From an uncultured Actinomycetes bacterium (GTDB lineage Bacteria > Actinomycetota > UBA4738 > HRBIN12), in the NCBI GenBank assembly GCA_963704885.1, contig CAVPIB010000001.1:608001-672000 (forward strand): 64,000 nucleotides of DNA, in the 5' to 3' direction. Shown here one piece after another: positions 1 to 64,000 of this stretch; within the stretch, counting starts at the first letter, position 1, and each line of letters starts with the position of its first letter. Both the position numbers and the translations under genes were made by a program. The notes under the pieces are model-generated. The model ran no database searches. It was not told the origin of the DNA and saw only the letters and a program-made list of their open reading frames with translations.

Positions 1-362
1 CTTCGCATCTCCTGCCCCTGCGCCTCGTTCAGCGACGTCACCTTGACGTAGCGGGTGCGCTCAGTGGTTCCAAGCGGCGGCGGAGGGTCGAATGCCCCAC
101 CGCCGAAGAAGACGACGTTCACCGAGACGTCGTAGGCGACCATCTCGATGATCCACCCAAGGTTTGGCAACCCGTAGTACGCCTTCTTCCACTTGATCGC
201 GTAGTGGAGTCCGGGGATCGACTCGCGGATCGATGTATCGAGATGCGTCACGATGGGGTGCAAGTCCGGCATCACGCGCCGGATCCAATCGTCGATGTCG
301 GCGTGGCTGTCGGAGGGGACGGGCGGCTTTCGTGACGCATTCGGCTTGCGCGATTTCTCCAT
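1..362 (-). CDS. DUF1801 (YdhG-like) domain protein, 3' end beyond window edge
   Basis: Manual translation MEKSRKPNASRKPP...IPGLHYAIKWKKAYYGLPNLGWIIEMVAYDVSVNVVFFGG...RYVKVTSL; GAGGAGG RBS upstream; not in the ORF track because it is truncated. Confidence 0.7.
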   Translation of the reverse strand, partial: MEKSRKPNASRKPPVPSDSHADIDDWIRRVMPDLHPIVTHLDTSIRESIPGLHYAIKWKKAYYGLPNLGWIIEMVAYDVSVNVVFFGGGAFDPPPPLGTTERTRYVKVTSLNEAQGQEMR

Positions 363-981
363 CGATCCTCCTCCTCTGCGGGATGGTCAGGAGTGGCAAC
401 TCGGCGTTACCGAATCGCCGATATCCGTTACCAGCTGGTTTGCAACACGGCGTGTGATCTGGGGCGGAAGCGATTTCTACCGCCCCGACCTGGCCCGGCC
501 CGGGCCGGTGGAAGACCTGGCAGGAATCGGCTCCGAGGTGATCACCAACGCGTTCGAGTGTAGCGAGTGGAAGCCGGGCTGGGCATAGTAACGCCATCTT
601 GGCCTGAAGGGTGCTCGTGCAGCCCTGATCCTGCCCGGAGTTGCGGTGGATCGCGAGCGTGACTCGAGCGAGACCTGAAATCCGACCTGCGACGGTCAGC
701 ACCTCGTCTCGATCACGGGGCGTTATTCGGCATGTGAACCGAATGATGAAGACCGTCTGGGTTTCCCCACGGTTGAGGCGGAACTCTCTGCCGGCCGGGT
801 ATGGAAGCGAACGCAGACAACCGATCTGGCGCTGGGCGCGGAGCTCATGCGTTCGAGTAACAACCGCCCTCGCGCGCAGCGAGGCCGATCGCAGTCACCC
901 GAGCATAGTCCCTGCGATAGTGGTGACCGCGTGCCGCCATCATCGGTAGCCCTCAAGAAGCTACCCAGGGAGTCCCCAAAG

Positions 982-1920
982 ATGTCGCTGGTTTCCAGAC
1001 TCAAGCCGAACGGACCGAGTGGCTTCGGGTATGGCTCGACCGCCGAGGATGTCACCGAAGGCCTTGACCTGGGCGGTCGGACCTACCTGGTTACCGGTGC
1101 GACCTCCGGGATCGGCTTCGAGACGATGCGGGTGCTGGCGCTGCGCGGCGCCCGAGTGATCGCCGTCGGCCGCACGGAGCAGACCGCGGGCGCCGTGGCC
1201 GCGAGAGTCGTCGGGGCCGCCCTCCCCGTCGCCTGCGAGCTGACCGATCCCTCGTCCACCATGGCGTGCGCCGACTGGCTTCGCGCCGAGGACATCCGCC
1301 TGGACGCGATCATCTGCAACGCCGGCATCATGTCTATCCCGGAGCTCCAGCTGGCCTGCGGCTACGAGTTGCAGTTCTTCAACAACCACATGGGCCACTT
1401 CATCCTGGTCTCGCGCCTTCTCGACTCGCTCACGGCAGACGGCCGCGTCGTGGTCGTGAGCAGCAACGCGCACAAGACCGCCCCGAAGGAAGGGATCGAG
1501 TTCGACAACCTGTCGGGGGAGCGCCGCTATCGACCTGCGAGTTCCTACGCGCAGTCCAAGCTCGCGAACCTGCTATTCGCGAAGGAACTCGCACGCCGCC
1601 TCGGGGACACGGGAAGGACGGCCGATGCGGTTCACCCAGGAGCCGTGAGCACCAACCTGGCTCACCACATGTCAAGAGCGGCGCGAGCCGTGATCGGCGT
1701 CGGGCTACGCATCGCCGGCCCCTTGATGCTGAAGACCATCGGCCAGGGAGCGGCAACACAGTGCTACGTCGCTACCCAACCGGGCTTGAGGGCGACCGGC
1801 GAGTACTTCGTCGACTGCAACATCGCTCAACCCAGCGCGCTTGCCAGCGATGCGGACCTGGCCCGGCGTCTCTGGGAGCGATCCGAACGGATCTCCGGCG
1901 AGGTGCTCTCCGACGCATGA
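982..1920 (+). CDS. SDR family oxidoreductase (retinol dehydrogenase/WWOX-like)
   Basis: TGATSGIG Rossmann motif, CNAG, YAQSK catalytic YxxxK, VHPG; start placed at MSLVSRLK. Confidence 0.9.
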   Translation: MSLVSRLKPNGPSGFGYGSTAEDVTEGLDLGGRTYLVTGATSGIGFETMRVLALRGARVIAVGRTEQTAGAVAARVVGAALPVACELTDPSSTMACADWLRAEDIRLDAIICNAGIMSIPELQLACGYELQFFNNHMGHFILVSRLLDSLTADGRVVVVSSNAHKTAPKEGIEFDNLSGERRYRPASSYAQSKLANLLFAKELARRLGDTGRTADAVHPGAVSTNLAHHMSRAARAVIGVGLRIAGPLMLKTIGQGAATQCYVATQPGLRATGEYFVDCNIAQPSALASDADLARRLWERSERISGEVLSDA

Positions 1921-1957
1921 CCACGATCGCGAACCACGACACCCTAGGAGGTACACC

Positions 1958-2953
1958 ATGAAGGCATGGATCTACCGGAACTACGGCTCACCGGACGTCC
2001 TGAGCTTCGAGGACATCGAGGTCCCGACCCCGAAGGCTGACGAAGTGACGGTGCGGGTGCAGGCGAGCGGCCTGAATGCGGCTGACTGGCACATCATGCG
2101 AGCGGATCCGTTCCTCGCTCGGCTGGCAGTGGGCCTGCGAAAGCCGCGCAAACCCATGATCATCGGCTCAGATCTCGCTGGCACTGTCGAAGCCGTTGGC
2201 TCGAAGGTCACGCGCCTGGCCGTTGGCGACAAGGTCTACGCCGAATCCATGATGAAGGGCGGGTGCGCGGAGGTGATCGTCCTGAACGAGGACCACGTCG
2301 CCCACATGCCGAAGAGCGTGACGTTCGAGCAGGCAGCAGCGGTGCCGATGGCCGCTACCAGCGCACTGGCGGCAGTTCGCGATGATGGCGGCGTGCAGCC
2401 GGGACAGTCGGTGCTGGTCATCGGCGCATCAGGCGGGGTCGGCACGTTCGCGGTGCAGATGGCATACGCCCTTGGGGGGAAGGTCACGGCGGTGTGTCGC
2501 ACCGAGGCGATCGACCTGGTGCGCTCGCTTGGCGCGGAAGAGGTCATCGACTACACCGTTGAGGACCCGACCTCCTCCGGACGCACGTATGACGTCATCG
2601 TGAACATCGGCGGCACCCACTCGCTCAAGGCCCTGCGTGGGACGTTGGCGCCCAAGGGGACCCTGGCAGGGGTCGGCGGCTCCCAACACGGAGGTTTGCT
2701 CGGCCCAGGTTCGGTCGGCACCCGCGGCAAGTTCGTCTCGCCGTTCGTGTCGCAGCAGTTGAAGTCCGTCGGCCGCAAGGGCAACTTCACCGATCTCGGC
2801 ACCATCGCCGAGATGATCGACAAGGGTGACGTGAAGCCCGTGGTCGATCGCGTCTTCCCGTTCAGCGAGACACCGGATGCGATGCGCTACGTCGAGGACG
2901 CACACCCGAAGGGCAAGGTCGTCGTCACTGTCGGGAGCGACTCCGGGTCATAG
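1958..2953 (+). CDS. NAD(P)-dependent MDR-family oxidoreductase (quinone oxidoreductase-like)
   Basis: MKAWIYRNYGSPDVL, GASGGVG, GKVVV C-terminus; AGGAGG RBS before ATG 1958. Confidence 0.9.
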   Translation: MKAWIYRNYGSPDVLSFEDIEVPTPKADEVTVRVQASGLNAADWHIMRADPFLARLAVGLRKPRKPMIIGSDLAGTVEAVGSKVTRLAVGDKVYAESMMKGGCAEVIVLNEDHVAHMPKSVTFEQAAAVPMAATSALAAVRDDGGVQPGQSVLVIGASGGVGTFAVQMAYALGGKVTAVCRTEAIDLVRSLGAEEVIDYTVEDPTSSGRTYDVIVNIGGTHSLKALRGTLAPKGTLAGVGGSQHGGLLGPGSVGTRGKFVSPFVSQQLKSVGRKGNFTDLGTIAEMIDKGDVKPVVDRVFPFSETPDAMRYVEDAHPKGKVVVTVGSDSGS

Positions 2954-3160
2954 GGGCTCGGTCAGGCGCGTACGCATCCCGGATGGGCGACTTCTTGAAC
3001 CCCTTGGCGATCAGGTAGATCCCGAGGAACCCTTCCAAACGATCTCTGGAACCTCGGCTAGGAGGCCCGGCGGGCCATAGGTACTTGACGCCCGTCACGG
3101 TCACGGTTTCACGTTCCTGTCAGGGTGGACCGTGTCGATCGACGCGTCATCTGACTAAGA

Positions 3161-3175
3161 TGACCATCATGGTCA
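3161..3175. promoter_or_regulatory. palindrome TGACCA-TCA-TGGTCA, probable vapBC autoregulatory operator
   Basis: Perfect 6-bp inverted repeat at the antitoxin start. Confidence 0.55.
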
Positions 3176-3453
3176 GAGCGGGAGACACCGTGGGGGTCGC
3201 GGAAGCCAAGGCCAAGCTGTCCGAGTTGCTGGAGCGTGTCGCGAACGGAGAGCGCATCACGGTCTCCCGGCGGGGCCGTCCCGCAGCCGTGCTCGCGCCA
3301 CCCGATGCCGCATTCGAGCCCGCGGGGCACAACACCGGACTAGCGACGCTTGCTGGCGTCCTGGCGGACTGGCCGGAGCTCGAGGCCGACATGCGCGTGG
3401 TCATGCGCTCGAGGCGCACCGCTCGCGATCGGGCGGTGCCCGACCCGCGGTGA
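3169..3453 (+). CDS. vapB: Phd/YefM-family antitoxin (start uncertain, 3160-3190)
   Basis: VGVAEAKAKLSELLERVANGERITVSRRGRPAAVL; GTGA overlap with downstream PIN gene. Confidence 0.85.
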   Translation: MVRAGDTVGVAEAKAKLSELLERVANGERITVSRRGRPAAVLAPPDAAFEPAGHNTGLATLAGVLADWPELEADMRVVMRSRRTARDRAVPDPR

Positions 3454-3896
3454 CCACCTACTGTTTCGATACCGACGTACTCTCGGCCACGATGCGCCGC
3501 GATCCGCCGCTCCATCTGATCAGGCTCCTGGCGGCGACTCCCCCGACCGCACAGTGCACCACGTCGATCACGCTCGGCGAGCTCGTCTACGGCGCGGCGA
3601 AAGCCGGGAGCGACCGTCTCGCTGAGCGTGTCCGCGAGCTCGTCAGCGGTGCGGTGCGCGTGGTGTCGTTCGACGCGGCGGCCGCCGAGGTCTACGGGCC
3701 GCTCCGAGCGGCGCTCGAGGCAGGCGGGAAGCGTCTCGCTGAGCCCGATCTCCGCATCGCCTCGATCGCCCTGTCCCTCGACCTCACCTTGGTCACGGGC
3801 AACCTTCGTCACTTCGCCCGAGTGCCCGGCCTGCACGTCGAGGACTGGATCACGGTTCCGCCGGGCACCCGACCGGACCCCGAGCTCCCGAGCTAA
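3450..3896 (+). CDS. vapC: VapC PIN-domain toxin
   Basis: FDTDVL, ITLGELVYG, DLRIASIAL, LVTGNLRHF.RVPGL PIN motifs. Confidence 0.92.
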   Translation: MTTYCFDTDVLSATMRRDPPLHLIRLLAATPPTAQCTTSITLGELVYGAAKAGSDRLAERVRELVSGAVRVVSFDAAAAEVYGPLRAALEAGGKRLAEPDLRIASIALSLDLTLVTGNLRHFARVPGLHVEDWITVPPGTRPDPELPS

Positions 3897-4046
3897 CCCG
3901 CGGGTCGGGTCACCAGCGTGACCCGCTGGGTGGTGTCTGAGGATGAGCGACCGTTCTCCGCCACGATGTGGGGGAAGGATCGCCCAAGACAAGACGGGAC
4001 TCTAGATGTTGCCCAACGAGCAACCGCCGACCTGGCCCGGTGGATC

Positions 4047-4124
4047 TGGCGCGGGTGACGGGCTTCGATCCCGCGATCTTCGCCTTGACAGGGCGATGAG
4101 GACTCCGGACTCCTCCACACCCGC
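4047..4124 (-). tRNA. tRNA-Asp(GTC), CCA encoded
   Basis: Cloverleaf GCGGGTG...TCGCC-CTGTCAA-GGCGA...CACCCGCGCCA; T-loop reads ATCGAAG. Confidence 0.9.
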
Positions 4125-4144
4125 GTGTATGTGATTGTGCTGCG

Positions 4145-4217
4145 TGCCCCCAACGGGATTCGAACCCGTGCCGCCGCCTTGAAAGGGCGGTGTCCTAGGC
4201 CGCTAGACGATGGGGGC
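4145..4217 (-). tRNA. tRNA-Glu(TTC)
   Basis: GCCCCCATCGTCTAGCGGCCTAGGAC...CTTTCAA...GGTTCGAATCCCGTTGGGGGCA. Confidence 0.95.
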
Positions 4218-4291
4218 TTACCCAGCTGCTCAGCGGCCACATCCGAGGCGCAGCCGGAAGAGTATAGCGACGGCGGCGTAGCCCCCACCCG

Positions 4292-4603
4292 CTACGTGCC
4301 AGGACCGAGCCGGTCGCCGACGCGAACGGCGGCGCCGATGTGACACTCGAGCACCCGGCGTGCGCGACGGCAGAACAGGAGCCTTCCGGGACGTGCCCGG
4401 ACCACGCGGAGCACACGCCAGGAGCGATCCAGGAAGACGACCGTGATAGGCAAGCGCATCCCGATCGTGTGCACCGACCGGCAATCTTCCAGAAGCAGGG
4501 CGTCGCGCGGATCTACCCGATGGCGGCCGAGCCATCCGCGTCGCCGCTCCCGCCGCGTCACCGGCCGCTCAGCGCTCCACGGCCCGACTGTCACGCGGTC
4601 CAT
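4292..4603 (-). CDS. DUF192 domain protein
   Basis: RERRRGWLGR, CRSVHTIGMRLPITVVFLD, VLE; TACGTT 6 nt before ATG. Confidence 0.8.
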   Translation of the reverse strand: MDRVTVGPWSAERPVTRRERRRGWLGRHRVDPRDALLLEDCRSVHTIGMRLPITVVFLDRSWRVLRVVRARPGRLLFCRRARRVLECHIGAAVRVGDRLGPGT

Positions 4604-4645
4604 CGGCGGAACGTAGCTCCGCGTACCGACACGCCGGTCGCCGAG

Positions 4646-4720
4646 TGGGCCTGGCAGGATTCGAACCTGCGACACGAGGGTTAAAAGCCCCCTGCTCTAA
4701 CCGGGCTGAGCTACAGGCCC
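4646..4720 (-). tRNA. tRNA-Lys(TTT)
   Basis: GGGCCTGTAGCTCAG...CTTTTAA...GGTTCGAATCCTGCCAGGCCCA. Confidence 0.95.
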
Positions 4721-4864
4721 TACCGCGGGATTGTACGGACATGCCCTCTGACTTGGGCGTTCTCACTTTCCCGTTACTTCTCGCGGATACCCGACGTTTC
4801 TCTTCATCTTGCGGGCCGCATCGCTCTACAGGTTCAGGGCCCGCCGGGTGTTGAACTGGTCAGG

Positions 4865-5401
4865 ATGGGAGAGGTGGCTGGCCTTCGGCGGATGTGGAAG
4901 GGTCCCGATGAACCGATGGACTCAGAGCCTCCCACCTTCGAGGGTTTCTTCGAGGAGGAGAAGGAACGCCTCCTCCGGATCTTGTCGGTCATCACCGGGC
5001 GCCGGTCCGAGGCGGAGGATCTGGCCCAGGAGGCGTTCACCAAGGTGTTCGAGCGCTGGGACACGGTGGCAGCGATGGCGGACCCTGCGGGGTACCTGCA
5101 CGTGACCGCCATGAACCTGTTCCGCAACCAGTACCGGCGCGCCCGGGTGGCCCTCAGCCGGGCCGGGGGGTTCGGGCCGGAGCAGGACGTGTTCAAGCCC
5201 GTGGAGGATCGGGATGCCGCCGCCCGGGCCCTGGGCGCACTCACGCCCCGGCAGCGCGCCGCCCTGGTGCTGACCGAGGCCCTCGGCTACTCGGGCGAGG
5301 AGGCGGGGCAGCTCCTAGGCATCAAGGCCTCGACCGTGTGGGCGCTCACCCATCAGGCTCGGGCGGCGCTGCAGGGAACCGTGGAGGTGACCGATGCCTA
5401 G
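4865..5401 (+). CDS. ECF sigma-70 factor (cassette 1)
   Basis: AEDLAQEAF region 2, LTPRQRAALVL...EEAGQLLGIKASTV region 4. Confidence 0.92.
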   Translation: MGEVAGLRRMWKGPDEPMDSEPPTFEGFFEEEKERLLRILSVITGRRSEAEDLAQEAFTKVFERWDTVAAMADPAGYLHVTAMNLFRNQYRRARVALSRAGGFGPEQDVFKPVEDRDAAARALGALTPRQRAALVLTEALGYSGEEAGQLLGIKASTVWALTHQARAALQGTVEVTDA

Positions 5402-7364
5402 CGACCGTTCGCTCGTCGAGCGCGAGATGGAGCGCGTTGAGCTCCGCCCGTTCACGCTCGAGGGGTTCCATCGCCGTCGCCAGCGGAAGGAGCGGAACCG
5501 CCGGATCCGCGCGGGCGTCGTTGCCCTCGTCGTCGCGGTCGCAGGGGTCGGCGCGCTCGTTTCGGCCTTCTCCTCGGGCCCCGTCCCTGCGGGCGATCCC
5601 CGCAGCCCCTTCCTGGGCACCTGGGTCTCCACCAGCGACGCCGACGGGGGCACGCAGACGATGATCGTCCGGGTCTCCGCCGATGACGCCGTCGAGATCA
5701 CGGTGACCGACGACGTCGCCTCGGAGTGCTCGGGCACCCCGTCGACGATGACGGGGACCGGACGGATCGAGGCCGGCACGCAGCTCACCATCCCCGCGCC
5801 CGTGTACACGTGCGACGACGGGAGCGAGGCCGAAACCTTGAGCGGGCCTCCGCTCGAGGAACTGCTCCGCGATTGGACCTTGTTCCTCGACCCTCAGACC
5901 GACACCCTCACGGACGGCGTCGGCGGCGTGTGGCTGCGGGAGGGGGCGGAGGTCCCGAGCCCCGATCCGCTCGGGGGGCTCGACGAGGCGCCGTGGGACC
6001 CGAGCCTCTTCGGCGGCACCTGGGTGTCGACGGCCGCCGACACCGGGTTCCTCGGGACGTGGGAATCGACCGATGTGGACGGGAGCTCCCTCCTCCTCGG
6101 GATCCGCCCGTCCGAGGACCCCTCCGGCGGGTACGAGGTCTTGCTCCTCGACGGCGCGCTCGACGGCGCGCAGCCCTGCTACTCCTCGGGGTGGAACAGC
6201 CTCGGCACCGGCCCGATCACCATGACCGGGATCGGGCGGGTCGAGGGACGGGAGCTGGCCATGGACTCCCAGACCTGGTTCTGCGAGGGCGAGCCCGGGC
6301 CGGACGTCGTGACGGGAGACCGGAGCCTCCAGCTAGCGGCCGCCCACACGCCACTCGTCCACGATCCCGAGACCGACACCCTCGTCGGTCCCGCTGGCAG
6401 GACGCCTGGTGCTCCTTCCTGGATGCAGGGTTACGGCGTGGTGTGGCATCGACGCCCTCCCGGGAGCGACCCGCTCGCGGTCCCGTTCTGGGGGGTCTGG
6501 CCCCAGACGAGCGTGGAGGAAGCCCAGGAAGCCCAGCGGCGGGCCGACGCAGGCGACCCCGCATTCACCTGGCAGCTCGCCCCGGAGCTTGCGACCGAGC
6601 CGGTGTCCGAGGGGCTCCCGATCCCCGGGATGGACGCCAAGGACGGTGCGGAGATCGTGGTCCGGTTCTTCCGGGACGTCCTCGGGTGGGACGAGTACCT
6701 GACCGTCGCCAGGCGCAACCCGTATTGGCAAGGGGACGCCGGGTGGTCGTTCGTGCGGATCCGGTGCGGTCCAGGGACGAATCCCCTGTACCCGAACGAC
6801 CCGAACGGAGGGGACTGCCCGCCCACGATCGGCGACACCCACTACGAGACGGTCTCGCTGATGCTCACGCAGCCCGTCCGGAGCGGCCCGTCCGGGATCT
6901 GGGTGGTCACCGGCTGGACGGAGCTCGTCCCATCGGGCGAGCCAGCCAGCGACCTCCGCTACCACGAGTGGGTGAGTCGGCAGTACGAGCAGGTGATCCC
7001 GCCCACCGAGGCCGAGCTGGTGGAAGCCCTCGAGGCGTTCCTATCCGCCAGGGTGGCTGGCGAGGGGGCCGAGGCGTACCTGACCGAGGGGTACTACCGG
7101 CCCCGCCCCTTTGTCCCGCTCCTGTACGCCACGACCGAGGGCCGTCGATACGAGGGGTTCGAGATCGGGAGGGTGGAGGGGCCGGTTTGGCCGGCCGGGG
7201 TCTACGCGGTGACGGTGCGGCTGTTCGCCCGTGGAGGGCAGGACGTCGTGGAGCAGGATTTCGCCGTCTGGCCGGGCTCCGGAGGGCAACTGACGATGGA
7301 CGCGGGGCGGGAGCAGACCAGGGAGAACGGCGAGCCGGTGCCCGACCGTTTCGGCTCGGAGTAG
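5394..7364 (+). CDS. Single-pass membrane protein with large extracellular region, putative anti-sigma/sensor (cassette 1)
   Basis: Overlaps sigma stop; Arg-rich N-terminus, TM AGVVALVVAVAGVGALV; internal FLGTW.ST repeats; C-terminal domain shared with 9271..10941. Confidence 0.7.
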   Translation: MPSDRSLVEREMERVELRPFTLEGFHRRRQRKERNRRIRAGVVALVVAVAGVGALVSAFSSGPVPAGDPRSPFLGTWVSTSDADGGTQTMIVRVSADDAVEITVTDDVASECSGTPSTMTGTGRIEAGTQLTIPAPVYTCDDGSEAETLSGPPLEELLRDWTLFLDPQTDTLTDGVGGVWLREGAEVPSPDPLGGLDEAPWDPSLFGGTWVSTAADTGFLGTWESTDVDGSSLLLGIRPSEDPSGGYEVLLLDGALDGAQPCYSSGWNSLGTGPITMTGIGRVEGRELAMDSQTWFCEGEPGPDVVTGDRSLQLAAAHTPLVHDPETDTLVGPAGRTPGAPSWMQGYGVVWHRRPPGSDPLAVPFWGVWPQTSVEEAQEAQRRADAGDPAFTWQLAPELATEPVSEGLPIPGMDAKDGAEIVVRFFRDVLGWDEYLTVARRNPYWQGDAGWSFVRIRCGPGTNPLYPNDPNGGDCPPTIGDTHYETVSLMLTQPVRSGPSGIWVVTGWTELVPSGEPASDLRYHEWVSRQYEQVIPPTEAELVEALEAFLSARVAGEGAEAYLTEGYYRPRPFVPLLYATTEGRRYEGFEIGRVEGPVWPAGVYAVTVRLFARGGQDVVEQDFAVWPGSGGQLTMDAGREQTRENGEPVPDRFGSE

Positions 7365-7428
7365 CGGACGCGGAAGATCCGCGGCCCTGAGGAGTCACCG
7401 GGCGACGGGACGACGGGAGGAGGCAAGG

Positions 7429-8625
7429 GTGACTGACCGCGGACGGGTCTCGGCTTTGGCCCTGATGCTCGCGCTGGCGGCATGCACACCGACCTCGGGC
7501 GGCACGGAGACGACGCCCTCGGTCGAGCCAACGGCGTCAAGCGTTCCGTCGCCCTCCCCGACCGAGCAGGCCGAGACGTTCCCGACTGCGGCGTTCGCCG
7601 ACATCAGCGAGGACCCGGTCTCCGAAAGGAAGGCAGCCGGATTCCAAGCGATCCTGACCGACATGGCCGCCTTCAACGGAGCCGGGATGGCGGCCACCGT
7701 GATGACCGCCGACGGCACGTGGAGCGGGGCGACGGGTTCGGCGGACGGCGTTCGAGACGTTCGGGTCGACAGCCAGTTCGGCATCGCGAGCATCACCAAG
7801 TCGGTGATCGCCGCTCAGGTGATGCAGATGGTCGAGGCCGGCGAGCTCTCGCTCGACGCCCCGGCGACCGACTACCTCCCGGCGAATTTCGACTTCGACA
7901 CCAACGCAGCGACGATCCGCCAACTGCTCGACATGTACTCCGGCATCCCGGATTGGTACAGCGACGAGATGGAGATGCGGGTCTCGATGCATCGACGGCG
8001 CGACTGGACGACGGACGAGATCCTGGCACTGGTCCCTCGACATCGTGCTCCCGTCGACGAGACGTTCGAGTACGCGGACACCAACTACAACCTGCTCGGG
8101 CTCGTGATCGAGCACGTGCGCGGGCGACCGCTGGTGGACGTGCTGCGCCACGGCGTGCTTCGCGTCGACGGGACGGAGCGGCTCGTCTACCAGCCCGATG
8201 AGGCCCCCACCGACCCGATGGCCATGCCCGGGGGCGAGTCACGGGCCGCGCTCCAGAAGGGCGGCGGCTACCTCCCATCCCTCTCCGATGCGAGCTCGGC
8301 CGGTCCGGCGGGCGCCATCGCGTCGGACTCGATCTCCCTCGCCCGTTGGTGGCGTGCGTTCTGCGCCGGCGAGATCGTCTCGCAGGACTCGTTGACCGAG
8401 ATGTCGACGTTCGTCGACGGTCCCGACGGCTACGGGCTCGGGGTGTTCAACGTGGCAGATCCGTACGGCGTCGCCGTGGGACACGCCGGCGCCAACTTCG
8501 GATACGTGTCGTGGGCCGGGTGCGCAACCGACGCCGGGGCCGTCATCGTCGTCCTGAGCAACTACACGTTCGAGGACGTCGGCGGGATGGCCAGACCGCT
8601 GATCGACGCTGTTATCGCAGACTGA
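7429..8625 (+). CDS. Serine hydrolase (beta-lactamase/PBP-like) lipoprotein
   Basis: Lipobox MLALAAC; SITK (SxxK), FEYADTNY, GHAG; AGGAGG upstream. Confidence 0.85.
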   Translation: MTDRGRVSALALMLALAACTPTSGGTETTPSVEPTASSVPSPSPTEQAETFPTAAFADISEDPVSERKAAGFQAILTDMAAFNGAGMAATVMTADGTWSGATGSADGVRDVRVDSQFGIASITKSVIAAQVMQMVEAGELSLDAPATDYLPANFDFDTNAATIRQLLDMYSGIPDWYSDEMEMRVSMHRRRDWTTDEILALVPRHRAPVDETFEYADTNYNLLGLVIEHVRGRPLVDVLRHGVLRVDGTERLVYQPDEAPTDPMAMPGGESRAALQKGGGYLPSLSDASSAGPAGAIASDSISLARWWRAFCAGEIVSQDSLTEMSTFVDGPDGYGLGVFNVADPYGVAVGHAGANFGYVSWAGCATDAGAVIVVLSNYTFEDVGGMARPLIDAVIAD

Positions 8626-8740
8626 CTGGCGGTCCTACGCGGTCGGTTGCCCGAGCACTCCCGAACGTTGCATCGAAGCTCTGCGTCGACCGTTCACCAC
8701 TGGGCTGCCACAGAACGATGCGCTCGCGTGTCAGAAGGAC

Positions 8741-9274
8741 ATGGGGCACGATCGGACCGGGGTGGTATGGACCGTGGATCGAGAGGTGGGTCTCCGGAGC
8801 CGGCTCGCCGACGCGTATGTGCGTTCGGCGCCCGGAGGAATCCGGCTCGCGTACCTGCTGACCGGCGACCGGGCCGCCGCAGAGGACCTGGTCCAAGAGG
8901 CGTTCGTCCGGTTCGTGGGTCGGCTCCGGTTCCTCCGAGACCCGGATGCCTTCGAGCCGTACCTGCGACGCACGATCGTTAACCTGTCGAAGAACCACTT
9001 CCGGCGTCGAGCGGTCGAGCGCGCGTACCTGGAGCGCGAGGGTCCGAGGATCGAGGACGTCAGCACCGACCCGGACGTCGCCACACACGATGCGCTCCGG
9101 TCGGCGCTGCTCCGGCTCCCGCTCCGCCAGCGCACGGCGCTCGTCCTCCGTTACTACGAAGACCTCCCGGACGCGACGATCGCGGAGCTCCTCGGGTGCC
9201 GCCAGGCGACGGTGCGTTCGCTCGTCGCCCGTGGCCTCGAGGCGCTCCGCACGACCCCAGAGGTGATCTCATGA
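8741..9274 (+). CDS. ECF sigma-70 factor, SigE-like (cassette 2)
   Basis: LAYLLTGDRAAAEDLVQEAF, LPLRQRTALVLRYYEDL, TVRSLVARGL. Confidence 0.92.
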   Translation: MGHDRTGVVWTVDREVGLRSRLADAYVRSAPGGIRLAYLLTGDRAAAEDLVQEAFVRFVGRLRFLRDPDAFEPYLRRTIVNLSKNHFRRRAVERAYLEREGPRIEDVSTDPDVATHDALRSALLRLPLRQRTALVLRYYEDLPDATIAELLGCRQATVRSLVARGLEALRTTPEVIS

Positions 9275-10941
9275 ACGACACCGACGTCCGAGAGCTCCTC
9301 TCCCGCGTCGCTGACGAGGTGCCGGCCGCCCCCGTGGATCCGGAGCCGCTGCTCCGTCGCGGCTACCGTCGGATGGCAAGGACGGCGGCCGGCGGCGCGC
9401 TCGGGATCGCCTGCGCGATCGTCCTCGTCGTGGGAGGCGTCGGCCTGATCCGTTCGAGCGCGCCGACGAAGATCCCGGCCGACGAGGGACAGTCGACCGA
9501 GCGGCCAGCGTCGAGAGGCATGTGGCCGCAGTCGAGCCTCAAGGATGTCCGGGAAGCTCAGCGACTCGCCGATGCCGGCGACCCTCGCTACACCTGGCAG
9601 ATCCTTGGGCCCGGCCCTATCACGGATGCCCGCCAGACGGAGTTCATCACCCGGTTCCTCCATGAGGAGCTCGGCTGGGAGGAGTTCGATCTGAGTGTCT
9701 TCCCTGGGCTGTACGCCGGGGTTCCCCAGGACGGGCTGTGGGAGATGCTGGCCGTGCGATGCGCCCCCGGCCAGACGAACCCCTTGTACCCCAACGACCC
9801 CGAGGGCCGAGGGTGCGCCCCCACGATCGACGAGTACCGCTACGAGACGGTGATGATCGGCGCGGAAACGCCCGTCCGCGTCGCGGACGACCCCTCCGCC
9901 ATCTGGGTCGTGACCAACTGGGAGATGCTCCAGCCGTCCGATGTACAGGTCACCCTTACCCGCTACCTCGACGACAACCGCGGCCCCAGGAATCAGGTCC
10001 GCCAGGTGGTGCCGCCCTCCGACGCCGAGGCGACCGCGCTCGTGGAGGCCTTCCTCCAGGCACGCGTGGACGGTGAAGGCGCCGAGGAGTATCTGTCCCC
10101 CGCCACCTCGCAGATCCCCCTCCTGTACGCCACGACCTCGGGCGACCCCTACGAGCGATCCGAGTTCGAGCTGGTGCAGGGCCCGGTGTGGCCCGGCGGC
10201 TGGAGGGAGTTCACCGTCCGACTGTTCGCGACGGGGGCGAGCACCGTGGTGGAGCAGCCCTTCCTCGTCGAGCGTGACGAGGACGGTCGCCCCGTGCTCG
10301 TGTACATGACCCTGGATCCGTTCGAGGGATCGTTCGGTATGGGGGACGTCCTGACGAGGGAGAACGGGGGGGGCCTGGTCGAGCCCTACGAGTTCCTCGA
10401 CGGCGAGGTGATCTTCGACGCGGCCTGGCCATGGGACTGGTACGTCGGCGGCTGGGGCTTCACTCCGACGATGACCACCCTCCAATTCGACGACCCCGAT
10501 CAGAGCGCCGGGTTCGATCAACTCCTTGCGATCGTTGCCGACCCCCTGCCGGTCGAGGACGGCTGTCGACAGGGTCCGGCTCCCGCAGACGCCGCGGCGC
10601 TGGCCCGGAGCATCCGGTCAGACCCGGACCTCGAGGCGACTGAGCCGGTGGCGGTGAGCGTCGGGGGGATCGAGGGGCTGCGGATTGACGTGGTGGCCGC
10701 CGCGGGAGCGAGCGTCTGCGAGGAGGTGCCGGCGCCGCAGGTGATGACGCCGAACGACCACGACTGGTACGGGGTCGCCCTGGAGCACGGGCACCGGATG
10801 CGCCTGTACCTGCTCGACCTCCCCGAGGGGATGTCCAGTCGGATCCTGGCCATCTCGGTCACCGCGCCGGAGTCGGACTTCGAGCGCGTGCTGGAGGCGG
10901 TGGCGCCGATCCTGGAGTCGTTCGAGTTCCACACGCGGTGA
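9271..10941 (+). CDS. Single-pass membrane protein, putative anti-sigma/sensor (cassette 2)
   Basis: ATGA overlap with sigma; MNDTDVRELLSRVADEV; TM segment; domain homologous to the C-terminus of 5394..7364. Confidence 0.7.
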   Translation: MNDTDVRELLSRVADEVPAAPVDPEPLLRRGYRRMARTAAGGALGIACAIVLVVGGVGLIRSSAPTKIPADEGQSTERPASRGMWPQSSLKDVREAQRLADAGDPRYTWQILGPGPITDARQTEFITRFLHEELGWEEFDLSVFPGLYAGVPQDGLWEMLAVRCAPGQTNPLYPNDPEGRGCAPTIDEYRYETVMIGAETPVRVADDPSAIWVVTNWEMLQPSDVQVTLTRYLDDNRGPRNQVRQVVPPSDAEATALVEAFLQARVDGEGAEEYLSPATSQIPLLYATTSGDPYERSEFELVQGPVWPGGWREFTVRLFATGASTVVEQPFLVERDEDGRPVLVYMTLDPFEGSFGMGDVLTRENGGGLVEPYEFLDGEVIFDAAWPWDWYVGGWGFTPTMTTLQFDDPDQSAGFDQLLAIVADPLPVEDGCRQGPAPADAAALARSIRSDPDLEATEPVAVSVGGIEGLRIDVVAAAGASVCEEVPAPQVMTPNDHDWYGVALEHGHRMRLYLLDLPEGMSSRILAISVTAPESDFERVLEAVAPILESFEFHTR

Positions 10942-10988
10942 TGGCGATGATCGGCGGTAGGCGAGATCGCGCGGAGAGGAGAGGCCGG

Positions 10989-11780
10989 ATGAAGGTGCGC
11001 TACGGACCTTCCCTCGCGTTGGTCGTCATGCTCGCGCTCGGAGCATGCACATCAGCTTCGGAGGCGGCGGACGCTCCGGCCTCCCCCGCACCGACCCCGA
11101 GCGACGCGGACACCACGGTGCCGAGCGAGACGGATCCCGGTCCGGAGGTCCAGGACATCATGGAGCTCGCGCCCTTCGCGCCGCTCGAGCCGGGGACCTA
11201 CTCCATCGACCCCGACCTCGACCCCTCCACCCCGCTCCGCGTGGTGTACGAAGTCCCCGCTGAGGGATGGGCTCAATGGATCGGCGCGGCCAAGCCCGCG
11301 GATGATGGGCACGTCATGGTGAGCATCACCACCGTGACGAACCTGGTGCGGCATGGGTGCCGCGACCATTCGTGGGCCGATCCGCCGGTAGGACCGAGCG
11401 TCGACGACCTCGCTGCCGCGCTGGCGGACCTTGCCCCGTTCCGGGTGACGTCGGCCCCGAAGGACGTGACCATCTACGGCTACAGCGGGAAGCATCTGGA
11501 ACTGACCGTGCCCGACCTGCCGGTCGAGGGAGAGGGAGACGACCGCCGTTTCACCGGATGCGTGGACGGCAACCTCAAGAGCTGGGTCGCGGCCATCGAC
11601 ACGGAGCCGGGGGACGCGTTCTACGGCTACAACGGCGAGCCGGGCCGCACCGAGGAGTTCTGGATCCTCGACGTGGAGGGCACCCGCCTGGTGATCGAGG
11701 CGAACTGGTCGCCTACCTCCCCCCGGAAGGACGTAGCAGAGCTGCGGGCCATCCTGGACTCCATACAGATCGAGCCATGA
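10989..11780 (+). CDS. Lipoprotein of unknown function, paralog of 15046..15789
   Basis: Lipobox MLALGAC; DLDPSTPLRV.Y..PAEGW and EEFWILDVEGTRL shared with the paralog. Confidence 0.75.
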   Translation: MKVRYGPSLALVVMLALGACTSASEAADAPASPAPTPSDADTTVPSETDPGPEVQDIMELAPFAPLEPGTYSIDPDLDPSTPLRVVYEVPAEGWAQWIGAAKPADDGHVMVSITTVTNLVRHGCRDHSWADPPVGPSVDDLAAALADLAPFRVTSAPKDVTIYGYSGKHLELTVPDLPVEGEGDDRRFTGCVDGNLKSWVAAIDTEPGDAFYGYNGEPGRTEEFWILDVEGTRLVIEANWSPTSPRKDVAELRAILDSIQIEP

Positions 11781-11878
11781 GGTTGCACGAGATCATCAAA
11801 CCTTCCCTCGTCGAGAGTTGGGGGAGCACGGGGAGCGGCCGGTGAGATACCCTCCGACCGCGAGATGCGACCTGACGG

Positions 11879-12085
11879 CTACTCGAGGTAGCCAAGGCCG
11901 CGGAGGTGCTCCTCCATCTCGTCGGCCTCGGTGTCGCTGACCGCGCCGTCAGGCCCGCGCCCGGCCAGGTTGATCGAGACGCCCTCGCCGGTCGAGCGGA
12001 TCGTCGTGAAGGCCTTCGTCTTCGACCAGTTCACGGACTGCGGAAGCTGACCTTGCCGTGCGGGCCGAGGATGTCGTACGCGATG
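11879..12085 (-). pseudogene. Remnant of an AlkP-superfamily (nucleotide pyrophosphatase-like) gene
   Basis: VNWSKTKAFTTIRSTGEGVSINLAGR joined directly to EMEEHLRGLGYLE-stop; no intact N-terminus. Confidence 0.5.
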
Positions 12086-12322
12086 AACGAGAGGCCGGAT
12101 CTGCGGTCCACGTTCCTGCGCTGGCGTGTGGCCGGCCAGACGGCCGTCATCGTGCTCGTCATCATCGCCGCCAAGCTCGTGTTCACCATCCCGACGTCAG
12201 CCTGGCCTGCTCCGCCGGTTCGTGGAGCGTCTGGACTGCTCGCGCGCGTGACGGTGGCGGACCGCCTCCGACCCCGACATCCACCTAAACCCTTCGGCCG
12301 AGGTAGGGGTTCATGACGCCAG

Positions 12323-12862
12323 ATGGATGAGACGGCGGCCATCGTGTATACAGCTCCGGTGGACCCATCGGAGGTCGACGACCTCGCCTCGACGTTCGAG
12401 GCGTTCGTCGGCGCCGAGACGGCGCGGTTCCACGGCGCCCTCCGGCTCCTGACGCGCGACCGCGCGGAGGCCGAGGACCTGATGCAGGACGCGTACCTCA
12501 AGGTCTGGGAGCGCTGGCACCACGTGCGGTCGCTCGACGACCCGACCGGCTATCTCTACCGCACCGCCATGAACCTGTTCCGCAAGCGCCGCCGCCGGGC
12601 CGCCGTCGCGATCCGCCACGCGATCGGACCGAGACCCCGGCGCGATCAGCTGGAGGACGTCGAGTCGCGTGACGAGGTCCTTCGGGCGCTCGCGACGCTC
12701 AGCCCACGGCAGCGGATGAGCCTCGTGCTCACGGACCTCCTGGATCACTCTTCGGAAGAGGCCGGGCGACTGATGGGCGTCAAGGCGACGACGGTCCGGG
12801 TCCTGGCCCTGCAGGGACGGGCCGCCCTCCGAGCCAGCACTGGAGACGACGTCGATGCCTGA
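12323..12862 (+). CDS. ECF sigma-70 factor (cassette 3), paralog of 4865..5401
   Basis: AEDLMQDAY, DPTGYLYRTAMNLFR, LSPRQR...SEEAGRLMGVKATTV. Confidence 0.92.
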   Translation: MDETAAIVYTAPVDPSEVDDLASTFEAFVGAETARFHGALRLLTRDRAEAEDLMQDAYLKVWERWHHVRSLDDPTGYLYRTAMNLFRKRRRRAAVAIRHAIGPRPRRDQLEDVESRDEVLRALATLSPRQRMSLVLTDLLDHSSEEAGRLMGVKATTVRVLALQGRAALRASTGDDVDA

Positions 12863-15032
12863 CACGAAGCAGCTCCTTCGCGAGACACGCGATCGGATCG
12901 CGCCGCCGCCCGACGTGCTCGGCGGGCTCGAGCGCCGACGCCGGCACCAGGAGAACGCGAAGCGTTTCGCGGCCGCGGCCGTGGCGATCGTCGTCGCGGT
13001 CGTCGGGCTCGGCGGTTGGTTCCTCCTCGAGCGCGACGCCGCGCCGAGGCCTGCCGATCGTTCCGAGGAGCTCGGGATCTTCGCCCCGGTCGCCGGCCGG
13101 ATCGTGTTCGTGAACGAGGACGAGGTCGCCGTCGCCGGCTATGACCCTGGCCCCTGGGCCATCGACCCGAGCGGGCCCGCCGACACTACGGCAGGCCCGA
13201 GGGTCGCCGATGACGTCGTCTCCACCCTGGCGCCACTGGGCCCACAGGACGCCATCCCGCTCGACTGGTCAGGCGACGGCACCGAGCTGCTGTTCGGGCG
13301 CATGCATGGAGATCTCATCGTCCAGGAGGACCTCTACGTCCTGCATTCGGACGGATCGGAGACCCTCCTGGTCCGGGGATACAGCGGGGGCGCGACGATC
13401 TCGCCCAATGGGACGCGCGTCGTGTTCTCCGTTCTATCCAGGGAGTGCGGCCAGTCGGGGCTGTGCGTCGTCGACGCCGAGGGCGGGCAACCGGTTCCTC
13501 TCCCGTCTCCCTCAGCCGAGGGTGCGTACGCACCGACCTTCTCGCCCGATGGGACGCAGATCGCGTACCTCGTGCACGAGGACGACGACCTGACCCACGT
13601 GTGGGTGGCGAATGCGGACGGCAGCGGGGCGCGCGAGATCCTCGCGGCCGAGGAGACCCGCTCCGTCGGCGCGGGCGGCCTCCAGTGGTCACCGGCGGGC
13701 GACCGCCTCGCGTTCGGGGTGCGCGGTTTCGACGGCAACGGGGATGTGTCCTCGATCTACACCTTCGCCCCCGACGGCTCGGACTTCACGCGCGTGATAA
13801 CCGGTGGGGACTCGCCCCACTGGTCGCCCGACGGCTCCCAGATCGCGTATACGATCAACTGCACCGAAGGGCAGGCCTCGTGCGCGGATGGATCGATCGT
13901 CCTCACCCTCGCGATCGCCGATGCGGACGGCTCCAACGTCGCGAGTTCGGGTTCGGCGACCTCGGGTCCGTGGCATCCGGCCGGGGTGGCCCCGGCGAAC
14001 GAGATCACACCGACCCCCAGCGAGAGCTTCGCGCGCGCCGACGGGGAGGTTCTGGACTTCACCGGGGTGCCCCGCGATCTCGTCGCCGTGAACCCCGAGA
14101 CCGGCGAGGAACGCGTCCTCGCCGAGGACATCGACAACGTCTTCTCCGCGAGATGGTCGGCGGACGGCCGCTGGGTCGCGTACGAGACCGAGGTGCCGGA
14201 GGGAGGCTGGGGATTGTGGGTCGTGGGCGGGTCGCAGGAGCCTCGTCTCGTCGCGACGGGCGGCGATCCGGACCTCTTCGCGACCCTCGGGTTGTACTGG
14301 ATGTGGTCGCCGACGGGCGCCGAGCTCGCGACGATCAGTCGTTCGACGTTGAGCACGATCGACTTCACGACCGGCGAAACGACCGACCTCGGAGAGATCG
14401 TCGCCGACCTCCTCAGCACGAACGCCTCCCCGATATGGGCGTGGTCGCCGGACGGGACGCGACTCGTGTTCGCAGCGCCCGAGGGTGCACCCGAGGGCTC
14501 CCTGGACACGGTCGACGTGTGGAGCGGAGAGCGTTCGCTCCTCGCGCGCCTGCCGGACGAGGATTGGGACCTGACTGAAGAGATCCTGTGGTCGCCGGAC
14601 GGAGCCCACATCGCCGTCTTGATCCGCAAGGCGTCCAATGAAGCCGGTCGTCTGTACGTGATGGATGCCGACGGATCGAACATCCGCGTCGTGGCCGACG
14701 ACTACGACCCACTCGGCGTCGCGTGGTCCCCCGATGGGACGCGACTCGCGTTCGGATCGGGCTCGAAGGCGGACGGAGACGTCCGGATCCGCGTCGCGAC
14801 GATGGACGACGCCGCTCCCGCAGAGATCGGGAGCCTCGACTTCATCGGGTGCACCTACAACTACAAGTGCCGCCTGACGTGGTCGCCCGACGGGTCGCGG
14901 ATCGCCTTCCACAAGGAGGACGGCCTGGGAGTCAGCGTGTTCGACGCCAACGGAGCGGGCGAGGCCGCGCCCGTCGACGAGCTCACCTACCTGAGTTGGG
15001 ACGGTGGTACGTACCCTTGCGAGTGCCCGTGA
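12855..15032 (+). CDS. Membrane-anchored TolB/PD40-like beta-propeller protein, putative anti-sigma (cassette 3)
   Basis: Overlaps sigma; basic N-terminus and TM; many (W/F)SPDG repeats. Confidence 0.8.
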   Translation: MPDTKQLLRETRDRIAPPPDVLGGLERRRRHQENAKRFAAAAVAIVVAVVGLGGWFLLERDAAPRPADRSEELGIFAPVAGRIVFVNEDEVAVAGYDPGPWAIDPSGPADTTAGPRVADDVVSTLAPLGPQDAIPLDWSGDGTELLFGRMHGDLIVQEDLYVLHSDGSETLLVRGYSGGATISPNGTRVVFSVLSRECGQSGLCVVDAEGGQPVPLPSPSAEGAYAPTFSPDGTQIAYLVHEDDDLTHVWVANADGSGAREILAAEETRSVGAGGLQWSPAGDRLAFGVRGFDGNGDVSSIYTFAPDGSDFTRVITGGDSPHWSPDGSQIAYTINCTEGQASCADGSIVLTLAIADADGSNVASSGSATSGPWHPAGVAPANEITPTPSESFARADGEVLDFTGVPRDLVAVNPETGEERVLAEDIDNVFSARWSADGRWVAYETEVPEGGWGLWVVGGSQEPRLVATGGDPDLFATLGLYWMWSPTGAELATISRSTLSTIDFTTGETTDLGEIVADLLSTNASPIWAWSPDGTRLVFAAPEGAPEGSLDTVDVWSGERSLLARLPDEDWDLTEEILWSPDGAHIAVLIRKASNEAGRLYVMDADGSNIRVVADDYDPLGVAWSPDGTRLAFGSGSKADGDVRIRVATMDDAAPAEIGSLDFIGCTYNYKCRLTWSPDGSRIAFHKEDGLGVSVFDANGAGEAAPVDELTYLSWDGGTYPCECP

Positions 15033-15045
15033 TGGAGGGATCCCG

Positions 15046-15789
15046 ATGACGATCCGATCCACACGTGCGCTCGCGTTGACGGTCATGCTCGCCGTCGGTG
15101 TCTGCTCATCGGGTTCGAACACGGCGGACGCTCCGGCTCCGTCGTCGGTCGCGCCGAGCGAGACGGACACCGCTCCGGCGGTGCGGGACATGATGGACTT
15201 CGAGCCGCTCGGTCCGATCGAGCCCGGGGCCTACTTCATCGACGCCGACCTCGACCCGTCAACGCCGCTCCGGGTCCTCTACGACATCCCCGCAGAGGGA
15301 TGGTCGAACTGGATCGGCGCGGCGAAGTTCGGCCCCGACGACGGTCACGTCGGCGTAAGCATCACCACGGTGGTGAACCTCGTGACCCACGGCTGTCGCG
15401 ATCACTTCGCCGCCGTTCCGCCCGTCGGCCCCACCGTGGACGACCTCGCGACCGCGCTGACGGAGCTCGCCCCGTTCGAGGTCACGTCGCCAGCGGAGGA
15501 CGTGGCGATGTACGGCTACCGCGGGAAGCACCTCGAGTGGACCGTGCCGGACATCGCGTTCGACCGCTGCGACGCCGGCGACCTCAGGAGCTGGATCGCA
15601 CCGATGGACGCGGCCGAGGTAGGCGACGCCTACTACGGCTACACGGGTCCCGGCTACACCGAGGAGTTCTGGATCCTCGACGTCGAAGGCACCCGTCTGA
15701 TGATCGCAGCCGAGCGGTCCCCCGGCTCGCCGTCGGAGGACCTTGCCGAGCTGGGCGACATCCTCGACTCGATCCGGATCGAGCCATGA
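15046..15789 (+). CDS. Putative lipoprotein, paralog of 10989..11780
   Basis: Signal MLAVGVC; GGAGGG RBS; strong similarity by eye to 10989..11780. Confidence 0.75.
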   Translation: MTIRSTRALALTVMLAVGVCSSGSNTADAPAPSSVAPSETDTAPAVRDMMDFEPLGPIEPGAYFIDADLDPSTPLRVLYDIPAEGWSNWIGAAKFGPDDGHVGVSITTVVNLVTHGCRDHFAAVPPVGPTVDDLATALTELAPFEVTSPAEDVAMYGYRGKHLEWTVPDIAFDRCDAGDLRSWIAPMDAAEVGDAYYGYTGPGYTEEFWILDVEGTRLMIAAERSPGSPSEDLAELGDILDSIRIEP

Positions 15790-15892
15790 CGTCGTCCCCG
15801 GTCCTACGTGGCTCGTTGTCGCCTGACAGGTGTCACGGGGGCGTGAGAGGGATCTGGCACGAACCACGAGCCTCGCATCGGACGCGCGGCGT

Positions 15893-15928
15893 GGAAAGCG
15901 GGGCGGGCGATAGCCCGCCCCGCCTTCC
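15893..15928. terminator. GC-rich hairpin between convergent genes
   Basis: GGAAAGCGGGGCGGGC-GATA-GCCCGCCCCGCCTTCC, one mismatch. Confidence 0.6.
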
Positions 15929-15942
15929 TGAGCTGCACGTGC

Positions 15943-17421
15943 CTAGGGACCGGTGACCGAACTCGTGTCCATCGCGTACGTCAGAGTTGCGAACGCGATC
16001 GAGTCCGAGTTCAGATCCAGGACCTCGAGGCTCACGTTCGCGAACGTGTCGCACGCGAGGTGGTAGCACGGGTCGTACTGGGCGCCGGCTGTTCCCCCAT
16101 AGACGGCTACCTGTGCAGCCGTCTTGATGCCCTCGGCGCCGGTGAACAGGCCCCCTGCGGGGATCCCGACGGCGATGAACGGCCCGTAGTCGGAGCGACC
16201 GTCGAACGACGTCGGCTCGGACGCCAGACCGCGAGCGCTGTAGAACCCCGTCAACAGGGCCTCGATCGCCCCCGAACCCGGTGGGCCGACGGGACCGACG
16301 GTCCCGTCACCGTCGTAGACGAACCGCACGTAGTTCGGTGAGCCCACCATGTCGAAGTTCAGGTACAGCGCGATGTCGTCGAGCTCCTCCGCGGTCAGGT
16401 TGTCCACGTAGTAGTTCGAGCCGACCAGGCCGGACTCCTCCGCGCCCCACCAGGCGAAGCGGACCGTGTTGGTCGGCTTGACCTTCCGCATCGCCTCAGC
16501 GACGTCGAGGATCGCCGCGCTGCCGGAGCCGTTGTCCTGGATCCCCGGGCCTGTGCTGACCGAGTCGAGGTGGGCACCGACCATCACGACGTTGCCGTCG
16601 TTGCCCTTCTTCGTCTCCGCGAAGATGTTCTCGGTGCTTCGGATCTCCGAGATGGTCGAAGTGAACATATGCATCGTCACGGACGTGGGACCGTTGGTCA
16701 CGCCGTTTCGGAGAGCGTCCCCGAGGGCGAACGTGGTCCCGGTCACTGGGATGCCAACGGGCTCGCCGAGTGTCCCGAACAGGAGCCCGGTGCGTCCCGC
16801 GTTCCCTTCATTGAAGATGATGACGCCGACCGCGCCGGCCGCTTCGGCATTGACGGCCTTGGTCGCGAACGTGCACGTCCCTCGCTGTACCAGCGCGATG
16901 TGCCCTGCCGTGAACCCGGTGAAGTCGGCCGCCTCGCAGCCGCTGGTGGAGCCGCCCACGGGTGGGATGAGCAGGTCGACGGCCGTGAGGGGCGCGGTGA
17001 CGTTCCCGCTTCCCGAGTAGCTCATCGTGGAGAAGTCGACGTCGTGCGTGTACGTCGTGGGAGTAGGAGCCGTCTGGTCGAGCGCCGGCGTGGCGAGCTC
17101 CTGGAAGAAAGCGAAGTCGAACGGTTGGCGGGTAACGTCGTAGCCCGCCGCCTCCAGCCGGTCAACGACGTAGTCGGCCGAGGCGTCGTAGCCGGGTGTG
17201 CCCGAGGTCCGCACGCCGCCGTTGGCATCGGCTATGGCCTGGAGCGCCGCCTGATGCTCGCGGACGCCCTCCAGCGTCACGCATTCCAAGAGTTTCTTGA
17301 TCGTGTTGTTGTTCCGGCTGTCGCAGCTCGCTGGGCCGGCGCCTGCCGGTACGGCCGTCAGCGCTGAGACCGCGATCGTGACGAGCACGACCGCCGATGC
17401 GAACGCAGATCTTCTGCGCAT
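15943..17421 (-). CDS. Secreted M28 aminopeptidase with PA domain
   Basis: Signal peptide; GAHLDSV, DNGSG, WWGAEESGL, NFDM, CYH; PA insert IALVQRGTCTF. Confidence 0.92.
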   Translation of the reverse strand: MRRRSAFASAVVLVTIAVSALTAVPAGAGPASCDSRNNNTIKKLLECVTLEGVREHQAALQAIADANGGVRTSGTPGYDASADYVVDRLEAAGYDVTRQPFDFAFFQELATPALDQTAPTPTTYTHDVDFSTMSYSGSGNVTAPLTAVDLLIPPVGGSTSGCEAADFTGFTAGHIALVQRGTCTFATKAVNAEAAGAVGVIIFNEGNAGRTGLLFGTLGEPVGIPVTGTTFALGDALRNGVTNGPTSVTMHMFTSTISEIRSTENIFAETKKGNDGNVVMVGAHLDSVSTGPGIQDNGSGSAAILDVAEAMRKVKPTNTVRFAWWGAEESGLVGSNYYVDNLTAEELDDIALYLNFDMVGSPNYVRFVYDGDGTVGPVGPPGSGAIEALLTGFYSARGLASEPTSFDGRSDYGPFIAVGIPAGGLFTGAEGIKTAAQVAVYGGTAGAQYDPCYHLACDTFANVSLEVLDLNSDSIAFATLTYAMDTSSVTGP

Positions 17422-17643
17422 CCTGGACCTCCTCCGTTCGGGGACGGTCTCTGCCTATCGCATCAGGACGTGTTGCGCAAATCCGACGACCCGAACGGGT
17501 GTCTGGCGGAGGTTAGGCCACGTAGACCGAACGATCTAGGGAGCTCGGCAACCGTGCACAGGGATCCTCGAGACCTGCCTGGGGAACCGCTCGCAGCCGT
17601 CCGGCCGTCCCAGGGACGTTCCCACCGGCCGAAGGAGGCCCAC

Positions 17644-18372
17644 ATGAAGCGGATCGGCTACATGGTCGCAGGAGTCGTGCTCGGAGCGATGGTCGCCCTA
17701 CAGGTGCCGTCACTCGCGCAGGACACCGGCAGTTCGGACAACACCAGCACGCAACGCACCGTCACGGTGAACGGCACGGCCACGATCAAGGCCGCGCCCG
17801 ACGAGGCCGTGATCAGCCTCGGTGTTCAGACCCAGGCGGCCACCGCACAAGGTGCCATCACCCAGAACGCGGAGAGGATGATGGCCGTCCTGCAGGCGCT
17901 GGTCGGTCAGGGCATCGGAAAGGATGACGTGGCCACCAGCTACGTGAGCCTGTATCCCACGTACAGCAACAGCGGCATGGAGATCACCGGCTATCAGGCG
18001 TCGAACTCGATCGACGTCACGGTTCGCGACATGGATCGGGTCGGCCCCGTGATCGATGCGAGCGTGGATGCCGGCGCGAACCTGACGAACGGCATCTCGT
18101 TCCGCCTATCCGACGAGAATCACGGCGTGAACGAGGCTCTGCAAGCCGCGGTCGCAGATGCGCGCTCGAAGGCGGAGACGCTCGCCGCCGCCGGCGACAC
18201 GCAGCTCGGTCAGGTCATCACCATCGTTGAGGGGTCGTCCCCGTCGTCCGTTCCGCCCATCTACTACGAGCGGGACATGATGGCCGGTGCCGACGGCGCT
18301 GTCTCGACCCCCATCCAGCCTCCTACGCTCGAGACGCAGATCTCGGTCTCGGTGACTTGGGAGCTGGCTTGA
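17644..18372 (+). CDS. SIMPL (DUF541) domain protein
   Basis: TVTVNGTATIKAAPDEAVISLGV, GYQASN, AVADARSKAETLA; GGAGG RBS. Confidence 0.9.
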   Translation: MKRIGYMVAGVVLGAMVALQVPSLAQDTGSSDNTSTQRTVTVNGTATIKAAPDEAVISLGVQTQAATAQGAITQNAERMMAVLQALVGQGIGKDDVATSYVSLYPTYSNSGMEITGYQASNSIDVTVRDMDRVGPVIDASVDAGANLTNGISFRLSDENHGVNEALQAAVADARSKAETLAAAGDTQLGQVITIVEGSSPSSVPPIYYERDMMAGADGAVSTPIQPPTLETQISVSVTWELA

Positions 18373-18381
18373 TACCGACGG

Positions 18382-20025
18382 TCAAGGAACGCCGTAGCGG
18401 TTAGTGATGGGCAGGCGGCGGTCGCGTCCGAATGCCTTCGGCGTGATCTTCACCCCGGGAGCGGCCTGCCGCCGCTTGTACTCGGCGCGATCGATCATCC
18501 GCGTCACGAGCTCCACCGTCGCCCGGTCGAACCCCCGGGCGACGATGGCGTCCGCATCCAGATCGTCCTCGACGTAGGCCTCGATGATCGGATCGAGCAC
18601 GTCGTACGGCGGCAGCGAATCGGTATCGAGCTGATCCGGCCTGAGCTCGGCGGACGGAGGCTTGGTCATGATCCGCTCGGGGATAGGAGCGTTCGCCGGG
18701 TCGCGCGCGTTCCTCCACGCGCACACCTCGTACACGAGCGTCTTGGGAACGTCTTTGATGGGCGCGAAACCCCCGGCCATGTCGCCGTAGAGGGTCGCGT
18801 ATCCAACCGCGTACTCGCTCTTGTTCCCCGTTGCCAAGACGAGGGATCCGAACTTGTTCGACAGCGCCATCAGCAGGTTGCCGCGGATGCGAGCTTGCAG
18901 GTTCTCCTCGGCGACGCCTTCATCAGTGCCGGCGAACAACTCGGTGAGCGTCCGCCCGTACGCGTCGAAGGCGTCGGTGATCGGCACGGTGTCGATCCTG
19001 ACGCCCAGACGCTGAGCGCAGTCCACCGCGTCCTCGACACTCTCGGGCGAGGAGTACGGAGAGGGCATCGCGAGCACCCTGACGGAGTCTGGGCCGAGGG
19101 CGTCGGTGGCCAGGGTCGCGACGAGCGCCGAATCGATCCCTCCGGACAGCCCGATCACGACCTCGCGGAAGCCGTTCTTCCGGACGTAATCGGCGAGCGC
19201 GAGGACCAGCGCCCGGTACACCTCCTCGGGCCCGGTCGGCCAGGTCGGAGGCGGCTCTGCGAAACCAACCGACCACCGACCACCGCCTTCGAGTTCCTGA
19301 AGTTCGCAGAACGCGAGCTCTTCTTCGAACATCGCAGCTCGGGCGACGATCTGACCGTCGGGCGAAACGACCATCGAGCCGCCGTCGAACACCAGCTCGT
19401 CCTGTCCGCCGACCGCGTTCACGTACACGAACCATGCGCCCGTCTGCATCGCTCTGTCGCGACAGATCTCCAACCGTTCCGCGCCTTTGCCGTGGTGGTA
19501 GGGAGACCCGTTGATGTTCAGGATCATCTGTGGGTGCGAACGTGCGTACTCGTCGAACGGCGCGTCGCCGTGCCAGGCGTCTTCGCAGATGGACAGGCCG
19601 AGCTCCGAGGATCCCAGTCGGATAGAGCACGTCGCTGTTCCCGGCACGAAGTAGCGCTTCTCGTCGAACACGCCGAAGTTCGGGAGCTGGATCTTGTGGT
19701 AGCGCTCATCGACTTGGCCATCTCGCAGCAACGCGGCCGCGTTGTGCAGGCCCCGCTCCGAGCGGTCCACGAACCCGACCACCACCGCGCACGACGATCC
19801 GGTTGTCGAGGCGGCGAGCGCGTCGAGCGCGGCGAGGTTGTCCTGGATGAAGCTCGGGCGGAGCACCAGATCCTCGGGCGGATAGCCGGTGATCGCCAGC
19901 TCCGGAAAACAGATCAGGTCGGCGCCGGCGTCGGCTGCCCGGGTCGTCCACTCGACCATCCGCTCGACGTTCCCATCGAGGTCGCCGACCGTCGTGTTCA
20001 GCTGGCCAAGCGCTACACGGACCAC
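18382..20025 (-). CDS. nadE: Glutamine-dependent NAD+ synthetase
   Basis: Nitrilase domain (FPEL, ICED) plus SGGIDS, ENLQARIRG, TGNKSE, PPSAEL. Confidence 0.96.
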   Translation of the reverse strand: MVRVALGQLNTTVGDLDGNVERMVEWTTRAADAGADLICFPELAITGYPPEDLVLRPSFIQDNLAALDALAASTTGSSCAVVVGFVDRSERGLHNAAALLRDGQVDERYHKIQLPNFGVFDEKRYFVPGTATCSIRLGSSELGLSICEDAWHGDAPFDEYARSHPQMILNINGSPYHHGKGAERLEICRDRAMQTGAWFVYVNAVGGQDELVFDGGSMVVSPDGQIVARAAMFEEELAFCELQELEGGGRWSVGFAEPPPTWPTGPEEVYRALVLALADYVRKNGFREVVIGLSGGIDSALVATLATDALGPDSVRVLAMPSPYSSPESVEDAVDCAQRLGVRIDTVPITDAFDAYGRTLTELFAGTDEGVAEENLQARIRGNLLMALSNKFGSLVLATGNKSEYAVGYATLYGDMAGGFAPIKDVPKTLVYEVCAWRNARDPANAPIPERIMTKPPSAELRPDQLDTDSLPPYDVLDPIIEAYVEDDLDADAIVARGFDRATVELVTRMIDRAEYKRRQAAPGVKITPKAFGRDRRLPITNRYGVP

Positions 20026-20068
20026 GACGGAAGCCTACGCGACGGGGCCGATCGCCCTGGAGCGGGGG

Positions 20069-20539
20069 TTACCCGGGTCCACCGATGTCGACGGTGTACG
20101 CCTCCCAGACCAGGTCCGCGCCCTTCTGCCGATGGCGAACCACGCTGCCCATCATGCGCTGGAGATCGTCGCGTGCCTTGTCGAGGGGCCAGTCGTCGGA
20201 TCCGACGTCGCCGGCCTCGAGCCGCGCCAGGAGCTCGGCAACGGAGGCAGCTATCGTTGGGTGCTCCTCCTTGAGCCGGGCGACCGTACCTACCAGTCGT
20301 GGGGCCCGCTCCATGATCTCCTCGTAGAGGCCGGCCGGCTTCTCGGTAACGATCACGTGCTGATCGAACGCGTCACGGACGCCGACCATGTCCTTCGTGA
20401 CCTGGGCCCCCCAGTCATCAACGCGGCCTGCGGCCGGGGAGCTGGTCGCCATCTCCAGCTGCACGATCGCATCGTGCAGGGTCTGGCGGCGCTTCCGCGC
20501 CTCTCCGAGGGCCGGGGTCAGTCCGTGATCGGGCTCCAT
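20069..20539 (-). CDS. Hemerythrin-like four-helix protein
   Basis: Helical protein with spaced His (DQHVIVTE, KEEH, RHRQ); leaderless TAGAGT-N6-ATG. Confidence 0.55.
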   Translation of the reverse strand: MEPDHGLTPALGEARKRRQTLHDAIVQLEMATSSPAAGRVDDWGAQVTKDMVGVRDAFDQHVIVTEKPAGLYEEIMERAPRLVGTVARLKEEHPTIAASVAELLARLEAGDVGSDDWPLDKARDDLQRMMGSVVRHRQKGADLVWEAYTVDIGGPG

Positions 20540-20613
20540 CGCGACACTCTACGGGCCCGTCACGATCCGGCGCAAACCGCCAGGGAGCTCCCGGTGCGAT
20601 ATGTTCACGCCCG

Positions 20614-20967
20614 ATGTCGTCCGTGAGTAGAGCCGGAGTCTCCCTCGTCCTCGCTGTGGTTCTGGCCTTCGTTATAGGAGGCTCCGCGCAAGCGGCGCCG
20701 GTCATCCGGGGGAGCGGTGTGAGATGGACCCCTTCGATCGTCACGGTGTCCCGCGGGTCACTCGTGCGTTGGCGTGGGGTGCTCGGGTATCACGACGTCG
20801 TGTCGTACGGTCGCAACTGGCGGTTCAACGAGGCACTCCCGGTCGGCACGATGGTCAGGAAGCGGTTCCGGAACTCAGGCAGGTATCGGTTCCGCTGCAC
20901 CTACCACTCGACGCTGATCGGCAACACGTGCAACGGGATGTGCGGCCGCGTGGTCGTCAGGTCCTGA
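20614..20967 (+). CDS. Secreted cupredoxin/plastocyanin-like protein
   Basis: Signal peptide; HDVV, GRYRFRCTYH...GMCGRVVV type-1 copper ligand pattern. Confidence 0.75.
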   Translation: MSSVSRAGVSLVLAVVLAFVIGGSAQAAPVIRGSGVRWTPSIVTVSRGSLVRWRGVLGYHDVVSYGRNWRFNEALPVGTMVRKRFRNSGRYRFRCTYHSTLIGNTCNGMCGRVVVRS

Positions 20968-21112
20968 CCGCACTGATCGCTTCGAGTCGCCCGTGCGTAC
21001 CACCCTCCTAGGACGAGGCAACAGGGGCCCGCAAGCGTCGGACGTCGCCCACGACGCGCCGCCTGGGTCGCGGCTAGACTCCCGATGCGGATCCCGCCCC
21101 GGAGGTCACCCC

Positions 21113-24100
21113 GTGCCTGAGCGTCCCATCGAACTTGCCTCGGTCCTTGGGCCGTACATCCCGCGACTCCTCGCCGAATGGGTTGCCGAAGCGCCAGGAA
21201 CAACGCTCCGCACGATCGACGGGACGATGGTGTTCGTCGACATCTCTGGTTTCACGAAGATGTCCGAGCGATTGGCTCGAACGGGGAAGGTCGGGGCCGA
21301 GGAGGTCACCGACGTCATCGGGTCTGTGTTCGCCTCGCTCCTCGCTCTCGCCTACGGCGCTGGCGGTGGGCTGATCAAGTTCGGTGGAGACGCGCTCCTG
21401 CTCTTCTTCTATGGAGAGGATCATGAGCGAAGAGGAGCGCAGGCGGCCGTGGGCATGCGGAAGGCGCTTCGCGACATCGGTCCCATCCCGACCTCCGCCG
21501 GGAAGGTCACGTTGAGGATGTCGATCGGCATCCATCGAGGGACGTTCCACTTCTTCCTCGTGGGGGACTCGCATCGGGAGTTGATGATCACGGGTCCGGC
21601 GGCCACCGAGACCGCGTCGATGGAGGGCCTGGCTTCGGCTGGCGAGATCCTGATCAGCAGCGCCATGGCCGAACTCCTTCCCGAAGCAGTTGTCGGGAAT
21701 CCCAAGGGCGATGGCTTCCTGCTCAGGAGCGCGCCCCTTGGGCTGCCGCGCGACGTCGCGGCTCCCGAGCCGATCCTGGAAGGGGTCGACCTGCTGTCCC
21801 ACATCCCTCACGCGATCCGGGAGCACGTGCTGTCGGGCCAGGGGGATCCCGAGCATCGACGGGTGACTGTGGCGTTCATCCATTTCGACGGCATCGATCG
21901 TCTGGTGAGCGATCTCGGCTCCGACGTCGTCGCGTATGGGCTCGACCATCTCGTGAGCGAGGTGCAGTCGGCTAGCGAGAAGAACGGCGTTACGTTCCTG
22001 GGGACCGACGTCGACAAGGACGGGGGCAAGATCATCCTGGTGTCGGGCGCGCCGCAGGCTCTGGGCGACGACGAAGAGCGGATGCTTCTGACCCTGCGCT
22101 CGATCGTCGACGCCGAGACGACGATCCCGGTTCGGATCGGCGTGAACAGCGGCCCGGTCTTCGTCGGCGACGTCGGCCCGCCGTACCGCCGCACCTACAC
22201 GGTGATGGGCGACGCGGTCAACCTCGCGGCCCGGGTTATGTCCAAGGCCGCGCCGGGCGAGATCCTCGCCACCGAGCCGGTGCTCGAGGCCTCTGGGGTT
22301 CGGTTCGAGACCGAGGCCCTCGAGCCGTTCATGGTCAAGGGCAAGAAGCACCCCGTGGTGGCGCGCCGGGTCGGCAAGATCCTCGGCAGCAGCCGCACCG
22401 AAGTCTTGGCCGACCTCCCGCTCGTGGGGCGTAAGCGCGAGCTCGACGTCTTGAGGTCGACGCTCGATCGAACGCGTGAGGGTCGGGGGACGCTGGTCGA
22501 GGTGACCGGTGATGCGGGCGTCGGGAAGAGTCGCCTGCTCCATGAGCTTCACAGTGAGACGGCCGAGGTCCCCTGGCACGCGGTCGCCTGCGAGCCGTAC
22601 GAGGCGTCGACGCCATACTTCCCTTTCCGACCGCTGCTCCGGGCGCTCCTGGGGATCTCCGAAGACCTCGGTCATGATCAGGCGGTCACCGTCTTCGCGG
22701 CACGGGTGCAGCAGGCCTGTCCGGAGCTGACTCCGTGGCTCCCGCTGCTGGCGCTCCCTTTGGACCTGGAGATCGCCGACACACCCGAGGTCGCGGCCCT
22801 GGAAGAACGCTTCAGGCGTGAACGGATGGAGGGGGCGATCGGCGACCTCCTCGTGGAGTTCGGCGGCGGCCCCGCCGTGGCCGTGATCGAGGATGCGCAG
22901 TGGATGGACGACGCGTCTAGCGACCTCCTGGAGGCCGTCGCCGCTCGGATGGATGAGCTCCCGTTGATGGTCGTGGTGGCCCGGCGCGAGGGAGCTCCGC
23001 GGCGGGAACAGGAAGTCGAGGGTGAGGGAGACCACCGGGTACAGCTGGAGCTTGGACCGCTCTCCGTGGAGGACGCTGTCAGCCTGATCCATGAGGCGAC
23101 GGAGCAGTATCCGCTCACGCCCCATACGGTCGAGGCGCTCGCGCACCGATCGGGGGGGAGCCCCCGTTTCCTGAAAGCGATGCTCTACGAGGTCATCCGA
23201 TCAGGCGGCACGATCGACCAGCTCCCTAGCTCGGTCGAGGGCGTGGTGATGATGCAGATCGACCGACTGGCGCCCAAGGACCGCACACGTCTTCGGTACC
23301 TCTCCGTGCTCGGCATGAGCTTCGACCAAGACCTGGTCGGCCGGGTGCTGGAGGAGGAGGGCCTGGAGACCGACCTCGCAACGGAAGTCTTCGAGGGACT
23401 GCTCGAGCCGGATGGCCGGGGAGGGTTCCGGTTCCGCAACGGGCTCGTCCGCGACGTGGCCTACGAGAGCCTCCCCTTCCGTCGCCGGCGGGAACTGCAT
23501 GCTCGCGTCGGAGAGGCGATCGAGGCCGAGGCTGGGGACGATGCCGACGACATCGCCGAGATCCTGTCCCTCCACTACTTCTACGCGCAGCGGTTCGAGG
23601 ACGCCTGGCGGTTCTCGAGGGTGGCTGCGCAGCAGGCTTCCGAGATCTACGCGAACGTGGAGGCCCGCGACTTCTTCGTTCGCGCGCTCGACGCCGCCGA
23701 CCGTCTGCCGGCGCTTGACCCGAGCGAGCACGCGGCCGCGAGCGAGGCGCTCGGCGACGTGCGGATGCGCCTCGGGGAATTCCGGGGAGCCGAGCAAGCC
23801 TATCGGCGGGCCCGACAGCGTCTCGCAGGAGAGCGGTTGGCGCAGGCGCGCCTGTTGCTCAAGGAGGCGCTCGTCTCCGACTTCGAGGGACGTTATCCGA
23901 CTGCGCTGCGGACCCTCTCGCGCGGCACACGCCTGTTGGGAGATGGGGCGGATCCGTCGATCGCGGGGCTGCGCGCGCAGTTGGCCGCGCACTACGCGGG
24001 GATCCGGTGGGCCCAAGGACGCAATCACGAGGCCATCCGTTGGTGTCGTGACGCGCTCGCCGACGGCGAGGCGGCGGGTGAGCTCGATGCCACCGCGCAT

Positions 24101-24946
24101 GCCCTCTATGTCCTGGACGTCGCTGAGCACTCCCTGGGCGTCTCCAAAGGCGGGACCTACTCGAAGCAGGCCCTCGGGCTCTACGAACAACTCGGTGACT
24201 TCGCGAAACAGGGCCTCGTCATGACGAACCTCGGCTACTTCGCCTACTTCCAAGGGAGATGGGACGAAGCCGTGGACTGGTACGAGCGAGCCCGCGATGT
24301 CCTACTCCGCACCGGCAACGTCGTGGATGCCGCATTCGATGAGTCGAACATCGGGGAGGTCCTCGTCTTCCAAGGTCGTCTGGAGGAGGCGGCGACACAG
24401 CTTCGGGACGCACTCCGCATCTTCAAAGCCTCAGGCGTACGACCCCAAGAGGTGTTCGTCCTGACGCTGCTCGCGGCGACCGCGTCGCGGGCTGGAAGTT
24501 TCGAGGAGGCGGCGGGCATGTTCGACGATGCAGAGGCGCTCGTCCGCGAGGTCGGTGAGCCCGATCTCGCCGCGGGTGTTGCGGGGATGCGGGCGGAGTC
24601 CTTGATCCTCCAGGGACGCCCCAGCGAAGCCCTGCCGGTGAACGATGAGCTGCTGTCGTCGCTCCCGGCCGCGCACGCGTACGTGCCCTGGTTGCTACGC
24701 AATCGTGGCTACGCGCTGGCTCAGTTCAACGATCGGGCCGAAGCTGAGACGACTCTCCGAGAGAGTCTGGCGGCCGCACGCTCCCTCGGAGCCGACCACG
24801 ACGTAGCCTTCGCGCTCGCGGCCTTCCTCCGGTGCAACTTGTCCGACGGCCGATCGGCCGAAGAGATGCGGCGCGAGCGGGAAGAACTGGACCGCTCGCT
24901 GGGCATCGTCGACGTCCCCGACGTTCCCCTGCCGGCACCCATATAG
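21113..24946 (+). CDS. Tandem class III adenylate/guanylate cyclase - STAND/AAA ATPase - TPR protein (sAC-like)
   Basis: FVDISGFT, KFGGDA, second domain MGDAVNLAAR, P-loop GDAGVGKS, TPR-like C-terminus; GGAGG before GTG 21113. Confidence 0.9.
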   Translation: MPERPIELASVLGPYIPRLLAEWVAEAPGTTLRTIDGTMVFVDISGFTKMSERLARTGKVGAEEVTDVIGSVFASLLALAYGAGGGLIKFGGDALLLFFYGEDHERRGAQAAVGMRKALRDIGPIPTSAGKVTLRMSIGIHRGTFHFFLVGDSHRELMITGPAATETASMEGLASAGEILISSAMAELLPEAVVGNPKGDGFLLRSAPLGLPRDVAAPEPILEGVDLLSHIPHAIREHVLSGQGDPEHRRVTVAFIHFDGIDRLVSDLGSDVVAYGLDHLVSEVQSASEKNGVTFLGTDVDKDGGKIILVSGAPQALGDDEERMLLTLRSIVDAETTIPVRIGVNSGPVFVGDVGPPYRRTYTVMGDAVNLAARVMSKAAPGEILATEPVLEASGVRFETEALEPFMVKGKKHPVVARRVGKILGSSRTEVLADLPLVGRKRELDVLRSTLDRTREGRGTLVEVTGDAGVGKSRLLHELHSETAEVPWHAVACEPYEASTPYFPFRPLLRALLGISEDLGHDQAVTVFAARVQQACPELTPWLPLLALPLDLEIADTPEVAALEERFRRERMEGAIGDLLVEFGGGPAVAVIEDAQWMDDASSDLLEAVAARMDELPLMVVVARREGAPRREQEVEGEGDHRVQLELGPLSVEDAVSLIHEATEQYPLTPHTVEALAHRSGGSPRFLKAMLYEVIRSGGTIDQLPSSVEGVVMMQIDRLAPKDRTRLRYLSVLGMSFDQDLVGRVLEEEGLETDLATEVFEGLLEPDGRGGFRFRNGLVRDVAYESLPFRRRRELHARVGEAIEAEAGDDADDIAEILSLHYFYAQRFEDAWRFSRVAAQQASEIYANVEARDFFVRALDAADRLPALDPSEHAAASEALGDVRMRLGEFRGAEQAYRRARQRLAGERLAQARLLLKEALVSDFEGRYPTALRTLSRGTRLLGDGADPSIAGLRAQLAAHYAGIRWAQGRNHEAIRWCRDALADGEAAGELDATAHALYVLDVAEHSLGVSKGGTYSKQALGLYEQLGDFAKQGLVMTNLGYFAYFQGRWDEAVDWYERARDVLLRTGNVVDAAFDESNIGEVLVFQGRLEEAATQLRDALRIFKASGVRPQEVFVLTLLAATASRAGSFEEAAGMFDDAEALVREVGEPDLAAGVAGMRAESLILQGRPSEALPVNDELLSSLPAAHAYVPWLLRNRGYALAQFNDRAEAETTLRESLAAARSLGADHDVAFALAAFLRCNLSDGRSAEEMRREREELDRSLGIVDVPDVPLPAPI

Positions 24947-24950
24947 AGTG

Positions 24951-24985
24951 CCGTCCGAGCCGCCGGGATCCGGCGGCTCGGACGG
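24951..24985. terminator. Perfect 16-bp hairpin between convergent genes
   Basis: CCGTCCGAGCCGCCGG-GAT-CCGGCGGCTCGGACGG. Confidence 0.7.
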
Positions 24986-24992
24986 AAACGAA

Positions 24993-26285
24993 CTAGTGCC
25001 TCGCACGCGGGTCCAACGAGTCCATGTACAGGCGTGAGCGCAATGTCGCGGTCGTATCCATCGGACCCGTGAACTCGACCGACTCCGTCACGCAGGGCTC
25101 GGTCCCATCGGGTCGATCGAAGCCATCCGTGATGTAGTTGCAAAGCGGGACGGTGTCGACGGATTCATCCTCGGGCGGCCCGCTCGTCTTGCAGAAGGGG
25201 ACCGGACCTCCGACAGGGAGATCGATCGTGTCTATGAACTCCACGACTATCACGCCGGTCCCGGTGGGGATGATCGTCACAGTGCCGGCGATGTCGTTCG
25301 TTACGCCCGAGCAGTCCAGCTGGTTCGTCTCGATGACGAGGATGGTGCCGGCCGGGGCGCTGACCGTCGATCCGTTGGGGAACGTCGCGGTGCAATCCGT
25401 GCAACTGCTATCCGTGTTGGTGATCGCGAACTCATCACTGTCGGCTGACGCCGCCCCGGCTACGGCATGCAGCGTGAAGCCAGAGCTCGTCGTATCGATC
25501 GTCAGGTCCGTGAACGTCGCGACACCGAAAACCGTCCCTTGCGTCTTCGTGCCACCGAGCTCGGCCGACCCCGAGGGGTCTACCCCGATCGACATCGTCA
25601 CCAGGGTCCCGTCGGCCACCAGGTTGCCGTCGACGTCCTCAACTGTCACCTCGACGCCGCCCCCAAACTCGCCAGCGATCGGTTGGGTCTTGAGTGTGTC
25701 CGTCGGTTGGTTGGTGAAGGCCATCGAAGCCGGAGGTCCGATACAGGAACCCACGTACACCTTCGGGCTGGAGGCGCCGCTGGCGAGGGAGAATCCGCTT
25801 CCGAAGAACAGGGTGCCCTGCCATGCGTTCGTCGACCACGTCCTGTCTCCGGCAGAGGAAGGAGTCGCGGCGGTGAAGGTCACGCTGACCGACTCACCCG
25901 GCGCGAGAGCGCTGCTGGAGCTCGTAGCCCGGAGGTAGATGCCGTCCGCATCGAGCACGTCGGGGATCGCCTGCCATGACTTGGCCGGGTTGGACACGAC
26001 CGGTGTGGAGAATGAGCCAGAGTAGATGTTGTGGAAGTTCGCCACGGTGCTATGGAACAGCGCTGACCCGAGCGTCCGGTTGCTCGTTGAGTCGTTGGTG
26101 ATCGTCGCCGTGAATTGCACGTCGCTCGACGTCGGGACGCAGGTCGGGGTGATCGACGGCACGTACTTTCGCACCGAGGGAGTGGAGGCGTCGGCGATGC
26201 CGCCGAGCAGCGACCCGAGGATGAAGACGGCTGCGACGACGGCGATGCCGGACCTGCGGGACCTGCGGATCGGTGCGTGACTCAT
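24993..26285 (-). CDS. Secreted Ser/Thr-rich protein with Ig-like domains
   Basis: Signal peptide; LAPGESVSVTF, FTNQP, GVATFTDLTI; several Cys. Confidence 0.7.
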   Translation of the reverse strand: MSHAPIRRSRRSGIAVVAAVFILGSLLGGIADASTPSVRKYVPSITPTCVPTSSDVQFTATITNDSTSNRTLGSALFHSTVANFHNIYSGSFSTPVVSNPAKSWQAIPDVLDADGIYLRATSSSSALAPGESVSVTFTAATPSSAGDRTWSTNAWQGTLFFGSGFSLASGASSPKVYVGSCIGPPASMAFTNQPTDTLKTQPIAGEFGGGVEVTVEDVDGNLVADGTLVTMSIGVDPSGSAELGGTKTQGTVFGVATFTDLTIDTTSSGFTLHAVAGAASADSDEFAITNTDSSCTDCTATFPNGSTVSAPAGTILVIETNQLDCSGVTNDIAGTVTIIPTGTGVIVVEFIDTIDLPVGGPVPFCKTSGPPEDESVDTVPLCNYITDGFDRPDGTEPCVTESVEFTGPMDTTATLRSRLYMDSLDPRARH

Positions 26286-26400
26286 CTGATCGCTCTCCTT
26301 CTTTCTGCGCGGTCGGTCGGGGCATCACTGTCCCTCCAAAGGGTGTCGGTAGTCAAATGCATCAAAGGCATCGGACCTAAGTCGAAGGTCGCCGAAACGG

Positions 26401-26443
26401 CCCGGTGATCTCATACCCCGGTGATCTCATATATGACACCGGG
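26401..26443. repeat. 15-bp tandem direct repeat plus partial inverted copy
   Basis: CCCGGTGATCTCATA at 26401 and 26417, then TATGACACCGGG. Confidence 0.75.
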
Positions 26444-26505
26444 CCTCTTCGTACCGGCTCTAGAGCTGGAGCGAGAAGCCGAGATAGGCCGCGGTGCGGA
26501 GGCCC

Positions 26506-27834
26506 TCACAGGATGGGTAGGTAACGTTCGCGTTCGTACTCGGTCACGTATGCCTTGTAGCCGTCCCACTCCTGGCGCTTGTTGCGGATCAAGTACTCGT
26601 GAACGTGCTCGCCGAGCGCGTCGCGGAGAACGTCGGACCCATCCGCCAATACGATCGCGTCGTGGAGGTCCTCGGGCAGGGAGTCGATGCCGGCCACGCG
26701 ACGCTCGTCGGGCTCCATCTCGTAGATGTTGTTCGAGGCCTCGGGCGGCAGCTCGTACTCGCCTTCGATCCCCGCCAGACCGGCGGCGAGCATGGCCGCG
26801 AACGCCAGGTACGGGTTGCACGCCGGGTCTGGGGAGCGGTACTCGATACGTGTGGCCGTCTCCTTCCCCGGCTTGTACATCGGGATACGCACCAGCGCCG
26901 ATCGGTTGCGCCGCGCCCAGCACACGTAGACGGGCGCCTCGAACCCCGGCACGAGGCGCTTGTAGGAGTTCACCCATTGGTTGGTCACCAACGTGATCTC
27001 GGGCGCGTGGCGCAGCAGTCCTGCGATGTATCCCTTCGCCGTCTTCGACAGGTGGTACTCGTCGGTCGCGTCGAAGAACGCGTTGCGGTCGCCTTCGAAC
27101 AGCGACTGATGGGTATGCATGCCGCTGCCGTTGATCCCCGCGATCGGTTTGGGCATGAACGTGGCGTAGATGCCGAATTCCTGCGCGACCTCTTTCACCG
27201 TGAGGCGGTACGACATCACGTTGTCAGCCATGGTGAGCGCGTCGGTGTACCGCAGGTCGATCTCGTGCTGTGAGGGCGCCACCTCGTGGTGCACGTATTC
27301 GACCGGGATCCCCATGGACTCCAGGTATAGGACCGTGCGCTTGCGGTAGTCGGTTGCCACGTCCAGCGGAGTCTCGTCGAAGTACCCGCCCTGATCGAGC
27401 GGCGTCGGATCGTCCACGCTCTTGAAGTAGAAGAACTCGAGCTCGGGACCCACGTAGAACGTGAAGCCCAGGTCGGCGGCGCGCTGCAGCTGGCGCTTCA
27501 ACACGCCACGCGGGTCGCCGTCGAACGGCGTTCCGTCGGGGTCGTAGATGTCGCAGAACATCCGGGCGACCGCCTGCTCGGTCTTCCACGGGATCACCTG
27601 GAACGTGCCGGCGTCTGGGACGGCGATCATGTCCGACTCCTGGATCCGGCTGAACCCCTCGATGGACGAACCGTCGAACCCCATGCCTTCTGTGAACGCG
27701 CCCTCCAGCTCCTGCGAGGTGATCGTGAAGGCCTTCAGGAAACCCAGGACGTCGGTGAACCACAGGCGAACGAACCGGATGCCGCGCTCCTCGACGGTGC
27801 GCAGGACGTATTCGGCTTCGGCTGAAAGGGCCAT
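26506..27834 (-). CDS. glnA2: Glutamine synthetase family protein, GlnA2-like
   Basis: FVRLWFTDVLGFLK, FDGSSIEGF, HHEVAPSQHEIDLRY, FMPKP...NGSGMH, RIEYRSPD. Confidence 0.9.
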   Translation of the reverse strand: MALSAEAEYVLRTVEERGIRFVRLWFTDVLGFLKAFTITSQELEGAFTEGMGFDGSSIEGFSRIQESDMIAVPDAGTFQVIPWKTEQAVARMFCDIYDPDGTPFDGDPRGVLKRQLQRAADLGFTFYVGPELEFFYFKSVDDPTPLDQGGYFDETPLDVATDYRKRTVLYLESMGIPVEYVHHEVAPSQHEIDLRYTDALTMADNVMSYRLTVKEVAQEFGIYATFMPKPIAGINGSGMHTHQSLFEGDRNAFFDATDEYHLSKTAKGYIAGLLRHAPEITLVTNQWVNSYKRLVPGFEAPVYVCWARRNRSALVRIPMYKPGKETATRIEYRSPDPACNPYLAFAAMLAAGLAGIEGEYELPPEASNNIYEMEPDERRVAGIDSLPEDLHDAIVLADGSDVLRDALGEHVHEYLIRNKRQEWDGYKAYVTEYERERYLPIL

Positions 27835-27867
27835 GGGTCGAGGGTAAGTTCGGATCGTGCGGGAACG

Positions 27868-27894
27868 GTTACGCCGCCGTTAACTCTGCGTGTC
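27868..27894 (-). promoter_or_regulatory. GlnR-box-like site in the glnA2/ridA divergent promoter
   Basis: Minus strand GACAC-N6-TTAAC-N6-GTAAC; CGTTAACTCTGCGT identical to the glnA upstream site. Confidence 0.75.
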
Positions 27895-27912
27895 GCGCGA
27901 TAGCATCGCGCG

Positions 27913-28296
27913 ATGGATCGTCGCCTCATCTCCTCGGGCTCGCCATACGAACCGGTGATCGGCTTCTCGCGCGCGGTGGTCGTCGGCGACCGCGTGTTCG
28001 TGTCCGGGACGGGTCCGGTCATGCCCGACGGCGCGGAGTTGCCGCCGGACCCCTACGGCCAGGCCGAGCGCTGCCTGGAGATCATCCTCGAGGCGCTGCG
28101 AGCGGCCGGGGCCGGACCGCAGGATGTGGTCCGCACCCGGACCTACCTGGTGGATGCCGCCGACTGGGAGGAGGTCGGTCGGGCGCATGGAGATGTGTTC
28201 GCCGACGTCAGGCCGGCGAGCACCATGGTCGTGGTGAAGGGGTTCCTCGATCCAAGGTGGCGGGTAGAGATAGAAGCGGACGCGATCTTGGGCTGA
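27913..28296 (+). CDS. RidA/YjgF family protein
   Basis: GFSRAVVVGDRVFVSGT, DVVRTR, RPASTMV, VEIEADA. Confidence 0.9.
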   Translation: MDRRLISSGSPYEPVIGFSRAVVVGDRVFVSGTGPVMPDGAELPPDPYGQAERCLEIILEALRAAGAGPQDVVRTRTYLVDAADWEEVGRAHGDVFADVRPASTMVVVKGFLDPRWRVEIEADAILG

Positions 28297-28333
28297 GCCC
28301 CCAGCCACAGCGTCCAGCCGCTACGGTTCACCC

Positions 28334-30991
28334 GTGGCGGACCAGAGAACCGAAGGCCTCGATCGAGCGCTCGCCGAGGCGCCCGATCCCGAGCTGGCCC
28401 GGGTGGCCGTCTCCCGCGTGAGCGACGATCCTGTCGCCCACGAGCAGCTCTTCAGGCCCGACGTGCTCAACGTCGCCGTTCGGCTTCTCGGTTTCTCGAC
28501 CGCCGCGGCCGACCTCCTGGTCCGGCATCCGGAAGAGGTCGTTGAGCTCGCCGACATCCGGCCGCGGGACCGAGCGGAACTGGACGCCGAGCTCCGAGAG
28601 GCCGTCGCCGTCCTAGGGCTGCAGGACGGGCTCCGCGTGTTCCGCCGACGAGCCATGCTGCGCGTCGCCGCGCGCGACCTCCAGGGCGGCGCGCTGGAGG
28701 ATGTCGTCACCGAGATCTCGGAGGTCGCCGAGGGCTGCCTGCAGGAAGCATGCGCCCGGGCCGCGGGCGATACCCGCCTCACCGTGATCGGCCTGGGGAA
28801 GTTGGGCGGGGGCGAGCTCAACTACGCCAGCGACGTGGACCTGATCTTCCTGCATGCGGACGCGGGACCCGACGCGCAGGACGCCGCCGAACACGCGGCG
28901 GCCGAGCTGATCCGCACGCTGGCGGAGCCCACCGGCGAAGGGATCGCGCTCCGAGTGGACCCCACCCTTCGCCCCGGTGGCCGGAGCGGCGTGCTGTCGC
29001 GCAGCCTGGAGGCGACCCTCGAGTACTACGAGCACCAGTCGGCCACCTGGGAACGGCAGGCCATGATCAAGGCGCGTCCGGTCGCCGGAGACCCGTGGAT
29101 CGGCTCGGCGTTCGTGCAGGGGGTGGTGCCGTTCGTCTATCCGGTGGAGCTCGCTCCGCGCGCTATCGACGACGTCCGCCGCACGAAGGTTCGGCTCGAG
29201 GAGTACATCCGCCGCCGGGGCAAGGAGCTAACAGAGGTGAAGCGCGGCCGCGGCGGCATCCGCGATGTGGAGTTCGCGGTGCAGCTGCTTCAGATCGTCC
29301 ACGGACGCCGCGATCCTCGCCTGCGCGAGCCCAACACGCTCCGTGCGCTCGCGACGCTCGCCGACGAGGGGTACGTGGCGCAGCCGGACGCCGAGGCGCT
29401 CGCCGACGCCTACAGGTTCCTGCGGACCCTGGAGCACAGGCTTCAGATCGTCCGCGATCTGCAGACGCACGACCTGCCGGCGGACCCGCACGCACGCACC
29501 ACGTTGGCGCGCTCACTCGGCTTCGGTGACGCAGGCGAGCTCCAGCGGACCTACGAGAAGCAGACCGGGTTGGTCCGCGGGATCCACGAGCGCCTGTTCT
29601 ACCGGCCTCTGCTGGAGGCGTTCGCGGGACCGGTGGCGCCCAGTCCAGGCGTGGATCGGCCTGCTACCGAGGAGCTGCTCTCCGGGCTCGGGTTCGCCTC
29701 GCCGTCGTCGTCGTTCGAAGTACTGCGCGGTCTGGTGGATCCGGCGACCCGGATGGGCAAGGTGCTGGCACACGTGTTCCCCGTGATGGTTCCGGCCCTC
29801 GCCCAGGTGGCCAACCCGGACCAAGCGCTCGTTCGGCTGGAGCGGATCGCTCAGGCAGTCGGAGATCGGCACGGGCCGGCCGATACGCTGGCTGCGGATC
29901 CGAAAGCCGCGCAACGCCTCGCGCATCTGGCGGCCGCAAGCGCCTTCGCGACCGACCTTCTGGTCACCAAGCCGGAACGCTTGACGGCACTCGCCGATCG
30001 CGGCCGGGTCGTCGATACGCAGGCCGCTCTGGTCTCGGCCGTCGGTCGTTACGCCTCTCGCGAGCTCCAGCCTCGCGAGACCGGCGCGGCGCTCGCCGAC
30101 GTGGCAGACCGAGCGGTGCGCGAGGCCACCGACGCCGCCGAGCCCGATCTGCCCTTCGCCGTGATCGGCATGGGCAAGCTTGGCGCGCGCGAGCTGAACA
30201 TGGCGTCGGATCTCGACGTGATGTTCGTCTACGAGGGCGAGGGTCCAGACGACGTGCGGCGAGCCGTGAACGTGGGGGAGCGCGTGATGCGAGGTATCCG
30301 GGACGCCGGGTGGGAGCCCGACGCCGACCTCCGCCCCGAGGGCCGCAACGGTCCGCTCGCCCGATCGCTCGCCGGGTATCTGGAGTATTGGGAGCGGTAC
30401 GCGGAGCTATGGGAGTTCCAGTCGCTCCTGCGCGCGCGTCACGTGGCGGGCGACGAGCAACTCGGCCGACGGTTCGTGATGAACGCCGGCGACTTCGCGT
30501 ATCCGCCCGACGGCATCACGGTGGATCGTGTCGGTGACATCCGACGCATGCGCGAACGGATAGAGCGCGAACGCGTGAAGCCTCCCGAGGCGGCGAAGTT
30601 CCACTTCAAGCTCGGGTACGGATCGCTCGCCGACGTGCAGTTCGCCGTGGAGGTGTCGCTGATGCGTTCCGGTGGCGCGCTTCCGGAGCTCCGTACCAAT
30701 CGCACGCTGGAGGCGATCGAGCGCCTGGCGGAGCATCACCTGTTGGAGCAGAGCGTGGCCCGCGACCTAGGTGAGGCGTTCGTCTTCCTGTCGGACGTCA
30801 AGAACGCGCTAGAGGTCGATCGTCGGCTGCACGCCGAAGCTCTACCACCCGCCCCCGAAGATCAAGACGCGCTGGCGCGCCGGCTGGGATATCAGGAATA
30901 CCCGCGTCAGAGTTTCATCGACGACTACCTACGCATCACGCGTCGATGTCGGCGTGCGATGGAGCGCGTCTTCCACGAAGAAGCGTCGTGA
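28334..30991 (+). CDS. glnE: Glutamine synthetase adenylyltransferase
   Basis: Two NTase domains GKLGGGELNYASDVDL and GKLGARELNMASDLDV; WERQAMIKAR; DLRPEG. Confidence 0.95.
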   Translation: MADQRTEGLDRALAEAPDPELARVAVSRVSDDPVAHEQLFRPDVLNVAVRLLGFSTAAADLLVRHPEEVVELADIRPRDRAELDAELREAVAVLGLQDGLRVFRRRAMLRVAARDLQGGALEDVVTEISEVAEGCLQEACARAAGDTRLTVIGLGKLGGGELNYASDVDLIFLHADAGPDAQDAAEHAAAELIRTLAEPTGEGIALRVDPTLRPGGRSGVLSRSLEATLEYYEHQSATWERQAMIKARPVAGDPWIGSAFVQGVVPFVYPVELAPRAIDDVRRTKVRLEEYIRRRGKELTEVKRGRGGIRDVEFAVQLLQIVHGRRDPRLREPNTLRALATLADEGYVAQPDAEALADAYRFLRTLEHRLQIVRDLQTHDLPADPHARTTLARSLGFGDAGELQRTYEKQTGLVRGIHERLFYRPLLEAFAGPVAPSPGVDRPATEELLSGLGFASPSSSFEVLRGLVDPATRMGKVLAHVFPVMVPALAQVANPDQALVRLERIAQAVGDRHGPADTLAADPKAAQRLAHLAAASAFATDLLVTKPERLTALADRGRVVDTQAALVSAVGRYASRELQPRETGAALADVADRAVREATDAAEPDLPFAVIGMGKLGARELNMASDLDVMFVYEGEGPDDVRRAVNVGERVMRGIRDAGWEPDADLRPEGRNGPLARSLAGYLEYWERYAELWEFQSLLRARHVAGDEQLGRRFVMNAGDFAYPPDGITVDRVGDIRRMRERIERERVKPPEAAKFHFKLGYGSLADVQFAVEVSLMRSGGALPELRTNRTLEAIERLAEHHLLEQSVARDLGEAFVFLSDVKNALEVDRRLHAEALPPAPEDQDALARRLGYQEYPRQSFIDDYLRITRRCRRAMERVFHEEAS

Positions 30992-30999
30992 CCATCCGC

Positions 31000-31896
31000 C
31001 TACAGCTGATCGATCGGGTGGATATCCGCTCGCGGGCCGTACGCCGGCGCTTTGACGTGGCCGGCCTCCAGCAGGCGCTGCACTCGGCCGCGATGTCCGC
31101 TGTACGGCTCCAACAGCTCCAACATCCGCTCGTCGGTGCCGCGGGGTTCGCCGGCCAACGCCCAACAGACCACGTCCGGCAGGTGGTAGTCGCCCACGGA
31201 GACGGCGTCCGCGTCGCCGAGCGCCAGCCTGGAGACCTCCGCCACGGTCCACGGACCCACGCCGGGGATCTGCGAGAGCCGGCCCTTGGCCAACTCGAGC
31301 GGTAGCGCCGCGGCGGCCTCGAGCCGCGGCGCTCCGGCGCACGCGGCTCGGACCGTCTCGGCTCGCCGTTGTTCAACGCCCCACGGGTGGAACGCGAAGT
31401 ACGGCGTCTCGGCCATGAGTTCAGGTTCGGGTGGAAGATGAAGGCCGCTCTCTCCGGGAGCGGGGCCGCTCGTGGCAAGGACCATCGCGCGGTAGGCCCG
31501 GCGCGCCTCAACGCCGGTCACCTTCTGCTCCAAGATCGTGGGGATCAAGACCTGCATGACGCCCATCGATCGCGTGATGCGGACCCCGCGGTGGTTGCGC
31601 CAAAGCTCGGCGATCACGTCGTGCTGCGGCTCGAACCCCTCGGCCGTGTCGCGGGCGCCGATCAGGCCGGGCGCGGTGTCGAGCGCCCAGTCCGCTCCCG
31701 GTCCCCACGCTTCGGCCTGGACGTCGTAGCCGAACGAGCGAACGTGAAGTGTGGCCGGGCCGTCGGGGGTGCGCATGGCTCGCCAGGCCTCGCCCTGACC
31801 GACCCGCATCGTCGGGTCCCCGGCGCCACGACAAAGGGGGAAGAGGGTGCCGGCCAGATCGATCGGGAAGGAAGTCGCGATCATCCTTAGCGGCAC
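31000..31896 (-). CDS. AlkA-like (HhH-GPD) DNA-3-methyladenine glycosylase family protein
   Basis: ILEQKVTG, IPGVGPWT helix-hairpin-helix, AVSVGDYH. Confidence 0.85.
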   Translation of the reverse strand: MPLRMIATSFPIDLAGTLFPLCRGAGDPTMRVGQGEAWRAMRTPDGPATLHVRSFGYDVQAEAWGPGADWALDTAPGLIGARDTAEGFEPQHDVIAELWRNHRGVRITRSMGVMQVLIPTILEQKVTGVEARRAYRAMVLATSGPAPGESGLHLPPEPELMAETPYFAFHPWGVEQRRAETVRAACAGAPRLEAAAALPLELAKGRLSQIPGVGPWTVAEVSRLALGDADAVSVGDYHLPDVVCWALAGEPRGTDERMLELLEPYSGHRGRVQRLLEAGHVKAPAYGPRADIHPIDQL

Positions 31897-31975
31897 TACA
31901 CACAGACTAGCCCGCAGCCAGGCGGGTCCCGGCTACTCACGGCAGATAGTGCGACAAGTTCGGTGGCGCCCAGGC

Positions 31976-33439
31976 TCAGACGGTCTTCGCGTATGCGGGC
32001 GGCACGCGGTGACGGGTCGCGCCTTCGAACGCGAACGCGAGCTCGATCAATCCGCTCTCGGACCACGCCGGGCCCACGAACGACAGCCCGACCGGCAACC
32101 CGGAGATGAACCCCATGGGGACGGTGATGCTCGGGTAGCCCGAGACCGCGGCCGGCGAGGTGTTGCCACCCACGTAGTGGTCGCCCAACACGTGGTCGAT
32201 CAGCCAGGCGGGCGATCCCGACGGCGCGACGACGGCGTCGAGCCGGTGTTCACCCAGCACGACGTCTAGGCCCTCGTCGCGGGACAGGCGCCGGCACGTG
32301 GCGAGCAGCTCGAGGTATCCGGGGTCGGTCAGCGGCCCCTTCTCCTGGGCCTCCTCGAAGATGTTCTGGCCGAAGAGAACCATCGCCTCCTCGTCGGCGT
32401 GTGACGTGTTGAACTCGATCAGCTCGGCGAGCATGCGCGGGACATCGCCGCCGACGGTCGCCAGGTACGCCTCGACATCCGCCTTGAACTCGTACTTCAG
32501 AACCTCCCATTCGGGTTCCTGGAGCTCAGCGCGTGTGGCACGTCCGCGGGGTCCACCAGCTCGGCTCCCTGCGTGCGCAATGACGGCGAGCGCGTCCTCG
32601 AACACCGCGTCCACCGGAGCGTGGAAGCCGGCCATGTTGCGCGCCACGCCGATCCTGGCCCCCCGCAGAGCGTCCGGGTCCAGCCGGAACGAGACCTCGG
32701 TCTCAGACATCGCGGCGAGCAGTGTTGCCGCGTCGGCGACCGTCCGCGCCATGGGACCGGCAGTGTCCTGGGTGTGCGAGATCGGCACGATACCCGACCC
32801 TCTGATCAGCCCGACCGTCGGCTTGATGCCCACGATGCCGTTGATCGATGCGGGGCAGATGACCGAGCCGTCGGTCTCGGTTCCGACCGCGACGGCACAC
32901 AGGTTGGCGGCGACGGCGACTCCCGAGCCCGAGCTGGAACCGCACGGACTCCGGTCGAGCGCGTACGGGTTGCGGCACTGACCGCCCCGCGCACTCCAGC
33001 CGCTGGAAGCGCGGGTGGAGCGGAAGTTGGCCCATTCGGACAGGTTCGACTTGCCGAGCAGCAACGCCCCGGCGTCGCGGAGTCGCGTGATCACGGGTGC
33101 GTCCTGAACGGGGCGCGAGTCGAGGAGCGCGAAGGAGCCGGCGGTCGTCTTCATGCCGTCCGCGGTGTCGATGTTGTCCTTCACCAGGATCGGGATGCCG
33201 TGCAGCGGGCCGCGAACACGTCCCTCAGCACGCTCGTTGTCGAGTTCGTCGGCGATCTGCAGCGCGTCGGGGTTCACCTCCATGACCGAACGCAGCTCGG
33301 GGCCACCGCTGTCGACCGCCTCGATCCGCGCGAGGTACGCCTCGGTCAGCTCGCGCGCCGTGACTTCACCCGAGCCGAGCTTCGACGAGAGGTCGGCCAG
33401 GGTGGCCTCTTCGAACGCGAACGGCGGCACGGTGTCCAT
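31976..33439 (-). CDS. Amidase-signature family enzyme
   Basis: GPLHGIPILVKDN, GSSSGS, GTETDGSVICP. Confidence 0.93.
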   Translation of the reverse strand: MDTVPPFAFEEATLADLSSKLGSGEVTARELTEAYLARIEAVDSGGPELRSVMEVNPDALQIADELDNERAEGRVRGPLHGIPILVKDNIDTADGMKTTAGSFALLDSRPVQDAPVITRLRDAGALLLGKSNLSEWANFRSTRASSGWSARGGQCRNPYALDRSPCGSSSGSGVAVAANLCAVAVGTETDGSVICPASINGIVGIKPTVGLIRGSGIVPISHTQDTAGPMARTVADAATLLAAMSETEVSFRLDPDALRGARIGVARNMAGFHAPVDAVFEDALAVIAHAGSRAGGPRGRATRAELQEPEWEVLKYEFKADVEAYLATVGGDVPRMLAELIEFNTSHADEEAMVLFGQNIFEEAQEKGPLTDPGYLELLATCRRLSRDEGLDVVLGEHRLDAVVAPSGSPAWLIDHVLGDHYVGGNTSPAAVSGYPSITVPMGFISGLPVGLSFVGPAWSESGLIELAFAFEGATRHRVPPAYAKTV

Positions 33440-33457
33440 CGCGCGAACGCTAACCCA

Positions 33458-33700
33458 TCAAGGTTCCGTGCCGTCTCGCACGACGCTGCGCGCCAGCTCG
33501 CGGGCCTCAACCAAGCGCTCGCGGTCCACGAACAGCTCGACGCCGTGTTGCCAGATCCGGCTGAGCGGTCCCGGTTCTTTGGACCACCACACGATGCCGT
33601 GGGTATCGAGTTGCTGGGCGATCAGATCCGCGTGAGGTGCCAGGAACTCACCGAGATGAACGGTCCGAACGTTCGGTGGAACCTGAGGGAGTCCTGGCAT
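33458..33700 (-). CDS. Small hypothetical protein (DUF2007-like)
   Basis: ADLIAQQLDTHGI...VELFV...ARELA pattern; leaderless TACGAT-N6-ATG. Confidence 0.6.
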   Translation of the reverse strand: MPGLPQVPPNVRTVHLGEFLAPHADLIAQQLDTHGIVWWSKEPGPLSRIWQHGVELFVDRERLVEARELARSVVRDGTEP

Positions 33701-33729
33701 CGGTCGATCGTACCGACATCGGTGTGTCG

Positions 33730-34107
33730 CTACTTCGAAACGAGCTGTTGGATCCGCTGATACGAGAGATCGAGAAGTTCCGACGCGTCTCGGAGCGATA
33801 TCCCCAATCCCTCGGTGAGGCCCTTCGCGGCTTGGGCGGTGGCCTGGTGCGCCTCGAGCTGGGCACGGGCACTCCGCTCCCTGGCAGATCGAGCCCGCTT
33901 AACCTCTATCCGGACGTCTGAGGGAAGCCGGATGCGGAATCCCAGCTCCGCGTCCTCAGCATCGGACACCCACAGGGCCAGCGCCTCGCGGATCCTTCGC
34001 CGAGCCTGTTCGAGCGTGCGGCCGTACGTGTGGCATCCGGGAACATCCGGCACCCTGGCGAGCCATGCCCCGGACTCATCCCTACTGATGTCGACCCTGT
34101 ATGTCAT
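33730..34107 (-). CDS. hicB: HicB-family antitoxin
   Basis: WLARVPDVPGCHTYGRTLEQARRRIREAL; C-terminal HTH ISLRDASELLDLSYQRIQQL. Confidence 0.9.
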   Translation of the reverse strand: MTYRVDISRDESGAWLARVPDVPGCHTYGRTLEQARRRIREALALWVSDAEDAELGFRIRLPSDVRIEVKRARSARERSARAQLEAHQATAQAAKGLTEGLGISLRDASELLDLSYQRIQQLVSK

Positions 34108-34192
34108 CGCAACCACTTCCGTGTGAACCACTCCCGCGGACCTCCTGGCAGCCGAGCTGACGGAGCAGCTTGAGAACGTGCCTTCCGGTCAT
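34104..34192 (-). pseudogene. hicA: Internally deleted hicA toxin
   Basis: MTGRHVLKLLRQLGCQEVRGSGSH followed out of frame by KWLR-TGA overlapping the hicB ATG; only 89 bp. Confidence 0.75.
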
Positions 34193-34214
34193 GATGGCAA
34201 ATCCCTATAGGAAC

Positions 34215-34232
34215 TGTCTATATCACTAGACA
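34215..34232. promoter_or_regulatory. Palindrome TGTCTA-N6-TAGACA, probable HicB operator
   Basis: Inverted repeat just upstream of the hicA remnant. Confidence 0.55.
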
Positions 34233-34349
34233 CTCATGCTTTAGGGAGAGGTCGACGATAGCGGCCGGGTCTGACATGTCCGCTCCCGCGAGAGGTCTCG
34301 TCGCCGGATGGATCGCGGGTCGGCGGAACACCCCTTCTTGGCTCGGGGT

Positions 34350-34380
34350 GTAAACGATCCGGGGCCCTTCAGACTCTGTA
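34350..34380 (+). promoter_or_regulatory. Putative ECF-dependent promoter GTAAAC-N18-CTCTGTA
   Basis: Same motif and spacing at 36042-36072; 8 nt before ATG 34389. Confidence 0.65.
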
Positions 34381-34388
34381 CGCGCAAG

Positions 34389-34946
34389 ATGGCGATGAGC
34401 GAGCCTAGAGTGCGCGATGTGGAGCACCTCCGGCGGTCGCGCAACGTGCGGTCTTCAGAGGCCGACCCATCGCAGGCCGCCGCCCATGACCTGGAGGAGC
34501 TGTTCCGCAACGCCGGGCCGGAGCTATGGCGGGCGATCTACGGCTTCACCGGCGGTCGCCGGCAGCTGGCCGAGGACGCCGTCGCCGAGGCGTTCGCTCG
34601 CGCTATCGAGCATGCCGACGGGATCCGCGAGCCGCTCGCGTGGATCTATCGCACCGCGTTTCGTCTGGCGAGCCGTGAGCTCCAACGCGAGAAGCGTCTG
34701 CCGCCGCAGCTGCCCGACCCGGCACCGGGGATCGACCCGTTCGATGTGCAAGAGATCCTGAAAGCTCTCGCCACGCTGTCACCCAACCAGCGCGCGGCCG
34801 TGCTGTTGCACGACGAGGAGGGATTCACCGGTCCCGAGGTGGGACGGCTCCTTGGGATGTCGGCCGCAACCGTTCGCGTCCATCTCTTCCGCGGACGCAA
34901 GCGTCTGCGAACGCTGTTGGGCACCGAGGAGGATTCTGATGGATGA
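34389..34946 (+). CDS. ECF sigma-70 factor (cassette 4)
   Basis: AEDAVAEAF, LSPNQRAAVLL...EVGRLLGMSAATVRVHLFRGR. Confidence 0.9.
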   Translation: MAMSEPRVRDVEHLRRSRNVRSSEADPSQAAAHDLEELFRNAGPELWRAIYGFTGGRRQLAEDAVAEAFARAIEHADGIREPLAWIYRTAFRLASRELQREKRLPPQLPDPAPGIDPFDVQEILKALATLSPNQRAAVLLHDEEGFTGPEVGRLLGMSAATVRVHLFRGRKRLRTLLGTEEDSDG

Positions 34947-35958
34947 CCGCTACCGCAAAGAGCTGACCAAGCTCCATCACGCCGAGCTCCCCCCCGACCT
35001 ATGGGATCGCGTGCAGGAGGGTCCACGCATGGCGCCCCTCGGCCCTCCCAACCGCTCGCGCGTGACGGCCGCCGTGGTCGCGTTCGCGACCTTCGGCCTG
35101 GCGGCGTTCTTCGTGTGGCAGGCGTTCAGCGAGACGCCCGCCTCTCAGCCCGCCGACTCGAGCGTGCTGGCCGTTCCGCCACGCGGAGAGACATCGGCCG
35201 TCTTCTTGGATGACGGTCGGCCGGTGTTCGTGGTCCATCACCTTGACGGGACCGTGTCGGTCGTCGACGGGTTCTCGAGCCACCGCGCCTGGGGTGTCGA
35301 GGAGTTGACCGTGTGGTGCCCGTCGACGCGTGAGTTCGTCGAGGCGGCACACGAGGCGCGCTTCGATGAATACGGGGGGTTCGCGTCGCCTCCCGCTCCC
35401 GGCGGCGTTGCGACCTTCGCGTTCCAGGTCGCGGGGACCGATCCTGTCGGTGACCCCAACTTGATCGTGGTCGGCGAGATGAGCGACGGCACGCTCGGTG
35501 GCGGGAACTCGGGTCCTGACCGGCCGCCTCTCTGCCCTTCGGGTGGCGTGGTCGGCGATGCCCATCTGATCGAGGTCACCGGCGGTAACTCGGGTGAGAC
35601 TGGCACGGTCTTGGGGCACTCGCTGAGGGGCCGTCAGGTCTGGAGCTCACCGGTCGAGGCCGTTGCTGCCGCCCCGACCGGATGGGTCGCCATCCAAGGA
35701 ACGATGCTGGTTGGTTCCGACGGCTTCGTGCAACTCTGCACGAAGGTCGTCGACGCTGCGTGCGAGGGAGGCGTAGTGGTCCAAGGGATCGACGGCATCG
35801 GCCTCTACCTCAACGTAACCAGGTTCGACTGGGTCTCCGGATATGAGGAGCCTCAGGTGTGGCTGGTGCAGATCCACGACGGCGTGATCGACGACCCGGC
35901 GGGCTTCAGCGGCATGCTCGATACGTGGCCCGACCAGGCGTCCCCGACCGGTCCATGA
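34939..35958 (+). CDS. Membrane-anchored putative anti-sigma with degenerate Rieske-like domain
   Basis: Overlaps sigma; LPPDLWDRV; TM; GRPVFVVHH...FSSH...WCPSTREFVEAAHEARFDEYG...PAP. Confidence 0.65.
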   Translation: MDDRYRKELTKLHHAELPPDLWDRVQEGPRMAPLGPPNRSRVTAAVVAFATFGLAAFFVWQAFSETPASQPADSSVLAVPPRGETSAVFLDDGRPVFVVHHLDGTVSVVDGFSSHRAWGVEELTVWCPSTREFVEAAHEARFDEYGGFASPPAPGGVATFAFQVAGTDPVGDPNLIVVGEMSDGTLGGGNSGPDRPPLCPSGGVVGDAHLIEVTGGNSGETGTVLGHSLRGRQVWSSPVEAVAAAPTGWVAIQGTMLVGSDGFVQLCTKVVDAACEGGVVVQGIDGIGLYLNVTRFDWVSGYEEPQVWLVQIHDGVIDDPAGFSGMLDTWPDQASPTGP

Positions 35959-36041
35959 CCGCATCCGACGTTCGGTACGGACGGCTTCCTGATACCTCTA
36001 CGCCCTCGCCCCATCGGTTAGCAACGTCTTGTAGTCCGGAG

Positions 36042-36072
36042 GTAAACGGAACGGGGCGCGGAAAGCTCTGTA
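36042..36072 (+). promoter_or_regulatory. Second copy of putative ECF promoter GTAAAC-N18-CTCTGTA
   Basis: 7 nt before ATG 36080. Confidence 0.65.
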
Positions 36073-36079
36073 GACGCGG

Positions 36080-38039
36080 ATGAAGCGCATCGATCGACTC
36101 CTACTCGTGATCCTGCTCGCGACGGCCGCATGTACGGCCGCTGCGACGACGCCGCCGACGCCCATACCCGCACCGGACCCGAGAGGCCGACGGTGGCTGT
36201 GCTCTCAGTTCGCCGGAAGAGGCCGCTGCGTTCGGCTCACCCGATGACCCGTACCGAGACGAGGTCCTCGCCTGGCCGACCGGCGACCCGGAGGCGGAGG
36301 GACTCGACCCCGCGCTCCTGGCACAGATAGAAGAGGACGTCGGCCTGTCGAGCACGATCCGCAGTTTCCTCGTCGTCAGGAACGGCACGTTGGTCACGGA
36401 GCGGTACTTCCACGATGGTGGAGGAGACAAGGCGTTCAACGTCCACTCTGTGTCCAAGAGCCTGTTGAGCCTGATCGTCGGTGCGGCCCTGGAAGACGGA
36501 GCGATACCCGATCTCGATACACCGATCGCCGAGCTGCTTCCCGCCAACCTCGCGTCGGAACCGGGCGTCGACGGACTGACCGTGCGCCTCCTCCTCGAGA
36601 TGTCGGGTGGGCTCGACCTTGACGATGCCGCGTCGATCGATCAGATCACAGGCCCTTCTCATGCTCGGTCCGTGCTCCGTCAGACCCGTATCTCCGAGCC
36701 TGGCGTCGAGTTCTCCTACAACACGGGGATGAGCCACGTGCTCGCCGTGGCGACGGCGAATGCCGTCGGGTCGCCGCTCTGCGACTACGCCCAGGAGCGG
36801 CTCTTCGATCCCATGGGGATCACGGTGGATCACTGGCACAGCGACCCGGAGGGCTACTTCACGGGCGGCACGTCGATGTTCTTCACGCCGCGCGAGTTGG
36901 CGAGGGTCGGGCAGTTCACCCTGCAACGAGGGCAGTGGGATGGCCAGCAGATCCTGCCGTCGAGCTGGATCGACGAGATCACGACCGAGGCGTGGGACCT
37001 GGGTTGTCGGCCGCCGGATCGACCGGGGTACGGCTACCTGTGGTGGTTGAACGACGTCGCCGGCTTCGACATGTGGGCGGCCCTGGGGTTCGGAGGCCAG
37101 TCGATCGCCATCATCCCCGAGCTCGACCTCGTCGTCGTGATGACGCAGAAGAGCGAGGGTTGGCCCGTCGAACAGGATGTCGTTCGCCCGAACGGGGTCA
37201 TGCGCCGGATGATCGGCGCGGTAACGGATCGGCCGGTGGACGCGACGACCAGCGCCTGTCCGGCGGGCGACGTCTACCGCGCACGGGCCGATGGTTCGGA
37301 CCCGGTTCGACTCACCGATCAGGCGCCGATCGACATCGCCTACTCCTGGTCTCCCGACGGCGAGCGGATCGCGTTCCTCTCCGAGCGGAACCTGAACCCC
37401 GAGATCTACACGATGGCGGCCGATGGCTCCGACGTCCAAAGGCTGACTCGTGACTTCGACGTCGACCTGTTCCCGGCGTGGTCGCCGGACGAGGGCGAGA
37501 TCGCCTTCGCTTCAGATCGAGGGGGGACGTTCGACATATACGTGATGGCCGTGGACGGCTCGGGCCAGAGGGCGCTCACGGACTTCCCGAGAGACGAGAT
37601 ACATCCGACCTGGTCGCCCGATGGCACCAGGATCGCCTTCATCCGCAGCGAGGTCCCGCCGGGAGGCTACGGACCGCTCTGGGTGATGGATGCCGACGGA
37701 TCACACGCGAGGCTTCTGCTGAAGGACCCGCTGGTGGAGTTCCCGGCCTGGTCTCCCGACGGCACCCAGATCGCGTTCGGCATGTCGGGCAGCGGCGGAT
37801 CGCACATCGGGGTCCTCGATCTTCGAACGGGCGACGTGTCCGATCTAGGCCCTGGCACGTTGCCGCGTTGGTCTCCCCACGGGAAGCGCCTAGTCGTTTC
37901 GACCACCGACTACTCCGAGGTCGAGATCGTCACGATCGCGGACGGGTCGCGCACGACGATCCTCGCCGGCTCCGCTCCGGTGTGGTCTCCCGACGGCTCG
38001 TGGATCGCATACTCAGCAACCGAGGACTCGGCCGCCTAG
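36080..38039 (+). CDS. Lipoprotein: serine hydrolase fused to TolB/PD40 propeller, frameshift near 36180
   Basis: Signal MKRIDRLLLVILLATAAC in one frame; WPTGDPEAEGLD, HSVSKS, FSYNT, YGYLWW, GFGGQ and WSPDG repeats in another. Confidence 0.8.
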
Positions 38040-38097
38040 CACTCCCGGACATTCGTTCCACAGCGCCTTGACATCAGGCAGGTATCTCCGCTTTCGG

Positions 38098-39705
38098 TCA
38101 GTGGCACGGGATCGGTCCACCCTGATCGCGGACCGCTCCGCTGCGATCGATGAACGCCCACGAGTAGGAGTCGACATCGAGCGTCAGCAGCAATACGCCC
38201 CAGGCATCATCGCCTGAACCGAGGCGTACCTGCGAGGACGCCACTGGCGTATTGAACCCGTTCAGCCCGGTGCCTCCGGTGCCGACGATGAACAACCGCA
38301 TCCCGCCGATCTGAGCGAAGCGCTCGTAGCCGTGGTCGTGCCCCGAGAGCCAGATATCAACGCCCGCTGCCGCAGCGATGCCCCAGACGGGGTCCATACG
38401 CGAGACCGACCCGCCGCCGCTTGAAGACGAGTAGCGCGGGTGGTGCCCGTAGACGAGGTCGCAGGTGTGCGTATCGGCTGCGAGGTCGTTGGAGAACCAC
38501 GTCGTCTGCTCACTGCCCGACTCGATGCCCGGTTGATCCTCGGCGGTGTTGCCGCCTGAAGCGGCACCGTTCGGGTCGTCCGTGTCGAGCGCGACGAGAT
38601 GCCAGTCACCCAGGCCGAACGAGTAGTACAAGTTCCCATCCGCGAACAAGCCGCGCGATGCGAACTCCGCTCGGTAGCCCTCCGCCCCTGCTCCGTTCGT
38701 CGTGTCGTTGTACTCGTGGTTGCCGACGGCCGGGTAAGTGATCGAGTAGAACGATGAGGCGTTGTCTATCCCCCAGGCGTCACGGTACCCACCCGAGGAG
38801 ATGAACTCCGTTGCCGTCCCTGACTCGTACGCGAGGTCTCCGAGCGGCAGGACAGCGTCGGGGTCGAGCGCGATGATGAGGTCGCCCGTCTGCGCGCACC
38901 GCGTGCGCCCGGCCGACGTGAGGTTGCAGATGTCGCCCGCTGCAGCCACGGTGACCCTACCCGGCGGAGGCGGAGGTGTGGGAGAGGGCGTCGGTGAGGG
39001 GGATGGTGAGGGTGAAGGCGACGGTGAAGGGGACGGCGAAGGAGAAGGATACGGCGAGCTATCTGAGATCGCTAAGTTGTCGTAGGCACTTCCACCGTCG
39101 TCCTCGTTCGATGCGATGTGCAGCCGGAATCCTGCGTAGGTCGAGGACCCGAACGCTGTGAGGTCTTGCGACGACAGCGTGTAGCTGATGGGGGACAGGT
39201 TGCCAACCGTCATGGTCACGACGTTGCCACTTCGAGCACACGTCACGTGATACGTGCCACCGTTCACGAGACCGGCGTTGCGGATGGAGACGAGTTGGGA
39301 CGTGACGATGCTATTCGACCGACGACCGATGGCGACGAGGCCGTTCGGGTTGGTATCGGTGACCTCGATCTTGCAGAACAAGTTGTTGGTGTAGTTCCTG
39401 GCCATGAGGGCGAGTCCAGCGTTGGCGCGTTCATCTGTCGCCGACAGCGTGATATCTGCTTCGACGCTCACCTGGGTCGAGCCTGCGTTCACCGTGGCGA
39501 GCGCCGTCGTGGAAGCGTACTGGCCGGTGAGGAGCCGGGCTTGGCTCGAGCGGATGCCCCACGTCGAACTCGTGACGATCCATGGGCTACCGAGCGTGTT
39601 GGCATCTGGTCTGTCGAAGCCATCCGTCATGATGGTGGCTGCCCGCACGGGGAGCGCGAATACGAGGGCGGACAGGGTGACTACGGCTGCCAGTACCCTG
39701 CGCAC
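38098..39705 (-). CDS. Secreted calcineurin-like metallophosphoesterase with N-terminal beta-sandwich domain
   Basis: AAGD, LGDLAY, GNHE, HHP, SGHDH motifs; signal peptide; Pro-Ser linker. Confidence 0.88.
   Translation of the reverse strand: MRRVLAAVVTLSALVFALPVRAATIMTDGFDRPDANTLGSPWIVTSSTWGIRSSQARLLTGQYASTTALATVNAGSTQVSVEADITLSATDERANAGLALMARNYTNNLFCKIEVTDTNPNGLVAIGRRSNSIVTSQLVSIRNAGLVNGGTYHVTCARSGNVVTMTVGNLSPISYTLSSQDLTAFGSSTYAGFRLHIASNEDDGGSAYDNLAISDSSPYPSPSPSPSPSPSPSPSPSPTPSPTPPPPPGRVTVAAAGDICNLTSAGRTRCAQTGDLIIALDPDAVLPLGDLAYESGTATEFISSGGYRDAWGIDNASSFYSITYPAVGNHEYNDTTNGAGAEGYRAEFASRGLFADGNLYYSFGLGDWHLVALDTDDPNGAASGGNTAEDQPGIESGSEQTTWFSNDLAADTHTCDLVYGHHPRYSSSSGGGSVSRMDPVWGIAAAAGVDIWLSGHDHGYERFAQIGGMRLFIVGTGGTGLNGFNTPVASSQVRLGSGDDAWGVLLLTLDVDSYSWAFIDRSGAVRDQGGPIPCH
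38962..39056 (-). repeat. Coding low-complexity (Pro-Ser)n linker
   Basis: SPYPSPSPSPSPSPSPSPSPTPSPTPPPPP from degenerate 6-bp units. Confidence 0.8.
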
Positions 39706-40004
39706 CTAGGCCACCTCCCCTTCCGTATCGCTTCGACCCTTGGGGGCGCGCCTGGCGCGAGGGTGATAGCACTCGACCTTCGTGTTCGTTTCGCTTGGGG
39801 TGAGCCCGATCGGCCACCCAGTCGCAGCATACGCGAGCGACGACGCCGGGGGAAATGCTGTGGTGGCGGATAAGAGCCAAGTTGTTGGTCTCGGACATTT
39901 CTCGCCCGAAGCTAACGCGAGGCCTTGTCACGATCTGGTCGCCTAACGGAGACTGGATCGTATTCGGGCGCAGCTCCTGAAGCTGCCCCGGCCGACGGTT
40001 GTCG

Positions 40005-40433
40005 CTACGGACCTGGAAGCAGGCCCAGCTGTCCCATCGCGCCCATCATGTCGTAGACACCGTAGTGCTCGGTGTTCATGCCGGCGTCATCGAACGTGAA
40101 GACGTCGATCGCTCCCATCCTGAAGGACTTCCCCGTCGGGGGCATCCCAGGCATGAAGCCCTCGGTGTCGGTGCCCGTCATGGTGCTGCGGACCGCCACC
40201 TTGCTGCCTGACGCGATCACATCCTCGACCTCGATGTGCATGTCGGGCGTCTGCTGACGCATCATGTTGAACATCGCGATCGCGCCGGCCTTGTCGGCCG
40301 TACCGCCCGGCATCGGCGTGCGCTCGACGTAGGACTCGGACAGCGTCTTCTCGGCGAACCCGATGTCGCCCTCGTTCAACACCTTCTGGATCAGCTCTTT
40401 GACGGTGGCGGCGTTCTCTTCAGGCGTAGACAT
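40005..40433 (-). CDS. SnoaL-like ester cyclase
   Basis: EENAATV, PDMHIEVEDVIASGSKVAVR, GMPPTGK, MGQLG. Confidence 0.88.
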   Translation of the reverse strand: MSTPEENAATVKELIQKVLNEGDIGFAEKTLSESYVERTPMPGGTADKAGAIAMFNMMRQQTPDMHIEVEDVIASGSKVAVRSTMTGTDTEGFMPGMPPTGKSFRMGAIDVFTFDDAGMNTEHYGVYDMMGAMGQLGLLPGP

Positions 40434-40438
40434 AACCC

Positions 40439-40879
40439 TCACATCCCCTCCGGAGCCGGCATGGCCCCGAGCTGGACCATCATCTTCGGGATATCCATCT
40501 GTGCCCAGGTTTCCTGGATCATCCCGTCGTCTCCATGACGTGAGATCTGGATCCAGTCGAAGTCGACCGTCTTACCGGTCGCGGGCATCCCTCCCATCGG
40601 CATGTCTCCATCGTTCGTCCCCGTCATCCGCACGTGCGAGACGACGTTGTTCCCGTCGCCGAAGATCTCGAGGATCTCCGTGTCTTTGTCGGAGAACATC
40701 TGGAACGTGCCTTCGTTCGCTATGATCGCGCCCTCGACCCCGGGGGGCAGTGGCCCTGGCTGCGGCGTGTTGGCGACGAAGTCAGCCGCGACGCACGCGC
40801 GGACGGTGTCGTAGTCGCGCTGGTTGTAGGCCTGCTCGAGCCGTTCGACCAGCTCGATGTTGCGTGCGACATCACTCAT
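40439..40879 (-). CDS. SnoaL-like ester cyclase
   Basis: NIELVERL, MTGTNDG...MPATGKTV, MMVQLG. Confidence 0.88.
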   Translation of the reverse strand: MSDVARNIELVERLEQAYNQRDYDTVRACVAADFVANTPQPGPLPPGVEGAIIANEGTFQMFSDKDTEILEIFGDGNNVVSHVRMTGTNDGDMPMGGMPATGKTVDFDWIQISRHGDDGMIQETWAQMDIPKMMVQLGAMPAPEGM

Positions 40880-40957
40880 GGGACCCTCCCCGTGGATCGG
40901 TGTCCTCCGAAGCTACGACGGGTGGTCCGTTAGCGCAAGGTCGGGCTCGGAGAACGT

Positions 40958-41179
40958 TCAGTGACCGCCGCACATGCAGCTGCCGCCGCAGGCGCAGCCG
41001 CCGCCCGATGGCGCGGAGCTGCGGAACCCGCCGCTCGACGTCGAGGCCGCGAACATCGAGATCCGGCGCATCACATGGTCGGACTCGCAGGTCGGGCAGG
41101 CCGGGGAGTCATCGCTCATGGAACGGAGCCGCTCGAACAGCGACCCGCACGCCGAGCATTCGTACTCGTACAGCGGCAT
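40958..41179 (-). CDS. FmdB-family zinc-ribbon protein
   Basis: MPLYEYECSACG...CPTC; Gly/Cys tail. Confidence 0.9.
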   Translation of the reverse strand: MPLYEYECSACGSLFERLRSMSDDSPACPTCESDHVMRRISMFAASTSSGGFRSSAPSGGGCACGGSCMCGGH

Positions 41180-41219
41180 GCGGGAAGTGTACGTGCCGGG
41201 GACGACGTGCCGCCGAGTC

Positions 41220-41597
41220 TTAGCCCCAGCTCTTGGGGTTGCGCCCCGCCACCTTGACGGTGCGCTGCTGGCCCTTGCCGTGCGCGGTGCCGTTCCCTTC
41301 TCCCACCCAAGTCCCGTCGCCAGGCACGAAGCCGGTCACGATTATGGGTGGGTGTCCGTGGAGGTCGAACGTGGCCCGGAAGAGGGTCCTCCCAGGTCGA
41401 TTGGTCGGGGTCTCCTCGATCGTGACCGCACCGAGTTCCTCGCCGCGCTCCCAGTCACCGGTCAGCTCCCAGACCTTCTCGTCGCTGAAGACCCTTTGGC
41501 CCGGGCCGGCCTCTTCGAGGGTCCTGCCCGAGGACACGCGTTCGTCGCTCAGGACTGGGAAATCGTAGATCGGTATCCGCCCACCCTCATCCACCAC
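41220..41597 (-). CDS. Hypothetical beta-rich protein
   Basis: GAGGAGG RBS; plausible codon usage; no recognised family. Confidence 0.55.
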   Translation of the reverse strand: MVDEGGRIPIYDFPVLSDERVSSGRTLEEAGPGQRVFSDEKVWELTGDWERGEELGAVTIEETPTNRPGRTLFRATFDLHGHPPIIVTGFVPGDGTWVGEGNGTAHGKGQQRTVKVAGRNPKSWG

Positions 41598-41687
41598 GGC
41601 TGGCCTCCTCGCAACGGTTGGCGCCGACCCACCCTACGCGCGGTCGCCGGGGCGAAGCAAGGGTCGACCTGACCTAGACTTCGGTCC

Positions 41688-44600
41688 ATGCCCGTCTGCG
41701 GGTCCTGCGGTCAGGGAAACCCCGCGCGAGCACGATTCTGCATGTCGTGCGCGTCGCCGCTGGCTGTCGAGGAGCAGGGCCCCGGCGCCCGCAAGACCGT
41801 GACCGTGGTGTTCTGCGACGTCGAGGACTCCACCCCGCTCGGCGACCGCTTGGACCCCGAGTCTGTCCGCCAGGTCATGACGAGCTTCTTCCGCGAGATG
41901 CGCAAGGCGCTCGAGCGCCACGGCGGCACCGTGGAGAAGTTCATCGGCGACGCCGTGATGGCGGTGTTCGGCGTTCCGCTCTTGCACGAGGACGATGCGT
42001 TCCGCGCGGTGCGCGCGGCGCAGGCCATGCGCGAGGCGCTCGACGGTTTGAACGCCGATCTAGAACGGCGGTTCGACGTCCGGCTGCAGACGCGTATCGG
42101 TGTGAACACCGGCGAGGTCGTGGTGGGCGATGCCTCGGCCGGTCAGGCGCTCGTCGTCGGCGATGCGGTGAACGTTGCGGCTCGGCTCGAGCGGGCGGCG
42201 GGCGCAGGCGAGATCCTCCTGGGGCCGGCGACGCACGCGCTGGTCCGCGACCACGTGGTCGCAGAGGTGACGGCACCGCTGGAGCTGAAGGGCAAGGCCG
42301 GAACGCTCGTCGCGTACCGACTCGCGTCTATCGGGCCGGGGCCCGACGAGATCGGCAGCCGGCCCGTTCCCCCGTTGGTCGGTCGCGAACACGAGCTCGA
42401 GACCCTGCACTCCGCGTTCGACCAGGTTGTGGATGAGCGCTCTTGCGCCCTCGTCACGATCCTGGGTCCGGCCGGGGTGGGGAAGTCCCGCCTGGCTCGG
42501 GAGTTCGTGCCGAGGACCCAACCCGATGCGCTGGTGCTCCGGGCCCGTTGTCTCCCGTACGGCGATGGCATCACGTTCTGGCCCGTGGCGGACCTGGTGA
42601 AGCAGGTGAGCGGGGTCGCCGATGACGAAGATCGAGGCGACGCGCGCTCGAAGATCGAGGCTGCGATGGCAGGCTGCCTCGACGGCACCCTCGTCGCCAC
42701 GCGCGTCTCCGGCGTGACCGGGTTCGCCAAAGCCACCGCCGGGCTGCAGGAGACCTTCTGGGCTATCCGGCGGTTCCTCGAGTGGGCCGGCCGCGACCGG
42801 CCCCTCGTCGTGATCCTCGACGACGTGCAGTGGGCCGAGCCCACCTTCCTCGACCTCGTCGAGTACCTCGCGGGATGGAGCCGTGACGTCGCGATGCTGC
42901 TCGTGTGCATCGCGCGTCCGGATCTGATGGACGAGCGCCCTACCTGGGGGAGCGGCGTCGTCAACGCCTCAGTCCTTCCGCTGGGTCCTCTCGATGAGCG
43001 CGAGAGCGAACTCCTCGTCTCCGAGCTGCTCGGGGGCGCTCGGCTGGACGAGCGGGTCTTCGCCCGGATCTCCGAGTCCGCCGACGGCAACCCGCTCTTC
43101 CTCGAGGAGATGCTGCGCATGCTCGAGGACGATGGGTTGCTCCGCGCGGGACGAAGGGGGGCGGGTCGCGACAGCGGACCTCGGCGAGATCCGGGTTCCT
43201 GAGTCGATCCAGGCCCTGCTGAGTGCGCGGTTGGATCGGCTCTCGCAGGAAGAGCGTCTGGTTATCCGCTCCGCGGCGGTGATCGGCAAGGTGTTCTGGT
43301 GGGGCGCTGTTGCCGAGCTCACCCCCGAGTCGCTCCGACCGGGTGTGGGGGGTGCGCTCCAGACGCTGGTTCGCAAGGACCTGATCCATCCGGAGGCCTC
43401 GACGTTCGCGGGAGAGGACGCCTTCCGCTTCCACCACATCCTTATCCAGGAGGCCGCCTACCGCGGCACCCCGAAGGAGGCACGTGCAGAGTTGCATGAG
43501 GCCTTCGCGAAGTGGTTGGAAAGGGTCGCGAGCGATGGCGTCGCCGAGCTGGACGAAGTGATCGGCTTCCACCTGGAGCAGGCCCATCGCTACCGCTCCG
43601 AGCTCGCGCCCCATACCGCCGGCGATGGCGACTTGGCGACCCGCGCCGGACTGCGACTCGCCTCCGCCGGGATCCAGGCGTCCGAGCGCCGCGACGTCCC
43701 CGCCGCGGCCGACCTGCTCGGACGGGCCACCACGCTGCTCCCGGCCGAGCATCCCGAGCGGCGAGCAGCCCTGCTGGCTCTCGGTGAGGTGCTGGGCGAG
43801 GCGGGCGACTTCGGACCGGCCGAGGCCGCTCTGGAGGAAGCTGGATCCCTCGCATCCGCAGCCGGCGATCAGGTCACCGAGGCCAACGCCGCGATCCTGC
43901 GGCTGTTCCTGCTCGAACACACGGACCCGAAGCACCCGACCGTTGACGTGCTGGCTGAGGCCGAGCGGCTGATCGCCACGCTCGACGCCCTGGGAGACGA
44001 CCTCGGTCTGGCCAGAGCGTGGCGCCTGGTCGGGGACCTGCACTGGAACCATGCGCACTACGGCGCGGCCGGAGACGCGTTGGAACGCGTGATCGAACAC
44101 GCGCGCCGCGCGGGGGCGACGCGCGAGGAGGCCGATGCATTGGGTCGCTACGCGGGCGCGGGTACCTACGGACCTGCGCCCGCCGAGGAGATCGAGCGGC
44201 GATGCGACGAGCTACTCGCAAGGACAACGGGCTCGGGGCACGAAGCGCCCGCCTTCCGAGCGCTCGCGTGGGTCCGAGCGATGCAGGGGCGGTTCGACGA
44301 GGCTCGCGAACTGGCCAGGCGGGCCCGCGCCATCTTCGAGGACCTAGGGCTCCGCATGCGGGCTACGTTCGTGGCCGAGACGGCCGGTGCGATCGAGATG
44401 CTCGCTCGAGACGCAGACGCCGCCGAGCGCGAATGGCGCGCGGGCCTCGACGCGGCCGACGAGATGGGGGAGCTGGGTTTCCAGTCCACGATCGCGGCGA
44501 TGCTCGCCCATGCGCTCCTCGAGCAGGGCCGCCTGGATGAAGCAGAGGAGATGGTCTCGCTCAGCGACCGCACCGGGGCAGAGGACGACGTGAGCACCCA

Positions 44601-44877
44601 GGTGCTCGGGCGCAGCGCCCGGGCTCGCGTTCTCGCCGCCCGAGGGCGGACCGAGGAGGCCGAGCCCGTCGCGCGCGAAGCCGTCGAGTTGTCCGAGGCG
44701 ACCGACGACCTGAACATGCGCGGCGACACGCTGGTCGACCTTGGCGAAGTGCTGGCTGCGGCCGGCGATCGCGAGGGTGCTAAAGCGGCGTTCGCCTCGG
44801 CGCTGGATCTCTACGAGCAGAAGGGGAACGCGGCCGCGGTCGAAGTCACCCGGCGCCGTCGGGCAGCGCTCGAGTGA
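41688..44877 (+). CDS. Zinc-ribbon - class III cyclase - AAA ATPase - TPR protein, frameshift near 43146
   Basis: CxxC...CxxC; VFCDVEDST, KFIGDA, GDAVNVAAR, GPAGVGKS, GNPLFLEE; continues as VPESIQALLSARLDRL in the +1 frame. Confidence 0.88.
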
Positions 44878-44980
44878 AGTGTCCGGGTCAAACGGACATC
44901 CACAGATAGTGACCGTTGTCACGGAGATCGCTCTTGGGGATCGCTTAGCTCCTCGTGATTTCACGAAGGAGGTCGGTTCC

Positions 44981-45457
44981 GTGGGTCAATCGAAGCCGTG
45001 TTGGGTCTTGCTGATAGCTCGGGAAATGCAGGTTCACATACCGCCCGAGCTGTACACCAGCCTGGATCAGGCGGAGGACGAGGCCAGACGCTGGCTCTCC
45101 ACGTTGTTCTCCTGGAAGCCCACCTCGAAGCGAGTGTCCACGTCCGGGACTCTGCAAGTGGGGCGCCGCTTCGTCCTGCACATGGTCAGTTTCGATTTCC
45201 CCGATCCCTGGCGAGCAGGCTCACTGTGGCTCGGGGCGGAGTGGACTGCGAGGTCCTACCCGCGAATGCGTACAGAACTTCTTCCCACGGATGCAGACGG
45301 GGCACGAAGTTGGGTTTCCGTCAGACTCTCGCGACGCATGGCCCCTGTTCGGACCTCGCCGTGGTGCTACTCAGGGCGGTATGAGTTGGGTAGCAGCACT
45401 CGTTACGTGACGGCTGGCAGGATCAAGCGCGTGTGTGGTCCTTGGACTGGGGCGTGA
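44981..45457 (+). CDS. Hypothetical protein
   Basis: AAGGAGG RBS before GTG 44981; stop abuts gmrSD stop; atypical codon usage. Confidence 0.5.
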   Translation: MGQSKPCWVLLIAREMQVHIPPELYTSLDQAEDEARRWLSTLFSWKPTSKRVSTSGTLQVGRRFVLHMVSFDFPDPWRAGSLWLGAEWTARSYPRMRTELLPTDADGARSWVSVRLSRRMAPVRTSPWCYSGRYELGSSTRYVTAGRIKRVCGPWTGA

Positions 45458-45458
45458 T

Positions 45459-47210
45459 TCAGATCCCCCATACGTCTGCTGCGATCTCGAGGAGCATCTC
45501 TTCGCGGATCGCAACCTCCTTGCCGCTCCAAGTCGAGAAGGGGCGAAGCCCGTAGCGGTCGGCCGTCTTCTTCGTCTTGTCTTGCTTACCGAGCGAGATA
45601 TCCACGACGAGGGACTTCGTCAGCTCGAAGTCGGACTTCTCATAGAGAGTGGCCTTCTGCTGGAAGGGTTTGTTGCGCGCAATTGCATTCGGTCCACCGT
45701 AGAGCAGCGTAAGGTTGCCGAGTCGGTATGTTGCCTGAGCTGATCCGGTGCCGAAGGCATCCAGGGCCTCCTCGCTCGGCCTTTGCGGCAGAATGTGTTC
45801 GATAGTGACGCCCCTCTTGAAGTACTTGAAGAAGTCGTCGTCCTTCCCGCACGCAACCTCGATGTGATGAGTCAGTTTGGCGAGGATGTACTTCAGGAGA
45901 CTCGATCCGACTTGATTCGTCTGAGCCAAGCTCTCTCGCGCCGTCGGAGCTACCTCGCTAGTCTTCCGTCTCAGCTGGGCGAGGAACCGTGCGAAGTCGT
46001 CAGAACTCTTGACCTCTCTCAACATGCCGCACCAGCCCGGCAACGCCTGCTCAATATCGTTCCACTGGGCGCCCGCCAGCGTGTATGCAAGCACCAGCGC
46101 CTCCACATGGCGTGCAAGTTCGGTGAACTCCGATTGTGTTCGGCCGGCACCGGCCATGAGCAGCGGAAGGTACTGACTGACACCTGTCCGCTGATACCGT
46201 ATGCCCATCAGGTGGAGGTTCTCGTCCTCCCAGGGATCAAGGCCAAGTCGGATGTTGATGTAATCCTGAGATGCCTGGGCCAATTCCTTGGCGAATCGAA
46301 GTGGATTGTTCGAGTAGCGGATCGCGTCGTCATGATCAAGGATCCATTGGAAGAGCTCGCTAGCCTTTGGCATCTTGGGGAAGTCATAGGTCGCGACAAG
46401 GTGATACCTGAGGAAGCGGAGTGGTCGGCGCTCACCACCCTTCCTAAGTGTCGCGAGGACGTGCTCCCAAGTGGCTACTAGTTCTGAGTGCTGGCTTTCT
46501 GGCGCCTCTCGAAAAAGCAGGTTCTTTAGCAGGTCCATCGCGTTGAGGACGACACCGCGATAGTTGAGCACCTCGAAGATCGTCAAGGCGCTCTGGAAAT
46601 CCCCGCTCGTAACCCGGATCAACTCCAGGTTGAGTAGAACAAACGCATGGAACTTCTTGATGCCTGCTTCGTTATCTTCGCCGAACCTCTCGATGAGGAA
46701 CTGCCGACACAAGCGGTAGGCATCCAGGAGCGGTCTTCCCACATCAGCCTTCCCCAGGTCGAGGCTAGCGACGTGGCCTTCACCGATTGCGTGGAGCACT
46801 TTGTTGCTCGGTTTGTACCGAAGCTCCATGCGATGTCGCAGCACGGTATTGCCTGAAGGATCGATGTCTGTGTCGAGGATCGCCTTGTCGAGAGTCGCGA
46901 CGTTTGCATCCTCGCTGAAGTCCTTCAAGCGATCTCGAACTGCACAGAAAAGCAGGTACAACGTGGTCAGCCGTTGCTGTCCATCGACGATGGCGAGGCT
47001 CTTGCCATGATCAGTCTTGAAGACCACGATGCTGCCTAAGAAGTAGTTATCCTCGTCGCCGGATTCATAGGCTCCGTAGATATCCCAGAGAAGCTGGTCT
47101 ACCTGTTTCTGTCGCCAAACGAACTCGCGCTGGAAGTCAGGGATGACGTAGAACGACGCAAAGACATCCTTCGCGGGCATCGCCTCCGTCTTTTCAATGA
47201 CTATCGACAT
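45459..47210 (-). CDS. GmrSD-family DUF262-DUF1524 (HNH) endonuclease
   Basis: IPDFQREFVW, YFLGSIV, VDGQQRLTT, FEVLNYRG...DLLKN, TIEHILPQ, LGNLTLL...N; GGAGG RBS. Confidence 0.9.
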   Translation of the reverse strand: MSIVIEKTEAMPAKDVFASFYVIPDFQREFVWRQKQVDQLLWDIYGAYESGDEDNYFLGSIVVFKTDHGKSLAIVDGQQRLTTLYLLFCAVRDRLKDFSEDANVATLDKAILDTDIDPSGNTVLRHRMELRYKPSNKVLHAIGEGHVASLDLGKADVGRPLLDAYRLCRQFLIERFGEDNEAGIKKFHAFVLLNLELIRVTSGDFQSALTIFEVLNYRGVVLNAMDLLKNLLFREAPESQHSELVATWEHVLATLRKGGERRPLRFLRYHLVATYDFPKMPKASELFQWILDHDDAIRYSNNPLRFAKELAQASQDYINIRLGLDPWEDENLHLMGIRYQRTGVSQYLPLLMAGAGRTQSEFTELARHVEALVLAYTLAGAQWNDIEQALPGWCGMLREVKSSDDFARFLAQLRRKTSEVAPTARESLAQTNQVGSSLLKYILAKLTHHIEVACGKDDDFFKYFKRGVTIEHILPQRPSEEALDAFGTGSAQATYRLGNLTLLYGGPNAIARNKPFQQKATLYEKSDFELTKSLVVDISLGKQDKTKKTADRYGLRPFSTWSGKEVAIREEMLLEIAADVWGI

Positions 47211-47228
47211 GTGTCCTCCAGCGAACCC

Positions 47229-47669
47229 TCAGTCTGGAACCTCGACAACGAAGCGGAACATGCGTCTCTGTTGCGAAGGGTCCAGGGACTCGTACCACCT
47301 CGTGACGTACCACATGCCCCAGAAGCGATAGCGACGAGGTATCTCCGGGAGTACCTCGAACACGTGGACAGGACTCCTGGTCTCATGCGCACGGAGCAGC
47401 CCGAGATTCCATCTGTTCCATTGTTGGTCGCCCGGTGGACCACCCTGTCCGGTGTAATCGAGAGAATGTCCGCGCGAGATCCACGCGTCGTGGTAACCCC
47501 AATCCTCGTTCTCATGCGGGCGGAAGCGAATGGAGACGGCGATATCGCTTCCGCTGGGCACATAGATGCCTTTGTAGAAGTCCTTGTGGACTGTTCGAAA
47601 CTTGGTGGTGCCTACAAGTTGGCCCGGTTCGAGGGTCACGACCAGAGGATCCGTAGCAGCCTGCCTCAA
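47229..47669 (-). CDS. Stand-alone SRA/YDG-like modified-DNA reader domain (start uncertain)
   Basis: KGIY, YHD, DYTGQGG..GDQ, RWNLGL, PVHVF, YRFWG, FRF ordered as in SRA domains; no nuclease domain. Confidence 0.7.
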   Translation of the reverse strand: MRQAATDPLVVTLEPGQLVGTTKFRTVHKDFYKGIYVPSGSDIAVSIRFRPHENEDWGYHDAWISRGHSLDYTGQGGPPGDQQWNRWNLGLLRAHETRSPVHVFEVLPEIPRRYRFWGMWYVTRWYESLDPSQQRRMFRFVVEVPD

Positions 47670-47670
47670 G

Positions 47671-48701
47671 TCAAGCTTGATTGTTCGGGAACTCCCCCTT
47701 CACGCCGAGCAGCCTCACTTTCCGCTCCAGCTCGAACCGGTCCAGCGCCGCGAGTGCTCCCGCTTCGATCGTCTCGAGACCGAGAGTGTCGGCTCCTCCA
47801 GCTTCACGCTCCGCTGCTTCGTGATGAACGGGACGAACCGCACCTTCACGATCACGCGGATCACGGGGCGGCCGTCGCGCTCGAGGTCCTCCATCAGCTC
47901 GTGGGTCAGGCGCACGAGTTCGCGGCGGATCTCTTCGGGGTCCTCCAGGTCCTGTTGGAACGTGCGTTCGCGGCTCACGCCCTTCGGGACCCACGGCTCG
48001 GCGCTCACGTGTGAGCCGCCCTCGCCGGTCGCGAGCTCTCGCAGCCACGGGCCGGTCTTCGGGCCGAACGCCGACGCCAGCCGCGACTCGTCGGTCGCCG
48101 CGAGCTCCGACACCGTTCTGATGCCGAGCGACGCGAGCTTCCGCGCGGTCTTCGCGCCGATGCCCCACAGCGCGTCGGTGGGGAGCGCGCCCATCACCTG
48201 ATTCCAGTTCTCGCGGGTCAGGCGGAACACGCCGCGCGGCTTCGCGAACCCGCTCCCGAGCTTCGCGCGGAGCTTGGTGTCGCCGACCCCGATCGAGCAC
48301 CACAGCTCGGTCCGCTCCAGCACCGCCGCCTGCACGTCGCGCGCGAACGCCTCGGGGTCGTGGGCCTCGATCGCCATGAACGCCTCGTCCCACCCCCACA
48401 CCTCGACCACCGCCGGGAACGACCGGAGCACGTCCATCACCAGCTTCGAGGCCTCGTCGTATGCGGGTCCGTCGACGGCCAGGAACACCGCTTCGGGGTT
48501 CCGCTTGTACGCGGTGCGCAGCGGCATCCCCGAGCCGATCCCGAACTTCCGCGCCTCGTAGTTCGCGGTCGAGACCACGCCGCGCTTCGTCGGGTCGCCG
48601 TCGCCGCCTACGACCACGGGCTTGTTGCGCAACTCCGGCCGGCGGAGGATCTCGACCGCCGCGATGAACTCGTCCATGTCCACGTGCAGGATCGCGTCCA
48701 T
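47671..48701 (-). CDS. dinB: DNA polymerase IV, frameshift near 47787
   Basis: LHVDMDEF, STANYEAR, GWDEA, LWGIG; C-terminus ALDRFELERKVRLLGV lies in a second frame. Confidence 0.9.
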
Positions 48702-48795
48702 CCGGACAGGATGCTGCAATGGAGGGACCTCTGACCGTTGATACTCTCGCGGTCTGCGTGAAAGGTCCGCGCGACCTGACTAGCCCGGAGGTCTG

Positions 48796-49854
48796 GTGGG
48801 AAACATCCTGGTAGTCGATGACGATCCGCTGAACCAGCGCTTGCTAACCGGCACGCTCGAGCGCTTCGGGCACACGACCTCGTCGGCGTTGGATGGGAGC
48901 ACCGCCTTGACGATGCTCGCGGATACTCCTCCGGACGTCGTGCTGCTCGACCTGGTTATGCCCGGCATGGACGGGATGCAGGTGCTCGAGCGCATCAAGG
49001 CTGATCCCGACCTCCGGCACCTGCCGGTGATCGTGATCAGTGGCGTAGACGACGCCGAGAGCATCGTCCGCTGCATCGAGATGGGCGCCGAGGATTTCCT
49101 GCCCAAGCCGTTCGACCCTGTGATCTTGAAGGCGCGCGTGAACGCGGGGCTGAACCGCAAACAGCTGCACGACCTCGAGCAGGAGCGGGTGCGGAGCGTC
49201 TTCGCGCGGCTCGTCCCCGAGTCGGTCGTGGGCGCGTTGCTCGACCGAACAGAGGGCGGCTCCACGATCCCCGCCGAGTCGCTCACCGGCACGGTGCTGT
49301 TCGGCGATCTGCGCGGCTTCACGCCGTTCGCGGAGGCCCGCCCCGTCGATCAGGTGATCGGCGTGCTCAACCGATACCTGGGGTTGATGACCGACGCGAT
49401 CCTGGATCACGGCGGCACGCTCGTGGACTACATGGGCGACGGCGTGATGGCCGCGTTCGGCGCGCCGGTGCCCATGGGAGATCACGCCGATCGCGCGGTC
49501 GCGGCCGCCCGCGAGATGTCGACCGACAAGCTCGCCGCATTCAACGACTGGCTCGAGGGGACCGGGATCGGCGACCGGTTCCGGATGGGGATCGGGCTCA
49601 ACTCGGGCCCCGTGATGTCTGGCAGCGTCGGCTCGGAGCGACGTCTGGAGTACGCGGTGATCGGCGACACGGTGAACACGGCGTCACGGATCGAAGGGCT
49701 CACGAAGCAAGTGCCGCACGCCGTGCTCCTGGCCGAGGGCACCTACACCTCACTGCGATCGACCGAGGGGCTCACGTTCGTCGACGAGTTCGAGATCCGC
49801 GGCCGTCGGTCGAGGATCAAGGTGTGGGCCCTTGAGCACCCATCGGAGCGCTGA
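48796..49854 (+). CDS. Response regulator receiver - class III adenylate cyclase fusion
   Basis: VVDDD, LLDLVMP, KPF; FGDLRGFT, DYMGDG, GDTVNTASR. Confidence 0.92.
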   Translation: MGNILVVDDDPLNQRLLTGTLERFGHTTSSALDGSTALTMLADTPPDVVLLDLVMPGMDGMQVLERIKADPDLRHLPVIVISGVDDAESIVRCIEMGAEDFLPKPFDPVILKARVNAGLNRKQLHDLEQERVRSVFARLVPESVVGALLDRTEGGSTIPAESLTGTVLFGDLRGFTPFAEARPVDQVIGVLNRYLGLMTDAILDHGGTLVDYMGDGVMAAFGAPVPMGDHADRAVAAAREMSTDKLAAFNDWLEGTGIGDRFRMGIGLNSGPVMSGSVGSERRLEYAVIGDTVNTASRIEGLTKQVPHAVLLAEGTYTSLRSTEGLTFVDEFEIRGRRSRIKVWALEHPSER

Positions 49855-52800
49855 TGGGGGACGGCAAGAAGAAGAAGACGACGAAGGCGCTGAAACGGCG
49901 CATTTCCGAGCTCGAGGAACAGGAGGTCGAGTCCCGGCGCGCTGCGGAGGTGGACGCTGCGCTGTACCGGATCGCGCAGGCCGCCAGCTCCGTCACCGAC
50001 ATGCAGGCGTTCTATGCCGCGATGCACGGCATCGTCGGCGAGCTGATGGATGCCAGCAACTTCTACATCGCTCTTTACGACGAGGCGCGCCAGATGATCA
50101 ACTTCCCCTACTTCGTCGACGAGGTTGACCTGGACGTCCCGGACCCCAACGTGTGGGAGCCGTTCGGTGTCGGGAACGCACGGGGAACGACCGCCTACCT
50201 ACTGCGCACCGACCAGCCCACACTCATGGGTCCTGATGACTTCGACAAGCTGACCGCTGCAGGCGAGTTGGAGCTGGTCGGCGAGCTGGGCCAAGACTGG
50301 CTCGGGGTCCCATTGAAGTCCGAGGGCCACACCCTCGGCGTCCTCGTGGTCCAGACCTACACGCCCGACAAGCGGTTGACGAGGGCAGACCTGGACATCC
50401 TGACCATCGTGGGGGAGCACGTCGGGACCGCGCTCGAGCGCACCCGGCTGATAAACGAGACCCGCCAGCGCAGCGCCGAACTCACGTTCGTCAACGACGT
50501 CCAGCGGGGCCTGGCGGAGCGGCTGGACATGCAGGCGATGTATGACCTGGTCGGGGATCGTATCCAAGAGATCTTCGATGCTCAGGTCGTGGACATCGGG
50601 GTCGTCGACCCCGACTCGGGCCTGATCCACTTCCCCTACACGATCGAGCGAGGCGTCCGGTTCCCGGACAAGCCGATCGAGCTGATCGGCTTCCGGCGGA
50701 TGTCGCTCGAGACCCGGGAGCCCGTTGTCATCAACGAGGATGTCGGACGCGCGGCGACCGAGGTAGGGCAGCCCTTGGTGCTCACCGGCGAACCGCCGAA
50801 GTCGTCCGTCTTCGTTCCGCTAGTGGTCGGCGACCGGGGGACCGGTGTCATCTCGCTACAGAACCTCGACCGGGAGCACGCGTTCAACGACGCGGACGTG
50901 CGCCTCCTGACCACGCTCGCCGGCAGTTTGAGCGTGGCGCTCGAGAACGCGCGGCTGTTCGACGAGTCTCGGCGGCGCGGCACCGAGATGGCGGCCCTCG
51001 CGGAGCTGGGGCGCGAGATCGGGGGGTTGCTCGACCTCGACGCGGTGCTTCGCCGCATCGCGGAGCGGGCACGGGACCTGCTGCGGGCGGACACGAGCGC
51101 CGTCTTCTTGGAGGAGGGCCCGGGCGCCGGGCGGTTCGTGCCGCTCGTGGCGCTCGGCGATCTGGCGGACCTCATCATGGCGGACTCGATACAACTAGGT
51201 GAGGGCGTGATCGGCGACGTCGCGAGCCGCGGCTCGGCCGAGGTGGTGAACGACCTCAAGCGCGATCCGCGCGCGGTCCAGATCCCAGGCTCGGAGGAGG
51301 ACCAGGAGGAGCGTCTCATGGCCGCCCCTCTCCTGTCCCGTGGGCGCGTGATCGGGATGATGGCGATCTGGCGCACGGACGCTCACGCGGAGCCGTTCAC
51401 GGCCGACGATCTCAACTTCTTGGTCGGCCTCTCACAGCAGGCCGCGGTCGCGATCGAGAACGCCCGCTTGTTCCAGGAGAGCGACCGGCAGAAGCAATAC
51501 TTCGAGTCTCTCGTCGACATCAGCCCCGTCGCGGTCGTCACGATGGATCCAGACGAGGTCGTGTCCGGCTGGAACCCGTCTGCCGAGCGGTTGTTCGGCT
51601 ACTCCGCGCAGGACGCGATCGGACGGACGATCGACTCGCTCGTGATCAAGTCGTCCGAGTACGCCGACGAGGGGGAGGCGATCGTCCGCGAGGCGCTGGA
51701 GCAGGGCCGGTCGCACCGTTTGACGCGTCGGATGCGGGCCGACGGCGAGTTCGTCGAGGTCGAGGTGGACGTCGTTCCTTTGGTGGTCGACGGCCAGCAC
51801 CAGGGGTTCTACGGGATCTACCACGATGTCACCGAGCTCCAGGAGGCCCGCCGCACCGCCGACTCGGCCAACGAGGCGAAGAGCGCGTTCTTGGCCACGA
51901 TGAGCCACGAGATCCGCACTCCGATGAACGCGATCATCGGCATGAGCGGGCTGCTGTCGGGCACGGCATTGAACGACGAGCAGCGCGAGTACGCCACGAC
52001 GGTCTCGTCGAGCAGCGAGGCCCTCCTCGCGATCATCAACGACATCCTCGACTTCTCCAAGATCGAGGCCGGGAAGATGGAGCTGGAGGAGGCGCCGTTC
52101 GACCTGCGTGGCTGCATAGAGTCGGTCGTCGAGCTGGTCGGGCCCGTGGCCGGGGGGAAGGGCCTCGAGGTCACCTACCTCATGGAACCGGACACGCCGG
52201 AGGTCGCCGTCGGCGACGCGAGCCGGCTGCGGCAGATCCTGCTGAACCTGCTGAACAACGCGGTGAAGTTCACCGAGACCGGGGAGGTCGTGGTCACGGC
52301 CGGCTCGGCGCCGGCGTCCGTCGACGGGAAGCTCGGCTTCCGGGTCTCGGTCCGCGACACCGGGATCGGGATCTCGCCGGACCGGGTCGACCGGCTCTTC
52401 CGGTCGTTCAGCCAGGCCGACGTCTCGACCAGCCGCCGTTACGGCGGGACCGGCCTGGGCCTCGCGATCAGCAGGCGGCTGGCGGAGCTGATGGGTGGAA
52501 CGGTGACCGTCCAGAGCTCCGGCGTCCCAGGTGAGGGCAGCACTTTCCATCTGACGTTCGAGGCCGGGGCCACGGACATGACGCCGACCGCCCTGCGGCG
52601 GGATGGATCCCTAGGGGGCCGTCGCGCCCTGGTCGTGGACGACAACGCTACGAACCTGCGGCTCATGACCGAGCTGCTCGGCGCCTGGGGCCTAGAGGTC
52701 GTCACCGCCCCGGGCGTCGACGAGGCGCTGGCGGTGCTAGATGAGGGGACGTTCGACGTGGCGGTCCTCGACATGCTGATGCCCGGTGCGGACGGGTTGG

Positions 52801-53792
52801 ATCTGGCAGCGTCGCTCCATGCTCGCCTGCCGGACCTACCTGCGATCCTGGCATCGTCCGTTGGGCGGCGGGAGGTGGAGGCCGATCCCCGCTGGACGCT
52901 CGCGGGGATCGCGGCCGTCGTTACGAAGCCGATCAGGGCCTCGACGCTATACGCCGCCGTCGCGTCGGTCCTGGGCGAAGCGTCCGGGGATCGGGCCGAG
53001 GGCCGAACGACGGACGAGATCGACGGGGAGCTCGGCGCCAGGCATCCGCTGCGGATCTTGCTCGCCGAAGACAACGTGGTGAACCAGAAGCTGGCGATCC
53101 GGCTGCTGGAGAAGATGGGCTACCGCGCGGACATCGCCGCTAACGGCGTGGAAGCGCTCGAAGCGCTCGAACGCCAGCCCTACGACCTGCTACTCAGTGA
53201 CGTGCAGATGCCCGAGATGGATGGTGTCGAAACCACGCGCCGGATCCTGAAGCGGTGGGAACCGCAAGACCGGCCGTGGATCGTCGCGATGACCGCCGAG
53301 GCGATGCAGGGCGACCGCGAGCGGTTCCTGGCGGCCGGGATGAACGACTACGTCATGAAGCCGATCCGGACCGAGGAGCTCGTGGCGGCGATCGAGCGGA
53401 CCCCGCGCCGTGGCGACGGCGAGCCGGCCGCGACGGGACCGGTGGACGAGAAGGTCATCGAGAGGCTCGTTGAGAGCACCGGCGACGGGTCGTTCGTGGC
53501 GGAGCTGATCGATCAGTTCCGCGCCGACGCGCTCGGCCTGGTCGAGACCGCGAGGGCCGGCGTGGCCGCAGGAGACGCCGACGAGGTCCGCCGCGCCGTG
53601 CACACCCTCACGTCGAACGCGGCCACGTTCGGCGCGACAGATCTCGCCGTGCAGAGCCGGCAACTCGAGGAGTCGGCGAAGAGCGGGTCTCTCGAAGACG
53701 TCGGGCTGCGCCTGGACGCGATCGCCGAGCAGGTGGAACGGGTTCGCGGATCCCTGGCAGCCGCGAAGCAACGACTCTCCGGATCGCGATAG
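49854..53792 (+). CDS. Hybrid histidine kinase (3xGAF-PAS-HisKA-HATPase-2xREC-Hpt)
   Basis: [32 protein letters not shown], two receivers, RRAVHTL Hpt. Confidence 0.94.
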
Positions 53793-53831
53793 CTCAGCTG
53801 CTTCTTGACGTTCGGCCACCTCTCCGATAAT

Positions 53832-53851
53832 ACTTAACTAGATGGTTCAGT
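53832..53851. promoter_or_regulatory. Imperfect palindrome over the ArsR start, probable operator
   Basis: ACTTAACTAGATGGTTCAGT. Confidence 0.5.
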
Positions 53852-54180
53852 CTCAGGTGCTCGACCGGACGTTCTCGGCGCTGTCGGATCCGACGCGGCG
53901 CGTCATCCTCGAACGCTTGGCGACGGGACCGGCCTCCATCAGTCAACTGGCAGAACCGATCGGCATCTCGCTCCCCGGGGTGATGAAGCACGTCCGCATC
54001 CTGGAGGAGGCGAAGCTCGTGATCACCGAGAAGCACGGCCGCACTCGTGAGTGCCGCCTGGGCCCGGATCAGATGGACGACGCCACTCGTTGGATCGAGC
54101 ACTACCGCGAGCAGTGGGAAGGCCGGCTCGATCGGCTGGAGGCATACCTCGAGCAGAAACAGAAGGGGGAACGGTCATGA
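53842..54180 (+). CDS. ArsR/SmtB-family regulator
   Basis: FSALSDPTRRVILERL, KHVRILEEAKLV, GRTR. Confidence 0.92.
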   Translation: MVQSQVLDRTFSALSDPTRRVILERLATGPASISQLAEPIGISLPGVMKHVRILEEAKLVITEKHGRTRECRLGPDQMDDATRWIEHYREQWEGRLDRLEAYLEQKQKGERS

Positions 54181-54644
54181 CAGAGAGCACGGCACCGAAG
54201 CTGGAGGAGCGGGGCGACCTCACCGTGACACGCATCTTCGACGCACCGCGGGAGATGGTGTTCCGGGCCTTCCTGGAACCCGAACAGCTCACGCGCTTCT
54301 GGGGTCCAGTCGGCGTCTCGACCCCCGTTTCGAACATCACGATCGACCCGCGAGTGGGGGGCGTCTTCGAGACGATCATGGTGTCCGACGAGGACGGCAC
54401 CGAGTACCCGACCAAGGGGATCTTCGTCGAGCTGGTGGAGCCCGAGCGGATCGTTTGGCGCGACCCAGAAGTCGGCGAGACGCAAACCCTCACGTTCAAC
54501 GACCTCGGTGGCAAGACCGAGCTGGTCATCCTTCAGGTCAACCTCCCAGCGGACTACAGGACCCCGGAGTCCCTAGCCGGCTTCAACAGCTACCTCGACC
54601 GGCTGGCCGAGCACCTTGCGCGCAAGCAAGCAGGGGGTGCCTAG
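54177..54644 (+). CDS. SRPBCC (AHSA1-like) protein
   Basis: TRIFDAPREMVFRAF, DPRVGG, EPERIV; ATGA overlap with ArsR. Confidence 0.9.
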   Translation: MTESTAPKLEERGDLTVTRIFDAPREMVFRAFLEPEQLTRFWGPVGVSTPVSNITIDPRVGGVFETIMVSDEDGTEYPTKGIFVELVEPERIVWRDPEVGETQTLTFNDLGGKTELVILQVNLPADYRTPESLAGFNSYLDRLAEHLARKQAGGA

Positions 54645-55474
54645 GGGATCAGCCCGAACACCGTGGAGGGCGCTCCCGATCCCTCCCGGTTCCTCGGGCC
54701 TCCCCACGTGATCCAGGCTCCGACCGCGGGCAACGCTCCCAGGTTCGTCAGGTTCTCCAGCGTGAAGCGGTGCTTGTGGAGCGTTAGCGAGGTCTCGCGG
54801 TAGTGGAAGTCGCTGCCCGGGTCTGGACCGAACGTGTCGGTCCCAAGCGCGCCGCGTCTGCCCAGCACGCCCTGCTCGAGTAGCCACTTCACCGACGCCA
54901 GCGAGAACCCGGGCTGGTGGAAGCCGCCCTTGCCGCTGCCGCACGAGTAGTAGCTGATCGTGCCGGGTCCGCGGTCGGGTCCCCAGAACTCGTCACAGCC
55001 GGTCCTAAGGAGCACGGCCGCCTCCTGCGGCATGGGGCCGTTCGCCGCGACCCACGCTTCGAGGTCTGCCACCTTGACCACGTAGTCGACGTCGTCGGCG
55101 ACCTGCGCGCGCACGTCGATCACCACGGCCGGCAGGAAGAAGTCGCCCGGATCCATCGCATCGGCGCAGAGCGCGTTCGCATGGAAGTGGCACGGCGAGC
55201 TGTAGTGCGTACCCGTGTGCTCGCCCTCGCTGGCGTTCTGCAGGTAGAAGCCGTCGTTCGCCACGGTGAAGACCGTCCGCAGCCGGAACCGAGGATCGCC
55301 CGGGAACCCCGGTGTAACCGCGGGATCGTTCACGTGGCTCAGGAACACCACCTGACCGAACCCCGGCAGGGCGATCTCCGTGCCAGTGTCTACGCCACCG
55401 CGCGATGCGCCGGCGGCGTAACTGCCGGCCGCGACGATCGCTATGACCGCTGTGAGAGCGAGCATCTTCCGCAT
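54641..55474 (-). CDS. Cyclase-family (kynurenine formamidase-like) metal hydrolase with signal peptide
   Basis: EHTGTHYSSPCH, LRTG, PGF, GTDT, LENLTNL, GSGAP. Confidence 0.82.
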   Translation of the reverse strand: MRKMLALTAVIAIVAAGSYAAGASRGGVDTGTEIALPGFGQVVFLSHVNDPAVTPGFPGDPRFRLRTVFTVANDGFYLQNASEGEHTGTHYSSPCHFHANALCADAMDPGDFFLPAVVIDVRAQVADDVDYVVKVADLEAWVAANGPMPQEAAVLLRTGCDEFWGPDRGPGTISYYSCGSGKGGFHQPGFSLASVKWLLEQGVLGRRGALGTDTFGPDPGSDFHYRETSLTLHKHRFTLENLTNLGALPAVGAWITWGGPRNREGSGAPSTVFGLIP

Positions 55475-55505
55475 GACTCCATACCTCCCTCTGCGAGGAC
55501 GGGGC

Positions 55506-56792
55506 TCAGGCCCCGGCCATGACGGACTCGAGCAGGTCGGCGCCCTTGATCCGACCGGGGTCGGCCTGGATCGCCTTCGAGTGCGCAGCCATCCGCGCCT
55601 TCAGGTCGTCGTCGGCGAGCAGCCGGTTCACGGCGCCGATCAGCTGATCGTCGGTCCAGTCGTACGTGGGGAGCCGCTCGCCGAACCCGGTCTCCCGCAA
55701 CCTTTGTGCGTTGTCGTACTGATCCCAGAACAGCGGCAGGCCGATCATCGGCAGGCCGAAGTGGAACCCTTCGCACACCGTGTTGTTCCCGCCGTGTGTG
55801 ATCAGCAGGTCGCACTGCGGCAGGATCGACGGCTGCGGCAGGAACTGATCGCCGTACATGTTGGGGCCGAGCGCCATCTGGTCCTTCAGCGGTCCCATCG
55901 ACACGATCGTGCGGTGCTCGGTCTTGGCCATCGCATCGATCAGGCGCTGCATCAGCCCGACGTCCATACAGCCGAGCGATCCGAGCGACAGGTAGATCAC
56001 CTTGCCCTCGCCGGGTACCTGCTCGGCGACATCGAACGGCGCGTCGCTGGTCCGCACGGTGGAGTTCAGGCGATGCCACGTGGAGTCCAACGGTCGTGCT
56101 CGTGGGTAGTCGGCGACCTCTGGGAACAGGTAGAGGTTCGCCCACGGCGAGTTGGTGTTGAACTCGTCGATCGGGCAGGGGTCGACACCCACGGACGCGC
56201 GGAAGTCGTTGTGCTCCTTCAGGAGGGCCTCGTGCTGGGCGTGGTACTCATCCCGGAACGCCTGCCACTCGCTCCGATCGTCGATCGGCAGACCCGACAG
56301 GACCGGGGGCAGATCCGGATCGCGCATCTCCAGCGGGTTCGCCGAGACGAACCGGACCCACGGACAACCCGCGAGCTCGACCGCGGGGTACCCCGTGACG
56401 TTGTCGGTGCAAACGACGTCGGGGTGGATGTCGTCCCAGATCTCCATGAGCCGAGGGTGCGAGTACTGCGCGCCGGCCACTAGCGTCTCCCAGATGGGTT
56501 TCGTCACCGTGGCGATCTGCTCGATCGTGGGTTTGCGGAACTCCGGCGCGGTCGCCCGGATGAACTCGGCCCACGGGTCGGCGGTCGGATCCGCGTTCTC
56601 CTCGGGCGGCGCCATGCGCATCATGCGCTCCTCGAACCCGCGCTTCTCCAGCTCCCCTTCGAACGACTCGTCCACCACGAACACGATCCGATGTCCGCGC
56701 TCGGCGAGCACGTTGGCGATCGCGACGCAGTTGTTGGTGGGTCCCCACGCGCCCGGCTCGGGGAAGAAGGCGATCGACTTCGCGTCAGCCAT
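55506..56792 (-). CDS. GT1 (MGT/UGT-like) glycosyltransferase
   Basis: YLSLGS, FLPQ, ITHGGNNTVCE, PLFWDQ. Confidence 0.9.
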   Translation of the reverse strand: MADAKSIAFFPEPGAWGPTNNCVAIANVLAERGHRIVFVVDESFEGELEKRGFEERMMRMAPPEENADPTADPWAEFIRATAPEFRKPTIEQIATVTKPIWETLVAGAQYSHPRLMEIWDDIHPDVVCTDNVTGYPAVELAGCPWVRFVSANPLEMRDPDLPPVLSGLPIDDRSEWQAFRDEYHAQHEALLKEHNDFRASVGVDPCPIDEFNTNSPWANLYLFPEVADYPRARPLDSTWHRLNSTVRTSDAPFDVAEQVPGEGKVIYLSLGSLGCMDVGLMQRLIDAMAKTEHRTIVSMGPLKDQMALGPNMYGDQFLPQPSILPQCDLLITHGGNNTVCEGFHFGLPMIGLPLFWDQYDNAQRLRETGFGERLPTYDWTDDQLIGAVNRLLADDDLKARMAAHSKAIQADPGRIKGADLLESVMAGA

Positions 56793-56849
56793 GGGCTCGG
56801 AGGCTACGACGCGCGCGCCTTCCGCGCCACCGGGAGGATGCTCCGGGCG

Positions 56850-57263
56850 TCAGGGGAGGAGCTCGAAGGCTTCTACGTGGTTCGGACGCACGGCGCTGAA
56901 GTCGCGGCGATCGAGCGTCGCGATCTGCGTGACCCCGAGTCGTTCGGCCAGGGCCACCAGCGATGCATCCACGGTTCCCAGGGGCAAGTTCCGATATCGA
57001 GCGATGAGCTCGATCATCCGCGGCCAGTCCTCCGCGTCGACCGGCATCACCTCGAGCGACCCACTCGCGAGGTCCTGCAGGAAGCGGATCTCCGATGTCG
57101 TTCCGAGCCGCGTTCTTGCCAGGTAGGTGACCTCGGAGACCGCCAGCGCCGGGATGAAGAGCGGACCGCGATGGCGCTCGAGGAGCAGCCGGCATGGGCC
57201 GTGGTGCCGATCGCTGTGATCGAGGTAGGCGAAGAGCGGGCCGGTATCGACGACGAGGCCTAC
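56850..57263 (-). CDS. vapC: VapC PIN toxin; expected start position reads GTA
   Basis: LVVDTGPLFAYLD..D.HH, VSEV, VDASLVALAERL, TLDRRDF. Confidence 0.85.
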   Translation of the reverse strand, partial: VGLVVDTGPLFAYLDHSDRHHGPCRLLLERHRGPLFIPALAVSEVTYLARTRLGTTSEIRFLQDLASGSLEVMPVDAEDWPRMIELIARYRNLPLGTVDASLVALAERLGVTQIATLDRRDFSAVRPNHVEAFELLP

Positions 57264-57508
57264 GGCTCGCTCCCGTGTTCTGCGAACCGCTCCGCTTCCT
57301 CGGTCAGGATCTCCTCGATCCGTTCCGAGAGATCCGAGCGACCGCTCCGACCCGAGGCCGTTCCCACGAGGCGGCGTCGGGCTCCGACGCCTAGGTATAA
57401 CTCGATCGCCTCGCGCGTGAGCGCGGATATCGTGGTCCCTCGGCGTTCGGCCTCCTGGCGGAGCTTGGCGTCCAGGTCCTCGGGTAGCTTCACGGTCGTC
57501 CTCTTCAT
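57260..57508 (-). CDS. vapB: CopG/RHH antitoxin
   Basis: MKRTTVKLPEDLDAKLRQEAERRGTTISALTREAI...SDLSERIEEIL. Confidence 0.88.
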   Translation of the reverse strand: MKRTTVKLPEDLDAKLRQEAERRGTTISALTREAIELYLGVGARRRLVGTASGRSGRSDLSERIEEILTEEAERFAEHGSEP

Positions 57509-57509
57509 G

Positions 57510-57523
57510 GTATGCCAGCATAC
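57510..57523. promoter_or_regulatory. Palindrome GTATGC-CA-GCATAC overlapping the -10 (TATGCT), probable TA operator
   Basis: Inverted repeat immediately before the antitoxin ATG. Confidence 0.55.
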
Positions 57524-57576
57524 TCCTGACAAGGCTGGCATGGAACGGTCGGGCCGACCGTGATCGGCGTCACACC

Positions 57577-58998
57577 TCAGCAGTCGTAATACAGGTGGAA
57601 CTCGTACGGGTGGGGGCGCAGGCGCACCGCGTCCACCTCGTGGATCCGCTTGTACTCGATCCACGTGTCGATCACGTCCTGCGTGAACACGCCGCCCTCC
57701 AGCAGCCACTGGTGGTCGTTCTCGAGGCTGTCCAGCACCTCTTCGAGCGAGCCGGGCACCTGCTTGACCATCGCCTTCTCCTCGGGCGGCAGGTCGTACA
57801 GGTCCTTGTCCATGGGCTCCGGCGGCTCGATCTTGTTCTTGATCCCGTCCAGTCCGGCCATGAGCATGGCGCTGAACGCCAGATACGGGTTGCAGGTCGG
57901 GTCCGGCGTGCGGAACTCAAGCCGCTTGGTCGCCGGGCTCTTGGAGAACACGGGGATCCGGATGCAGGCGCTGCGGTTCCGCTGGCTGTAGACCAAGTTG
58001 ATGGGTGCCTCGTAGCCCGGCACCAGCCGACGGTAGGAGTTCGTGGTGGGATTGGTGAAGGCCAGGAGCGAGGACGCGTGTGATAGCAACCCGCCGATGT
58101 ACCAGCGGCCCATGTCGCTGATCCCCGCGTAGCCGACCTCGTCCCAGAACAGGTTCTCGTCGTCGCGCCACAGGCTCTGATGCGTGTGCATGCCCGAGCC
58201 GTTGTCCATGAACAGAGGCTTGGGCATGAACGTCACGGTCTTACCGGCCTTCCAGGCCGTGTTCTTGACCACGTACTTGTACTTGAGGACGTTGTCGGCG
58301 GTGCGGAGCAGCGTGCCGTATCGCATGTCGATCTCGGCCTGTCCCGCCGTGCCCACCTCGTGGTGGTGGATCTCGATGTCGATACCCACCTTCTCCAGGT
58401 TCAGCACCATCTCGCTGCGCAGGTCCTGGTACTGGTCCATGGGGGGCAGGGGGAAGTAGCCCTCCTTGTAACGCGGCCGGTAGCCCAGGTTCTTGCCGCC
58501 CATCTCGGCACCCGAGTTCCAAACACCTTCGTCGGCATCGATGTGGTAATAGCCCTCGTGCTGGTTCTGGTCGAACCGGATCGAGTCGAAGATGTAGAAC
58601 TCGGCCTCCGGCCCCCAGTAGCTGATGTCGGCTATCCCGGTCTGCTTGAGGTACAGCTCGGCCTTCTTCGCCACGTAGCGCGGGTCACGGCTGTACATCT
58701 CACCGGTGACGGGGTCCTTCACGAAACAGTTGATGTTCAGCGTCCGGTGCTGCGTGAACGGGTCCATGTACGCGGTGTCGGGGTCGGCCACGAGCAGCAT
58801 GTCCGACTCCTGGATCTCCTGGAACCCTCGGATCGACGATCCGTCGAAACCGATCCCATCTTCGAATATCGACTCGTTGAGCTCGGCCGCGGGGACCGAG
58901 AAATGCTGCATGAGGCCCGGCAGGTCGCAGAAGCGATAGTCGACGATCTCCACCCCGTGTTCCTTAACCATGGCCAAGACGTCTTTCGGTGTAGCCAC
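57577..58998 (-). CDS. glnA: Glutamine synthetase I-beta
   Basis: [28 protein letters not shown], adenylylation motif DLYDLPPEE. Confidence 0.97.
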
Positions 58999-59058
58999 CG
59001 GTCTTCCCCCTCGCTGCTCGACGACCCCCCAAGCCTAGGAGCGTGGCGGGGCCGAACC

Positions 59059-59085
59059 GTTTCTTGAGCGTTAACTCTGCGTAAC
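59059..59085 (-). promoter_or_regulatory. GlnR box upstream of glnA
   Basis: Minus strand GTTAC-N6-TTAAC-N6-GAAAC, upstream of -10 TAGGCT (59032-59037). Confidence 0.8.
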
Positions 59086-59089
59086 GAAC

Positions 59090-59114
59090 GGGCCCCGGCT
59101 TGGCGCCGGGGCCC
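59090..59114. terminator. GC hairpin, probable terminator
   Basis: GGGCCCCGGC-TTGGC-GCCGGGGCCC. Confidence 0.55.
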
Positions 59115-59244
59115 TGGATCGGTGCTTCCGTGGATCTGGGTTCTCGCCCTGTTCTTTTCGTCTCTACCGGTCGTGCCTTCGGCGGGCGGAGGTCCCCGTC
59201 CGAGGGGGGAGGTCCGTAGGGGGACCTCCGCGCCGAGGGCTGGC

Positions 59245-59394
59245 CTACCGGCCCCGACCGGACACCCGCTCGTCGTCCTTGCGGACGGGAACGAGAGCCG
59301 GCCAGGACCGGAGGATCGAACTCAGGATCGCTACGCCGAGGGGGAGGGTTCCCATCCAGAGGATGAGGATCGCGGTCCTGAGTTCGTCGGCCAT
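59245..59394 (-). CDS. Putative 49-aa single-TM small protein
   Basis: MADELRTAILILWMGTLPLGVAILSSILRSWPALVPVRKDDERVSGRGR, manually translated; no clear RBS. Confidence 0.4.
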   Translation of the reverse strand: MADELRTAILILWMGTLPLGVAILSSILRSWPALVPVRKDDERVSGRGR

Positions 59395-59522
59395 GTGCAG
59401 GTCATCGGTCGCCGAGGCTCTTGTGGCGCAGGCTCACTTGGGAGCATTTCTCGCTCCGCCGGTACCCGGGATCGAGTAAGACGTCCGCCCTTGGGCGACC
59501 GACGGGCCGTCTGCCGAGCCTC

Positions 59523-60188
59523 TCAGTCCTCCGGCTGGGCTGCGCGGTAGCCCACGCTCCGCACGGTCTCGATCAGCTGCTCGTGCTCGGGGCCGAGTTT
59601 GGCTCGCAACCGGCGAACGTGAACGTCGACCGTTCGCGTGCCGCCGTAGAAGTCATAACCCCAGACCTCGCGCAAGAGCGTTGGCCTGGTGAATACCCTG
59701 CCCGGGCTCTGCGCCAGGAACCGGAGCAGCTCGAACTCCTTGAACGTGAGATCCAGGGGGCGGCCGCCGGCGGTGACGCGGTAGGTGTCGGTGTCGATCG
59801 CGAGGGGACCCAGGCGGATGGTGGAGCCGTCTCCGGCGCCGGCGCGCCGCCTGAGCATCGCCATGCGCAGCCCGATCTCGGCCGGCGGCGCGCCCGGGTA
59901 CAAGAACTCGTCGGCCACCTCGTGCCACGGGTAGCGCTCGACCTGATCGCGTTCCAGGATGACCAGCGTGGGGATCCTGGGGTGCTCGGCTCGAAGCCCT
60001 TGCAGGACCGACCACGCCTGACCCGGGTTCTCGCAGGCATCTACGAGCAGGGCCTCGGGTTCCAGCTCGCGGACGTGCGCCAGGGACGTGAGGGCCAGGG
60101 GCTCCACCTTGAGGTCGGGACGCAGCTCCGAAAGGGCGGGCAACGCCGCCTCGGGACCACGATCGGCGAGCAGGACCAGGGGAGCCAT
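59523..60188 (-). CDS. glnR: OmpR-family nitrogen regulator GlnR
   Basis: Atypical receiver; LLREVWGYDFYGGTRTVDVHVRRLRAKLGPEHE; divergent from hydrolase-moaD as in streptomycetes; GGAGG RBS. Confidence 0.85.
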   Translation of the reverse strand: MAPLVLLADRGPEAALPALSELRPDLKVEPLALTSLAHVRELEPEALLVDACENPGQAWSVLQGLRAEHPRIPTLVILERDQVERYPWHEVADEFLYPGAPPAEIGLRMAMLRRRAGAGDGSTIRLGPLAIDTDTYRVTAGGRPLDLTFKEFELLRFLAQSPGRVFTRPTLLREVWGYDFYGGTRTVDVHVRRLRAKLGPEHEQLIETVRSVGYRAAQPED

Positions 60189-60240
60189 GGGAACCTCCAC
60201 CTTAGCCGGTCGGCATGACCGCCGGTACGCTTGACCAGCC

Positions 60241-61041
60241 ATGACGAACGTCCAGCACGCGCTTTCGCACCACTGGCGGGTCCCCGCTCACGCGTTCACG
60301 GTCACCACCGAGGACGGCGTGAAGCTGATCGGTACCCGGCTGGGAGCGGTCGGCGCCGATCTGCCGGCCGTGGTGCTGGTTCACGGGTTGATGGGTTGGC
60401 ACGCCAAGCCCAGGTTCGCGGTCTTCGCCGAGCACCTGACCGAGTGGTTCAAGGTGTACGCCTTCGACATGCGAGGTCACGGGGACTCGGAGGGCGTGAG
60501 CGACTTCGGCGGCGCCGAGATCTACGACGTGGACGTGGTTCTGGCGCTCGTCCGCGAGGCGGGTCACGCGAGCGTGGTGACCGTGGGGACATCGCAGGGT
60601 GCGATCGCCGCGCTGCGGCACGCGGCCCTGCTCGGGGGCGTGGACGCGGTGGTCGGCATCTCGTCGCTCGCCTCCTGGGACTGGCGCATCGACGCCGATC
60701 CGGTCGCCCGTCGCCAGCTGGACGCTCGGATCGGGAGCAAGGCGGGTCGAGCGGCGCTGCGTGCATGGGGCGTGCACCTGCCGGATCACTGGGAGGCGCC
60801 GGAGTCGCCAGAAGAGGTGGTCGGGAAGATCGCGCCAACCCCCGTGGTGATCGTCCACGGGACCGATGACCGGCTGTTCTCGCCCGATCACGCCCAGAGG
60901 CTGTTCGACGCGGCGAACGAACCCAAACGGCTCCTGCTCGGTGACGGCTTCGGCCACGCAGAGGACGGCTTGACGCCGGCGTTCGGGCGACGGCTCGCGC
61001 GGGTGATCTACGAGACGCTGGAGCTGCCGTGGTCCGAGTGA
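60241..61041 (+). CDS. Alpha/beta hydrolase
   Basis: VLVHG, FDMRGHGDS, GTSQG nucleophile elbow, HGTDD, GHAE. Confidence 0.9.
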   Translation: MTNVQHALSHHWRVPAHAFTVTTEDGVKLIGTRLGAVGADLPAVVLVHGLMGWHAKPRFAVFAEHLTEWFKVYAFDMRGHGDSEGVSDFGGAEIYDVDVVLALVREAGHASVVTVGTSQGAIAALRHAALLGGVDAVVGISSLASWDWRIDADPVARRQLDARIGSKAGRAALRAWGVHLPDHWEAPESPEEVVGKIAPTPVVIVHGTDDRLFSPDHAQRLFDAANEPKRLLLGDGFGHAEDGLTPAFGRRLARVIYETLELPWSE

Positions 61042-61274
61042 GGTTGTTCGCGGCCCTGCGCGAGGCGGCGGGGGATTCATGGGTGGAGGCGCCGGGGAAG
61101 ACCGTGGGTGACGTGGTCGACGTGCTGAGCGAGCGCTACGGCGAACGGTTCGCCGGGGTGGTCTCGGTAGCGTCGTTCGTGGTCAACGGGGAGCGGGCAG
61201 GCCGCCAGACGCCGATCGCCGATGGCGACGAGGTGGCGCTGTTGCCTCCCGTCTCCGGCGGCGCGGGGCTCTAG
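61029..61274 (+). CDS. MoaD/ThiS ubiquitin-like sulfur carrier
   Basis: VRLFAALREAAG...GDEVALLPPVSGG plus AGL tail. Confidence 0.9.
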   Translation: MVRVRLFAALREAAGDSWVEAPGKTVGDVVDVLSERYGERFAGVVSVASFVVNGERAGRQTPIADGDEVALLPPVSGGAGL

Positions 61275-61732
61275 TCCAACCACCACGATCGCGGCGGCGG
61301 CCGGAGTGCCGAGTCGAGGTCGTCGGCCACGGCGATGAACGCACTTAGTCGCTGCGGGCCGACTTGGTTGACCTTCTCGCAGATCTCAGCGGTGGCCTGG
61401 AGGGACAGTTCGATCCGGCGCTTGCCGAGGCGAGTGACGAGCGGCACACGAACGCCGCCGTCCGGGGGTAGGAGCTCGACGAGTCCGGCTCGATCCAGCT
61501 TGATGAGGAGCCGGCTCACGATCTGGCGGGTTTCGTGGAGCCGTCTGGCGATCGCGGCGGCGTGCGCGTTGCGATCGCGGGAGAGGAGCTCGAGGATCTC
61601 GAACTGCGCGTAGGAGATCTCGAGCTCCTCGAGCGCCGCGTCGAGGCGGGTTTCGAGCCGGCGCTGGAATCGACGCGATGAGTCGATGACGTTCCAGGCA
61701 CTCGGTGCCATGTCGGAAACCGGGTGGGCCAT
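61271..61732 (-). CDS. MarR-family regulator
   Basis: ISYAQFEILELL, IARRL...VSRLLIKLDRAGLV, TRLG. Confidence 0.75.
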   Translation of the reverse strand: MAHPVSDMAPSAWNVIDSSRRFQRRLETRLDAALEELEISYAQFEILELLSRDRNAHAAAIARRLHETRQIVSRLLIKLDRAGLVELLPPDGGVRVPLVTRLGKRRIELSLQATAEICEKVNQVGPQRLSAFIAVADDLDSALRPPPRSWWLD

Positions 61733-61832
61733 CAAGGGGTTGTACTCCGCGGTACTGACATGTCCCGTTGGAGGTTGGCGGGCGCCGGGTCGTATCCACC
61801 TCGGGGCGGCGTCCAGCTGGCGCCCACATAGT

Positions 61833-61969
61833 GTCCACCTGTGGACGCCGATGGGAGCCGGTCTCACCGCATGGTGTCCACATGTTTCCCGATGAAACCG
61901 CAGGTCGCACTTGTGAACCGGTGGACGCCCAGCGCCGGGGGGAGGCTGCTTCCGCGTCCACAGGTGGAC
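61833..61969. repeat. 15-bp inverted repeat pair, each arm itself palindromic
   Basis: GTCCACCTGTGGACG (61833-61847) and CGTCCACAGGTGGAC (61955-61969). Confidence 0.75.
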
Positions 61970-62042
61970 GGCCCCGCAGCGGTAGGCTCATCGCCCGGCG
62001 GCGCGTTCGGAGGCGCCCTGCCATACTCCGACCCACGCTCCC

Positions 62043-62957
62043 ATGCGCTTCCACCGGCTCCTCCTCGTCGTGAACCCCGTCGCGCGGACGGTTTCCAAAC
62101 CCACGCTCGCGGTGATCGAGAAGGCTCTGTCGGCCGACTTCCGCCTCGAGGTCTCCGAGACCAAGGAGCGCGGTCATGCGAGCGAACTAGCCGCCCAGGC
62201 CGTGGCCGACGGGATCGACCTGGTGGTCGTCTTCTCCGGCGACGGCACCATAAATGAGGCGGTCAACGCCCTCGCCGGCACCGACACGGCCCTCGGCATA
62301 ATCCCCGGCGGTGCCACCAACATCCTGGTCCGCGCGCTCGGCCTGCCCACCGACCCGGTCGAGGCCACGGGCGTCCTGATCACCAAAGCGCTCGACGACG
62401 AGGCCTTCCGCCTCAATCTCGGCCGCGCCGACGGCCACTACTTCGCCGTCAACTGCGGCGCCGGTGTGGACGCGGCCGCCATGAAGCGGCTAGACGAGAA
62501 GTTCCCCAAGACGAAGGCGAAGTTCGACCGTGCCGCTTTCCGCGCCGTTGCCTGGGAGCTCCTCACCGGCTACGCGGGGCGCTCGCCCGACCTGGAGATC
62601 ACCATCGACGGTAGCGAACCCTCGCCCAGCCTGTCCGTCATGGTCGGCCGCACCGACCCGTACACCTACTACAAGGACCGCGGCCTCCGCATGACACCCG
62701 AGGCCTCGCTCGACACCGGGCTCGACGTGCTCTCGGTCCGCAAGCTGGCCCGTAGGAGCGTGCCGCGGATCGCTTGGCAGGTGTTCGGCTCAGCGCGTCA
62801 CGTGAAGGGCCGCGATATCCAGTACGTCCACGACGCCAAGCACGTTCTCGTCACCTCGAACGACCCGTTCCCCGTCCAGGTGGACGGGGACTCGCTCGGC
62901 GATCACCTCCGCTTGGAAGTGGAGCTGGCGCCCGAGGCGCTCTGGGTCGTCGCCTGA
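62043..62957 (+). CDS. Diacylglycerol kinase-family lipid kinase
   Basis: VVNP, SGDGTINE, PGGATN, GAGVDA, QVDGD. Confidence 0.9.
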   Translation: MRFHRLLLVVNPVARTVSKPTLAVIEKALSADFRLEVSETKERGHASELAAQAVADGIDLVVVFSGDGTINEAVNALAGTDTALGIIPGGATNILVRALGLPTDPVEATGVLITKALDDEAFRLNLGRADGHYFAVNCGAGVDAAAMKRLDEKFPKTKAKFDRAAFRAVAWELLTGYAGRSPDLEITIDGSEPSPSLSVMVGRTDPYTYYKDRGLRMTPEASLDTGLDVLSVRKLARRSVPRIAWQVFGSARHVKGRDIQYVHDAKHVLVTSNDPFPVQVDGDSLGDHLRLEVELAPEALWVVA

Positions 62958-63676
62958 GCCTGATCCGGCGTCAACTGGATCCCGCACTCCCACTTCGACA
63001 ATCCGGCCCACCGTCCCGCTCGCTCCGGCTCGTCGGGGAACCGCATCCGGGTGCAGGGTGCGCAACCGATCGATGCGTAACCCAGGTCGTAGAGCGGGTT
63101 GTGGGGCAGGTCGTGCTCCCTCAGGTACCCCCAAACCTGCTCGTGAGACCACGCCGCCATCGGGTTGATCTTCACGATCCATCTACCAGGTTCCAGCTCG
63201 TACTGCTGCACGAACGGGGCGTCGGCGCGGGTCGGTGAGGACTCTCGACGGAACGCTGTGATCCATGCGTCCAGCTCGCGTAGCGCCTGGAACATCGGCT
63301 GGACCTTGTTCCGCTCGCAGCATCGCTCTGGGTCGCGTTCGAACAGCCGCGGACCGAGAACCTCAGCCTGCTCCGCCACCGTGTGCTCGCCGACCAGATC
63401 CACCACGTTCAGCCCGATGCGCTCCGCGAACTGCTCCTTGAACGCGAGCGTCTCCGCGAACTGGTAGCCGGTCTCTAGGAAGAGGATGGGTATATCGGGG
63501 CGGATCTGCGTAGCCAGATGCATCACGATGGTCCCCTCAGCCTGGAAGGCGGATGCGATCGCGATCCGTTCCAGGCCGGAACGCTCGAGCGCCCACGCCA
63601 AGATCTCGCGGGGATGGGTGACTTCGAACGCCGTGTTGAGCTCAGCGAGCTCGTCGGCTGGAAGGAGTGTCTGCAC
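62903..63676 (-). CDS. cysH: APS/PAPS reductase
   Basis: FLETGY, CCERNKV, GYASIGCAPCT, RAGRW...ECG. Confidence 0.92.
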   Translation of the reverse strand: MQTLLPADELAELNTAFEVTHPREILAWALERSGLERIAIASAFQAEGTIVMHLATQIRPDIPILFLETGYQFAETLAFKEQFAERIGLNVVDLVGEHTVAEQAEVLGPRLFERDPERCCERNKVQPMFQALRELDAWITAFRRESSPTRADAPFVQQYELEPGRWIVKINPMAAWSHEQVWGYLREHDLPHNPLYDLGYASIGCAPCTRMRFPDEPERAGRWAGLSKWECGIQLTPDQAQATTQSASGASSTSKRR

Positions 63677-63749
63677 CGGGGGGCGAGTCTACCCGAGGTC
63701 CGTTTCGTATGCTGGCGGGCCCCTGACCTCGACGAAAGGCTGATCCCAC

Positions 63750-64000
63750 ATGCCCGAGAACGTCCAGATCGCGCCCCACGGCGGCACCTTGGTGGACCTG
63801 ACGGTCGCCGGCGACGTCGCCGGCGTCCTTCGTGCCGAGGCCACCAACCTCCCCAAGCTCACGGTCTCCGACCGTGAGCTCGCCGACCTGGAGATGCTGG
63901 CCGTCGGCGCCCTAAGCCCGCTCACCGGGTTCCAGGGCGAGGCCGACTACAACTCGATCCTCGACACCATGCACCTGACGAACGGTCTGGCGTGGGCGAT
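63750..64000 (+). CDS. sat: Sulfate adenylyltransferase, 5' part
   Basis: Manual translation MPENVQIAPHGGTLVDL...DLEMLAVGALSPLTGF...MHLTNGLAW. Confidence 0.88.
   Translation, partial: MPENVQIAPHGGTLVDLTVAGDVAGVLRAEATNLPKLTVSDRELADLEMLAVGALSPLTGFQGEADYNSILDTMHLTNGLAWA

Follow-up and report, generated by a model that had tools for sequence, protein, structure and literature searches.

The window (the whole 64,000-nucleotide stretch of DNA analysed) contains a two-gene type IV cassette in which a stand-alone SRA gene is followed directly by a complete GmrSD-like gene (Table 1). The cassette is real and is absent from the literature searched; the earlier note on this DNA had likewise not recognised the pairing as a named system. 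It probably helps the cell to destroy incoming methylated DNA. Type IV enzymes are usually described either as one protein with both reader and nuclease or as a GmrSD enzyme that senses the modification itself. The occurrence of a bare SRA reader before a complete GmrSD in a conserved operon points to the addition of readers in trans, by which new specificities against phages that modify their DNA would be gained quickly. The reading favoured here, by a modest preference, is a mobile two-gene type IV cassette in which the SRA protein would mark modified DNA and recruit or license GmrSD, as the linkage of the two genes suggests.

Table 1. Features of the cassette and its surroundings (positions in the window), followed by the cargo of the same dinB locus in other genomes
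Feature	Location	Strand	Basis
Stand-alone SRA (SAD/SRA) gene	47229..47669	-	ORF, Pfam, AlphaFold2 model, Foldseek
SRA-GmrSD spacer, 18 nt	47211..47228	-	Shine-Dalgarno-like GGAGGA (47219-47214), 3 nt before GmrSD ATG
GmrSD-like (DUF262 + DUF1524) NTPase/His-Me nuclease, HEC-06 type, 583 aa	45459..47210	-	Pfam, PADLOC, motifs
Low-GC inserted cassette, ~2.2 kb	45458..47687	.	Nucleotide similarity limits and GC profile
orfX, conserved ~150-aa protein	44981..45457	+	Homologues in L001, L002, G001; neighbour maps
dinB	47715..48719	-	
MspJI/AspBHI-type enzyme	Same dinB locus, G001		PADLOC mREase_II 3.7e-101
~310-aa HNH enzyme	Same dinB locus, G006 and G007		
BglII-like endonuclease and C5 methylase	Same dinB locus, G005		
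C5 methylase fragment	Same dinB locus, G004		
MutH/Sau3AI-like gene	Same dinB locus, G009		

The ORF coordinates agree with the earlier description of an SRA ORF 18 bp upstream of, and co-oriented with, GmrSD. No minus-strand terminator-like site was found in the spacer or in the gap between dinB and the SRA gene, and no sigma-70-like promoter was found, against 0.6 expected by chance. The two genes are probably co-transcribed as an operon, and co-transcription possibly extends to the upstream dinB; the read runs sharing words with the cassette were only two DNA runs (share 0.07), with no RNA run listed. A read-through fusion was rejected as a conserved feature, since the SRA stop and the GmrSD ATG share a frame in the window and at locus L001 but are out of frame at L002 and L003.

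The pair had been described as AT-rich, and the GC content of 500-nt windows over 45250-47749 is indeed 0.546-0.594, as against 0.68-0.72 in the flanks; by gene it is 0.583 for SRA, 0.564 for GmrSD, 0.698 for DinB, and 0.709 for the ATPase gene. Nucleotide similarity between the window and L002 covers only 45459-47605, and similarity to genomes of the same genus returns at 47686-47692, just beyond the dinB stop. The neighbours are dinB, the small gene orfX, and signalling genes; as stated earlier, no methyltransferase or ssp/dnd gene adjoins the cassette. A search for insertion signatures gave no convincing direct repeats, and a 31-nt inverted pair (77%) lies inside both flanking genes and was set aside as chance.

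The stand-alone SRA protein and its family

All of the motifs quoted in the earlier note for an SRA-like ORF of about 146 aa are present in the translation (KGIYVP, GYHD, YTGQGGPPGDQQ, WNLGLL, SPVHVFE, and RYRFWGMW) and the domain was confirmed by Pfam, but the length of 146 aa belongs to the maximal ORF, which begins with TTG at 47669 and ends with the TGA at 47231-47229. The N-termini of homologues in the alignment and the assembly's own call of 136 aa (P0001) place the start at GTG 47639, and the protein is therefore probably 136 aa long. The ORF matches the Pfam family SAD_SRA (PF02182) as its sole domain, with an E-value of 9.4e-8 and 32.4 bits (gathering cut-off 30.7) over profile positions 23-140 of 148, and the score in a scan of the whole genome was 31.5 bits; among four homologues scanned, P0004, P0005, and P0007 are above the cut-off and P0019 is slightly under it. 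Pfam shows no HNH domain in the small ORF, which terminates after the SRA domain. The SRA protein has no match to any PADLOC model, and neither it nor the GmrSD protein matched NCBIfam.

Structure prediction had been proposed as a check on the SRA assignment, and the AlphaFold2 model is confident (pLDDT 90.4, pTM 0.84). Its best Foldseek matches are complexes of the SUVH5 SRA domain with mC DNA (3q0c, E 8.2e-9, TM 0.74), followed by TagI (structure 6ghs), UHRF1/2, and MspJI. There are 70 matches at E<=1e-3; those listed are nearly all SRA-type readers, and the best structures are SRA domains complexed with mC or hmC DNA. The fold predicted for the small ORF is that of an SRA domain, a PUA-like beta-barrel with helices. 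In the alignment with the SUVH5 SRA domain, GY.D, YTGQGG, P.DQ, and NL.L are retained in the small protein, and all 19 SRA sequences share A44, S46, G58, Y59, D61, Y72, T73, G74, Q75, and G76. The 5mC pocket of UHRF1 and SUVH5 is lined by the residues of GY.D and YTG.GG, and the SRA protein probably flips out and binds 5mC/5hmC in incoming DNA. Designer PPR proteins that outranked SUVH5 in a PDB profile search were discarded, their scores being sums of nine very weak repeats.

The family consists of 18 other clusters, every one of 115-156 aa with a common C-terminal end, and its alignment has a mean column identity of 54% and 29 invariant columns, including the pocket motifs. A search with the SRA profile against 1.84 billion representatives gave 48 matches at E<=1e-3. 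Outside the family, SRA-HNH enzymes are the closest relatives (P0024-P0028 have SAD_SRA plus HNH), and the stand-alone forms make one clade separate from SRA-HNH in the tree. The known SRA-HNH enzymes such as TagI, ScoA3IV, and TbiR51I (PMC6212794) have the SRA domains closest to this family, but they hold reader and HNH nuclease in one polypeptide, whereas the SRA protein of the window has no nuclease and adjoins one from another family. The account in PMC12707154 has SRA-HNH enzymes reading 5mC/5hmC with little sequence context.

The earlier note had allowed that the small ORF could be a truncated remnant, that is, a decaying SRA-HNH gene with its nuclease half lost. The kinship with SRA-HNH proteins agrees with such decay, as does the genome G108, in which the gene upstream of GmrSD encodes a ~310-aa HNH enzyme whose N-terminus may be remotely similar to SRA (hhalign probability 44% and E 2.4e-4 against the SRA profile). 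The uniform lengths, common end, and invariant pocket motifs of the 18 other clusters argue against decay, as do the separate position of the clade and the occurrence of the same stop position, with GmrSD directly after it, in four diverged loci. Decay is exceedingly improbable and has been largely refuted; the SRA gene is maintained, and its origin through loss of HNH is possible.

Two members of the same SRA clade are fused to other enzymes, P0020 to a UvrD-like helicase and P0021 to a UDG-family glycosylase, which is consistent with a portable reader module. No SRA-GmrSD fusion was found among the 48 profile matches; 18 of these, together with P0020 and P0021, were scanned with Pfam, and the remaining matches are too short for GmrSD. 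None of 55 pattern matches in viral contigs was confirmed as an SRA relative, and none was found in the plasmids or phages searched.

The GmrSD enzyme and comparable systems

The GmrSD ORF starts with ATG and has Pfam domains GmrSD_N (1e-33) and GmrSD_C (4.5e-16) in one chain, while PADLOC matches it to Orf5 (6.7e-72) and to HEC-06 (3.9e-68, over residues 18-535). The translation contains IVDGQQRLTT and TIEHILPQ, and all 39 GmrSD sequences aligned have D76, G77, Q78, Q79, R80, E471, H472, N499, and N508. In the account of Payne et al. (bioRxiv 10.1101/2024.01.29.577857), the substitutions Q79A, R80A, E471A, and H472A abolish defence by HEC-06. Since the window protein carries the residues essential in HEC-06, it is, judged by its sequence, an intact and complete enzyme of the HEC-06 type; the earlier claim of an intact DUF262-DUF1524 gene is borne out by the presence of both domains and of the DGQQR and EH motifs. 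The SRA-linked GmrSD clade was compared with 31 more distant relatives, in which an SRA gene is absent or the neighbours lie outside the available sequence. No indel of more than 3 aa was found and there are only 14 clade-specific substitutions, so that nothing in the clade appears to need a partner.

Several known systems resemble the cassette in part. The PADLOC HEC-06 models match the window GmrSD end to end and DGQQR and EH are common to both, but Payne et al. (bioRxiv 10.1101/2024.01.29.577857) tested HEC-06 as a single gene, whereas an SRA gene lies immediately upstream here; the same source treats HEC-06 as distinct from BrxU. GmrSD, Eco94GmrSD, and BrxU also have a DUF262 NTPase and a DUF1524 His-Me nuclease in one chain. 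According to PMC12707154, their restriction is modification-dependent and NTP-stimulated and is directed at hmC and glucosyl-hmC DNA, in BrxU also at 5mC DNA; as described there, these enzymes sense the modification themselves, without a PUA-type reader, whereas the window enzyme scores best as HEC-06/Orf5. TgvAB and GrwAB from Vibrio cholerae, described in bioRxiv 10.1101/2024.11.23.624991 as targeting hypermodified DNA, similarly combine a GmrSD-type nuclease with a second protein in a two-gene operon, but the partners TgvA and GrwB start with DUF262 in that description, and the partner here is an SRA protein of 136-146 aa with no DUF262. The rare EVE-GmrSD fusions reported by Bell et al. 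(PMC7641849) join a base-flipping reader of the PUA superfamily to a GmrSD nuclease; their reader is EVE and is fused, while the reader here is SRA and is a separate gene. SauUSI-like systems, as presented by Lutz et al. (PMC6765204), are a precedent for a type IV reader that is a separate protein beside a nuclease-ATPase gene, but they have a DUF3427 reader, a PLD nuclease, and a helicase motor, all of which differ from SRA-GmrSD.

Recurrence of the pair and possible coupling of its products

The earlier note had suggested a neighbourhood search for recurrent pairs, and GmrSD was found directly after the SRA gene in four of five informative loci (the window, L001, L002, and L003). The sample comprised six SRA-family loci, with the downstream gene visible in five; about 13 other SRA clusters and the GmrSD clusters P0071, P0073, and P0074 fall outside the count. 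All four linked loci have the same order and strand, and the GmrSD genes, whose products are 68-71% identical over the full length, begin 1-25 nt past the SRA stop; the linked SRA proteins are 54-64% identical. The SRA protein of L003 corresponds to cluster P0010 (identical over the aligned columns), and the longest contigs of P0010 and of the GmrSD cluster P0069 are both 5396 nt.

Because the same pair recurs elsewhere, its adjacency is beyond chance. The flanks vary by locus, with dinB, a Methyltransf_11 gene, a phosphoesterase gene, or an unknown gene. The GC content of the cassette at the three other loci is 0.546-0.568 as against 0.63-0.70 in the flanks, and the cassette in every linked locus is about 10 GC points under its flanks. 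An SRA gene of this family occurs in one of 41 genomes around G000 and in one of 61 around the L001 genome. Given the differing flanks, the low GC, and the sparse distribution of the SRA gene, SRA-GmrSD behaves as a horizontally mobile two-gene unit with foreign composition, as far as sequence comparison can indicate. Both genes have a frameshift at L001, and the SRA gene of L005 is also disrupted.

Each gene also occurs apart from the other. At L004, where there is no GmrSD, the SRA homologue adjoins Mrr_cat, a PD-Lambda-5_A-like gene, and another in which a NERD-like motif was recognised by eye; a 253-aa ORF upstream showed no similarity to the helicase fusion. No stand-alone SRA gene lies beside the GmrSD genes of G108 and G147, which belong to the family of the host, are 35-39% identical, and have orfX alongside, and none of three plasmid-borne GmrSD relatives has an SRA gene upstream, the small genes there being not SRA-like. 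These SRA-less GmrSDs and the GmrSD-less L004, with the single-gene HEC-06 and the lack of any indel of more than 3 aa in the GmrSD clade, suggest that the SRA protein is an add-on to GmrSD.

In the favoured mechanism, a free-standing SRA domain would flip out and bind 5mC or 5hmC in incoming DNA, and the protein would thereby mark modified DNA and recruit or license GmrSD to cut it, adding 5mC/5hmC DNA to the targets that GmrSD attacks alone. C5 DNA methylase (PF00145) has no match in the whole host genome, which is 97% complete; a host that makes no 5mC would have its own DNA spared. Sister species methylate cytosine at the same locus, which implies that methylated DNA and phages circulate in the lineage. 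If this mechanism is true, the cassette would be a minimal system in which to study the transfer of DNA from a base-flipping reader to a nuclease, and it may give new reagents for 5mC/5hmC mapping.

The earlier note had proposed that a separate reader sets or extends the specificity of GmrSD; such coupling, physical or functional, is put forward here from linkage. Modelling of the complex, run without controls from alignments A1 (SRA) and A2 (GmrSD), gave ipSAE values of 0.19 and 0.11, with the mark at 0.32, and weighs in neither direction on binding. The defence conferred by HEC-06 as a single gene (Payne et al., bioRxiv 10.1101/2024.01.29.577857) counts against coupling and raises an unlikely but substantial alternative, namely that two independent functions travel together, GmrSD acting alone like HEC-06 and the SRA protein acting separately, with linkage reflecting co-selection and not a complex. 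An independent SRA protein could clamp modified phage DNA, blocking replication or transcription, or serve whichever host nuclease is present. The completeness of the GmrSD clade, the SRA gene of L004 in a defence island without GmrSD, and the fusions of the SRA clade to unrelated enzymes agree with independence; the 1-25 nt spacing and fixed order across four linked loci of 54-71% identity with different flanks do not, nor does a between-locus nucleotide similarity that covers exactly both genes. Tight operons usually encode cooperating products, which we also count against independence.

A quite different role, in which the SRA protein is a brake or guard that keeps GmrSD inactive, or sites shielded, until it is titrated away by modified DNA, would fit the tight linkage and a GmrSD expected to be active by itself. 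It is a distinctly improbable one, since a host with no C5 methylase has no self 5mC to shield and GmrSD relatives exist without such a partner. A broader proposal is held only tentatively and is thought rather unlikely as a whole: the SRA protein would be a portable trans-acting specificity subunit that docks on DNA enzymes able to work without it and re-aims them at 5mC/5hmC DNA. Its partner would be the HEC-06-type GmrSD in the window, and in the fused relatives a UvrD-like helicase or a UDG-type glycosylase. The orfX family would be a second accessory, as yet undescribed, which three unrelated families of modification-dependent nucleases have in common in this lineage. If the SRA protein is such a subunit, it would be a split PUA-type reader, the first for any GmrSD enzyme.

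The dinB-adjacent hot spot and orfX

The cassette occupies a hot spot adjacent to dinB, the other cargo of which is listed in Table 1; some species of the genus methylate cytosine at this locus, and in others it encodes enzymes for destroying DNA methylated at cytosine. The gene orfX, found across the order in 22 of 151 genomes, is convergent with GmrSD, the stops being 1 nt apart. Its product has no match in Pfam or PADLOC and none in Atlas at >=0.9; Foldseek gave nothing at E<=1e-3, an absence that does not show a new fold, and the best VIA-align Z is 5.5, over residues 78-148 only.

Homologues of orfX adjoin GmrSD in L001 and L002, as in the window, and an AspBHI-like gene in G001. In 18 of 24 orfX loci a nuclease lies within about 1.1 kb (AspBHI-like in seven, the ~310-aa HNH enzyme in six, GmrSD in five), and the three genomes of the same genus whose dinB locus carries type II-like cargo have no orfX within 6-7 kb. 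These associations could point to a three-part system in which orfX works with SRA-GmrSD and has an accessory function for modification-dependent nucleases, such as regulation or immunity. Such a system is improbable, given that the orientation of orfX to the nuclease is inconstant (convergent, divergent, or co-directional), that no orfX was found in the ~800 nt past the GmrSD of L003, that two of six AspBHI-like genes in the family sample have none within 5 kb, and that the gene is limited to a single bacterial family (21 of its 79 genomes, and none of the 71 others in the order). While orfX may be an accessory gene or may mark the hot spot, it is outside the mobile SRA-GmrSD unit. Its identity tracks the host and not the cargo, which also counts against a three-part system: 67% to the homologue in G001, which has a different nuclease, and 34-38% to those in L001 and L002, which have the same cassette.

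The two genes in the window

The earlier note had described a small SRA-like ORF 18 nt before a co-oriented, intact DUF262-DUF1524 gene, both AT-rich, and the ORF map, Pfam, and GC content confirmed every particular. The 146-aa ORF matches SAD_SRA (32.4 bits against a cut-off of 30.7, E 9.4e-8) and no other Pfam domain, and the 583-aa ORF matches GmrSD_N (1e-33) and GmrSD_C (4.5e-16). In PADLOC, Orf5 (6.7e-72) and HEC-06 (3.9e-68), the latter a single-gene GmrSD-like antiphage system, match the 583-aa protein over almost its full length; no PADLOC model matches the SRA protein, and NCBIfam gave no match for either. A GGAGGA motif lies 3 nt upstream of the GmrSD ATG. The N-termini of homologues and the 136-aa product of the assembly itself make GTG 47639 the likely start codon of the SRA gene. 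GC is 0.55-0.59 over 45250-47749 and 0.68-0.72 on either side, and third-position GC is 0.68-0.71 in the SRA and GmrSD genes compared with 0.94 in dinB. No terminator-like site was found separating dinB, the SRA gene, and the GmrSD gene, and the last two are probably co-transcribed.

Genes of the SRA-GmrSD pair and its neighbours in the window, and cargo at the corresponding locus of same-genus genomes
Feature	Position	Strand	Basis or remark
dinB	47715-48719	-	ORF map; first in the minus-strand order dinB, SRA ORF, 18 nt, 583-aa ORF
SRA ORF, 146 aa	47229-47669	-	ORF map; Pfam SAD_SRA
GmrSD ORF, 583 aa	45459-47210	-	ORF map; Pfam GmrSD_N and GmrSD_C
orfX, 477 nt, ~150 aa	44981-45457	+	converges on GmrSD, stops 1 nt apart
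G001 cargo: AspBHI/MspJI-type enzyme	dinB-adjacent locus		PADLOC mREase_II 3.7e-101
G006 and G007 cargo: ~310-aa HNH protein	dinB-adjacent locus
G005 cargo: BglII-like endonuclease and C5 DNA methylase	dinB-adjacent locus
G004 cargo: C5 methylase fragment	dinB-adjacent locus
G009 cargo: MutH/Sau3AI-like gene	dinB-adjacent locus

The SRA gene ends in a TGA that shares its reading frame with the GmrSD start codon 21 nt downstream, and no other stop lies between the two (window 47208-47231, minus strand); this frame match also occurs in another SRA locus (L001:6437-6443) and is absent from two more (L002, L003). The surroundings (41688-44877 and 48796-53792) are signalling genes as judged by eye from translations: an ATPase pair of zinc-ribbon/cyclase-like type that ends in a TPR-rich protein, a response-regulator-cyclase, and a GAF/PAS histidine kinase of 1312 aa bearing receiver and Hpt domains.

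The SRA protein and the GmrSD nuclease

That the small ORF has an SRA fold, as had been proposed, is borne out by structure prediction: the AlphaFold2 model from a 19-sequence alignment has a pLDDT of 90.4 and pTM of 0.84, and its best Foldseek matches are the SUVH5 SRA with methylated or hydroxymethylated DNA (E 8e-9, TM 0.74), followed by KRYPTONITE, SUVH6, TagI, UHRF1/UHRF2, and MspJI. A sequence-profile search of the PDB also found the SUVH5 SRA (E 9.5e-5); designer PPR proteins ranked above it and were rejected as artefacts in which weak repeats are summed. The motifs GY.D, YTGQGG, P.DQ, and NL.L, which make up the pocket for the flipped cytosine in UHRF1 and SUVH5, are kept in the pairwise alignment with SUVH5. 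In the same alignment the loop following YTGQGG is 9 residues shorter than in SUVH5; we take this loop to be the counterpart of the UHRF1 finger that confers hemi-methyl-CpG preference.

The SRA family is small. An exhaustive search of 1.84 billion representatives with its profile yielded 48 proteins at E<=1e-3, six of them at E<=1e-30, and a word-indexed search found 18 other clusters (53-68% identity), all of 115-156 aa. The family alignment has 29 invariant columns, the pocket motifs among them. Next in similarity come SRA-HNH enzymes (P0024-P0028), and the stand-alone SRA clade is also found at the C-terminus of two longer proteins, an 881-aa UvrD-like helicase (P0020) and a 327-aa UDG-family protein (P0021). 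In a FastTree of SRA domains, with the root set by hand and the grouping read without support values, the stand-alone forms and both fusions make up one clade and the SRA-HNH set is separate. The earlier note had allowed that the small ORF might be a truncated remnant of an SRA-HNH gene; the uniform lengths, invariant columns, and separate clade rule this out. The protein is therefore a real, complete, and maintained SRA domain, possibly derived through loss of an HNH domain. The UDG-family fusion hints at a glycosylase directed at modified cytosine.

The GmrSD family is much larger, with 2299 proteins at E<=1e-30 among 8000 candidates scored, of which only about seven clusters are at least 60% identical. 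D76, G77, Q78, Q79, R80, E471, and H472 are invariant in the alignment. Payne et al. (bioRxiv 10.1101/2024.01.29.577857) showed that Q79A, R80A, E471A, and H472A abolish defence by HEC-06 tested as a single gene. Compared with 31 more distant relatives, the SRA-linked GmrSD clade has 14 clade-specific substitutions but no indel exceeding 3 aa, and the window nuclease lacks no part. Within the bacterial family of the host, a pair of GmrSD genes with 35-39% identity have no stand-alone SRA gene, and none lies upstream of GmrSD in the three plasmid relatives examined. The SRA gene is therefore an extra that one small branch has gained in a family whose members otherwise work alone.

Recurrence, mobility, and proposed mechanism

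Pattern scans turned up a single additional locus among the genomes of 185,579 species (L001, a MAG) and four in metagenomes (L002-L005), making six SRA-family loci with the window; the gene after SRA is visible in five. That an SRA gene would stand next to a DUF262/DUF1524 gene elsewhere also held, since a same-strand GmrSD follows within 1-25 nt in four of these five (window, L001, L002, L003), with different flanks: dinB, a Methyltransf_11 gene, a phosphoesterase gene, or an unknown ORF. The four GmrSD proteins are 68-71% identical over their full length, and their SRA proteins 54-64%. At the nucleotide level, the window resembles L002 only over 45459-47605, just the two genes; cassette GC in L001-L003 is 0.546-0.568 against flanks of 0.63-0.70; and the SRA gene occurs in 1/41 genomes around the window's genome and 1/61 around that of L001. 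These results mark the unit as rare, sporadic in its distribution, and mobile. No SRA gene was found among the viral contigs, plasmids, and phage records searched.

The data establish the folds, motifs, linkage, mobility, and context of the pair; the ligand, the operon, and contact between the two proteins are inferred. In the most likely mechanism, the SRA protein would flip and hold modified cytosines on incoming DNA and recruit or license GmrSD, which would then hydrolyse NTP and cut the DNA. The main rival to such recruitment is that the two proteins act independently and just travel together. At the fifth informative locus (L004:4042-8588) there is no GmrSD; its SRA gene, which falls in the sub-clade containing the helicase fusion, faces an Mrr_cat gene and the gene of a 422-aa PDC-M38A/PD-Lambda-5_A-like protein. 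A gene nearby encodes 259 aa that include a NERD-like motif, seen by eye. L001 has one frameshift per cassette gene (6085-6100 and about 7398), and that in SRA may be a sequencing error because it consists of one additional G within a run of Gs. In the L005 SRA gene (3899-4390) the middle segment is out of frame with the rest; either sequencing error or decay may lie behind the disruptions in both loci, which have a flanking gene in common (85% identity) and so are not independent sites.

The window enzyme is a GmrSD/HEC-06 family member and the reader an SRA family member. The pair falls outside the SRA-HNH family because its nuclease is not fused to SRA, nor does it belong with TgvAB/GrwAB, because those partner proteins begin with DUF262 (bioRxiv 10.1101/2024.11.23.624991). 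Precedents for the concept are the rare EVE-GmrSD fusions (Bell et al., PMC7641849) and SauUSI-like systems with a separately encoded specificity protein (Lutz et al., PMC6765204). The earlier note did not recognise the pairing as a named system, and the literature searched, taken without supplements that may list neighbourhood domains, does not describe a GmrSD accompanied by a separate SRA gene. The pair gains interest as a clean test case for readers that act in trans.

The dinB-adjacent site and orfX

Same-genus similarity ends at window 47686-47692, just beyond the dinB stop, and resumes on the other side where the ATPase gene ends (44874) or within orfX. The site at ~44875-47690 of the window and the dinB loci of six sister genomes (L013-L018, from G007, G001, G004, G005, G006, and G009) form a variable restriction hot spot of the genus. 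It thus holds 5mC writers in some members and, in others, enzymes expected to destroy DNA that carries 5mC, an alternation that fits 5mC as the probable mark. The window's genome has one SRA gene, one GmrSD, and no C5 methylase.

The small gene orfX is a real gene with no family or fold match in Pfam, PADLOC, or Foldseek. Homologues lie directly after GmrSD in L001:8239-8730 (+) and L002:3128-3595 (+), co-directional and 34-38% identical, and directly before the AspBHI-like gene in G001 (L014:2874-3368, -; 67% identity). Of 151 genomes sampled across the order, 22 carry it (21/79 in the host's family, 0/71 elsewhere). Among 24 loci examined (window, L001, L002, G001, G006, and 19 more; the unpublished G154 and G159 left out), 18 have an AspBHI-like (7), ~310-aa HNH (6), or GmrSD gene (5) no more than about 1.1 kb away, in all relative orientations; neighbours of the remaining six were compared with one chosen query set only. 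Six AspBHI-like genes occur in 101 genomes of the family; orfX adjoins four, and none lies within 5 kb of the other two. Its identity follows host, not cargo, so orfX is not part of the mobile unit; it recurs, unexplained, beside modification-dependent nucleases.

The ~310-aa HNH proteins (L017:6035-6952, L013:2565-3521, L047:8748-9680; all -) have a C-terminal HNH_2, and their N-terminal part weakly resembles the SRA profile (hhalign probability 44%). In G108, a genome of the host's family, this gene is 456 nt upstream of GmrSD, the position of the window's stand-alone SRA gene. G007 has two versions of the ATPase-gene flank (C1:120671-122543 and C13:2606-4480), one followed by the HNH gene and the other by orfX, which suggests strain heterogeneity within the assembly.
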